64,000 bases of DNA from Octopus vulgaris. Taxonomy: Eukaryota. A program made the position numbers and the translations under genes. Shown piece after piece: positions 1-64,000 of this stretch (positions within the stretch are counted from its first letter, which is position 1; each line of letters begins with the position of its first letter). The stretch is from assembly GCA_951406725.2 (NCBI GenBank), contig OX597825.1, forward strand, positions 38,068,001 through 38,132,000, given 5' to 3'. Below the pieces are notes generated by a model. The model had not been told where the DNA came from and searched no databases. It saw only the letters and a program-made list of their open reading frames with translations.

Positions 1-211
1 GCATACACTTGCAGCTTCTGTACGACATGCAGTACGACATGTCGTTTTCAAATTTCTGGCAGAGTGAACTGCGCTATGGTATTGTTTTTCTCACAGCTGG
101 TGCCCAACTGATCTTACCATACTATGTAGTAGACAAAATCAAAAACAAACAATACGTATATGCGAAATAAAGACTATAATCTGCCGACAATTTAACCAGC
201 GCATCCTTTAT

Positions 212-289
<78 letters not shown>

Positions 290-290
<1 letters not shown>

Positions 291-673
291 TAGCAGTATC
301 GCGTGGCGTTGCTCGGGTTTGTAAGGGAAATAACTATATAAGCATTTTTAGAGAGTTATAGCCAAAAGATAGCAAAAAATGCATTAAAAATGGAAAACAA
401 ATGATGGTAAATTTTTTTTTTAAATCGTTGACTCATCGTAGACATTTTTAGAGAGTTACCTCCCTTATATAATAGCGAAAAAATGCATTAAAATGGAAAA
501 AAATGATGGTAATCGTAGACTCATCGTAGACGCGCGCTAATACCCAGAATGGCTCGATATGAATCACGACTATAAGATACCCGGTTTTGGTTAAACTGCA
601 CCGCAAAATGTGGGAGTAGTTAGGAATCTAAATCGTAGGAGACAGACACACAACTTGACTTTTATATATATAA
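290..673 (-). mobile_element. Non-autonomous Helitron-like element
   Basis: The minus strand ends in a GC-rich imperfect hairpin followed by CTAG|T (acccgagcaacgccacgcgatactgctagt). The 5' end is a T(C)TATATATAAAAG-like terminus. There is an internal duplication (cattttagagagtta; aaaatgcattaaaatggaaaa..atgatggtaa). It sits in (TA)n. Confidence 0.65.
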
Positions 674-821
674 ATATATATTTGTGTATGTCGTAGCATT
701 TGTATTGTAACTGCAGCTCTCATGAACACGTATCTACTTACGTGAAGTCACTTGGACTGTCACGACTAATCTAGAAATAGAATATAAGCTCTTTAGCTAA
801 CGCAGTCATAGATATAAAGCT

Positions 822-1030
822 TTTCTGCTCAAGGCACAAGGTCCAAAATTTTGGGGAAGGGGGCAGTCGATTAGATCGACCAGTACGGAACTGGTACTTA
901 ATTTATCGACCCCGAAAGGGTGAAAGGTAAAGTCGACCTCGGCGGAATTTGAAATCAAAACGTAAAGACAGACGAAATACCGCTAAGCACTTCGCCCTGC
1001 GTGCTAACATTTCTGCCAAGCTCGCCGCCT
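822..1030 (-). mobile_element. tRNA-derived SINE, family A
   Basis: The reverse complement starts GGCGGCGAGCTTGGCAGAA (A-box) with a TTCAAATTCC B-box-like motif, then the central cctttcggggtcgataaattaagtaccag domain. It aligns with the copy at 54365. Confidence 0.85.
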
Positions 1031-2182
1031 TGTAGCCGTAGATATAAGTGACGCCATGTTGGTCATGACATGATCGCTGTTTTCGAATTGGATATTACTC
1101 ACGTTCTACATATCAAATTTAACACTAGAATTGAATTTGTTCTGCTATTGCTCACCTTTCGAAACTGACCAATAAACAAAGAATAATGGGACTTTGTCAA
1201 TGTTTTTATTACCAACAATCTTTTAGCTTACACATTCAATTCGCTGTTGTTTTAATATATGACTGTAACTCTATTTCATATACACAAGGGTGCTGAAATG
1301 CTTTCCATCTCGTGGAAAACTTTTCCCTTTTGTATAACATTCAATTCTAATGAAATTTGTTGCGTAATACATTTCTATCATTAATTGTTCAATGTGTAGA
1401 TCTATTGAAGATTGCTTCGAAACTAATAGTAACTTCACATTTGACGGTGTTTTGGCGAAATTGCTACAAGGTTCGAAACATATATTTGCAGTTTTTAAAC
1501 ATACAATATTTATTACCGCCATCTGTACATCCTGTAATCTATACACGAAATACCAGTCGAGTACTTCGGTTAATTCAATCAAATACAATCTACGACTACT
1601 TGTTTGGAAAGGTGCCAATATTAAAAATCTATACTTTTGCCACTTAGGAAATAAAATACGTTCATTAATGATACATCTTATGAACGATATTTTGTTTTGC
1701 ACATACATTTCTGCTGCCTGTGTGGCGATTAAATAGTTGATATATAAAATATAGGTTATATTATATTCGGAGTTGCACTTCAATGACAAGCGACAAGATC
1801 TGAGAACGTACGTTAAAACTATAACAATTGCTTCGTTGAGGAGGCATTGTAGCCTTACAATATTTGTTTTATATCATGATAGAAGAGATAGGAGGACGTG
1901 CCAAATAACTTATAGTAGAGCTACGGCCTGGTCATTGACTTAATTCCACTGTGTACGGTATTTAATGAATAAAAAAAAACTAAAAACAACTGAATCATAA
2001 CAACCACCGTAACAATCGATTCGTCTGCTTATCTGTGTATCTGATACTCAACTTCTTTGGCATTCTGCATTTCGCACAATCGAAATGGGCGCATTTATAC
2101 ACATAGAAACATATATTTTCATACGTATGAATGATTGTATGATTGTATGTATGTGTGTATATATATGCATATATGAACATAT

Positions 2183-2220
<38 letters not shown>

Positions 2221-2475
2221 GCGCACACATACACACATATATATATATATATAAGGAACAAAACGTAACGGACGGCAATGAAAACATGCGGACAGATGGA
2301 CGATGCAAGGACGGTCAGAAAAATAAGGATAAAACATTCGTGGCTTTCTATTCATCAGTCTCCTCGCTCGGCGGCTGCTGTTTAAACCATCAAACTTCAG
2401 AACCAACGTTACTCTGCACCCATAAAAACTATTTCTCTATTACTACCTACCGAGTCTTCATAACGGAAGACAGAG

Positions 2476-2525
<50 letters not shown>

Positions 2526-2617
2526 AATGTCATACCTATGAAAATACTGTCGAAATACAAAACATTTTATTTAATTTTTGCTTCAATTTCTTGTTTTTCC
2601 TTGCTTTACTCTTAGTA

Positions 2618-2697
<80 letters not shown>

Positions 2698-2767
2698 CGC
2701 TCCACGATGGCCACAGTTATACAACCGAAACTATTAATATATACATACCTATATGGATATGTATATA

Positions 2768-2800
2768 GGCGCAGGAGAGTGTGGTAAGTAGCTTGCTTAC
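2768..2800 (+). mobile_element. SINE family B (CORE-like), 5' head of a split copy
   Basis: ggcgcaggagagtgtggtaagtagcttgcttac matches the head of the copy at 22116. The element resumes at 4681. Confidence 0.75.
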
Positions 2801-4680
2801 TTCATTGAAGAGTTCGCGTTTTTTTTACGCTCTGAAGTCATATCGTTCTGCGTTGTGAATAATTGAAAAATTGAAGCACGACTCCAGGCAAGGCGTTTGT
2901 TTTTTGGTGGGGAGCTTAGTGGAGTCCGTTGTTTTGTAATTAATAATTTTTGACGAGCAAGGTTCTCCACTGGGTTCCAGACATTTGCCTGACTGTGGCC
3001 ATGCAAAAAGACTCACTTAATAATGAGAATTGTGTTTTTTGAGAAGGCGTATCCCCTCCGAAAATTGTGAAAATTGTGTTCTATGACTGTGTTTGTGCCC
3101 TTGACAAGGAGGATTTACCATTTAAGCAAGGAGTACGGAGACGCCGAGAACTTGGAATTTTTGTGCTGCAACAGAGAACTAGTATTTGTGGATTACCTGA
3201 GTTGCTGAATTGTGTTGCCAGTTGAACTGTCTTCTTTCGTTCTTTCTTTTCTTTTCTGTCTTTCTGTTCTTTATTTGTGCTTTTATTTCATTGATTATAT
3301 TCAAACATTTTTGGACATGTTGTTTTTGAACAATTTATTTTATTTGATTTTTTAAAATAGTAACAAAGAATACCGCTTTGGAGGGGAATATTGTGGCCCT
3401 CAAAGAATGGTTAAAAATAATACTGAGAGAGCGGTGGTGTAAAGGACCTACACTCAGGTCCTTGACACTATCACTGTCTTCTCTCAGACAGACACAGAGA
3501 AGGAGTTAGCAGATTATCTGCCAAATATTAGATTCATCCAAAGGGGTGTGAAGTACACAACCGTGTGTGTGCTGTTCGACACCCCTGCGGAAGCTCGTGA
3601 TTTTGCGAGAAAACCACTAGAAGGGGAGAAAATATTGTTTCTCCCCACTTATGAAGGGAGGAGACTGGCAAGAGCTTGGGTGTGTGAGCTGCCAACCGGT
3701 ATAGAGCCCGAATGGATAGATGACACTATCCATTGGGGTCTGGATGGCAGCACTGTCAAGCTTTTGAATGTCAAAATCCAGTCTGCGGCTGATTGGGTGG
3801 GTTCGAAATCAATTTTGACCCCATGGACCCAATCAGCCAAAGGTCTGTTTTTTTCCAGATTTCCTGAAGAAGGCCGATTCCACAAAGAGGAGAACTACCC
3901 CAGGAACCAAGCAAGGGTACTGGAGCAGTTAATAGAAACGATCTCCCTGTACCTCCAAGAGAAGCTCCTGATTCTGTAACGGAGGGAGAGGAAGAGAAAG
4001 TCGAGGAGGAGGTAACCTCCTCGATAACGGGAGGGAAGGAAGGACTTCCGAACATGACAGAGGAACTCCATCCTCCCGTCGGGAATTCCCAGTGGTTGCT
4101 GGTGCAATGAAGGCACGTCCCGAAACCCCTTCGGTAGGACGTGTGCCACCGGAAGGGGGAAGAAGAAGAACCCACCCACTGGAAATGTTGAAGAATATGT
4201 GATCTTCTATCGCAGGAGAGGGGCTATAGAAAATTTTATAGAAAGTTCCTTTAATAGTCGGGTTAATAGTCGGGACCTGATAGGCCCATATAATGGAAGA
4301 AATAAACTTCCATTACATAATGGACTCCTTCTCAAAGGAAGAGTATAGCTCTTGTTTATGGGACCCCAACGTGCGAATGCTGGAATCCCTGCAAGAGGCA
4401 AGAAAGTTGATTGGGGACTCATTTGTGTAAGAGGACTACCACCTTATTAAATTGTTTTTATTTGTAATGGACTTTTATAAAATTGCAAGAGGGTTAATAA
4501 TTCATTCAGTTTTTTTTTTAAAAGTGTTTTAGAGAAGCAGAAGTCGGCGGGCGCTTTTCGTCTTCTCCCATCCTTATCATCCTTGTATCATTATCATTCA
4601 TCTCATTAAAGTCTGTGTCCAACCCGCAAGCTACCTTACTCTATGTACTGCCTTTATGGCAAATTTAATATGAAAAGTAG
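2801..4680 (+). mobile_element. ~1.9 kb insertion inside a SINE; probable non-autonomous L1/Tx1-like retroelement with a degenerate ORF1
   Basis: It splits a family B SINE. A reading frame runs from ATG 3407 with one stop (MVKNNTERAVV*RTYTQ...TVCVLFDTPAEARDFARKPL...LFLPTYEGRRLARAWVCELPTGI) and resembles RRM-type LINE ORF1. No RT is visible. The family assignment is an inference. Confidence 0.5.
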
Positions 4681-4800
4681 CATGGTTTGGGGTTCAGTCC
4701 CACTGCGTGGCACCTTGGGCAAATGTTTCTACTAGAGCATTCTACTTAAGCCTTGTGAGTGGATTGCATTGACGGAAACTGAAAAAAGCCCGTCGTATAT
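4681..4800 (+). mobile_element. SINE family B, continuation of the split copy
   Basis: catggtttggggttcagtcccactgcgtggcaccttgggcaa...aagccttgtgagtggatt...gacggaaactgaaaaaagcccgtcgtata; it holds the B-box and the CORE-like ccttgggcaa. Confidence 0.85.
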
Positions 4801-4937
4801 ATATATATATATATATATAGATATATATATATACTCATTATCTTTTATTAAACTTTTAATACTTTTGATATATATTTAAAATAATATAAATTAATTAATT
4901 TTATGTATTGGCTTATGTTTTTCATTGTTTGATTTGC

Positions 4938-5010
4938 CTAAAGTTACTTGGACGGAAACAGAAGAAGATCGGTTGTCAAGCGATGGTGGAGGGACAAACA
5001 GAAACTCACA
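4938..5010 (-). mobile_element. SINE family B, 3'-half fragment
   Basis: ctaaagttac...tcggttgtcaagcgatggtggagggacaaaca matches the reverse complement of about 22320-22385. Confidence 0.7.
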
Positions 5011-5103
5011 CATGTACACACACAACTCTCTCTCTCTCTCACATACACATATATAATATATAATATACATACATACATACATATATATATACATATACAC
5101 ACA

Positions 5104-5223
<120 letters not shown>

Positions 5224-6168
5224 AATACATTGAACTATTTTCCGTTCACGTTTCTGGGACAATTTGACCTAACGTATTATTGAAAGAAAATATCCCAGTG
5301 GTTCATTCCTCATTATCGAAGAACCTGATCTTCTATACATACGGGAGGCATCGTATATTATGAATAACTGAGATCCTTAGCTTCGATTGTCATGAAAGAA
5401 ATGTAACCTTTCGACATTGTATTATTATATTCTGTTCCTTGGACGATTGCCAAGTCGTTAGTGAATGCAAATATATATTTCTAAATAATTTTCAGAAAGA
5501 TGAGTTTTGAGAAATCAGTCTAGTATGTAACGTGGGCAGTACCAGAAGGCAAATGAAACAATGCCTGACAAAACATTTTATATTAGACAGCAGGATAAAG
5601 ATCTGAGTAGAAATATATTTTATATTTTGCTTCAGTTGCAGGGGTCACTTTGGCACAAATGGATTTAAGATGTTGCTGAAAATGTTCCGATTCTAGGTGC
5701 ATTGAGTTAGAATCATGATTATCTGTGGTTTTCTGCATTCCGATGTGGAATGTTCATTCTCTCTCTCTCTCTCCTTCTCTCTCACCTTCTCTTCTTGGTT
5801 ACAGTGAAGAAGATGGCTGCGAATAAACCAACTCATGGTAAAAAATGAAACTGATATTGTATTTATTCGGGATGGAATAGAAAGTCATCAGAGGTACTAT
5901 GTCGGACAGTATTGCATGAAGTGTAATTTCCACTGCACTGCTATTCAAAAATCAACAAAGCCCTTATCTCTACTTATTCTCATTAAGCTCCCTCCAGTAA
6001 AGTCGATGAACTTCAAGAATCTTAGATGCAATTTTGCCCATATTATCTAAGCATAATTTTCCTTGTAATAGAGAATATGCAATAATCTGCCATAATAGAA
6101 CAACTAGAATATTAATACGTAATTCGTAGTCAACTTCATACGTAGCGTGGTGATAACGACATAAAAAG

Positions 6169-6178
6169 GATGATGATA

Positions 6179-6261
<83 letters not shown>

Positions 6262-6720
6262 GATGATGATGACGACGACGACGACGACGACGATGATGAT
6301 GATGAAGATATTGAAGGTAAAGTTGTGAATATATTTTTGGCGACTACCATCATACTGAAAATGATGATGTAGTAGAGAAGTAGTGTTTAATAGCTAAATT
6401 GATGATGGTGATGAAAATCACAATGATAATGCTGTGGATGCTGCTGTTCATTACGCTGATGCTTATTCCAATGGTTTTAATGATATTGTAAGTGAATCTC
6501 CTGCTGCTAGTGTTGATGTACTTTGCTTCACAAGTGAACATAATATGAACGGCAATATGTAATGAAGATATTGAAGATGATAGCTCTCTGAAAATGATGA
6601 TGATAATGGTAACCAAGAGGAAGGGGAAGATTATTGATAGCGCTGATGATGAAACTTTTGATGAAAATTGAGATGATGCTATTGGTGACACTTATGAAGT
6701 ACATGATGATATTATGCTCA
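6169..6720. repeat. (GAT)n microsatellite decaying into GAT-rich low complexity
   Basis: A pure (GAT)/(GAC) run at about 6169-6305 is followed by a degenerate triplet tract. Confidence 0.9.
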
Positions 6721-8467
6721 GATTCAAAAGTGAGACACACATACCATTGAACATTTAATTATACATTTTCAATGCATTACTATAGCCATTTTAAATCAAC
6801 TTATAATGTAAGATCGATAATCCATTTACCTAGTGAAAGTACCGAAATGTATATCCAAAACAAAAAAGTAAGTGTTTAGGATGGGGAAAATTTCTGAAGT
6901 TTAATGTAAGAAATTGAAAACTTGAATCATTTTTATGAGGTTTAGTGAAATGAGTAGATTTAAAATTTCTGAAGACAGTGTGTGAATATATTGTTGCATT
7001 AAAAACATAATAAATATTTGGGACTGTGCGCATTTTTATCTTTACGTTAGACGTTCGTTAAACATCAAAGGAAAAAAAAATGCTTTAATGATAATTATTT
7101 TTTATTGAGGAAATGTTTTGATTTTATTATTGTAAATTACCGATAAGACCACGAAAGCATTCTCCATCACCATAAATGAACGTGTCTGTTTACGTGTGCG
7201 TGTGTGTATGTATGTGCGTGTGTGTGCACGGGCATATATGTGAGTGTGCATTTGTATTTACACACATACATATATACGCACATTGATATACATATGATGA
7301 TAGTGTGTGCATATTGAAGAAAAAAATAAAGAAACAGTAGAATAATAATTTAGCAATGTCAGTTAATGACTTTCTATGATTTAATTCGGCCTTCAACAAC
7401 GAAATTAAAAGAGGAAGGGAAATCCCTCAAATCCAACATTGAAATAATCGATAATACTGAATGAATTTCAAAGAAAATAGAAAAATTGCAATTGATGTAC
7501 AGTTTTAAGTATGCCAAATTGAGTAATCTATCGGAAATAAATTCGTTTTGAAGATAACAGAGACGTTATCGCTATGAATGAAGTGAAAACGAAAAGTGCC
7601 AATACACGAATGAATAAAGGACAAAATATTGCCATGTCAAAAGTCCATAATGAGGGCTAGTTATGAAATCATTCATAAATAGAACTACGAGCATTTCGGT
7701 GATGCCGTATCTATTTACATGCGCACACTTATCAATGTGTCTGTCTCTCTATACATATATGTACGTGTGTGTGTGTGTGTGTGTGTGTGTCTATACAGAG
7801 ATATATATCCATATACACATGTACATAGATACACACAATTTTGCTGCATGGCTTACATTTCTGCATGATAATGCTTGGTGAAGAGCAACTACAAAAAATA
7901 TTATCGAATCAGTCAGTCTCGAGATTCAGTAAATAACGTTACTGTAATTGTAATATGCACTTTATTCGTTAATTGTTTATTTGTGAAAAGATTCCATATA
8001 TAGTAATTTGAGAAGGCCATTAAATGTAGGCATTCAACGTAATCTCCGAGACCTGAGGCTTACATACGAAATATAGTGTTAAAGTAAATTTTCAAGGCGA
8101 AGCAGCGTAAAATAAGATACCTCGCATGCGAAACACTGCATTTGGATTTAAAATATCAGTCAGTGATATCGATGCAGAGACCATATGATTGCATCGAAGT
8201 TGTGTGTGTGTGTGTGTATGCACGCACATATAAAGATATACACATATAGGCAGTAAGTATTCCTAGACCCCCCAGGGTATGCGAATTGAACACTGTTGAC
8301 TTGCATGGAAAAAGTAGCGTCGTATCACGCCCTACATACACAAGCATATACGCACAAATCTGTACGTTATATACACAAACATATATGTATATTTATATAT
8401 ATATTTATTTACATATGTATATATGGATGTATGGATGCATACATATAGTTATGTACATACAAACATG

Positions 8468-8568
<101 letters not shown>

Positions 8569-8929
8569 CATATACACAAAAAAAGAATTTATATTTTTGC
8601 CAATTGCTGTAGGTTTTTTCTAAAGAATCTCTTATACGTTATGTAGTGCATTTCTATACTTTTCATATCTTACAATATATTGAAAATCTAAATGAATCAA
8701 TTGATAAAAGAATCTTTCTTTTCCATTAAAAATGGAGATGCCTCAGTCTATATGATTGTGTACATTTCCACACGTAATTGTAATGTGTGCATCCTTATGA
8801 GAAATCTAAGTTTCATGTTGAATAAATATTCTATTATTCTAATCTATTATCAGTTCCAGCTACAGGTTGTGACCACGATGGTGAAGCTCCATTAGAGCTA
8901 ATGGAATTTTATTTTATACTCACTCTCAG

Positions 8930-9400
8930 CACTGTTTCCGGAATTGGTCGTAGCGAAGTAGTGGTTTAGATGGAGATTTCCTTCTTTGTGTATGTTGCCG
9001 GTGAGTCGGGTTCATCTTGTTTACCAGATAAATATGTAACTATTTGTTCTTTGAACACATCCACAATTACACATCGTATATGTCTGAAGCCTTTTGAACG
9101 ATTACGGGCCTCTGCACCCTCAGGTGTTAGTGCATTGGAATTTTACTCTGAAAGGAGAAGCAGGAACTTAGTTATTATGTAATGGCGTCCAGTTCACTCA
9201 TTGCTATTGATATAATCCCAAATCTGGGTGTTCCAGATTCCAGAATTCGCTATATCACCGTATCTGTGTCGTACCTTCGTTTAAGGGCGTATACCTCAGT
9301 GAGTTTAGTTTGTCTTACACTGAGTAGATTGCACCGAGTCAATCTTTTTGGTGCAGTGGTGTTGGGTGACCTGGAGTATGACTGTTAATATGTCAATTGT
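8930..9400 (-). pseudogene. Highly decayed Penelope-like GIY-YIG fragment
   Basis: The minus strand gives TRCNLLSVRQTK (compare CxxC..YVGQT) and NALTPEG (compare TL.P.GLN) in broken frames. Confidence 0.3.
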
Positions 9401-9496
9401 GGCCAACGTAACTGATAGTAGGAATATGGTCACCTGAGGAAGAATATTCGTCACCATGAGATGAACATAATTCCTCTTGCTGTATTCTGAATAAAG

Positions 9497-9567
<71 letters not shown>

Positions 9568-9678
9568 AAGTATATATATATATATATATATATATTATAG
9601 CATATATCTATATATATGTATGTATAGCATATATCTATATATATATATGTATATATGTATATATATATGTGTGTGTGT

Positions 9679-9892
9679 GACCACGTGTATATCGCTGGCG
9701 ATTTTTTTCCTCCGTCTTCCCTTCCTTGGATCTTTCCTTTTCCTATGTTTCTGACGAAGAACTCCGCTCGAAACTCTAAATCCACCTTCTTTCTTTCCTT
9801 TCCTAATTGTCCAATAACACTATACTTGTTCCACGCCCTCGCGATGTTGTGTTTTCTATTTTTGTTTTCATTGTTTGGATTAACTTTATATA
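9679..9892 (+). mobile_element. Penelope-type solo pLTR with a degenerate minimal hammerhead
   Basis: gtttCTGACGAagaactccgctcGAAAC at about 9747-9774. It is flanked by microsatellites, and homologues lie at 20985-21198 (-) and 30340-30556 (+). Confidence 0.7.
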
Positions 9893-9894
9893 TA

Positions 9895-10721
9895 TTAGAG
9901 GGAAAAGGACAACAAAATCCAAGCCAGGATGAATATCTCAAGTCATTTATAATAATTTAATTAGGATAAGTTTTAATTACGGCAGTTTCTGGGATATCCC
10001 TCTTGATAGGCTAGCATATCCGTACACTGAATATTCCGTCATCAGATACAAGGTGAGTATGTATGAAAGTTCTAGACAAGCAGATTCACAGATTAAAAGA
10101 AAGAAAACAGAAGAATAAAGACTAAATATAGATAGAACACAAACAGGAGAATAAAGTACACAGTTAATCTTTTACCTCAACTTTACCAAGACCTTAATGC
10201 CTAACTTTTCACCCCGAGCCGACACTTACGAACAGTAATACTGGCATCTTATTTCTATAGTTATTCTTTTAACTTTTATTTTATATTATTTTATTTTTAT
10301 TTTTTTGATTTTGATACTTGAGTTTAATTTACTGTCGTATCATTAAAAATACAGCCAAAATACTACTTGGATTTACCTGAGATTCTACCTAAGGGACTAT
10401 ACCTTCACGGAGTACGGACCGACGTCCTTACTCTCTGGAAAAAGATGTATTGTGAACTTTATTCTCCGGTCTGTGTTCTGTCTACTTTTAATTTTAATAC
10501 CTCTATTTTATTCCTTGTAATCTGTGAATTTCCCCGTCTAAAACTTTCATAATCACCTTGTCTCTGATGACGGAATACCTAGTGTACGGACATTCTAGCC
10601 TATCACTTGGGATATCCCAGAAACAGCTGTAAAATTTCAAATTCAACTTACCCTAATTAAATTATTATAAATGACTTGAGATACATGTCCTGCATTAGAT
10701 TTTGCTGTTCTTTTCCTCTAA
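9895..10721. mobile_element. Inverted pair of Penelope-type pLTRs (~280 bp arms), each with a hammerhead core
   Basis: 9895-10173 aligns with the reverse complement of 10440-10721. The right arm has CTGATGA (10564) and GAAACAGCTGTA (10620-10631); the left arm has the same on the minus strand. Both ends lie in TA. Confidence 0.8.
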
Positions 10722-11402
10722 TATATATCTGCTAACACGGAAGACTAATACGGATCCCTAGCTCTTGCGTCAGCTGTGAACTCGGAACCTAACGGATGAC
10801 CTCTGATAGTAGTTACTCAGCGTCCCTATTTGGTGGTTAGTAATATATTTTTAATAATAACTGAAGATAATGCGATGAAAAATTAAACTGACATAAATTC
10901 TAACGAAAATATTAATGAATTGAGGAAAAAAATCAAATGTTTTGATATATATCTGTTTTCATATTTATTGAGACATATCTTGCAAGAAAAGTAGATGGAT
11001 AGAGAAATAGTGAGATGGAGAGAGAGATAGAGAGATATAGAAAGAGAAAGGGAGAGAGTGAGAGAGAGAGAAAGGGAGCGGAGAGGAAAAACTAACATGC
11101 AGGACTAGACCATCATGGAAAATATCACAAGAGGATAACATGATCATTATGCATTGGAACATGATTATTTTGCTCTTATGCAAGGGAGAGAACCTAATAC
11201 ATTGAACACTTAAGTGCTGAATACATACAAACATACAAACACATACATAGATACATACATACATAATGAACCCCAGCACACACACACACATACATACATA
11301 CGTATATATGCATATATACTACTACAAATATATACATGTATATACATATAGAATACATATATGTATATATACATATATAGTATACATTTATGCATATATA
11401 TG

Positions 11403-11678
11403 TCGAAACTTGACTCTGTCGGTTACGAATGATCAAGGGAGCCAAAAAGAAGTTCCCCTCCAGCGTACAAGTCTGTGCGGAAAGTCGCCTCACCGGTGAA
11501 CGTACAACCAGGGGTCGTTTTATGGAAGACCAGCAGTTCCCCATCCATATCAGTCGGTCGGTCTGAGTAGTAGTCGGCCCCGGGCCAACCAACGAACACA
11601 GCATGCAGCTCGCTCCGGGAATCGAACTCACAACCTCAAGATCGTAAGCTCGAGGCTCTTAGCATTGAGCTATATGCC
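11403..11678 (-). mobile_element. tRNA-derived SINE, family C
   Basis: The reverse complement begins ggcatatagctcaatgctaagagc...gttgtgagttcgattcccgg, with A- and B-boxes. It is embedded in TA microsatellite. Confidence 0.75.
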
Positions 11679-11744
11679 TTAAATTGCATACATACATATA
11701 TATATATATATACATACGCACACACGCACACACACATATAGATA

Positions 11745-11880
11745 GTCGCAGGAATGGGGGTGTGTTACTAACCACATGGTTTCGGGTCCAGGCCCATTGC
11801 GTGGCAACTTGGCCAAGTGTCTTCTACTATGGCCCCGGGCCAAAGCCTTGTGGGTGGATTTGGTAGATGGGTATTGAAAG

Positions 11881-11882
<2 letters not shown>
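11745..11882 (+). mobile_element. SINE family B, 5' half
   Basis: aaccacatggtttcgggtccaggcccattgcgtggcaacttggccaagtgtcttctactat...aaagccttgtgggtggatttggtaga. Confidence 0.8.
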
Positions 11883-11936
<54 letters not shown>

Positions 11937-12598
11937 CATATATGTATGTATGTATATATATATATATTATATGTACAGATATATACATATATACAAATAC
12001 ATATATATATATATATATATGATATGATACGTATGTGTATACACATATATGTATGTATGCATATCAGTATATGTTGATATAGCTATGATATATGGCAAGT
12101 AATGATATATGGCAAGTAAAACTACTATTTTTAATGGACTGATGTCTTTAGAGTTATTACAAATTATTATAACACGATACAGAAAAATTAGGCGGAGGTC
12201 AGTCGTTACACGTATTACAGTTTTACGTTACATTCTCAATGAATGGAAAGCCAAACGATGGCAATATTTTTGAAAAGGAAACTAGAAACCGAAAATGAAC
12301 AGAAATTTACATCACATGTGAAATAATTAATGAAAGCTACAAAAATTGGGAATTTGTTGCAAATATTATCGATAAACATTTAGCAATAAATACATTGGGG
12401 AATTGTGGAGCACCTTTTAAATTAAAAGCTTTCGTGGTTTCTATGAAAGCTATTCAAAGTTATTGGTTGGAGGTAACCATGTACATATGTATGTTTAGAT
12501 CAGAGCCACACGTACTTGAGGAGTGGAGAGAAGGAAGAAAACGGTTGGAGGGAGACCCAAACCCAATTAGTACCGGTGTAGCATTGTATGTATATATA

Positions 12599-12703
<105 letters not shown>

Positions 12704-12790
12704 AAGGGTGAAAAGGAACACACGAGTTGATATATATGAAAAAACAAGTAAAAAATAGAAAATGCTAAAATAATTTTATAGTGAACATTT

Positions 12791-12828
12791 CAGTACCGGT
12801 TTCGGTCATTTTGAGACCTTTTCAACTG
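12791..12828 (-). ncRNA. Minimal type I hammerhead ribozyme, U3-A8 core variant
   Basis: CAG-UUGAAAA-GGUC-ucaaaau-GACC-GAA-ACCGGU-A-CUG: 3 bp stem I, 4 bp stem II, palindromic stem III, GUA cleavage site. Confidence 0.8.
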
Positions 12829-13507
12829 TAACGATTAAATAATTAAATTTAGAAAAATTAGAAGAAAAGTTTTTTTAAAAGAATATTTCTATAGTAGTGT
12901 TCAGATTTAAGTGGCATTCTGCCTTTCTCTGACTCCCTTGTTTGCACTTGTGTGTTCGAGGTAGTTGTGAGTTCTTGGTAGGGTAGTAGAGGGAAGGCTG
13001 GTGAGGAAAGGGGGTGGGAGAATCTGGGAGTGCCCTGATGGTCGTATTTTGAATGGTCAGTGGCGGCTGGCAGTCTCAGTTCAATTCAGGATTGTTTATA
13101 GAATTAGTGTAGGTGTTATACTAAAAAACATTAGTGACAAACTTAAGGGGTAGGGGGTGGAGAAGAAGAAGAAGAAGAAGAAGAAGAAGAAGAAGAAGGA
13201 GAAGGAGAAGATGATGGTGATGGTGGTGATGATTATGACGACGATGATGATGATAACGATGATGATGAAGAAGAAGAAGAAGAAGAAGAAGAAGAAGAAG
13301 AAGAGAAGGAGAAGATGGTGGTGATGATGGTGGTGATGATGATGACGCCGATGATGATGATAACGATGATGATGAAGAAGAAGAAGAAGAAAAAAACAGA
13401 GAAGGGAGAATATGAATGGGTGTAAATATAGCTATGAAGGGGCTGATTAGTAATGGATTCTATGGAGTGTAGTATTTGTGTGTGTATATATATTTTTTTC
13501 TTTTATT

Positions 13508-15493
13508 CTAAAGTTGAGGTATATTAATTGTAGACCCGTTAAGAAGTGGCTTGTATTTTGTAATAAAGAGATTTTCTTTACTTATTCTTTGTCTCGAGGT
13601 TGTATCGTCCCTAAATTGGTAGAGGGGGAAAATTCTGAAGTTTGGTGTTTTTTTGTTGGCGCAAGTATCTATGTGTTGGCTAAAAGCTATTTTTCTGTTT
13701 TGGGGAATTTTTATCTGGGATCTGTGCAGGGCCATTCGTTTACGCAAACCATTTTTTGTTTGGCCTATGTACTGCTCTTGACACCCGGAGCAGGTTAGTG
13801 AGTATATTAGGTTCTCCGAAGCACATGTGAAGTTGCTTTTCACTGTAAACCGTTGTCCCTGTTTGAAGGAGAACTCCGAACCCTCGATTAGATAGTCGCA
13901 TATCCCGCAATTGGGTCTTCCACATTTTTTTACTGTCGGCTTCTGTGTTGAAGAGTGAATTCGGGCTTGTGTAAGGAGACTTTTCATGGATCTAGGCTGT
14001 CTTTTGCTTTTTATGATCGTGTGTGTTTGGAGGATTGTGTTCATTCTGTGGTCTTTTTTTAGGAGGGGTATGTTGTGGCGGATGGTGTCGAAGGCTTCGT
14101 TATTGAGAGGGTTGTGTGTGGAGATGTATGGTAAGGCTTTTGGTTGTAAGTTTTTCTTTGATTTGGGATGTCTCAGTTCCTTGATGTTAAGTTGAAGGGC
14201 ACGTTGAATGCACTTGTCAATAAGTGAAGGTGGATAGTTCCTGGTGATTAGGGTATCTTTTAGTTCTTGTAGTCGTGTGTCTCTGGTGTTTGCGTTAGAG
14301 ACTATAGTGCATATCCTTTTTGCTAGATTGAAGGGGATATTCATCCTGGTGTGTCTGGGGTGGCATGAATTGAATGGAAGATATTGCTTAGAGTCTGTAG
14401 GCTTATAGTATATGTCTGTTTCTATTATATTATTAGCTTTCTTAATGAGGATATCGAGGAAGGGGAGTTGTTGTTGGCTATATTCCATCGTGAATTGGAT
14501 GTTTACGTCCAGTCCGTTTAAAATTTTCTGGAATTCTATGAGTTTTTCTATATTTTTATGCCAAAGGATGAAACAGTCATCTAGATATCTCTTCCAGTTG
14601 TTTTCTATGTAGATGGAGAAAGGGCTGCCATATCTTTCTAGAACCTTACGATACAGACTGATCTCTAGGTATCCTATGACTAGGTTGGCAAAGGAGGGGG
14701 CCATTCGTGTACCCATCGCAGTCCCCGATTTTTGTCGGTAGAAGTTGTCATTGAAGGCGAAGAAGTTATTTTCCAGGATGAATTTAACCCCTTCTATCAC
14801 AAATTCTTTTTTGATGCGGTGTGGTAGTTCGTTGGCGTGATTCTCTAGCCAGAATTGGATTGCCTCTAGTCCTAGGTTGTGGGGGATATTGGAGTAGAGG
14901 TTGACTACATCGAAGGATACCAGTATGGTGTTTTTGTTTATAGTATTCGGTAGGTGATTGAGCATATCTAAGTCGTCCCTTATATAGCTTTTGACATGTT
15001 TGAGGAGTGGTTTTAACAGGGTGTCTAAAAAGTTACTGAGGCGGTGGGTTTCGCATGCGGGACCTGCTATTATGGGTCTCAATTTGAGGTCATTAGGATT
15101 AGGGACTTTAATTATTTTGTCTGTAGCTATCTTGCATGCGTTGCTTATTTTTTCACTTTTGTGGATCTTAGGTATACCGTAGAATTGGCTAGTTTTACTT
15201 GTGAAATTGGTCATATAATCATATTCTTTGTCGGTGAGCCCTGCTTTGTATGGGTTTAATATGGATTTTAGTTCCCTCATTATTTTTTGTTGACTGTAGT
15301 TTTGTGCCTTTTCATAGTATGTTGTGTCTTCCAGCATAGAAAGTACCAAAGTTATGTAAAATGTCGTATCCATTAAGACAACAGCACTCCCTTTATCGGC
15401 CTCTTTGATTGTTATTGTTTTATCTAGTTTTAATTTGTTCAACTCAGCCCATTCTTTTTTGCTGAAGTTTGGTTTGTGTTTTTGTTTGTGCAT
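13508..15493 (-). CDS. PLE reverse transcriptase + GIY-YIG endonuclease (661 aa, N-truncated, no internal stops)
   Basis: Motifs: IKEADKG, LRPII, VSFDVVNLYSNI, QKSGTAMG, RYLDD, LPFLD, YYKPTD, the Zn-linker KCGRPNCGIC, LIYSLTCSGCQEQYIGQTK and the C-terminal KYKPLLN. Confidence 0.95.
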   Translation of the reverse strand: MHKQKHKPNFSKKEWAELNKLKLDKTITIKEADKGSAVVLMDTTFYITLVLSMLEDTTYYEKAQNYSQQKIMRELKSILNPYKAGLTDKEYDYMTNFTSKTSQFYGIPKIHKSEKISNACKIATDKIIKVPNPNDLKLRPIIAGPACETHRLSNFLDTLLKPLLKHVKSYIRDDLDMLNHLPNTINKNTILVSFDVVNLYSNIPHNLGLEAIQFWLENHANELPHRIKKEFVIEGVKFILENNFFAFNDNFYRQKSGTAMGTRMAPSFANLVIGYLEISLYRKVLERYGSPFSIYIENNWKRYLDDCFILWHKNIEKLIEFQKILNGLDVNIQFTMEYSQQQLPFLDILIKKANNIIETDIYYKPTDSKQYLPFNSCHPRHTRMNIPFNLAKRICTIVSNANTRDTRLQELKDTLITRNYPPSLIDKCIQRALQLNIKELRHPKSKKNLQPKALPYISTHNPLNNEAFDTIRHNIPLLKKDHRMNTILQTHTIIKSKRQPRSMKSLLTQARIHSSTQKPTVKKCGRPNCGICDYLIEGSEFSFKQGQRFTVKSNFTCASENLIYSLTCSGCQEQYIGQTKNGLRKRMALHRSQIKIPQNRKIAFSQHIDTCANKKTPNFRIFPLYQFRDDTTSRQRISKENLFITKYKPLLNGSTINIPQL

Positions 15494-15528
15494 ATGTTGA
15501 TATGGGTAATTTGATATGTGGTCACAGA

Positions 15529-15560
<32 letters not shown>

Positions 15561-16335
15561 GATGTATATACAACTCACCACCTTGGGATAATCGAAATTC
15601 CCCCTTTCTGTTACTACTATGTATATATATATATATGCATGTGTGTGTATGCTTGTGCATGTGCATGTGTGTGTGAATTTGTGTGTGTGTGTGAGTTTTT
15701 GTGTGTGTGTGTGTGTATGTGCGTGTGCGTATGTGTGTGAATGTGCATGTGTGTGAGTGTGCATGTGTGTGAGTGCATGTGTGTCAGCATGTAGATAGAG
15801 AGATAGTATAACATTTTATATTGACGTAACGATACTTTATGTAATGATATTGTAGTTAGTCACACTTTCAGTATTTACTGCATCACCATTATTGCACAAA
15901 ATAAGAGCTCTATGCAAAGTTTTACGATAGAGTATTTTGTTTATACTATCTATATAGCACCCGATCAATATTTCGCTTTATTTGCATCTACAGAGCAGAA
16001 AAAATAAAATAAACGGATGTCAAAGGTCCGCACAATTAAGAAATATGAAATGTAAGTGAAATTATCGTAATTCTACATAACAGAACATACAATATGTATG
16101 CATACATAGATATATACACACACACACACATAGATACGTATGCACACACACTCACATATATAGATAAAATATGCATATGTATATCTATCTTTATATGTAC
16201 GGTTGTGTGGGGGTGCACGTGTGAACACAAAGCATGTATGTATGCTTACTTGTATGCATGTATGAATATATTCGTGCAGGTATGTGTATGTATGTATACA
16301 TATTTGAATGTACATATGTACGATGTATGCACGTA

Positions 16336-16382
<47 letters not shown>

Positions 16383-16407
16383 TATATATGGATATAGATA
16401 TATGTGC

Positions 16408-16445
<38 letters not shown>

Positions 16446-16675
16446 ATAAAGAGAGAGAGAGAAAGAGACAGAAAGGCAGGTAGATATACACAAAGATAGA
16501 TAGATCAAAATGGGGAGAGAGAGAGAGGAAGTGGGGAGGCGAGAGAGGTAAATGCATATGTTTATCTATTTAGTCATATACATATATATATGTTCAGATA
16601 CACTAATACAAGAATACATACGTGTATGCTTGCATGTGTGTCTGTTCGTTTGTTTATGTGTGTATGTGTGTATGT

Positions 16676-16754
<79 letters not shown>

Positions 16755-17308
16755 TAGGAGACGAGACGATAAATTTGCAGTATTTCAAGAGTAACAACGA
16801 AATTTGACCTGTCTCTCAGGTAATGAACCGAAAGCAAAATCTAAGAGCAATCACTACCTTATGTATACAGAGTTTAACCTACTGAAATTTCACCTATCTA
16901 AAATAGAAGTCACCCTCTTTCTATCTAACAGCATATATCTTTTTGAATATATGCATAAATGTATGTGTCTACGTTTGTATCTGTATATGTGCGTGCGTAT
17001 GAGTGTGTGTGTGTGAACGTTTGCGTGTAAGTGTGTGCGTGCGTACTTGTGTGAGCGTGCATGTGCGTTCGTGCGTTCGTGCGCTTCTGTGTGTGTACAT
17101 ATATAGGTTTGAATTTGTCTTGGAACGGGAATATTTTAATAATACTGCTGCAACGATCTCTCGATAGACAGATCAATTAAATTTCTTTGCTGTGTACGTT
17201 CGTATGTATGTATGTATTTCGTATGTATATCTGTATGTATGTGTGCATACATGCATTTATGTATGGCAAAATGTTCGTTAGTATGTGTATGTGCAGGTAT
17301 GTATGTAC

Positions 17309-17466
<158 letters not shown>

Positions 17467-18049
17467 GTCAAACATATTGAAATCAAATATTCATGAGCTT
17501 CAGTTCTATAGCAACTGAAATTTCAATTTAAAATACATAATCTAACATAGTTTTCACTGTAATGTTGTTTTGTAATGTCAACAAAAACACCCTAGAATTC
17601 TAGATTCTCACTATCTGAAATAAAATTAATTACTTTGTTGCATTTTGAAGAATCTTTTATTAGAAGCCAAAAGAAAGAAATAAAACAATTTGTTCTGATT
17701 CTGCACCAATTTTTATACAGCTCTAATAGTATTTTCACTGAATACTGTCAGTCTTCGTAATGAAAGTACTAGTTTTATCACCACTGTGTGAAAAGAATAG
17801 CAAGATAACAACAGAGAGAGAAGTGTATCAAATCATGCAATATTATATGCCAATTCATCATTAGTTATTATAACAGTATCTCTAAAATTTATTATTTGCC
17901 GGAGAAGCATATTTGTTTTTATACTGATATATTTGTCGCATTATTTGCTTTTACGTGATTATCATATTATATTCATCATATGAATGAAATGTAGTTTATC
18001 TGTGTTGGAAAAATTCTTTAATATTCAAAAACAACAACGATTGCCATAT

Positions 18050-18093
18050 CAATAGTGTTGATAATAATAATAATGATAATGATATTAATAATC

Positions 18094-18125
<32 letters not shown>

Positions 18126-18183
18126 GATAAATAATAATAATAATAATAATAATGATGATAATAACAACAACAACAACAACAAC

Positions 18184-18251
<68 letters not shown>

Positions 18252-18330
18252 CAATGATAATATCAACAACCATAACAACAATACCAATAATAATGTTAAT
18301 AATAGTAGCAATAATAGCAAAAATAACGAC
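18050..18330. repeat. (AAT)n/(AAC)n microsatellite
   Basis: Directly visible triplet array. Confidence 0.9.
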
Positions 18331-18351
18331 AGAAATGTATCTCTATATATA

Positions 18352-18406
<55 letters not shown>

Positions 18407-18549
18407 CCTATACACCTTAATCCATCTATCTATATGTATGTATATGTATATATATATATGTATATATATATATATGTATGTGTGCATATATATATATGTA
18501 GATATATATACATACATATATTTATATACATATACTTAATCTATCTATG

Positions 18550-18595
<46 letters not shown>

Positions 18596-18640
18596 TATAC
18601 ACCTTACTCGATCCATCTATATGTATATATGCACACACAC

Positions 18641-18695
<55 letters not shown>

Positions 18696-18937
18696 CACAT
18701 CTATCTATCTCTATCTCTATCTCTATCTATATGTAAATGTATGTATGTATATATGCATTGTCACGTACGTAATATAGATAATCACATACACTTTGCTTTA
18801 GAATATTCTGGTGGGCGTGTGTTCTTAACGTTTCTGCAGGAGAATAACTTATTTTTAGGTACATTATTCATACATTAGTTTTTCTATTTTATGCATATAT
18901 TAAAATTTATGTTCGAAAATTAGTATGTAGATCATAA

Positions 18938-18968
<31 letters not shown>

Positions 18969-19221
18969 CCATCTGTCTCACTCTATCTATCTATCTATCT
19001 ATCTATCTATATATCTATCTCTCAATATATCTATCTATCAATATATCTATCTATCTAACAATGAACATTTTATTTTCCCCTTGAAATAGGTAACCATGTA
19101 TACATTTATAATATACTATTTCAAAAATGCTTCTTTAAGGCAGAATATTTTACATTGGGTTGATATCGTTGCATTTTATATTTCAAAGTTTATATACGTA
19201 CGTATACATATGGCATTATAT

Positions 19222-19332
19222 AAGGTTGAAAGGCAACGCCAACCTCAGAATTTGAACTCAGAACCCAAAGACAGACGAAATGCTGCTAAGCATTCTGTCT
19301 GGCAAACTGAGGATTGTGCCTCCTCACCGTCT
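19222..19332 (-). mobile_element. SINE family A, degenerate 5' part
   Basis: gaatttgaactcagaacccaaagacagacgaaatgctgctaagcatt aligns with 945-1030. Confidence 0.7.
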
Positions 19333-20113
19333 AGCAAAGAACAATAATAGTAAAAATAAATTTAGTGTTGGTTACTTACTCCACGGTAAGTCTACACTGA
19401 GCAGACTTTATCATTAGGCGTGTTCTGATTTATCTTCTTTAATAATCTTCCTAAAGATGATTGCTTAGAACTATATTTCTCGGAGTGTATTTCGTATATC
19501 ATTTTAAACTAGTGCCCAGAGCTCTTTGTAGTAGCCTCGGATATCACATGAATATACACACATTAGTTGCAAATATAAGCAGTGTATTGTATGTGTAAAA
19601 ATTCCAAATGTTATATGAGGTACTTTACAAAATACCTTGAAAATGTATAAATTCATTTATATTCAGTAGCTGTGCAAAATTTCGTTGAAAATGAGTTATA
19701 AGGATTAGAACGACCCTATTTATCTTATCTTAGGCATAGATAAAGCCATATATTCAATGTTAGAATGACATAGGGTGCAGTTCCGTATAAATCAAACCCA
19801 GATGAATGAAAGGAAATGTGAAGCTTGGTATGATATACTGAGCAAACCTTACATTAATGGATTTGCTTCAGCAATCTACCACTTTTATCAAATCCAATAA
19901 GCATGGCAGGTATGAGTTTTGGGAGATAAATAGGAAGATTTTCTAGGTAATATATACATTTTCACATGCGATAGCATGTCGCTTTATATAGAAATACTTT
20001 ATGCAAGTTCAAAAATAACATTGTTCTTTATAATCATTAGAAATAAGTTTATAAGTTCAAATATTGGTAATTAAAATTTTCAGTCTAAAATAAATTTATA
20101 CACCACAAACACG

Positions 20114-20186
<73 letters not shown>

Positions 20187-20984
20187 AGACACACACTCAC
20201 ATACACACGCACGCACAAATACACACCTAGATACACGCACATGCGCACATGCGCACACAGACATATGCAAACACCTATACATAGATACATACATACGTAC
20301 GTACGTACACAGAAATCCGCCTCCACACATTCCTACCTAAGCAAAAATAGATAGAGAGCATTTCAGAGAAGCGTAAGCATATTGTCTTTCTCTGTATAAC
20401 TTAGTATTCTTTCGATTTGTTTCTTTCGACTTCTCTCTATCATTTTCTTTTTATCACTCAGTTCTTTAGTTTCTATAATCTCTCTCTCGCTCTCTCTCAC
20501 TCTGTCCCTCTCAATCTCCCTCTTCCTATATCTCTTTCTCTGAAATTCGCAATCGTTACTGCTTATGTTTCTCCTTCACTTTTGGTATGTGTGCATATAT
20601 TTTCAAGCCAAATCAATTTTAGTTGATTTCGTATTCATATTTGCAAGTGGTTGGCGTCACAAGTACTGAAAGAAGCTTGCTAGAATATGGAAGTAGGATA
20701 AAATGTTAAACACATTCAAAAATCTCGAAAGCTTATCAGGCTATACAAGCTTTTCTGCATAATATATATAGACAGAAATACGCATGGAACACTGTGAGAA
20801 AGCGATATGTTCTTGTCAGTCGCATTAGCTCCGCGATGGAGACACATACATCTATCACTTTCTCCCTCTTCTCCTCTGTTATTTTGGTAATTCTGTATGG
20901 TAGTGTGTGTGTGTGTATGTGTGTGTGTGTGTGTGTGTTTGGGTGTATATATATTTATACATACACACATACATATATATATAT

Positions 20985-21193
20985 AAAGTTAATCCAAACA
21001 AGAAAACACAAAAAACAAAAAGACACAGCAACGCGAGGACGTGGAACAAATAAAGTATTATTGGACGCTCAGGAAAGAAGGGAAGAAGGAGGGTTTAACG
21101 TTTCTAGCGGAGCTCTTCATCGGAAACATAGGCGAAGGAAAGATCCCGAGAAGGGAAGACAGAGGAAAAAAATCGGCATCGGTACTCACGAGG

Positions 21194-21198
<5 letters not shown>
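20985..21198 (-). mobile_element. Penelope-type solo pLTR, same family as 9679-9892
   Basis: The reverse complement aligns end to end with 9679-9892. It contains gtttCCGATGAagagctccgctaGAAACGTTaaac, a mutated hammerhead. Confidence 0.8.
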
Positions 21199-21260
<62 letters not shown>

Positions 21261-21261
<1 letters not shown>

Positions 21262-21340
21262 TAATAAATAAAATATATGCATACATACAAACATATATGT
21301 ACGTACCTACATCTTCATGTATATATACATGCATATATAA
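21261..21340 (-). mobile_element. Terminal fragment of the 27528/28318 pLTR family
   Basis: aaacatatatgtacgtacctac is the reverse complement of gtaggtacgtacatatatgttt at about 27751 and 28555. Confidence 0.65.
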
Positions 21341-21444
21341 ATATATCGATTCGATTCGTTTGGTTTCGTTTCGTTTCTTCTCGAAGCTGGTTTAATATGG
21401 CCACAGCTCATGAGCTGAAACTAGAATCAATCAATCAATCAATG

Positions 21445-21480
<36 letters not shown>

Positions 21481-21559
21481 GTATATATATATATATGCAT
21501 GTATGTTTGTATGCATATATATATATGTATATCTATGTATATATATATATACATATATA

Positions 21560-21730
21560 TACTCTTTTTCTCTTTTACTTGTTTCAGTCATTTGACTGTG
21601 GCCAAGCTGGAGTACCGCCTTTTGCCGAACAACTCTAATGATTTCTTATGCCGAACCACTAAGTTACTAATAAACACACCAACAACGGCTGTCAAGCGAT
21701 GGTGGGGTACAAACGTAGACACACAAACAT
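21560..21730 (-). mobile_element. SINE family B, 3' half
   Basis: tcttttacttgtttcagtcatttgactgtggcc...ctgtcaagcgatggtgggg is the reverse complement of the tail at 22320-22530. Confidence 0.8.
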
Positions 21731-21752
21731 ATATTGATATATACATACATAA

Positions 21753-22113
21753 TACCCTTTTTACTCTTTTATAACTCATTTATTTGTTTCAGTTATTTGA
21801 ATGCGGCCATGCTGGAGTACCGCCTTTTAGTTGAGCAAATCGACCCCAGGATTTATTCTTTGTATGCATATTACTTATTCTATCAGTTTCTTTTCTTGAA
21901 CCGCTAAGTTACGAGGACGAAAAATACGCCAGCATCAGTTGTCAAGCGATGTTGGGTGGACAAACATTGACACACAAACATATACACACATACATACATA
22001 AATATATATATATATACGACAGGTTTCTTTCAGTTTTAGTCTCCCGAATCCACTCATAAGGCTTTGGTCGGACCGAGGCTATAATAGAAGACGCTTGCCC
22101 AAAGTGCCACGCA
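21753..22113 (-). mobile_element. SINE family B, head-truncated
   Basis: It aligns with the reverse complement of 22165-22530. Confidence 0.85.
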
Positions 22114-22115
22114 TA

Positions 22116-22528
22116 TGGCTGTGTGGTAAGTAGATTGCTTACCAGCAACATAGTTCTGGGCTCAGTCCCACTGCTAGGCACCTTGGGCAAGTGTTTTCTA
22201 CTATAGCCTCGGGCCGACCAAAACATTGTGTGTGGATTTGGTTTACGAAAACTGAAAGAAGCCCGTCGTATATATGTATGTATATACATATATGTACGTT
22301 TGTGTATATGTTTGTGTGTCTGTGTCTGTCCCTCCAACACCGCTTGACAAACGATGCTGTTTTGTTTACGTCCCCGTAACTTAGCGGTTCGACCAAAGAG
22401 AATGATAGAAAAATTACTAGGCTTACAAAGATTAAGTCCTAGGGTCAATTCGTTCGACTAAAGGCGTTGCTGCAGCATGGCCACAGTCCAATGACTGAAA
22501 GAAGTAAAAGAGTAAAAGAGTAAAAAGA

Positions 22529-22530
<2 letters not shown>
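22116..22530 (+). mobile_element. SINE family B, near full length
   Basis: tRNA-like head, CORE-like caccttgggcaagtg, internal TA/TG tract and a (gtaaaaga)n tail. Confidence 0.9.
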
Positions 22531-22567
<37 letters not shown>

Positions 22568-22571
<4 letters not shown>

Positions 22572-24581
22572 TCGTCCTTCGGGTTCGAAGATGACCACTG
22601 ACATCATCTGGTGGAACTGCCGCCATGAGACCGGAGGTGGCTGGTGAGGCCAATCCGGGCAAGGAAGCCCCTCCCACAGGTGGGGCAGAAGTGGGTAGGG
22701 GCCGTGCTACTGGTGCAGGCGGCTCTGGCTTTCCGCATCTGGCGTTTCTGCTCTGCTGACCGAATCCGTCCCTCCTCGGCTGTCCCTGCTCCTGTGGTGA
22801 TTGCGCTGCGCCAGGATGAGCGGTCGGCAGCAAGTGTCTGCCAGGTCTCTGTGCCGATTGAAAAGTCTTTGAGAGAGACCTTGAGACTGTCCTTGAAGCG
22901 CTTCTTCTGCCCTCCGACTTTGCGTTTGCCCTGGCTGAGTTCACCGTAGAAGAGCTGTTTTGGGATGCGAGTGTCGGACATGCGGGAGACGTGGCCCGCC
23001 CATCTCAGCTGGGCCTTGCGCATGATTGTAAGGGTGCTAGGGAGATCTGCCTGCTTCAGAACTTCTGTGTCTGGGACTTTGTCCTGCCAGCGGATGTGAA
23101 GGAGGTTCCGAAGACACCTGAGGTGGAAGTGGTTTATCTGGGGCTCGTGCCTTCGGTAAGCAGTCCACGTCTCGCAGCCGTATAGTAGGGTGGTAAGCAC
23201 GACTGCCCGGTAGACTTTCAGCTTGGTGTTGAGGCTGATTCCTCTCCGCTCCCAGACTTTCTTTCGCAGTCTCCCAAACGCGCTGCTTGCCTTGGAGATT
23301 CTGTTGATGGTTTCAGCATCTATGTTGGCATTGCAGGAGAGAGTGCTGCCCAGGTAGGTGAAGTTTTCCACCGCTCGTAGGATCCGTCCGTTCACCTTTA
23401 TCTGAATGGTATTGTTTGCCGGGGTCTGGCTGAAACATCACTTCGGTTTTCTTGGCACTGATGGTGAGACCGAAGTTGTCACAGGCTGATGAGAACCTGT
23501 CCATCTCGAGCTGCATCTCTTGCTCATCGATTGCATTAAGGGCGCAGTCATCAGCAAAGAGAAAGTCTCTGACGACTGTCTCTCTTACCTTTGTGACAGC
23601 CTGCAATCTTCTGGAGTTGAAAAGTTTCCCGTCTGTCCTGTACTTGATGTCGATACCGGACTTGCAGTCCCTAAAGGCGTCGGACAGCATTGCCGAGAAC
23701 ATGATGCTGAACAGTGTTGGGGCCAGGACACAGCCCTGCCTGACTCCGTTGGTCACCTGGAAGGCTTCAGATGAGTTGCCGTCTTCAAGGACTCTGGCTG
23801 TCATTCCGTCGTGGAACTGGCGGACAATTGCAATAAATTTGCTGGGGCAACCAAATTTTCCCATGACCTTCCATAGTCCCTCCCGACTGACTGTATCGAA
23901 AGCCTTGGTGAGGTCAACAAAGGTCATGCAGAGGTCATGGTGCTGCTCCTTGCATTTCTCCTGGAGCTGGTGGGCGGCGTATATCATGTCAGTGGTCCCT
24001 CGACCCGCGCGGAAGCCACACTGGCTCTCAGGGAGAAGGTCTTGCTCCAAGTGTTCCAGAAGGCGGTCAAGCAGGACCCGGGCCAGGATCTTGCCTGCTA
24101 TTGGACAAGAGGGAGATTCCTCGGTGGTTGTCACAGGACTGCCGATCTCCTTTCCGCTTATAAATGTGGACGATTGTTTCCTGTCCCACATCGAGTGGAA
24201 CAGGCTGGTGAGCTGATTGATCATGGTGGGGCCGCCCGACTTGAACACCTCTGCAGGGATGGCGTCAGAGCCTGGAGCTTTGCCTGTGGACATTTTTTTG
24301 ATGGCTCTGCTCACTTCCTCGACTGCAGGGGGAACAGCCAGCTCGTGGTTTGTCGGCACCTGGGGGGAGTCGTGCGATGGCTTCCTCGTTGATCTGGGCT
24401 GGTCGGTTGAGCACGATGTTGAAATGCTCCGCCCATCTCTCCAGGATCAGCTTCTTGTTAGTCAGGAGTGAGGTTCCATCCGAGCTGAGCAGGGGGGTTG
24501 ATCCAAAGGAGAACTGCGGTCCATAGACAGCTTTCAGCGCCTCGTAGAATTTCTTGGTGTCGTGTTTGTCTGCGTATCCCT
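22568..24581 (-). mobile_element. RTE-clade LINE, 5'-truncated, with a frameshifted RT
   Basis: Motifs: KAPGSDAIPAE, LPESQCGFR, FVDLTKAFD, GVRQGCVLAP, LFADD, FTYLGS, LLYGCETW, LRWAGHV and the C-terminal CPTCGR..H zinc finger. These are split over three frames and flanked by (TA)n. Confidence 0.95.
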
Positions 24582-24615
24582 GAATATATATATATATATA
24601 TATATGTATACACAT

Positions 24616-24731
24616 GACGGCTTATTGTCAATTTCCGTTTACTAAATACACTCGCAATGCTTTTGTCGGACCGAGGCTACAGTAGATGACACTTGAACCC
24701 GGAACTTACCACACAGCCACCCCTGCTGCTA
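24616..24731 (-). mobile_element. SINE family B, 5' half with an internal deletion
   Basis: gtcggaccgaggctacagtaga...cttaccacacagccac is the reverse complement of the family B head. Confidence 0.75.
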
Positions 24732-24736
24732 TATGG

Positions 24737-24817
<81 letters not shown>

Positions 24818-24844
24818 GTGTGTGTGTGTGTATATGTATTTATG

Positions 24845-24890
<46 letters not shown>

Positions 24891-25100
24891 ACAAAAATAT
24901 ATATATAGATTTATTACTGTTTGTAAACTATGTTATACAGATGCACAGAGGCATTAATACGTATTCTAAGTATAAGAAGAGAAAACAAATTTGGCTATTA
25001 AGTTTACATGCTATTTTCCACAGTCGATTATAGATAGCACTTGAACGTGAAGTAAAAGACTTAGTCATTATCTCTATCTATTTCTCGTTCTGTCTATCTA

Positions 25101-25138
<38 letters not shown>

Positions 25139-25168
25139 CACACACATACATACATATATATATAAACC

Positions 25169-25208
<40 letters not shown>

Positions 25209-25252
25209 TATATATATATATATATATATACAAGTATATATAGGAGAAGGAA

Positions 25253-26463
25253 AGGTCATCCCATAAGTTCTGTCCGATTTTACCTTCTCTAAAATTGAAT
25301 GAAGTTTAGTAGTATTTTAAAATGTCTAATGGAATTAAAAATTATTTTTATGCATTTCTGCACATTTAATCTAATTAAATATTATTTTACAGTTTAATAG
25401 ACTTAAAATTGCTTTTATTAAAACCCTTTCTAAAATGGAACTATCCAAAGAGCATTTGAGGCACATAATTTGAGGCTTTATGAGTACAAAAAGGGAAAAT
25501 CTGCAGCCGAAACGACTCGAAAATACAGTCAGTTTGCAAAGATGGTTTGCAAAATTCACAAGTGGAGATTTCTGCCTTGAAGATGAAGATCGAAAAAGAC
25601 CTCCAGTTGAATTTAATGATAAGCTGCTTGAGGCATTACTTGAAGAAAGTCCTGCACTATCAATTGAAGAACTGGCAATAAAGCTAAGTTGAAACCATGC
25701 AACTGTTCATCGTCATCTTCAACACCTTCGAAATGTTCCTAAACTTGGAAAATGGCTGCCTCATGAATTGTCAGAAAGCAACCGCAAATCTCGAGTTTAC
25801 ATCTGCTTTTCTCTCCATTCTCGCGAAATCATTTCACCCTTCTTGGATAGTCTTGTGACTGGTGACGGAAAATGGATCTTCAATGGAAATGTTAAACGTC
25901 GTAAACTGTGGCTTGGTAAAAGGGAAAAAGCTCAACCACAATCGAGTGGGGAACTTCATGTGTAAAGGAGTAATTAACTTTCAATCGTTAGGACATAATG
26001 CAACAATCAATGCTCAAGCAATTAGATTGTTTAAACCAAGCTTTGAAGAAAAAAAGACCCGATTTAGTGAGTCAAAAAGGAGTGATGTTTCATCAGGACA
26101 ATGCATGACCCCATATTTCGATCATCACAGAAGATCGAAGACTCTGGTGGGGAAAAGATTCCTCATCCACCTTTTTCTCCCGACCTTGTTCCTTCAGACT
26201 ACCATTTGTTTCGTAGTTTACAGAATCATTTGGGTGACATAACTTTCGTAAGCCCGGAAGAGGTCGAAACTGACATTTCAGAGTTCTTTGCTTTGAAACC
26301 AAGAGATTTACTTCGACGGGATTAAAAAGCTAGTAAATAGATGGAAGAAAGTCATAGATAATCACGGAAAGTATATTGATGATTAAATTTCAAAAAAATA
26401 TAACGTTTGATCACTTGTTTTCATCATTCAAAATTCGGACAGAACTTATGAGATGACCTAATA
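25253..26463 (+). mobile_element. mariner (DD34D-type) DNA transposon with a defective transposase at about 25435-26386
   Basis: TIRs are aggtcatcccataagttctgtccga and tcggacagaacttatgagatgacct, with TA on the right. Motifs GKWLPHEL, VTGDGKW, HQDNA and HPPFSPDLVPSDYHLF are present, with stops and frameshifts. Confidence 0.95.
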
Positions 26464-26519
26464 CATACATACACACACACATATATATTTTATATACACA
26501 TATATATGTATATATACGA

Positions 26520-26564
<45 letters not shown>

Positions 26565-26608
26565 TAACACTGACATATATGTATATTTATATATATATCT
26601 AATATACA

Positions 26609-26676
<68 letters not shown>

Positions 26677-26713
26677 GGCAAAGTTAATAGATATGTATAA
26701 GTATATATATATA

Positions 26714-27136
26714 ATCAGAGCACTAAGAAGCACCAGCTTAGCTAAAAATAGGAGTCATCAACAGTCCGAAGCCACAATAATTAACACTAAACTTTCTCAG
26801 GCATGTTTGGAACAAAAAGAGAAGAAAAAATCTAAGGGAATAAGGTTTGTGTCTTATCTCTTCAAAATTGCAAGGAACCTGACATCATGTTTTCGAATTT
26901 TGAGTCCAAGGCACTCGATTCTATTCCGACAGATCTACTCGTATCAATACTGGCAATTCACTTACAACAAATGCATGTGTGCGTTAGTGGGCCCCAGCAG
27001 CATTGAATAAACGACCTTAGTGAATTAATTTATAAATATATAAAGAAAATTATTCCTCATAAGAAATAGTAATATAAGAGGACGCCAGCATAAAACCGTA
27101 TAGGCAAAAATATTAGACACATCATATAAATATTTA

Positions 27137-27201
<65 letters not shown>

Positions 27202-27350
27202 CCGGGCACTAAGAAGCATTAGCGGAGCCAAAAACAGGAGTCATAAACACGCTGAAATCACAAGAATTGATATTAAAGTCTTACAGACATGGTTGATAAT
27301 ATACTAAGAGAATGAGGTTTGTGTTTTTATCTCTGCAATATTGCGACAAG
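26714..27350. repeat. Two diverged direct copies of an unclassified ~150 bp repeat (about 26714-26870 and 27199-27350)
   Basis: Shared blocks gcactaagaagca, aaaa(t/c)aggagtcat and aggtttgtgt..tatctct, each starting right after a TA tract. Confidence 0.6.
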
Positions 27351-27530
27351 ACATGCAGGTTAACCTGTTATCATGATTTCAAATTTAGCACCAAACGAGT
27401 AGATCTGGCTCAAGAGAATCGAGTGCTTGTATATTTGTGTGCGTGTACGCGCCCTTGTTTGTGTGTGTGCGTGTATGTGTGTGTGCCTACAAATTGATGT
27501 ATGTGTTCGTCTGAATATATATATATAAAA

Positions 27531-27609
27531 GTTTCTTGTCGAAGATACGTCTCGCTTTTATCCTTCGAAACGTAGAGTAGATGAAACCGTAGCGACTGAA
27601 GAAGGGGTT
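27531..27609 (+). ncRNA. Non-circularly permuted hammerhead ribozyme (family 1, copy 1)
   Basis: UACG-U-C|UCGCU ... auccuuc-GAAA-CGUA ... AGCGA-CUGAAGA-aggggu. Stems III and I are each perfect 5 bp, with a GUC site ending at 27551. Confidence 0.8.
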
Positions 27610-28320
27610 TTTTCTTTGTGTTAATTATCCTGTACTCTATTTTTTTGTTGTTTTTAAAAAAATGTTTGTGTCTATGTTTTCGTTTCTCATTGTGTTCGAC
27701 GTTCCTTTGGTGTCCTGTACTCATATATGCGTGTATACGTACATGTAGAGGTAGGTACGTACATATATGTTTATATATATGCATATGTTTTATTTCATTT
27801 ATTAATATATTATATGACGAAACGCACGCTCCCCCTTAAGTAAGATTGTTCTGTGTATCAAGTTTTGGTCTTGATATTAACTCTGACGCGGACTCTTCAC
27901 CTTTCTGTCCCATCCCTTGTCTCTTCCTCTCTCTCATTCTTCACTCTCTCTCTCTCTCCCTCACAATTCTTCATGGTTTCCTCGCAGCCATTCCCCTTCT
28001 TCTCTCCCTTTCTATTGCTCCTCCTCCCCCCTTCCTGTCGTTCACCCGCTCTGAATATCTTTCTGGCCTGGCCTTTCAAGGTAATGGACGACATTCTTCC
28101 TTCTCCTCTCGTCGTTCACAAAAAATTCTGCGTTCGCAATACTTGTTTTCGTTCGGCGTCAACAGCCCTTCTTATCTTGTTTTTCCCTGTCCTGTCTTTT
28201 ACTGTTTATATTTTGTACTGTCGTTACTGTCCTGTTTTTTTACCATTTTTTTTACCATTTTTTACCCCTCTGCGAAAAGATCTCAGAATTTTTATTGATT
28301 TGCTTTTCGCAGGAAGGAAA

Positions 28321-28399
28321 GTTTCTTGTCGAAGATACGTCTCGCTTTTATCCTTCGAAACGTAGAGTAGATGAAACCGTAGTGGCTGAAGAAGGGGTT
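28321..28399 (+). ncRNA. Non-circularly permuted hammerhead ribozyme (family 1, copy 2)
   Basis: Identical to copy 1 except for the stem I strand AGUGG, which still pairs with UCGCU through two G-U wobbles. The GUC site ends at 28341. Confidence 0.75.
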
Positions 28400-29137
28400 T
28401 TTTTCTTTGTGTTAATTGTCCTGTACTCTATTTTTTGTTGTTTTTTAAAAAATGTCCAGTTCCTTTGGTTTGTGTCTATGTTTTCGTTTCTCATTGTGTT
28501 CGACGTCCCTTTGGTGTCCTGTACTCATATATGCGTGTATATGTACATGTAGAGGTAGGTACGTACATATATGTTTATATATATGCATATGTTTTATTTC
28601 ATTTATTAATATATATATATATATATATATATTCAGACGCACATAAACAACAATTTGTACACACACAAATCGACAGGCGCACACACACATATACAAGTGC
28701 ACAAAAATATATGCATGAATGCATGAAAACCCATAAACGAAACATCTTGCATTATGTTTGTTTTGAGTATAATATAACCTCCTCTTAATTGAAGGTGCAA
28801 CGAAAGTATTTAGGTAGAATATATTAGAAAGATTTTGGGAGAACCTGAGATTTCACCTGGTGTTTATACATACCGTAATATAACCAACCTTACAGAAATC
28901 CACTGATATGATTATCCATTCATTCATCCATTCATATCTTTGTGTGTATGAATAAGTGTATGCAAACACACACTAACACACACACATACACACACACAAA
29001 CACACTCACTCACATATGTATATATATACACACACACATCAATAATTTTTATCATATTCTAAGCACTAAAGGAAAATGTTTATTCAGAACATATATAATC
29101 CTGTTGATATGAATCTATTGTAAAATTAGTATCAGAT

Positions 29138-29237
<100 letters not shown>

Positions 29238-29333
29238 GTGTGTGTGTTATATACGTATACATGTATGTATGCATATATATTTATCTATGTATATATCAAC
29301 ATATATGCAGATAGCTATATATATGTATATATG

Positions 29334-29386
<53 letters not shown>

Positions 29387-29388
<2 letters not shown>

Positions 29389-29900
29389 TGGCTGCCCCCT
29401 CGTTATCGAGTATGGCTATTGCACGAAGCTTAATCTATGTTGTTATCGTGCAATGCCTGTGCAAGAAGATTTTTTTAAGTGAGGAAAGGCTGTGCCCTGA
29501 GTCAATCCCACTCACTAAGCAACAGCAGCCATAGTCCAAAAAGAAGAACAAGTCAACATCATCGGTAACCACTGAGCCGCAGGTTTTATGTCGGAGTTAT
29601 CCCAGTTACTTGAGTTAACTTCTCCCAGAAGGATGCCCTAACAAAAGCTAGGAGTCATTCACTTCCAATGGTTTAACCGCGCGATCGGGTATTCAGTCCG
29701 ATTATTTCTATGTCCCCGCGCATGATACAGCCTTAAGGAATTTGTTGGATGGCCGTTGACTCTCAAGAGTTCCTCCGCCCTTTGACGAGTTTTATTTTTC
29801 ATCCCACAGGGTGTCCAATAAACTCCTTCCTCACCAAGGAAGCTTGGTGGGGTTGCCGGTTTAGACGCCGTAGCAGTAGCACTCGAAAATGACCTGACAT
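29387..29900 (-). mobile_element. Non-coding, probably RTE-mobilised non-autonomous retroposon
   Basis: The end ccccctcgttatcgagtatggc resembles the RTE 3' end at 22573 (cgtccttcgggttcgaagatgacc). It is a GC-richer block between TA tracts, with no ORF. Confidence 0.45.
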
Positions 29901-29954
29901 AATATATATATTATACATACATACATATATATTATACATACATACATACATATA

Positions 29955-30330
29955 GTTGTGTTTTAAGAAGCTTGCTTCCCAGCCACATATTCCAAACTTC
30001 TGTGTCACTGCGTGGAATGTTGCGCAAGTGTTCTCTACTAGAGCTACACGCCGCCCAAAGCCCTGTGAGTAAATTTCGAAGACGCAGTCTGAAATTAATG
30101 TGTGTGTATATGCATGTGTGTTTGAGTCAGTTTTGTATCGAACCACTGCTTGACAGCTGGAGTTGGTGTATTTACACACCCGTACCGTTCGCTTGTGCAA
30201 AAAAGATGTTTAGAATAAATCCTAGGTTTAGAAACTTAAGTTCTGCGGTTGATTTCTTCAACTAAAACACTTCAAGGCGGTGCCCCAGCATAGCCACGTT
30301 CAATTGATTGGAAAAAGTATACGATAAAAG
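29955..30330 (+). mobile_element. SINE family B, old full-length copy
   Basis: aagaagcttgcttcccagccacat...cactgcgtggaatgttgcgcaagtg...gcttgaca...aggcggtgccccagcatagccac. Confidence 0.75.
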
Positions 30331-30339
30331 TTATATATA

Positions 30340-30556
30340 TATAAACATATAATAACTACTGACGCACTGTTTGATGATTTCTTAATTTTCTTTTGACATT
30401 TCCCTTTCTCCGCTCCGAGGAAGAGCTCTGCTCGAAACACCAACAACTATCTCTTTTTACGGAGCGTTAAGCTAATAGATTGTTTGTGCCCGTCCACATG
30501 TCTTTTAATTTTATTATTCGATTAGTTGAATTTATTGTTTATTTGAATTGACTATA
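30340..30556 (+). mobile_element. Penelope-type solo pLTR related to the 9679 family
   Basis: CCGAGGAagagctctgctcGAAAC at about 30415-30438; the downstream gagcgt..ctaata..tccac and terminal aattgactatat match that family. Confidence 0.6.
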
Positions 30557-30608
30557 TGTATACACACACACACACATACACACACACATGTATTTACATA
30601 TGTATGTG

Positions 30609-30689
<81 letters not shown>

Positions 30690-30690
<1 letters not shown>

Positions 30691-31110
30691 TCTATATATA
30701 CATGCATATATGGGTACGGGACGTCACCAACGGTTCAAACACCATGAATGCGTAAACAAATGAGTTAAATACATAAACAACGAAAGAAATAGAGAACAGG
30801 ACAAGTAAACACAGAGAAAGGACCCTTCATCTGTTGTCAGCTGTCTATCTACTCCTCATTTTGAGCATTCAATGACAATATGATTTTTGGAGGACAGTTT
30901 CTCCCATAAATTCTAAAATAAAATTCAGGATTTATGGAGGGTTATAAAAACACGACAGTAGAAGCATACAAGGAAACCGAACGAAAACAAATAAAGAGGG
31001 TTGTTAGGCCAGAACAAGATGAAAATAGTGGACGCTATGAAAAATATTTTTTGAAAAGTGAAAAGATAGAAGGGAGGCCACAATCAATTTCTTCAGGAAA
31101 TAGGGTTTGT
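30690..31110 (-). mobile_element. Penelope-type pLTR (family 2) with a mutated permuted hammerhead
   Basis: The terminal sequence is related to family 1 (tatacatgcatatatgggtacgggac versus gtcctgtactcatatatgcgtgtata). It lies between (TA)n and (GA)n. Confidence 0.6.
30822..30897 (-). ncRNA. Non-circularly permuted hammerhead (family 2), core-mutated
   Basis: UCA-U-A|UUGUCA ... GCUC-aAAA-UGA ... gaguagau ... UGACAA-CaGAUGA-a-GGGU. Stem I is a perfect 6 bp; the core carries U4A and G12A changes. Confidence 0.65.
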
Positions 31111-34100
31111 ACAAATTCGAGAGAGAGAGAGAGCGAGAGAGAGAGAGAGAGAGAGAGAGAGTGAGAGAGAGAGAGAGATTTAGAGGGAGGGTTGGTGTTA
31201 GGGAGAGAGAGTAGAAAGATATGCACATGAGATAAGTATGTAGAAAGACGAAGTAAGAAGAAACGATATGAAAGTGAATTGTCTCCGGTCTTGAAATGAG
31301 TATTTCATAACCGAGAATTAAATGCTGTAACTTATTGTTGACTGCGGTGTGATTAGAAGCCGAAATTATTGTCGCAAACCTGTCTATCTGACGCCTTAAC
31401 CATCTCAGTAGTAGTCTGCGTCATCAATATAATTACTAATAAAATAATCGAGCATCAACAGGAAAATTTACATACATAGTTATCTAGATTGTATTCTAAG
31501 TATATATTCATATTAAGTATATTAGCATAATTATACTTTACGGTTTCTCTGAAGGAAATCGTCTCTAGCGTATGATTATCTGACTCTTAAATAACGTCGA
31601 TATTTTTCATTGAATTATAACAATTCTTTTAACCAGATTCCTCCCTGATTATAGTCACTACTTAATAATTCTAGGAAATATCATATATCAAGTTACTGGG
31701 ACGAAAAAGAACCCCACATGTATAGGAGTTAACATAGACTCAACTAGAGTTTGAATTCAGGGTTGAAAATTAAATGTTATAAACCTAATATATCTTGTAA
31801 TTACTTGTTTTAAACTCTTGTAAGTGAAAGTTAGCAATCAGGTCAATTGATTTCCCTAACTAAATAAATTGTTTGATTTCGATGTTTTCTAAGTTGTTAG
31901 CGTCTCCTATAATCTATTTTCTCTCAACCAGATCACTCATCCAAACAATTTCCGATGAAACTTTCGCACACAGCTCCTGATATAATATTCTTGTGCGCGC
32001 TTTTGTTTAATAAGTTCGATTGAATTTTACGCACTTTCTTTAGAAAATTTCGCTTACATATATATTAGGCAGCTGGAAAATGTTCACTTTTCCTTGCAGA
32101 CATTGGAAGTTAATTTAAATAGAGTCTATAAATCTATATGCGTTCTGAATATCTGAACCGTCCTATATTGGAACTGATGCTATTTTTACAGATTCATCAT
32201 AATTTCATCAAGTCGTTTGTATTTACAAATTTGCTAATGCAATTGTTATCCTTGAGTCTTGTATGTTTCAAAGAATAACGGAAGTGAAATCATTTTGAAT
32301 AAATTGATGCTGCAGTAGATATTAAGAGAATTTTTTTTTTCATGTCTGAATAACTAAGGACTGATCAGCATGCTTATACGATGGATGATATTATTAACTT
32401 GGTTGCTATGTGTAGTTTATTCAATACTGTATAGGCTAGGATGTCAGATTTTAGCTCTTGTCTTTTAAACAGATATACTGTGAATATCTTATTTGTAATT
32501 CAAGCTATGTTCATACAATAACTTGCAAATTACGTTTTAAGACTACGTATAATGTTTTGTGCGATAAAATTAACCCGTAATTGGATGCAGATACTGGAAA
32601 TCATACTTTGGCAAGCGTTAAAAGCATGTGTTTAATTTCAGAATTTTCCCCCTATCATCCTACCAGTCACGGAAGCCCTCAAAAAGCCACCACGTCATCC
32701 TTTTACAAAGAAAATTAGGTGATTAGAATAATGTATTTATCAGTAATTATAATTCAATAATACGTAGTTTAATTAACATGTCTGTGTAATTAAATAAACT
32801 AACACAATACTGTTTATTCTACATTTAATCTATATTAGTTACATACCTTGAAAGCGCAAACCGCGTTTCTACCTCAACTTTTCATATGTACTAAAAGTAC
32901 ATGTTTGTTTGATTTTAACTCATCATTTCTGGCATTTTCCCCCAGTAATATTTCCATTTCTTATTTTCTCACAATTTATATTGGAATAATACCGTTCAAA
33001 GTGTTTAAAGTTTTCCTCAAGAGAAAATCGGTATCGAATAGCAAAAGCATTCGACCGCATCCAACTGAAGTAGCTACCATGTTTTACACATGTCTCTTCT
33101 CCGCTAAGCTGGAATATTTTTTTATCATAACTGTAACCAGCATCAATATTGCTTTTAAACAGATATTTTGTGATTGCCCTACTTTTAATTCAAGTTGTAT
33201 GTTCTACAATCTTCATACAATTAATTGCAAATTACTATCTGTCTCTACGTATAAAGCAATATATACAAATCTTCCTTTAGCTATACAGTCTCAAGCAACA
33301 CATGGACAGGACGTCTATGCATTTCCTTTGTAAGTCAACTCATATTGTGTAGAATCTTTTTAACTAAAATTATAACCTACGTACAAATACGAAGCAAACA
33401 CAATACGTCTGTCAAATTCTTTTGGTGTAACATTCCATTATTATGAACGACTAGGAACTGTACTGAATATGAACATATTTTGCTGGATCCTAACCCCCAC
33501 TGGTGTGCTCTTTCTGAATCCCTTCGAGTTTACCATTGGTTTCCCAACAAAAACTGAGAACGAGATCGAAGAAACTATTTGACCGCATTGAAATTATCGG
33601 GTACTGTTTGCTTTTACACAATTGTATACATATAATGAAATACATTAGTCAGAATTAAATTTACTTTTTTTAACAATTATTAACAATTTTGTTTTATTGT
33701 CATTCAAGAAAGTTGCGGCTTCTCTTAATAAATCTTTAAATTATTAAGAATTTAGTAAACTAATATTGACATAATTAAGTTCATGATCGGAACATAAATT
33801 TCCATGAAAATTTGATGAAAGTGCTTAGTTTAGAGGAATTTTAAGAAAAGAAATCTATATCGTACAAATAAGGGCGGTAATGTGTATATGCTGCAGCACA
33901 TTATTAAAACACTTATTTAACAATGAAAATTAAAAAATAAACCGAATATAATATTCCAAATGAATTAGTAACGAATGTTAGCCACCAAAAAATGCCTTAT
34001 CATATTAAACAGTGAAGACTATACGGGGCAATAGACTTTCGAGAGAGGAATGAAGCAGATTGTTAAACATTGCGACCATTTTAAGTAAATAATCTCCAAC

Positions 34101-36160
34101 TTACCCAAAATCCGAACACTATACATACATATATACATTACTTGCATATAATTATTATGTAACTGGTATTTATCACTTCAGCTACTGCGAATCGCGATAC
34201 TCACCTACAAATAGAAAAAAAGGAATATCAAATCTATATTAATCGAATACAATGCCGCATAATTTTAAAAAAATTCACAAAGTTAACAACCATCTACAGT
34301 TTCTTAACTATTCCTTTAACATGGTACAGAAACAAACATATACAAATAAAACATAAACAAATACAAATACATACATATATCATAAAAAGGGTAACATCGT
34401 ATGCATTCTTTCAATTGCTGATGGTTTAATGCTCATTTTCTAATTGTCTCGAAAGACAGTTTATTTTACGAGTAACTAGTTCTTACACCTCTGCAACGCA
34501 TGGAACATAATGTCGGAAGAACTTTTACCCTTCATTACAGAGTATGATGCATATTCTTGAGAAACTGTAGACAAGGGGGAACTATTATGAAAGTGTGCAT
34601 ATAATGTGCGTAGTTGAATTGTTGGAAGTTATTTCATCGTGTTGAAGAAAGATATTTAAGAATATTATTTCCAGCTCTTGAGCTAATGCAGCTATTTATA
34701 TGAAAATATTCTCCTTTGTAAGATATTCTCGTTGAATTTGTAGGAATATAAATGTAAATGTAGACGCAGATATTAGCAAATTAATTATCTACATGATGAG
34801 AGAAACGCATCGTAATTGTACACTTGATGCCAAAGTGTTTCACTGATTTTTCACAAAAAAAAGTCTTAAAATACCATCACCAACAATAATCATTGGTTAA
34901 ATCTCGAGAAATATCGACATAGCTGTCTTAAAATAAACATTGTTTAGCTATTAGTATATGAGTATATACGGTATTACGGAGCTTATTTTTTTGAAAATGG
35001 TTTCTTTTCTAATGTTAAGAGAGCAGTTAATTCTTCATAGCATTTTAAAATTAAGCTCTATAAATTTATGTTGTTTTTGTGGAATATATTAAGGTTATGC
35101 TGCAGCATAACCTTAAAAAATAGATATAACTTTTGCTTGTCAGTAATTTTTGAAAAACAAACATTCACGCATATCGGATAGGGTTTTCTTTGGTCATTAT
35201 TATTCTTTTAAATAAAGATCTAGCTACTGTAAACTTGTTTTCCATCATGCGAAAGTTACTCTCAGTTATATATACATCTTGACAGATGTGACAGAGGAAA
35301 CTATTGAAATAGGAATGCCTTGATGAGTTCCTTTACGTAGTAAATTGCACTGTACGAAAATCCCCAAAATGAGCAGTATGGCCGATTTGACTTAATTATT
35401 TAAATTCTACAAGCTGATTTAAGTATTTTCTCTTAGTATATTGTCCTTTACTTGTGTAAATATTGTGATGAGATGGGGAACGTGAATATCAGCTTTGAAT
35501 CCTACACGCGTATTCTATCCTTTGACTTTCTTTCCTGAAATTTCCTATGTAGAAGGTGTTTTACTGACTTACTCATTCTCGTCATAAAAACACAACAGTT
35601 CTCATGGCTGGGCAATATATTATAGCTGCATGAAATACTTATGTCTGCTAAGAGTTGAGACTGCGTATTCATGTATAAATTGAGGCAGGACCCTGCCACG
35701 TAATGGTAGTCTGTTCAGCATTACCGCCGACTGAAAATATGCGTAGCAACAGGAGTAACCTGAAGGAGTATTAAGAATTGGGAGATGCAAAAATACAATT
35801 AACTGGTAATGAACACTATTTTAAAACACGTGCAGATAGCTGGCAAGTCTGATTTATACTTCTGAAGATTCCACCACTTAACTATATAGGAAGTTAATAA
35901 TGATACCAATAGTAATTAATCAGGACATAACAAAAAGTAAGAATGCTTGGACAAAGTATTCCTGCATATCTAATATATAATATATGTGTAGTTACTGTGA
36001 CACGCCAATGAGTTTAATTTAGTTTTATTTGTTGGCCTATATATATATATATAAAAGTACACAATGAATAATATAAACCAATTGCGTTCTCCTAAATAAT
36101 AATACCCACATGCTCAGAGAAACTAAATTGATAAAAAAACAGGTGCAGTTTACACTTGTG

Positions 36161-36166
36161 ATGATA

Positions 36167-36248
<82 letters not shown>

Positions 36249-36560
36249 ATGGTGGTGGTAGTGGTGGTGGTGATGACAACGATGATAGTGTTGTTATAGT
36301 TGGTGATGAGTGTGTTGATGATCATGATCATGATGTTTATGAATATGATGCCGATGGTGATGATGACGATAGTGTTGACGTTTTTGCTGTTGTTGTTATT
36401 GATAGTTCTGATGATAGCAACGTTGATAAGCATGATAGTGGTGATGAAGATGATGAAGATGATGATCATAATGATGTTTGCATTTGCCGTGGTAGTAATG
36501 TTGCTACTGTTGTTGTTGAAAATGATGTGGACGATTAGGATAACGGTGACAGAAGCCTGC
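36161..36560. repeat. (GAT)n with a degenerate triplet tract
   Basis: Directly visible. Confidence 0.9.
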
Positions 36561-38340
36561 GAATGATAATTAAGATGATTATAATGAAAGGTGATATTAT
36601 AGTGCTCTTATATGCGTGAAATTAAGAAGTGTAACTTCAAATTTCTTCTAAATATATGTTTCAAACGAATATTTAGAAGACCATTGCATTTATACTTCTT
36701 AGATTCGTAGCTCAAGTTTCGACATTCTCAAATATCGACTGGGTTAAGAGGAATACATTGTGAAAATTACATATCGTTAAATATGTCACTTTTGGCGTGT
36801 ACCAAGCTGGATTTGATCAGGCTTTTGTGATAGTAATGGTAACATTCTTAGAATTATGCTTTCGTGACCAAAGTCATTGCTGCTGAACTAGTTTACGTCG
36901 ATACAGAACATGTTCATGAATATTCCGTCCTTGTCTGAGTAAATTATTGTAATTCTCTTCAGTATACGCTTGATTGTCTCAAGTAAGTTTCTACTTGTAT
37001 ATTTTCTTATACTAAGGAGATAGACAATTGGATAGATACGTAATTTAAGATGGAGGGAAATAAGCAAAGCGAAACATGAAAACAAAAAGTCAGTAATGTT
37101 GATGATGATGATGATGAAGATGATGATGTGGAGGAGGAAGAAGCGGAAGATGACAACCACTACGATGATGACCAACATCATAATTATATAAAATAGAACC
37201 ACCACGACAAATGTCATCATCAACATCCACCTCCACCTCTATATCATCATCATCATAAACATGATCATGATTATGATCATAATCATCATCATTATCCATA
37301 ACACTAAAACCATCAAGAACAACTGTTCTTATCATCAACATTATCATCAGCTTCATTTTCGCAGTCGACGTCATTGTAATGGGCGTGAAGCTGGTACTGG
37401 GAGTGATGTTGTTAGTGGAAAGTGGTTTGAGTGATGGTGGTAGTGATTTGAATGATAATGTAATTAATGCAAGGTATCTAATACACTTAACGACGAAAAA
37501 TAAATGAGAAGTTTAAAGAAATACAAGGCAATCAATGAACAAAATGCTAAAAAACAAAAAAAGAACAAAGTAAGAAGAAATATCGAAGTAAAGCCAAATG
37601 AAATGCAAAAGACAAAATCAGCCGACGAAGCGAAAATGGAAAGAAAAAAATGATGTGAAGAAAAGTAAAACAAAATTTTAAAAAAATTGAAAACATTGCG
37701 ATTAACAAGACAAAAAGTTCACAGAAGAACAGAGCGATCAGAAAAAGTGTATGCAAAGAAGGAATGTTCACGGAGAGGAAGGAAATGATATACAACAGAC
37801 GAGAAAAAAGGCAGGAAGTATAAGGTGACAAGTATATTAGTAAGGCAACGATATGGCATTACTAAAGACAAAATAGGAATTACAATGTCAAAAAAAGAGA
37901 TAACAACAGAGTGAAAAATGCTGTGGTAAATGAAAATAAAAATGCAAAGTTGAATATAATTGGAGACACTATAGATGCACTTGCTAAAAATTGAATTTGG
38001 AAAGTCATGTAGAAATAAGTAAATGGAGAAGAGCAGATGAAATTATATAAGTACTGGAGAAGAATGGACGGAGAGAAGATAATTACATATCATTTCATAG
38101 CATTTTGAAGAACTAGAAACCAAAATATAGCTAAATAACTTGATTATACATATGAAGAAATATTCATCATCCAGCACGTTTGTGGGAGCGTGTTAGTCGA
38201 TCCATCTACACCAATGCTTTACCGATCCATCTTTTAATCTATTCGGGATTGATGGTGAACAAAGTTGCATTTGGTGGTATGGACTAGATAAAAGACGGAA
38301 CAAATATTACAATTCCGTGAACAAAACATTAGTTAACTTT

Positions 38341-38457
<117 letters not shown>

Positions 38458-38859
38458 GACAATGCACAGTTTCTCCCATGCAGGATATCTCAGTGAAACT
38501 TGCGAAAGACATGCGAAATCAAAATCGGAATGTTTACAAGTTATAAAATATAAGTGGAACAAAACAGTAAGTACGTAAATTGATTAATTACGCGTACACT
38601 CTAATATCTACACGATCATATATACATTTTAATACACATAGGACTACACATACATCCACATGTTTACGCAAATAGGTGAAATATACAGGATACACATCAC
38701 ATACACGTATATGAAAGCACGTTTCACAAACGAATAAAAAATATACATTAAAACAAATTTTCAACACAGAGTGAACAATACATAAGTATAAAAACACCAG
38801 AAAAACTATGCCCGGAGACAAATCTATCAACAGGAAAAATACAGACGAATAAAGATCTG

Positions 38860-40700
38860 TTAGCCATAAGATCCTATGTTACGAGCAATGTCCTTATTCA
38901 GAGAACTCGGAGGCGGTGTTGTCTTAAAAAGTTAACCATAAACAGACAGATCCGTCCCCTAATGTCAACGTCTAATCTCGTCATGACTCAATGATAACGA
39001 AGGAAAATACAAGCCGGATCTGCCGTCACCCGGTTGAGCAAGGGCTGCGTAACCCAGTCAGGAACCAGACTGGGCACGAAAAATCAGATACTGGTTCAAA
39101 TCCTACCGAAACACAGGAGCTGAATGTACCCCATAACCGGAATATTCCAACAGAAGGCCATCCACGCTCGTCATCAAATAACCAAAAGAAAAAGAATGAA
39201 ATATGGTCTAGGGGAGATAATGAAGAAGCTATTAAGGCCTTCTAGCATACCATGTATTTCCCCACAAATAAATCAAGTACTGACCTAACCTACCTACAAT
39301 TGAGACACAACCACCTTGAAGTAAGATCATACGTAGAAATTAGTAACTGGATTAGAGAATGACCAAATTAAACAATCTGTAAGGGATAAAGTGAACGAAG
39401 TTGCAGCTAAAGAAGATACTAGAGAGGAAATAATTTTAGACCAATCCAGGTCTGTTGAAAATGCAGCAATGATAGAGTCAATGTAACTGTTAAACCTAGT
39501 GAAATACTCTCTGAAATAACCATAAGCACCAAGGCAGATGGAAATCAAATAGATGAAGAAAGTCACACAAAAATTGATCCAGCTGAAGTAGATGATCTAA
39601 AAAATCAAATCATAATTGAATGGCTGGAAATTAAAGAAACTAGTATGAATGAACGTAACAATCTCAAAAAAAAAAATCACAACTGTAACCAAAACTGAAA
39701 GTAATAGGAAAAATCTGTCTAGAACTTAAGGATATCATTTCAGCTAATGATGTTGATATTACAGATCTAAACCACCTGTACTATGCATTGGTGAAAATCT
39801 CAAAGATTCAATATTGTGAAAATATTATAAAACGACAACATTCCCATAAAAAGCTTTCTTGGCAAGAGCGTATTCAGCTATTTACGTCTCACATAGAATG
39901 TTAAAAAAACCTTAAGTTTAACAAGACTATCTAACCAACAAAACCCGATAATAAAAGAAGAAATATAATATGAAAACCATACTTGACATCGATACTACCA
40001 TAGACACTATCAAAGAAAAGATATGCGCTGTAGCTGCCCGAATAGCATGGTATCAAAAGCGTGTTAGATTCTTCAATGAACTTAAAAAAACAGAAAAAGA
40101 ACTGAAAATGCCTGACAGGGAAGGCGTTGCATGGTAGATTCCCAGAAATAGTTGTAGTGAGGCAAGGTTATTGTTGTAGAAGGGAAAACTGAAGAGGGGG
40201 GGGCAGGAAATTTGTTAGTAGTTGTATAAGATCAAGCATTAAGGACTAATTGGATAAAAGCCAAAACTAGACAAAAACGAAGTAGATTCCTAATACAGAT
40301 TATGCAAATCAAAATAGGAAAGCGTTACTCATATAGCAATTGAATGTAGCATGCTGAAACAGAAAGAATACGAAAAAAGACATGGCAATCTAAGGATAGC
40401 ACTTTCTAGAAAGCTAAAATTGAAATATACTGATAAATGGTATGAACATGAACCTATTAACATTACAGTCCTAAATGATGAAAACATTAATATGAAAAGT
40501 ATAGAAAAATAGCAAAATACCAGGATCTAGTTACTGAATTACAGAGACTACGGATGGTGCTGAGGTGCATTGGGAACTATCCCTAAATATCTGAACAGAC
40601 GAATAGAGGAAATAAAATTTAGTGCAGTTGCAGAAAAGTTATTAGAGACAGCTAGGATACCTCCTCTAGCTCTTATCCTAGATGTCCAGAAGAACCAAGT
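38860..40700 (+). mobile_element. Decayed R4/Dong-type (restriction-like endonuclease) non-LTR retrotransposon with the RT largely deleted
   Basis: Broken-frame motifs: WSRGDNEEAIKAF, DQALRTNWIKAK, YRLCK..ESVTHIAIEC..LKQKEYEKRH (CCHC region), KWYEHEP, KYQDLVTELQRL and GALGTIPK. Confidence 0.8.
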
Positions 40701-42124
40701 GCTAAATAATTCGAATGGCCCTTACGTCCAGCATCATATTACATGAGAATGATGCATATACTGGTTTCTGTGTGTAAAGCTATAGTATCATATGATTACA
40801 TTAGACGTATTATGAAAACATGGGCATTGGTTTAGTCTGCGTCCAGTATGCAGTACCAAAGCTAGCACTTAAAAGCATTTTTACAGATCCTCATGAGGTT
40901 ATAGGTCTCGTGGGCCTATTACCTAATGAGGGACTGTAACTTTCGCACGTGCCCTAAGAATTATTCATCAGTAATGTTCCTATCAGTAGCGATAAACCAA
41001 AAATTGTATATTATAGAGGCGGATGGAGACACAGTTTTGATACTCATCTCAATAGCCTTTGTGTAATGCATAGTTTCCCACGCATAACTATATCAGACTA
41101 AATATCATATAACTGGCTAGTGAATAAATGATATTTTGTATTGTACAGATAAACTGCCCAGCATATGATTATTAATTTTTCTTTTTTCTAAATTAGGAAA
41201 CATGGTGCGGAATATGGCAGAACATTCAGATCTTGCCTCCTGGGTACAGAATCTCATTTGTTTCATCTCATAGGGCACTGGCTTATGTATAAACAGAATT
41301 ACATAAAAACGGAAAGAAACAGAAAAAAAAACGTTCAGTGCTAAGATTTTACAAGACAAAAGAAACAAATCCGATACAACAAATCCAATTGATTTTAGTC
41401 TTAGCAAGATTCAGTATTTGTGTTTCCTGTCTAGAACATATACATGCAATCAGAGGTGTGAACGGTATATAGAGATAAAACAAATGTTATCACACTCACG
41501 TGGACACTCACATTCATGCAGTTAAGAGACATGTGCACCTATTCTATGAATGCAAGTATATTATCACACAACTATATATATGCAGTTAATAACTACAAAA
41601 CAGATGTAAATAGACACACATTCACAAATACATCGAACCATCTGGAATAAATAGAAAATATTGTAACTTTCATATTGACTGACACGATTGAATTCTGCAA
41701 ATATCCTTTGAAAATCTTAAATAAACATATGCTCCTGCTTATATGCATACATGTATCCGCATAAACAAATATTACCACAAACACTTCCGTGGGTTCAAGT
41801 CCCGAGGACAGCATTGGAATTATTCCATCCAAAGTGTGTTTCTTAATATTTAGGCGCTATTATTCACAACTTATCTCCTACAACAATCAATGTTCCACAA
41901 AATAATTATTTCATGTTTGCTCTGAAGCTTATAAAAATTTTTATAACTTTAATAGTATACAATTCTCGCTGGATAAATTGGGAGGACTGCTTTAGTCAAT
42001 TGGTAGAAGACCTGTTCTGCTTTCAAAATATGTCGACCCGAGCCCTACGTACGCTCTTCGTATTTTTCGACACAAAACGAATTCTTTTCAACCCAATATT
42101 TGCATGGTGGGTTGAAAGTGTGTA

Positions 42125-42280
42125 ACGCCATTTCGTCTGTCTTTACGTTTTCTAAGTTTCAATTCCGTAGAGGTTGACTTTCTCTTTCCTCTTTTAGAGA
42201 TCGATACAAAAAAAGTACCAGTCGAGCCCTGGGATCGATGTAATCGATTTTCCCCATTCTCCGAAATTTGAGACCAATAT
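42125..42280 (+). mobile_element. SINE family A, degenerate
   Basis: atttcgtctgtctttacgtt...aattccgtagaggttgacttt...aagtaccagt...tcgatgtaatcga. Confidence 0.75.
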
Positions 42281-44064
42281 TTACAAGCTGTTATTTACAG
42301 TAAATTTGCTTTTCAACGTTCGACAAAATAATTATTACATATCTTGAAGTCTATAAAAAGTTTGATGACGCCAACATAATATTACTGATTTAGATGTTTG
42401 GAAGAATAAATATAATGTATATGCAATTGTGGAAGGCAGCTTCTCTGGAGACCCGAGGACCTTTTTGAAATCTGTGAGCTATAAAATAGTTATGGACAAA
42501 TGCATTGAAATATTCACTCTCTCTAGCGTGGTTACAGATCTTCTCTGCTCATAAGCTCTGTGTGGTAATACATGATAACTAACTTTAAAAGGCAGATGAA
42601 TCTACTGATTTATGAAAGTTAATTCATTATGAAATTTGATTTGGCAATGAACCTGAACACCTGCTGGCAAAAGATTAGAGGATCAAGTGTTAAGAGAGAA
42701 AGGGTGGAGGACAGAGAAAAGGTAAAAGGGAAAATGAGAGAAAAATGGAGTGAATGAGGTGTAAAGTGAGATAGTTGGAAAGCTCCCAACTATTAATATA
42801 TTAAGCGAACGACTGAGGTGAACATGTATTAAGATAGATACCAGATTCTTGCATTCTCTCCATTTCTTTTAATTCAGACCATTTCATTGTCCCAGCACAA
42901 AACATGGAAAAGGCGTTACGACGGATGACGGTAACGGAGATGTGCTGGATCAGCGACGCTGACTTAGAGTTCGCACTTGCGTACAACCATCTCCAACCCG
43001 ATAGCAGAGAGCAACCTCAACCATAAACCTTTCAGAAGGCGACAGATACTTTGACAATTTCTCGAACAGCGGAGCCAGGGCTGATAGATGAATAGACCTA
43101 GCTGCCGGTGGAGAAGGTCTCGCAGATTTTAATTCTTGAATTTCCTTGTATATGACAATGCTTATAAACATATTTTCATGAGAATAAGACCTAATACAAT
43201 CTTAATCCCTTCTCGGAGAAAAATAAACTATATTTCTTCAATGAGCAGAATTTGACTCAACCTAGATAGCGATGCATACTCAAATGTTTCAAATAAAATC
43301 AGATAAAAAATTCTCAAGTGAAAAAAGTTCATAAGTGTTATTTCTTTAAAATTGTGCCAGAAAATAAAAGCATGTAAACTTTCATTTTGACAAAATTTCT
43401 AGGAATTCGTCATAAACTCCTACAAAACCAACAAAGTAAAGTATATAAACAATATGCAGCTGATTAGTTAACTGAACTTATACAAATACACAGTCGCTAA
43501 TGTTATTTGTTCAAATCCCATTAAAGCATCGGACGTGCATGGAAGTGGAGTAATACGGCTCAATGTGTATTGTTTCGTAAAGAAACAATCAACAGAAAAA
43601 TATTTGCAAAGAAGTGTTATCATGTTATCAGCATAGCTTGTTCGATATCAAGGTTAAATAGCATGACATTTAAAGAGTTGAATAGAGCATTGTGAAAGTC
43701 AAACTATATTACACAGATATGGAGAATGCGAACGTATGACTCGCAGAATCGAACTGACCTCTTTGTTATCGGTGAAATAGCTTGACATTTTTAAAAGTAT
43801 AATATATTCTACTTCATTGCTGGAAAGCGTAATTGATTGTCACTTAGATTGAAACGAAAAAAATCAATAGCAGTCACGGCTAACAGCTTTCAGTAAACAT
43901 CCACGGGTTGTTGATAAAAGTTACATTGAATGATTAAGTAATGTTACTCCCAGTGGGATCATTCATTTAACAAAAGAATATTTATCAATATCTGTAAATC
44001 TATCACCTTAATTTTTCACTCTTTCACACTGTACACACATGCACGCATGAATTCTCCCTCTCAT

Positions 44065-44110
<46 letters not shown>

Positions 44111-45919
44111 ACATGCACGCACACACACAGAGGAGGGAAGTATGAATTTACATATTCATATGTTTATTGTATTTATTTGAGTGATGTTTCAAATTTAGCG
44201 TACTGAATGACAACTCTCTACGGAAGAAAAATATATTATATAGATAGTGTGAAAATGCTAGCGACCTACACACCCTAGATCAACGGTATAAATTCTTTCA
44301 CTTTAACACCGTATATATTCTGCGTGTCTAATGACACCAATATATTTAGAGGTGAATAAGAAAGTATAAGCTTATAAGCTTCCACTATATTTTTGTTGTG
44401 GTTGATTTTATCGAGTCAGTCATTGTTTTAAAAACCTATGTCTAAAATTTTCTAGGCTAACCAATGTGTAGATTTGTATATCTTTATCTAAATTGTCGTG
44501 AAGGTTTCTTTACTTAGATGGTAGTGTGCTATGTAAACGCGGGATCACGATTATTCATAGCATGTCAAGTACGCCTAGATGCTCTAATTTGATTAAAGTT
44601 ATATATGGCCTGAATTCAGAAACCATTCTGTATAACTGTACAGAACTGTTGATATTTCACTTTTAGGATATTCAAATTTGTCTCATGCGTTGATTTATAA
44701 TTTTATAAGGGTAGTCTAACAAGGTTGTTATGTAAAAGATGAGTTCATATTTATTTTAGTGATGCTACATGGATATCATTTATTCATGCAAATCATCTCA
44801 GCGTCTATTCTATGCGTCCAAACCTCTCCTTCGCGATGCAAATTATTCATTTAAGGAAGACAATTTTGGAACACGATACTGGAGCAAATAAATCTGGGAT
44901 ACTCTTTAAGTTAAATACAAAAGGAAATTGCAGTTTAATTCTTTGGAATTAATTATCCCTGATAGTTGTATTAAATAGATCGTGCTTATTTTCATTAGCA
45001 AGTGTATTTCCCTAGTTTCTTCCAAGTGAACATCCGATTATTCCTAATAGTAATATATTATACGTATGTTCAACGTGTGTTGCCTTCTAACCATACACAA
45101 ACACAAAACATGCAACACAACACGCATTATTTCTGAATTTTATTTCAAGAAGTAATTTAACCTTATTGAAGTTTATATATATATGTAATTATTCGACAAA
45201 CATAATATATTATGTATTTCTAGGTTTCAAGGAAACACAAAACTGGGTTTCCCTTTCCTTTCGACATTTCCCACCATGTTGTTTGTTTCCAGAACATTAA
45301 CTACATTAATTACTTTTTCTTGCAATTATATCATATTCAAACCAACAATAGTTGGCTTCCATTTCTATTTTAAAAACCAAATAAGATTTGGCCGGATTAG
45401 TGTGGAATAACATCTAAATGCAATTAGAAGATTATATTATACATCAAGCTACAGCCTTTTAATTCTGAGTGCAAGTTGAAGTACATAGTTCTAAACTTTT
45501 AAATTGGTTATGTGAATGACAATTTCGAGACACCTATCAAAATACTTTTGAGATGCAAGGATAAACATTATGAATAGGTATTACGGTCTAGGCTTTGATA
45601 CATATAAATCAAGAGATTGTGCTGAATATCTGAATGACGCAGATGTCAGATTGTGTATTGAAGGAGCGAAACTTTATAGCATCGCACTAAATCCGTTTTA
45701 GATATACTTAAAATTCTTATAACATCTCATTCCACATTCAGAACATGTGCATGTGTAAGTCTCTATATTAACTCTTTCTATATCCCTATCTTTCTCACAT
45801 GGTATGAACTATGTAACAGAAAACTGGGTTTTTTTTAACACATAGCATCAGGTGGTATACTTTCTAAAAGCCGAATGGATGTGGTGCGAATGGTATTTAA
45901 TATTTTCATTAGTTTTTAA

Positions 45920-46105
45920 GGCGACGAGTTGGCAGAATATTTAGCGTTCTGGGCAAAATGCTAACTTTAAATTCTGAGTTCAAATTCGGCCGAGGCCGAT
46001 TTGATTGTCATTCCTTCGGATTCGATGAAGTAAGTACCAGTGTCAACGCAATAAGCTTTCTTCCTTGTCCAAAATTGTTGGTCTTGTGACGAAATTGGAA
46101 ACCAA
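45920..46105 (+). mobile_element. SINE family A
   Basis: ggcgacgagttggcagaat...ttctgagttcaaattcggccgagg...taagtaccagt. Confidence 0.8.
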
Positions 46106-48339
46106 TATTTCCGTTAGTTTTAGTGAGATACGTAATGTTCCTCGATATACTAGATCAGATTACCGGACGACACAATGATAGTTGGTCTGTCTTTGTCCCT
46201 GTCTGTGTAATCAGTAATGATCTGCGGCAAAACATTATGAATAAAAACGTTTGAAGCGGGTATAAACACTAAATCATGTGCGAGAGCTTCACTCCCTATT
46301 TCTTACAAATTTCACAAAAGACTGAAGAGCTCGGTAAAAAATAAAAACTTGAATTGCACAAATAATATAATAAAAGTTTGTGACGATGTCACATTTGCGA
46401 AGATGGATGATTTTGTAACTGGAAAAGAGCTGAATAATGTTTTTATTTCAATACGTTAATGAACACAATATTTATGATCATGGCGTTACATATCACACTG
46501 ACGTGTAACATTAATGACCGTATTGAGATTCCAGTGAATTACGCTTCCAACGTGGTTTGGTTTCTTAGTTTAATATATTTCACTTCAGTTATGCTTGAAA
46601 TGTCATTAGAAAGCGCAGCAACATCGTACATGCGATTTTCTCTCCCTTAATACAATAGAACATTTGTACATAGAACAAATACTATTATTCACTTCATACA
46701 GATTTATCTTAATCACATAAAGAGAAATAATACTTTACCAAAACGAGGTTACTAATCACATTTATGCAAATCAATAATAATCTCAAAGGTCGCAGAGCAT
46801 TTTTTGCTGCATCTGTTTAAACAAGGTAAATGGGGCAAGTTGAATGAAGATGTTAGTATTTAGATATATACACAATAATACTATGATCATGTGCATTGCA
46901 ATAAATGATGTACATCACGGTTAGAATTTAACCGATATGTTACCAGGAAATCGATAAATGAAATAGATTCCAAATAATATTGTTTTATTCTAATCACTGA
47001 ATTGAAACAGTATCTATTGTTGTTTCATACAGCAAGTAGGAATCTTAACAGATTCTCGACACATATGAAACTAAAGGAATAAGACAAAAAGTGATAGAAA
47101 ACAGAAGACGATTATAAAGGGAAATGCAACTGAAATTACAAAAAGAATGACAGAAGTACAAATCCTGGAAAGTATTTTTAAATCGCATATTTCAGACGCT
47201 CAAAGCTGAGCGATTATGATAATATAATACATTTTTGACTATGTTTCAACACCGAAAAAGCGGAAAATATGACTGGTGCGCAAATGATTCATCCAAGAAT
47301 TTGTTTACAATACAAACGAAACGAAGTAATTTAATTAAATACAGTTTGTGTAAGTGTACACAACTTGTACATACATACAGACACAGACATATAAGCACAC
47401 ACGCATGCTCGCACACATGCACACAAAACACAACAAACATACACAAACAAGTATATATTTTTCGTGAAATGTTGTATCAGTCGACAAAATACTTCTTAAA
47501 ATTAAATTAAAAATGTGTGTAAATATGTAGAGGTAAAAACAAGCATAATCTGTATATTATAAGTTTAGTTTTTCCTATGTTAACGCTCCTACAAAAACTG
47601 CAATATATATTTAACAAAATATGTAAGAAATATTGTTTTGTTAAAAGCAGAATTATTTGAATGTAAGATGAGCGGTGCCATTATTCACTGCTCCTTCAAG
47701 TGTTTTCAAGAGAATTCACTGTTAGAGAATGAAGGAAATAGTTGACGCTGAAATAAGAGTTAAGCGAACAGACTTCCATAGAAACCGACTCAAAACGGAA
47801 CTGACAGCACCTATTGCAGTGAAGCAGTCACTTGACTAGAACTCACTCTTTTACACTATCTAGTTTACGTTTCCAGCAACGTTATCCGTTAAACAGAAAA
47901 CCAGAAGGAATGGCTTGCAGATTTCTTAATGGTAGTCATGTATTAAATGCCTCGAGTTGAATACAGAAGTGAATTCCGATAGCCCCAGCCATAGTGTTGA
48001 TACTGAAGTAAGCAACTTTATAGGAATGACAAAACACTATATCACTCTCATGGTTGAAGAAGACTAAACATTTACAGAATAGTAAATCTAAGAAAATATA
48101 GTAATGCTGCTGACAAAACTTAACTCAAAACGAACGTGAACAGCGAGAACAAGTTAACATGGGAAGTCTATGGAATTGCTGCAGATGTAAACTTTATTAT
48201 TGGTGGTGGCGGTGGTGTTGTTGCTGTGACTGATCAACTTCTTTGTTGCTCGGGTACATATGGAATTGCCAACTTCTAACACAGAAACTAATTTGATCCA
48301 ACACATAGAGAATAGTTTTATCAGATCACTCGTTAACAT

Positions 48340-48620
48340 AGTCCTAGATAATATGACGGAATTGAGGTGCATCTCTTCAGAGTAAACTGCCTTTGGGAAA
48401 ACTTCTCCATTTTCTCTCCAAAAGAGATTAAAGACCTGGATCATGTAGAAAAATACCGCGAAATACCTGCTACATTAACGATGAGGAGTAGGTTGCGATA
48501 TATTAAATATAGACAACTCAAAAGATTTACGAGAGTTACTGGATAACCCCTTACCTGGAATACCTAATGAAAATGGCGATGCTAGGAGTCAATAATTAAC
48601 TAACGCAGGCTTCAAGCAAA
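48340..48620 (+). pseudogene. Possible very old CR1/L2-group LINE 3' fragment
   Basis: PKEIKDLDHVEK and LDNPLPGIPNE loosely resemble the I..LE.VQ and LD.FL..IPDEP motifs. Confidence 0.3.
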
Positions 48621-49338
48621 TAACAAGATACTAAGCATGAAATAACCAACGAACATGGTTCTCGATACATGTGAAGATGGAGATGTGTACATGGGTGAGA
48701 ATCATTTCATTATTGCTAGTTAGATAATTTAAAAGAACTCAATGTACTGTATATCTCAACATTTCTATACCTACAGAGACCCCTTTAAATAATGTAAGTG
48801 ACTTTAGTGATTACCGTTATCTTACTCTTAAATCATCTAAGTTGTAGTAACTAGTTCTAGCTATCATTACTCAAATTCGCATTAAGGCTGGCGGATTCGA
48901 CAACAAAAATATTTGTCCTGTAATTTCAGATACTCGAATTAAACTTCCAATACAAAGTAGGAAGTGAATTTTATTATTCCTGCAATAAACGGTAAGCATC
49001 ACTTGTCGAATCGAGTTGTTTATAGTTGGTCTCTTCCGAAGTAAGTATTTAAACATGTCGATATTTTAAAAGACAACCGAACAATGTAGAACTAATAATA
49101 TATTTCTAGGATTAGATTTACACCTGCCTCTTTTAAACGGTCGATATTTTTGCTTCATTATTCCGAAACTATATTAAATTCCTTACGAAATATTTTACTT
49201 CTTAAATGGATTTGTAACTCACGTTATAGCCGCTGGTGTTTACACATATGTTTGACTGGTAAATACGGCTCAAACGTATTTATCATCAGAAAGCACTCCA
49301 GATTAGAACCGCGTTTCTTTTTTATCTGCTATTTAGGA

Positions 49339-49407
<69 letters not shown>

Positions 49408-49540
49408 CCTATCTATCTACCTATCTCTCTATGTATCTATCTATCTATCTATCTATCTATCTGTCTGTCTGTCTGTCTGTATGTATGTATGTCAGTGTGC
49501 ATGTCTGTCTTTGTGTGTGTGTGTGTGTCTGTCTGTATAT

Positions 49541-49937
49541 ATATAAATAATCAGAAAATGGAGAAAACCTCAGCTCAACAAGCACATCAACTGGACCACA
49601 TTATTTAATACAAAACATGGCATAACATTTATGTGACATAACAAATCTTACGGCCGTTTCTGCATCCGGTGCCGATCAATGTTTACAAATAATTGCGAAA
49701 ATAAAATTCTTCATCTTCATAGGACATTTATTTCATCTTTATTGGACAGGGTACGGTGCTTCATCAGAGTAAAACAAAAGCATCCAAGATAAGGAAGAGG
49801 AAGAGGGAACAGGAAAGAAAACACGGTTATTTAAAGAATTCTGGAAGCCCAAAATATTAAAAGCATATATGACGCAACGATGTCCAATTGATGTGCTTGT
49901 TGATCTAAGGTTTCCTCGATTTTCTGATTATTTATAT
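49541..49937 (-). mobile_element. Penelope-type pLTR with an inverted ~65 bp terminal copy and a long-stem-II hammerhead
   Basis: 49541-49607 is inverted relative to 49882-49937. The minus strand has CUGAUGA (49767-49761) and GAAACGGCCGUA (49660-49649). Confidence 0.75.
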
Positions 49938-50099
49938 TTGTTGCCTGATAAACTTTTGTTTATTCTGTTACCTGTACTCTACTAGCATAGTGTGCTGCAC
50001 ACTCCTGCCCAGAGATCACGTGGGTAACGGATACCAGTACATACCGATATCTTATCCCTTAGTTTGTTATTATAATCGCTAACTCTGCTTACTTTTGAT

Positions 50100-50134
<35 letters not shown>

Positions 50135-53100
50135 ACTTGTATGTTAGTTAAAATATATTTCTGATATATTTTAAGTTCTAAAGGCAAATTCATTGCAGTC
50201 ACTGTGGGGAAGAATATTCTCTCTTATGGTAAAATATGTAAAAATATGCTATCCTGACAGTGCATCCCTCTAGCGGATTCCCAGATGCGTGTTTCTGATT
50301 CTTTAGAATTTCCCCATGGAAAATACCGAAAAGAGATAACCCTGGGCAGATTCAAAGTCGTAGCTGTGTATCTGTATGTGTGTAGATCATGTTCAGTGTT
50401 TCCGTAACTCGGGATTTACTATAAAAAACTTTTAGCGTGATATCCTCCACATAAAAAAAGATATTTGCATCGAAATTACAAATAAATACTTGATATTCGA
50501 ATTTTGTAACTGATTAGCGGATTTAAAAGGCTTAAACTAACATGTTCTATCGCAGCTTAATTCTCGCGATATGTAGGCGTAATTCAAAGTGAATTTTAAA
50601 AGAGAGAATACAATTCGGTCCAAGGGGATTACATTTTGCCTTCAGTAACAGATTTATGAGAAGCTGTGAAATAAGACCACGTTACGGAATTATCAATAGA
50701 TTCTTACAAATAGTACGTTTAGTGAAAAGTGACGCATTCATGTTTTATAGAGTGTATATGGTACTGTGTCTAAAGATATTGCAAATGGCTAGTGTGTCCA
50801 TATACTATTTAGATGATAAGTTTTGTTCATTATTTGGAGTGGAAGATCCTGGTAGAAACAAACCATAGCATTTATATTAACAATTCACTGGCTAATTTCA
50901 TCTTAAGTATAAAATCGACAGGCCAGCAACTCCTTGAGCATTGCAAGAAAGGTTTTGGTCATATATTTGTTCGATAAATGCAGACTTGGGACTAAGCAAC
51001 AATAACAACAGCTTATTGTTAATCTACTAACATGAGTGTTGCGTGACAGACTGTATAGCAAAGCAATCATACCGCTTTTTTAAAGAATCATTTAGTAATA
51101 TAATACTAAATACTTTGATGAATATATGGGATGATATTACTCTAAATCCTTTCGATATAGACCTGTTTTGTAGAAGCCATTTAGAATTCACCTACAATAG
51201 CAATTATAATACACTAAATGCTGTCGTGTTCATCTCTATTTTAGAAATCACATCTGATTATTAACAAAGAGGAAGCTAGTTTTATTCGTGCACTAATAAG
51301 TGGGTTAGTAACGACTAGAATATCGTTTGACAAGTCTTCTGGAAAAAACAATGTTGACCGAGGAATAAAAGTATGGGAATGAACACCTTAACATCGAATG
51401 CAAATGACCGGATTAACATTATCTGAAGTTTCCCAAAACTGAAGTGACGTAAAAGCAAGCATTGTCTAAAAGCAACACTTATTTTGAAGTAAATTATAAC
51501 ATATTTGCTGAAAAGCATGTTCAGGTGAAAATGCAAAGCAAATTATGGCCAATGCTGAACATCAATGCACATAGTAAAACGCTAAACTTAGTGACATTTG
51601 GGCCGACATACCGTTTGAGCTATCCATGGTTTACTCAGATATAATATAATGAGATATTTATTTTCTAAATCGGTAATTAGTTATTTTATAGTTACTGAGA
51701 TGTAAATGTTTCCTAAAATTACAATATGTAAATAAGTGAATTCAAATAAAGTTTGAAAAAAACATATATATAAAAGAACTCAAACCACATGACTTATACA
51801 ATCTTGATTACTTAGGATGTTTTCTCCATTGGCAATTCAAAGATAAAATGAGACATTTTCAAAGAATTCATATTACTTCATTTTATGTAAAATAATTCAG
51901 TCGAATTTATTTTCTCAAATATGGTTTTCATTGAAAATTATTTCCTATATTTTCTGCATTGATTAAATTGATTTCAATTTCAATGTAAATGAAATTGTAT
52001 ATTAATGTTTACTATTAAGTTTAATGATTTCATACATGATTCAAATATAGTTCACTTAATTCCGATAAATTGCAACAAAGATAAGGTAAAAAGAAATTAA
52101 ACATACATTTAATTCCTGATAGTTTAAATATTTTATCATCAGTCTGATTGTAATGCGATAATTTTGTATATTCAAATATGAAATTTAATCATATTGTATG
52201 TACATTGTTAAGTCTGCTTCAGCTGATTAAAGCCGAAAGAATTATCAAATAAATTATACAAACAGAAGAAAAGGATAGCGAAACAAAATAACCGGAATAC
52301 ATCCGCTAATCTAAAAGTTTAATATTTCTTTGATTTTTAAAACGTTTCTTAAAAATTCAAATGTATTATGGTCGAAACCCATTAAGAGCCATGAGAACAT
52401 AAGTGATTTTAATTAAACAATAATGAAAAAAAAAAAAAACATTTAATTATATCAGTAGTTACTAAAGTTTTAATTCAATTATAAGATAAGCTTATTTAAA
52501 GAAGGCAAGTGAAACTATATTCTTTGATTAAGTTTTAGTATTCACAATTTATTAGTGTGAAAGGGTTTAGTATTGGTACTGTAGTCTACCATTATGAATA
52601 CTTACTGTCGTTATTGCAGACTATGATCATGAATGATTAATAAGTTTATTCTACACGACTAAATTGTCTACAAGATTTCCCATGTTCAGTTCTTTCTTCA
52701 CTGAGTTAGAAACGCTCAGCATATCAGAAGCTCTCTAAACGTAACACGATAACAAGACTGAAATACTGGAACATATTCCGTCAGGTTTTTATTGTTAGAT
52801 TAATGTTGCAATAATTTCAAATGTGATAAAATGTGACGCACATAACTAATTTTTGAATGTTCCTTTGAGGTATTTATAGACACGCTAATTTTTGTCAGCT
52901 TTTATGTTTGGCAGATTAGCAATATTGCAAAAAGGTTGGAAATATTACACTTTTGAAATGTTGCTTGTGCAGATTTTCATTTTCAAATCGTCTGCTTTCC
53001 ATAAAATAAGCACTCATCAACTTCTCCTGCATCCAAATGTTGCAGTAAAATGTTTAATTTAGAAATCAATATTTGTAGCGACATAATTCACATAAATTTC

Positions 53101-54364
53101 AAAGCGTAGCAGAAGAAAGTTTGATGAAAACTCAGGTCTGCATTCCCGCTAACACTTTGGCTTAAAATTTAATGACCATTGCGGTCGTTAGATAAACCAA
53201 TTTGTGTATCAACAAACGTCATCAGGAAAACATAAACACTGGATCAGTAGATATACATGGCAAATGGTTCACTAAGTCAAACAAAACAAAATGTCCCTAC
53301 ACTCAGGAATCTTAACACTTGAGAGTTATACGTAAAATCTATGGTGCGTTAATTTATGAGCGGCAATTTTCAATTGTATCTCGCTTAAAGACAAGAATAT
53401 TAACCAGCAAGAAATTCAAGCGCGTGATTAAATAATGCAGGTTTGGAAGCTGTGTGTGAAGACTTAATTTAATATGTAAGCTGCTGCTTTAGAACTGAAC
53501 CAAATATCAACCCATAATATAGTCAATGATATGTGTAAAACAGTTTACTGTGGCAGACTACTCGATTTTAGAAGGTTTATTTCGTGAAGCATAAAGAAAG
53601 AATGACTTTAAAGATTTTCTACTGAACAGTATTAGAATAATTAAGATGGTACAAACTCATATGATTAGCTGAATGATTTTAAAGGAACAATGGAATGTTA
53701 ACTTATAAAATAGATTTTCCAGAACGTGTTGCTAGTAGGAAATCTTATGTCACTGGTGTATTTTAAAAGTGTATGCTTCATTATGGCTCACACACGCACG
53801 CATACACACACATACACACACGCACAAACATACACATATACATATATATATGTTTGTATGTATATAATTGACAGGGAACTGGGAAAAAGAAATATTATAA
53901 ATGTGGTCATGCATTTTCAAGGAGAATGTGCAAGGAAAACCCCCAGAAAATATTGTTATTCACTTGAACTATAAAATTTGTTACCCAGTTTGTATCTTTA
54001 AGGTGTTTCATCATATTTTAATCAAGGACACATATAACAAAGCTAAATTTCGCCATCTATTTGCCTCTTACGAATGCATATATATTCTAATCCTCTCTCT
54101 ATATATATATACCTGTAAACGCATGTTTCTATATATTAAAAAGAAACACGTTCATGACTTTACATTTAAATTAAGTTAGAAAAAATGTGGTAGAAATAAC
54201 CGATATTGCGCTTGGCTAAAAAACTTCACTTGGAAACACGTACGCAACTGCAGGAATGATGAAACCTAAAAAACCTAGATTAAAAATATAAGATTAACCC
54301 TAATCATAACTATGTTTATAGTGTAGATAAACGACGTATATCTCTCCAATGTGTGTATATATAA

Positions 54365-54494
54365 GGCGGCGAGCTGGCAGAATCGTTAGCACGCCGGGCG
54401 AAATGCTTATCGGTATTTCGTCTGCCGCTACGTTCTGAGTTCAAATTCCGCCGAGGTCGACTTTGCCTATATTTCGGGGTCGATATATACCAGT
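54365..54494 (+). mobile_element. SINE family A, well-preserved head
   Basis: ggcggcgagctggcagaatcgttagcacgccgggcgaaatgctta...gagttcaaattccgccgaggtcgactttgcc. Confidence 0.9.
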
Positions 54495-54548
54495 ATATAT
54501 ATAATCGAATATATATGTAATTGAATATATATATATGAATATATATGT

Positions 54549-54600
<52 letters not shown>

Positions 54601-55405
54601 GCACACATATGAATATATGTGTAAGTATGTGCGTTTATTTATGCATAGCTGCATTGAAATGAATGCTCTTTGTACACATTTCTTCCCTTCAGTGCGAGAG
54701 TTAGATATTGAAATTTTGAGCCATATTCGAATATATGACATAAATTGGTACTATTTTAATAATCAACCAATTCGTTGTGTTTACCTAATTAATGATTTCA
54801 CTTAGTTAGAATTTTGATTTCCTAACAACTATTATTACATATATATCAACTTATTGAACTAATAAATACTACGACCCTCCGTTTAGAGGCATTATAACTC
54901 TCTTCGCGTACACACAATTTATATATATAAGTTGAATGCGTTTCTTAAATTGTTTGTTTCTTCTCCATATCATCCAACTGCAAATCAACATTATTAGTGT
55001 TTGTAATTCTAGTCAATCCTGAATAACATGGAATAGATCAAAACTGTATTAAATATGAACTGCTACATGCATGTAGTAATTTTCTTCATTAATAAGACTA
55101 AATTATGTCTCGAAACACAACTTAATACCTAGGATATATGTATCTTATTAGTACTATCTTTCCTTTCATTTATACGTTACATGTGTGCCACATTAAATTA
55201 TTTTAACTAAAGATTATTCAACAATTTTTGACTATTACACATATACACTTAAATATGGGCATGTTTGTACGTATACACATATGCGTGTCTGACTGTGTTA
55301 CACTCACACACACACAAACACATATTTATACATATGTGCGCATATGTGTACAGGTATAGCATGTGTACATATATGAGTATATCTAAATATTTGTATATGT
55401 GTACG

Positions 55406-55447
<42 letters not shown>

Positions 55448-56497
55448 CCGCCACATATATATATATATATACATATATGTATATATATATATGTATGTAT
55501 CAATATGAATGCATCAATATGTATGTATGTTTATGAAATGTATTCGATATCGCTGCAGTCATACCTATACCAGCTATGCCGTTCAAAATTTTGTCTTTAG
55601 GATGCACAATAAATTATGTGTACATTCACTAAGCAGGAATAAATCTATTAATACTTCTCCGCAATTTCTTGACAGCAAATGGAAACGTTTACGCATACTG
55701 AATACTTTCAGACGACATGTTTCAATGTCCGTGAGAAGTTTGCTCATTACTTAGGAAACAAGAATTCTAAGAAAAGAACGGATGTGAATTGGATTAGTTT
55801 ATAAGCACATGAGTGCTTCTAATATGTAAAGTGACGTTACTGGCTACCTTGTTTACGAACAATACCCATGGATTTGATTTGTCATGATTCTCAGAGAAAT
55901 ATAACAGGTCAGCTATATGTACATCCTTACTAAATAGCTCGTAGGGAACAGTTCCATGCTGTTTTGATAGTAGCTTGCATAGAATTGCAGTTGTAGATGA
56001 TGTGAAAGAAAACTTTTTCTCTAGATCTATGCTTTAATTTAAAGTATGCGCAAACAGCTTAATGCATTATTAGTTATGAAGAAATATTTTCGTAGAAAAT
56101 AAATCGTCATTGTTACAATACGAATGGTAATATTTGCCAATATTACCAAGTATCCAATATATGCTCTGCATAACAGCGTATATATTTCCATCGGCGATTT
56201 TAACTGTACTGAATTGGAATCAGTTTTTATGAATTGTATAATATTTTATGGTATGGCAAAAAGGTAGACAACTTGCAATACATCCTGGCATTATATATGA
56301 CTATAAGACGATAAATTGTTGATGCATCAAACTATAATATGATAAGTGCCAACTCCCGAAGCTCTTGGTCTTTGCGCCACTCTGTTACTTCTGTTACATA
56401 TATCTATACATCTATATCTATAAGTATTTGTCTCCATATCTATATTTCACACTCGCACACACACACACACACACACTCTCTCTCTCTCTCTCTCTCT

Positions 56498-56534
<37 letters not shown>

Positions 56535-57000
56535 AAAGTAAAAAAATATATACAAACTGGGACAAGAACGTGAAACACCTAGAAGACGACACAAGAAACA
56601 CAGGACGGGACATTCGAAGCCCTCAATCATCAGTCAAGAACCGGATCATCTTCGCAATTTCGGCTGATTAATCTTGAGATTGTTCCGATCTGGGCAGCCC
56701 CCAAGAGAAATCTAAGCCAAGCGCATTAGATCCCTTGGGAGAAAGCCTCGAATGTATACAACACAAGGACAGAAAACGGACGACGTACACGAATAAAAAT
56801 ACAAAAATACGTAAAAACAATAAAGAAAGCACGAATAAGAATACAAATACGTAAAAACAATAATGGTAAGGATAAAAACAAAACCAGGACGTCAGGACAA
56901 GTGTCTTTCGACAGGACGAGTTGAGTTTGGGGCTGGCTAGTGGAAGAGTGCCTTTAGGCCACGGGAGACAAACAAATACGTGTTGCTACAATGACTGCTG
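56535..57000 (-). mobile_element. Penelope-type pLTR (family 3) between TA tracts
   Basis: It carries a permuted hammerhead, a hairpin at 56701-56738 and an ~35 bp internal duplication (56789 and 56831). The PLE assignment is inferred from this architecture. Confidence 0.6.
56619..56693 (-). ncRNA. Non-circularly permuted hammerhead (family 3) with a kink-turn-like stem III extension
   Basis: CAA-U-C|UCAAGA ... ucagcc-GAAA-UUG ... UCUUGA-CUGAUGA-uugagggcu. Stem I is 6 bp and stem III 4 bp, with an AUC site. The stem II register is ambiguous. Confidence 0.7.
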
Positions 57001-57001
57001 G

Positions 57002-57035
<34 letters not shown>

Positions 57036-57036
<1 letters not shown>

Positions 57037-57449
57037 ACCTGAATAGGATAAGCTACCCCTATTTTGCAGAAAAAAAGTGTTGGTGTCCGGCTATGAGACT
57101 CGAACTCACACCTCCGTGATTAATTGTCGCGGTGAACTGAAGCAGTTAAACTATACAGCCAACACCAAAAATTATTCCGCAAATTTAAGATATATAGAAA
57201 TCTCGCTTTATGAGACGCTATCATACGTTAGATTCATATTACGATAAACGTAAACAAACAAACGAAGTTTGCTTTAGAAGCGATGAGATGTCTTAGAAAG
57301 TTAAAGAAGTGATTTTGAATTCTCAAATGCAGAATAATGCTAATAATATAGCCCGAACAGGATAAGCTACCCCTGTTTTACAGAAAAAAGTATTGCCGGC
57401 CGGCTTAGAGACTCGAAGTCACACCTCCGTGATTACACGTCGAGGTGCT
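57036..57449 (-). repeat. Partial tandem (~314 bp period) of a tRNA-like unit
   Basis: 57041-57135 and 57355-57449 align. The minus strand has an A-box-like TATAGTTTAACTG, B-box GTTCGAGTC, an anticodon-like arm and a T7 run. Confidence 0.65.
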
Positions 57450-57480
57450 CTCTCTCTCTCACTCCCCCCTCTATCTGTCT

Positions 57481-57539
<59 letters not shown>

Positions 57540-57541
<2 letters not shown>

Positions 57542-58684
57542 CCGCAGAAGGAAGTACCGCAGAAATACCATCTGGTTTGCCCCCCCCCTACATTTCTTTT
57601 AACACAAAACGCCCGTTGGTAGAATATTCTTTTATTTAATATGTAAGAATTTCACTAGCTCCCATAGGTACTGGTCCATTTTCAACAGGAAAACGGTATC
57701 GTCTCATTTAGCTGTGTCCCCAATATCAAGAGCATCCTTGCACCGCCCCTCAACCACAGGAAGAGGCAGGATGTTCATGCAGGGATCGCAACAGATGCTC
57801 GGTGGGAAGCCACTGCGAAACCAAAGGGGTCGTCTATGAAGCTGAAGTACTAGCAAATCCCGGTAGTACCACCGGTAGAAGTAATTGCATGGCAGAGACG
57901 AGAACAGAACTAGCAACACCGCTACCATCGTCACATTTAACAATATTAGCGACAGTAGCAATAACACTACCAGCGGCAGCAGTGGCAGTTCCCCCGACCG
58001 CAACAACACTGACGACAGCAGCAGCAGCAACGCCGTCAGCACCAGCATTACCAAGGGCTTCCCTAACTTCTACAGTAGCAGACCTGACAACTCCTATAGC
58101 AGCAGAAACAGGACCAGTGCCACCGCCAGCTATAAACGCAATAACAATTCCACCAATGACTAGGACCACAATAACAACAACAGCACCTTCGCCATAACCG
58201 ACAGTAGCGATATCATTTCCGAGGCTAGCACCGACTCCAGCAGTGCCAACACTAATAGTCCCAGCTCCAACAACAACAATGTCGGCAGCAGCAGCAGCAG
58301 CAGTAACTATAACAACAACACCAGCAGGAACAGCAACGACAACACACGCCCACGGAGCTTCATTGGTTTTTAAGGGAACTCTTTCAAGCAACCTTTCTCC
58401 AACCGCAGATCCTTCTCAGAGTTCCGCGAAGGAGATACATGACATCACTAGCTACTCACGTCTAGTAACTAAGAGACCCTGGGATTCCATATTCGATCTC
58501 ATGGAAAATTCTCGACAACGCAGGCCCCTACATCAACAGACGAAGCGATTTAAGTTATGCATAGCTGAACGCGCGAGAACCCTAAAAGACTCACTCGAAC
58601 CAGCCTTCTCCATTTTTAATATATACTGCTCTGCATCTTAGAGTGTGCTTCTTCCTTCGGATTTTTGTATTTATGTTTTCAACT

Positions 58685-58690
<6 letters not shown>
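57540..58690 (+). mobile_element. Naiad-like PLE remnant: thumb/linker plus GIY-YIG, frameshifted
   Basis: Motifs: RRNTIWFAPP, SIFNRKTVS, FSCVPNIKSIL, CSCRDRNRCSVGSHC, GVVYEAEV, SFIG, TSLATHV, IPYSISWKIL and LCIAE. It is flanked by (TA)n. Confidence 0.8.
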
Positions 58691-58777
<87 letters not shown>

Positions 58778-61700
58778 TGTATGTATGTATGTACTATTGT
58801 ATATAGATTATAGTGTAGTTTGAGGTTAAATATATATGCAAAACTCTATGTTCATTGATAGAATGATGAAGAGCTGTATTAGTTTATCTCTTCGTGTGTG
58901 ACTAACGAAGTACCGAACAATGAAGCAAAGATTCATATACAGTATCATTCATTCATCCTCAGATGTTTATGTTTTATAACGTAGAGATGAAATTGTGTGA
59001 TTATACATGGTGGGGGTAATATGATATGCCTAAAACTCGTTGTGGAAAGAATCTTCTATGACGAACAATTTAGAACAACAACAGTCAGTATTTCACCTTG
59101 CTTATCACAAAACCGTAAACCTTCAACAGATATGAAAAAGTATATTAACCATCAACGGTTAAAACTGTAAAAATAGCCCCTTAAAAATTGAGTGTTAGAC
59201 CCACCCATGATGTTTGTAGTCAAATAACTTCAGTGTTAGCTTCTGAATAGAAGAGAGAGAGAGAGAGGGGGAGGGAGAAAGTGAGATTTCTCATCTGAAT
59301 TAGCAGCTCGGTAAGTTAAGAAACCGTGTGAATGTATTACTCTTTTTGTATATATGTCTTTTATACTCTCGTGGGATACCTGACAAATGTAACGGTACTA
59401 CAGTGTTGAGATTCAAACTAATGTTGTAATGGGGAATGTACAAATTCAAAAGCAGTACAAGCAGTTTGGATTTCATTTGCAAGAATTAGGTTGACATCTT
59501 GCAACATGTATCAAGTGTTAAATAACGAAGAATATAAAAGCCTTCAGAATTGTGCCATACCATTGCAACTTGATAAAAACGTGATATGAGAAACGGTGCT
59601 GACCCATATTTGATTCAATGCAATTTTTTAAAAGTAGAGATTGTGATTCCTTTTGTGTATACTTATTGATTACTTTTGTGAATAGTAGGTGATTTTATAT
59701 GAAACCATGTTTGAAATATAAGTTTTGTGTATTTTGTGTTATTCATTCTAAATATTGTGTTGTGTTGTATTTGAAAAACAAAAAAGAAGGGAAAACTTGT
59801 ATTTGGATATAAAAAGAAACCGGACATAAATAAAAACATTTTCATTTCAAGTTTCCTTGACATTGATAATTTTTATAATGAAACTATGGTACTATGAACC
59901 ATATGGATGCTTAATAACAATGTAAATCCTTTGGATTAATAATAGTCATAAATAAAATTTTTGAATGCCTAACCTTTCACAGAACCCCTTAAATCAATAT
60001 TAAGAAATATAAAGCAACAGAAAATATTATTAAAAAGGTAAACTATTACAATATAAATATACTAGAAAATAGTTTGAGGAGAAAATGAATTATTTGATTA
60101 TCGATAAATATTTAAATTTATGTAAATTCAGGCAGTGATTAGCAATCTTCAGAGGGCAAAAATTCCTATTCATATCATTTTATTCAGTATCTTTTATCTG
60201 TGCATCATTTTATTCAAGAGAAGAAAGGCAATATAGTTTAATTAATATTTCACAATGTCCGTAGATAGTTTTCGTTCTTTATCGATCTGCATTGAATAAT
60301 CGATCTGTATAGCAAGTAATTAATAGAATTCATTACAAACATTTTTTAACACAGATGTTTCATGAAACATGTCAATATCTTCAAATTCTCAAGGACAGTG
60401 GATGTTATCATCAGTAAATTGGTGGACGAATGGAGATATGGCTTTGCATTCAAAGTTAGATTTCTATCCGATTGTCGACTTAATGTTTAACGCCATATTT
60501 TATCGATGAATACCGCCACAGAGTGTAGTAAATGTAGATTAGTGGTTCAGTCTTTTGTGCCGAAGGAAATATAATTTAGAACATACAGAGATTTAGATAT
60601 ACTATTGAAACTAACTGAATTTTATTAATAAATGATAGAAATAAACAAAAGTCGCTGAATACCATTGTCACTAAACTATGTATTTGAGTTATTTCTCTGT
60701 AGCAGAAAAGTTGCAATATGCACTAAGCTGCACTGAAGGCCATTTTTTGAAAGAGTTCGCAGGTTTTACATATTGCAAACTGTTATTTCTTTACTATGCT
60801 ATTATTGCGCTGTGTATTGATGTTAGATGAATGATGGAAATTATGCATGATAGAAGCTCGTGACCCAAATAAAACAGTTTGTTATGGTTGCTTCAGTTGT
60901 CATTCCCCGCTCAACATTGCGTATTTTTTCCAGGCATTATAAAACATTAAGAAAACATATCTCCCTTTGTATAACGGTAGGATGTAGTTTCAAGTTTAAG
61001 GAAGAGCTTACTGCAATATTTAGGTACTTATTGAACGAGATAATATAAGCTTTTTTTGTCATGCTTCATGCCAGGATTTATACAATTCTCATGTAACCTT
61101 TGGAAAATTATGAATAAAAAATGGTTTAATGAGTAATGTATCTACATTGCTAAAATCTGCTACTAATTACAAACGAAAATGTTACTGATTAACCCCAGGC
61201 GCAAAATAGTAATAAGAATTGAATTTAAAAATATTTGCTCATATGTTTCTGAGTCTATACGTGCATATGCACGTGAATGCAAGGAATAATCTTTGATGTA
61301 TATTTTCAATTGCGATGTTCTTTCACTTTATATTTCCTAAGAAAATATATGATTATATTCTAGTAACCTATGAAAATCTGCACAACATTTCAAGAATGCA
61401 ATATTTATTCAGATAGTTCATGTCTGCCAGTAGTGAACAGAATTCTTAAACATATTTTGGCAAATGAAATCAGAAAAACTGAATTCTGTGTAGTTAAAAG
61501 TATTTATATAGGAAAACAAATAAAAAAGCACAGACGTTTCATGTTACAAATCTATTTCTATCAGAAGCAACGAAGAATTGTACCTTCCGAATTTAATTAG
61601 AGACAGTATCTAACCTAACTAAGCTAAAATATTGCAGCCAATTAGTAAGCATATCGAATACATGAACAGATTTGGAAATGCAGCTATCAATAGATTTGAT

Positions 61701-62478
61701 TCAGGCAATGTTACATTACATCAAAAATAGGCAGAGGAAACAGAAAGTGAAAGCCATGCAAATTAAAATTGTAAACTAGATCACGAGAAACGAATAAAAT
61801 GATTCCATTACTATGTTACCTGTTTAGTTAGTTCATCAACATTAAAGAAAAGATAACGAGTATATCGTACTGAAACTAGACGTATCATACATAGTGTTTA
61901 TTCTTTAACTAATTGGAAATCGTTACAATATTGCTAGTTGTAATATTGAGAAATGTTAGGGTAAACGAGAGAAAAATGTAAGCATCTGTCGAACGAAAGC
62001 GATAACCACACTATCGATTATTATTTGAAAGACGTTAGAAAGTCATGAAAGTAACTATATTTTTCAATAAATTCCAAAGCAGTTGCACAAAAAATGCCGA
62101 TCAAAAAATTATAAACATATAGGTATAGCCAAAGATGCGTAGTTAACGTTAATTTCGGAGAACCATTTTACCGAGTTTCATATAACTGTGTGTCACATTA
62201 GGAGTAGTGCTGAACAAATTCTAATTGACATTTTTAAATGGAATCTGCACAGACTTATTTAGTTTTAAATGGTTACATTGAAAAAGGATGTAAATCAGTA
62301 CATTCAAACAAATATTTTATATAGCTTTGCAGACAAACGATCAGAAATCTGCACAACACAGGATAATTTCATTAACGTCCTCATAGATTAGTGATGCAAT
62401 ACGTTGGGCCTAAGAACAATTGCTGCAAGAAACCATCGATACATTCATCTGACGACTCCACTATAGTGCACGAAAGCG

Positions 62479-62531
<53 letters not shown>

Positions 62532-64000
62532 TTATAAAAACATGTAACACGTACACACACTCAAAAAGATATACGTATATATACGTGTCCCTTAAGCATC
62601 AGCTATTGTTATCAAATAATTTATCATACAGAATTTATTTGTTAATGAGTATTATAAAAAAAAAACATGAAATGATAGCACATTTAAACGAAAACTCACT
62701 GTGATACACAGATATTTCATCGAATGCTCAGATCTGTTACTTTGTGTATGTGGCCTTTGCGTTTGTCGCAGAAGGTAATTTCTAAAATACAAATATGTAT
62801 TGAAGATTGAAGTGCTGTATATATTGGTAATTACCGGTTATATCTAGCAATAGGTGATCATGATTATGAATAATGGAAGCTTGTATTGCACTGGCATCCC
62901 ATATTTCAGTAAGTATCGTGCACATGATCTTGGCTTTCTTTTCCCAGTACTTGCTTTATAAACTACACGTGGTTAGTACATCGACGCTATTCTTTGATTA
63001 TAATATATGATAACATGAATATGTGCTGAAGATATTGAAAATATTGTAACTATTATAATAGGAAACATTTTCTAACATTAGTGGTAATTGAAAATGTTAC
63101 ACTTGTAAAACATTTATGGTACGCTATGTTTATAGAAATGCTTTTTGTAATATTCCTGAGTCACTGGCGACATACATTAACAAGAATATACTGCAGTACC
63201 TTGGAGCCCTCAAATGTTTTCTCTCTCAAAACAACCATCAGTAAGAGTTTCTCCCTAATCCTGGTTTAAAAATGGTTTACTTTTCGTATTGAAATCTACC
63301 AGAAGCGTTTCTTGGACAGATTTGACAAAAGAAGTTTTTTTGACTTCGACAACAGCAAAGCTTTCATTCTTATCACGAGTGTAAATTCTCGGTCCTAATT
63401 CCTTGCATATGAGCTCTGTCCGTCTGCCAACTCTACAGTTGCAGATTCTTGTTAAATTGCTCTTATCTTCTTCTGTGCATTACTCAAAACATCTGACAAC
63501 ACACCATTGATTTATCATCACGTTAACCAACGAACATTTGAATGATTGGTGAAACAGGTGCTGAATGTTGTTCCAGAACTGTTGTAATATATCAGCTGCA
63601 AGTATAGTTTCTGGAAAGCATTGTCTACCAAATTCGTATACCATACGCCAAAACAATACAGATTCCACGAAGATAGGTGTCGGAATTATTATCTAAAAGT
63701 ACTAAGCTAAACATGCAGCTTGGTAAAGAAAGGAAATGTTAATGCTACTCACATCAAGAAACCCTCAAGGCTTTATTCTTCAAAATAATTATGGTCAGTA
63801 GACAAGAAAAACACCTTCAGAATCGCTTCAAATATTTAATATTATTACAAGGACAATCTCAGATTTTAAAAATAAATTCTTTATACAGATATGAAAGCAT
63901 CAATAAAGTCGCACTTCTTTTCAAAGCCAGAAGGTATTTCATCCATAAATGATTAATGAAATTCTACAAAACGCAGCTGAGGCCTATTGCTTATTCTGTG

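What the first reader, a model, noticed from the sequence alone, without database searches (positions are those of the whole stretch)
56619..56693. Third permuted hammerhead family, with a kink-turn-like motif on stem III
The minus strand reads ccagauc-GGA-a-CAA-U-C|UCAAGA-uuaa-ucagcc-GAAA-UUG-c-GAA-GAU-gauccgg-u-UCUUGA-CUGAUGA. The core is intact and the strand order is again reversed. Beyond stem III, C-GAA-GA-U opposite G-GA matches the k-turn consensus (3-nt bulge, tandem G.A/A.G, as in Kt-7), though the adjacent pair is an A.C mismatch in this copy. Inference: the kink folds the stem III extension back so that a 1-nt linker can deliver the CUGA strand to stem I, which would solve the topological problem of this permutation. 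Stem II needs either a CC insertion before GAAA (uuga/ucag) or a 5-nt insertion after A9 (ggcu/agcc).
Basis: partly seen in the sequence, partly recalled or inferred. Interest (0 to 1): 0.8.

Follow-up and report, generated by a model that had tools for sequence, protein, structure and literature searches.

The report
Caged, kinked hammerhead in animal retroelements
Thousands of copies of a small jumping DNA repeat in this animal genome carry the core of a hammerhead self-cutting RNA in a scrambled order, predicted to fold into a closed cage bent by a kink-turn, and the same layout likely explains why a widespread class of animal retrotransposons (Naiads) seemed to lack this ribozyme; cutting is untested.

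Summary
The minus strand carries an intact hammerhead core in the non-circular S-G-C order, first described from metatranscriptomes in 2023. It sits in a 5'-truncated copy of a non-coding, TA-microsatellite-targeting repeat with 690-860 bp units; the core pattern has 4312 exact matches. The family restores the C-G pair next to the bulge. G.A/A.G plus C-G is intact in 74 of 98 sampled copies, and the bulge varies around a fixed middle A. A young subfamily (859 matches) lacks the standard k-turn, so a bend, not the k-turn itself, seems to be what is kept. Stem II pairs with a strand upstream of the reported span (GGCUG/CAGCC), which puts two extra helices between A9 and G10.1. At least two other families here share this wiring with different sequences; one is the 3' end of the Naiad retrotransposon and has its own k-turn. 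Read by eye, published Naiad consensus sequences from several phyla show the same or plain CSG wiring. Not found in print in my searches. Cleavage untested.

The parts
56531..57003 (-). 5'-truncated copy (473 bp) of a non-coding repeat, family A; full units are about 690-860 bp
56611..56754 (-). whole predicted ribozyme domain (144 nt)
56741..56754 (-). P0 5' strand (closing helix inserted after A9)
   Evidence: mean pair probability 0.99; 82.3% of cells paired, 4 of 14 pairs with two-sided change
56700..56739 (-). Pa hairpin, second helix inserted between A9 and G10.1
   Evidence: pair probability 0.88
56683..56693 (-). NC helix 5' strand and non-bulged k-turn strand (G3n G2n A1n); 56683 is a private G>A change in this copy
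56678..56682 (-). stem III 3' side, U16.1 and C17; predicted cut between 56678 and 56677
   Evidence: sequence; hammerhead consensus
56672..56677 (-). stem I strand after the cut site
   Evidence: 4 of 6 pairs with two-sided change
56662..56666 (-). stem II 3' strand CAGCC ending in C11.1
56658..56661 (-). core G12 A13 A14 A15.1
   Evidence: fixed by the search patterns, so its invariance is not independent
56641..56657 (-). stem III (k-turn C helix), 3-nt bulge GAA 56653-56651, G1b A2b U3b, NC helix 3' strand
56634..56640 (-). 1-nt linker U (56640) and stem I strand leading into the core
   Evidence: linker U in 98 of 98
56627..56633 (-). core CUGANGA (N7 = U, A, G or C among copies)
56611..56624 (-). 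P0 3' strand
56501..56531 (.). (TA)n tract at the element's fixed 3' end
   Evidence: microsatellite within 190 nt of the core in 52 of 55 copies

Best explanation
This is a decayed copy of a high-copy non-coding repeat whose RNA is predicted to fold into a non-circularly permuted hammerhead, in which stem II is supplied by an upstream strand and a kink-turn likely bends the stem III arm back so that one molecule would close the core and cut itself, likely releasing unit-length RNA for copying by a Penelope-type retrotransposon. Shown: the core, the block order, the complementary strands, their conservation and covariation, the copy number, the tandem and inverted layouts and the TA targets. 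Inferred: after A9 the chain leaves into helix P0, whose partner runs through hairpin Pa into G10.1, giving a five-way junction. The far ends of stem I, stem II and the stem III arm are tied by linkers of 0-5 nt into a second junction, so the arm must turn back, and the k-turn 5 bp from the core does this. Also inferred: cleavage in tandem transcripts gives monomers that circularise, as in non-LTR retrozymes, and are reverse-transcribed into (TA)n.
For: Core pattern 4312 matches, reversed control 0. Proposed structure on 22 diverse family-A copies: 88.2% of cells paired, 16 of 48 pairs with two-sided changes, 0 of 500 shuffles as high; slid controls 26-48%. The perfect partner of the 5 nt before GAAA lies upstream in 97 of 126 A, 33 of 39 B, 16 of 33 N and 2 of 3 D copies, and after CUGANGA in 0, 0, 0 and 1; the four families use four different stem II sequences. 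k-turn in 98 position-sampled copies: L2 A 98, A2b 98, U3b 98, G1b 97, while L1 and L3 vary; C-G plus GA/GA intact in 74. Family N (564 matches) has its own k-turn 5 bp from the core: G.A 21 of 23, A.G 19 of 23, U.U 21 of 23. Naiad RT remnants lie upstream in sense in L381. Rough geometry: arm end 13 and 27 A from the ends of stems I and II if kinked towards stem I, 62 A if straight. Tandem periods 691-855 bp, inverted pairs and variable 5' truncation match the Penelope-like layout described in PMC8557442.
Against: No cleavage or expression data; only contigs were available. Stem II shows no two-sided change within family A, so its covariation is across families only. The UAC subfamily lacks the non-bulged GA yet has 859 near-identical matches. 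Family B mostly has a GAAG/AGUA loop and family D an asymmetric loop. One published Naiad read by eye has an almost straight arm (place 37). The lowest-energy fold forms P0, Pa and stem II but not stems I, III or the NC helix (pseudoknots are not modelled). Patterns fixed GGAG, so non-bulged conservation in subfamilies A2 and A3 is partly built in. No autonomous partner sharing family A sequence was found. I found no tested hammerhead with helices between A9 and G10.1.
Confidence: 0.68

Rival explanations
1. Same strands, but the ribozyme works as a head-to-tail dimer or between neighbouring tandem units: one unit gives the S and G blocks, the other gives CUGANGA and the upstream stem II strand, so the arm need not fold back and the k-turn is a protein handle or is dispensable.
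For: Tandem arrays are common. Some animal retrozyme hammerheads need dimers (PMC7229834, abstract passage). Family B has an arm of about 17 bp with a loop that is not an obvious hinge; the UAC subfamily lost the standard k-turn.
Against: Most arms examined carry a bend-prone element 5-13 bp from the core: k-turn in A and N, 4-nt bulge in UAC, and by eye 3-6-nt bulges or a three-way junction in published Naiads. Autonomous Naiad consensus sequences carry one copy at the 3' end.
Confidence: 0.16
2. The fold is real but no longer or barely catalytic; it serves as the 3' recognition signal for the retrotransposon's reverse transcriptase.
For: Two helices in the core are outside tested hammerheads. 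Eckert et al. state that known alignments have at most 1-2 nt inserted there (PMC10085705). The motif always lies near the element's 3' end.
Against: CUGANGA, GAAA and UH match the catalytic consensus in four families with unrelated stems, and only N7 and H17 vary among subfamilies (the patterns fixed much of the core).
Confidence: 0.11
3. One reading: an ordinary type-SGC hammerhead whose stem II is made with the strand after A9, with a CC bulge or a 5-nt insertion.
For: Register a is intact in 76 of 96 A1 copies, register b in 74 of 96 A1 and 33 of 34 A2. The U>C variant after A9 fits register a.
Against: Register a is intact in 0 of 34 A2 copies. In register b the core-proximal pair holds in only 11 of 22, its strand is taken by P0 and its pair probability is 0.00. 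No such partner exists after CUGANGA in families B or N.
Confidence: 0.05

Closest known systems
Type-SGC hammerheads, HRIMA-1 and variants (Eckert et al. 2023, PMC10085705)
   Same: S-G-C order of the core; short link from stem I to stem II; the same open question of how the far end of stem III reaches the rest.
   Different: There CUGAnGA is followed directly by stem II; here it is followed by P0, and stem II comes from upstream. Their SGC RNAs came from metatranscriptomes and the paper says none was found in genomes of known organisms. 'kink' and 'k-turn' occur 0 times in its main text.
Non-LTR retrozymes of animals (PMC7229834; bioRxiv 10.64898/2026.07.22.740005)
   Same: Non-coding, low-GC tandem units with one hammerhead each; link to Penelope-like elements.
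   Different: They are defined by type I hammerheads and 170-400 nt units; here the hammerhead is non-circularly permuted and units are 690-860 bp.
Naiad clade of Penelope-like elements (Craig et al. 2021, PMC8557442)
   Same: (TA)n targeting, 5' truncation, partial tandems and inverted 5' pieces. The Naiad 3' end (family N) has the same ribozyme wiring and a k-turn at the same place.
   Different: Family A has no ORF and no sequence match to family N. The paper reports no canonical hammerhead in Naiads, only 'core' and 8 'half-core' cases.
Standard k-turn (Kt-7 type; PMC4382518, PMC8191799)
   Same: C-G at -1, 3-nt bulge, G.A and A.G, G at 3n.
   Different: 3b.3n is U.G, not A.G; it is predicted to sit in a ribozyme arm. 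This copy has a C.A mismatch at -1.

Membership tests
Hammerhead ribozyme | Core CUGANGA, GAAA, A15.1-U16.1, H17 | tested here: met
Hammerhead ribozyme | Stems I and III flanking the core, with covariation | tested here: met
   stem I 92.4% paired, 4 of 6 pairs two-sided; stem III 97.3%, 2 of 5
Hammerhead ribozyme | Stem II opening with G10.1-C11.1 | tested here: met
   G-C in 21 of 22 using the upstream strand
Hammerhead ribozyme | Site-specific self-cleavage | not testable with these tools
   only contigs were available
Type-SGC hammerhead (Eckert 2023) | 5'-3' order cleavage site, GAAA, CUGAnGA | tested here: met
Type-SGC hammerhead (Eckert 2023) | Block C unbroken: stem II strand directly after CUGAnGA | tested here: not met
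Standard k-turn | 3-nt bulge followed by G.A and A.G, WC pair at -1 | tested here: met
   family: 74 of 98. This copy has C.A at -1; the UAC subfamily fails
Standard k-turn | Kinked fold in Mg2+ or with L7Ae | not testable with these tools
   predicted from the 3n=G rule; I did not see the measured value for U.G
Non-LTR retrozyme | Non-coding tandem units, one hammerhead per unit | tested here: met
Non-LTR retrozyme | Type I hammerhead | tested here: not met
Non-LTR retrozyme | Expressed as linear and circular monomers | not testable with these tools
   no listed holder is on record as RNA
Naiad Penelope-like element | ORF with N-terminal GIY-YIG and C-terminal RT | tested here: not met
   no such ORF in family A units; family N has RT remnants upstream in 1 of 20 loci fetched

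The most novel reading that the evidence does not exclude
A previously undescribed 'caged' hammerhead (non-circular wiring, chain ends in a helix inserted at A9/G10.1, three arms joined at both ends, stem III arm bent by a k-turn, a bulge or a junction) is the standard ribozyme of Naiad retrotransposons from cnidarians to cephalopods and of their non-coding parasites. This would overturn the report that Naiads lack hammerheads and make non-circular hammerheads abundant in animal genomes.
Probability: 0.62. Interest if true: 0.87.

Novelty: new variant of a known kind. Interest (0 to 1): 0.8.

Why it matters
Non-circular RNA permutations were known from a few hundred environmental sequences. 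Here three pattern searches alone give about 8000 genomic matches in one animal (4312 + 641 + 3089), plus 564 Naiad ends. The wiring breaks the assumption used to list all hammerhead layouts (CUGAnGA directly followed by stem II), so standard searches cannot see it. It gives a testable answer to a published puzzle, the missing ribozyme of Naiads, which bears on whether Penelope-like elements need self-cleavage. The subfamilies are a natural experiment on what a k-turn adds over a plain bulge, and a k-turn in a ribozyme arm is a possible point of protein control.

Tried and rejected
Rfam scan of the window: no hammerhead among the 150 of 153 matches listed, almost all microsatellite-driven miRNA hits; expected for a permuted order. 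Expression: no listed holder on record as RNA; four runs laid were contigs and showed no ends; no evidence either way. Metagenome scan: 0 of 119 loci held the motif with its partner strands. Autonomous partner of family A: none in the loci held. A genome-wide count of intact k-turns was not obtained; the 98-copy sample stands in. No support for a third permuted family in the window. Precedent for insertions at A9/G10.1 was not found in the passages read of PMC3088659 and PMC2632901; I recall a 1-nt insertion there in a viroid hammerhead, which comes from no call. PMC5785218 was not held. Earlier scan notes near this place: none.

Full report
1. Observation. The string is present as quoted on the minus strand. 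The window is G000:C12:38068001-38132000 in a 2.8 Gb genome. An S-G-C descriptor found 3 sites in the window (56633 minus; 27596 and 28386 plus) against 0.05 per shuffled window. Rfam lists no hammerhead here (150 of 153 rows shown).

2. The element. The motif lies in a repeat: 40 of 3138 first-look candidates were scored, all 95-100% alike, and a core-only pattern has 4312 exact matches with 0 in the reversed control. Copies share a 3' end about 95 nt past the core, followed by a microsatellite in 52 of 55 cases, and are cut at variable 5' points. Some carry a direct repeat of the last 68 bp or an inverted 5' piece. Tandem periods are 769-855 bp (A1) and 691-720 bp (A2) (overlapping loci count some arrays twice); L185 holds three units 843 bp apart. 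No coding ORF was seen in the units. The window copy is a single 473 bp truncated unit, 57003-56531. This is the layout of Penelope-like insertions (PMC8557442, passages) and of non-LTR retrozymes (PMC7229834, passages; bioRxiv 10.64898/2026.07.22.740005, first part and passages).

3. The k-turn. I fetched the first 100 core matches on C1, recovered 99 distinct copies and dropped one with a 2-nt deletion. In 98: L1 G58/U40, L2 A98, L3 G45/A35/C18, G1b 97, A2b 98, U3b 98. In the 81 outside the UAC subfamily: A1n 80, G2n 80, G3n 78, C-G at -1 in 75; all features intact in 74. None of these positions was in the pattern. The window's A.C mismatch is private: G is read at 99.6-100% of depth in four runs carrying four organism labels. 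Sister subfamilies A2 (641 matches) and A3 change stem I and the bulge (A2 also the NC helix and the length of stem III) but keep N-A-N-G-A on the bulged strand; L2, 1b, 2b and 1n are invariant in 22 diverse copies, against 21 of 117 other columns (the 1n side is biased by patterns that fixed GGAG). The U.G at 3b.3n is in the 3n=G class that folds in Mg2+ (PMC4382518 and PMC8191799, first parts). Against necessity: the UAC subfamily (859 matches) replaces the non-bulged GGA so that stem III extends to 7 bp followed by a 4-nt bulge.

4. Stem II. The strand after A9 is taken by a 14-bp helix P0 with the far 5' flank (probability 0.99), a hairpin Pa follows, and then GGCUG pairs with CAGCC before GAAA (0.88). 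On 22 copies this stem is 94.5% paired; the whole 48-pair model is 88.2% paired with 16 two-sided changes, above all 500 shuffles and all slid controls (related sequences can beat shuffles, so this is support and not a probability). The test across families is stronger: the exact partner of the five bases before GAAA is upstream in 97 of 126 A, 33 of 39 B, 16 of 33 N (old, decayed copies) and 2 of 3 D copies, after CUGANGA in 0, 0, 0 and 1, and in a control window in 0, 0, 3 and 0. The stems are GGCUG/CAGCC, GAAGG/CCUUC, GACAC/GUGUC and GGCCC/GGGCC. By eye B, N and D also have P0 and Pa. So block C of Eckert et al. is split, and the chain starts and ends in a helix inserted between A9 and G10.1.

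5. Mechanism (inferred). The far ends of stem II, the stem III arm and stem I are joined by 0-1, 1 and 4-5 nt. With stems II and III stacked and stem I beside stem II (general knowledge of the hammerhead fold), a straight 15-bp arm would end about 62 A from where it must connect; a 50-degree kink 5 bp from the core, if it points towards stem I, brings it to 13 and 27 A (43 and 27 A if it points away) (idealised helices, not a model). Cleavage at AUC^U in tandem transcripts would give unit-length RNA; circularisation and reverse transcription past the start would give the terminal repeats and tandems seen. Which retrotransposon copies family A is unknown: no sequence is shared with family N. 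An intact 661-aa Penelope-type ORF lies in this window, so such enzymes are likely available.

6. Naiads. Craig et al. report that Naiads lack canonical hammerheads and flag 8 'half-core' cases. The 3' ends of Naiad_Obim and Naiad_Ovul in their supplement read as the same wiring with a k-turn. A short motif from it has 564 matches in G000; in 23 of 36 copies with the 5' side in register, G.A is kept in 21, A.G in 19 and U.U at 3b.3n in 21, and L381 has Naiad RT remnants upstream in sense (1 of 20 loci). The genome is therefore likely an octopus (inference). By eye only, in the supplement places shown (52 of 62 CTGATGA, 29 of 43 CTGAAGA, 15 of 23 CTGACGA, 15 of 25 CTGAGGA), I read the five-way wiring in three near-identical Acropora Naiads, Naiad-2_Movir, a probable Clytia Naiad, two elements I did not name and, more weakly, Naiad_Esco, with bulges or a three-way junction in the arm (one nearly straight). 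Plain CSG order is readable in Naiad-1, -2 and -3_Nbra, Naiad_Hcon and one more. Names come from file order. This was not computed and does not cover all 54 Naiads.

7. What is known. Eckert et al. (PMC10085705, parts 1, 3, 4, 5 of 8 read; supplements not read) validated SGC and CSG cleavage, found no SGC or CSG RNA in genomes of known organisms, assumed no more than 1-2 nt after CUGAnGA, and left open how stem III connects. Searches for prior reports gave no paper on permuted hammerheads in animal retroelements or on a k-turn in a natural hammerhead arm; the library lacks most subscription journals, and PMC13725137 mentions variants with additional helices without detail (passage; PMC10162972 passages, showed none). 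Earlier scan notes mention a phage hammerhead opened through an extra core helix and a permuted hammerhead in a Penelope-like element; they are unchecked leads.

8. Verdict. Real, well above chance, and larger than reported. It works like a hammerhead of the non-circular class but fails one defining feature of type SGC. New variant of a known kind; interest 0.8; best explanation 0.68; cleavage untested.

Noticed in passing
window 27528-28620 (+): Partial tandem (period 790 bp) of family B, a second permuted-hammerhead repeat with 3089 pattern matches and many covarying subfamilies; its stem III arm has a GAAG/AGUA loop or tandem G.A pairs with a 2-3 nt bulge.
   Followed up: partly
window 13508-15493 (-): Intact 661-aa Penelope-type ORF (RT, Cys linker, GIY-YIG; Neptune-like by recalled motifs). 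Its 3' UTR near 12830-12790 has a degenerate ordinary type I hammerhead and ends in (TA)n.
   Followed up: partly
window 57541-57850 (+): Frameshifted fragment of a Penelope-type thumb/GIY-YIG region running into a Pro/Thr/Ala-rich frame.
   Followed up: no
window 57032-57134 and 57346-57447: Two 103 bp copies, 83% alike, just upstream of the element; not shared with the other family A loci tested.
   Followed up: no
   Followed up: partly
window 9751 (+); L027 about 2180: Ordinary minimal type I hammerheads with one extra A between A9 and G10.1, the same position where the large insertion sits in families A, B, D and N.
   Followed up: no
L227, L242, L250: Family D: a fourth family with the same wiring (stem II GGCCC/GGGCC) and an asymmetric loop in the arm.
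   Followed up: partly
listing, rows without loci (e.g. G000:C5:41458926-41458982, C3:117537121-117537177): Further candidate permuted cores with other stems, suggesting more families in this genome.
   Followed up: no
window 23315-24450 (+): Long frame with LINE-type reverse transcriptase motifs on the minus strand.
   Followed up: no
PMC8557442 supplement, nematode Naiads: Plain type-CSG hammerheads read by eye at the 3' ends; CSG was known from two sequences in PMC10085705.
   Followed up: partly
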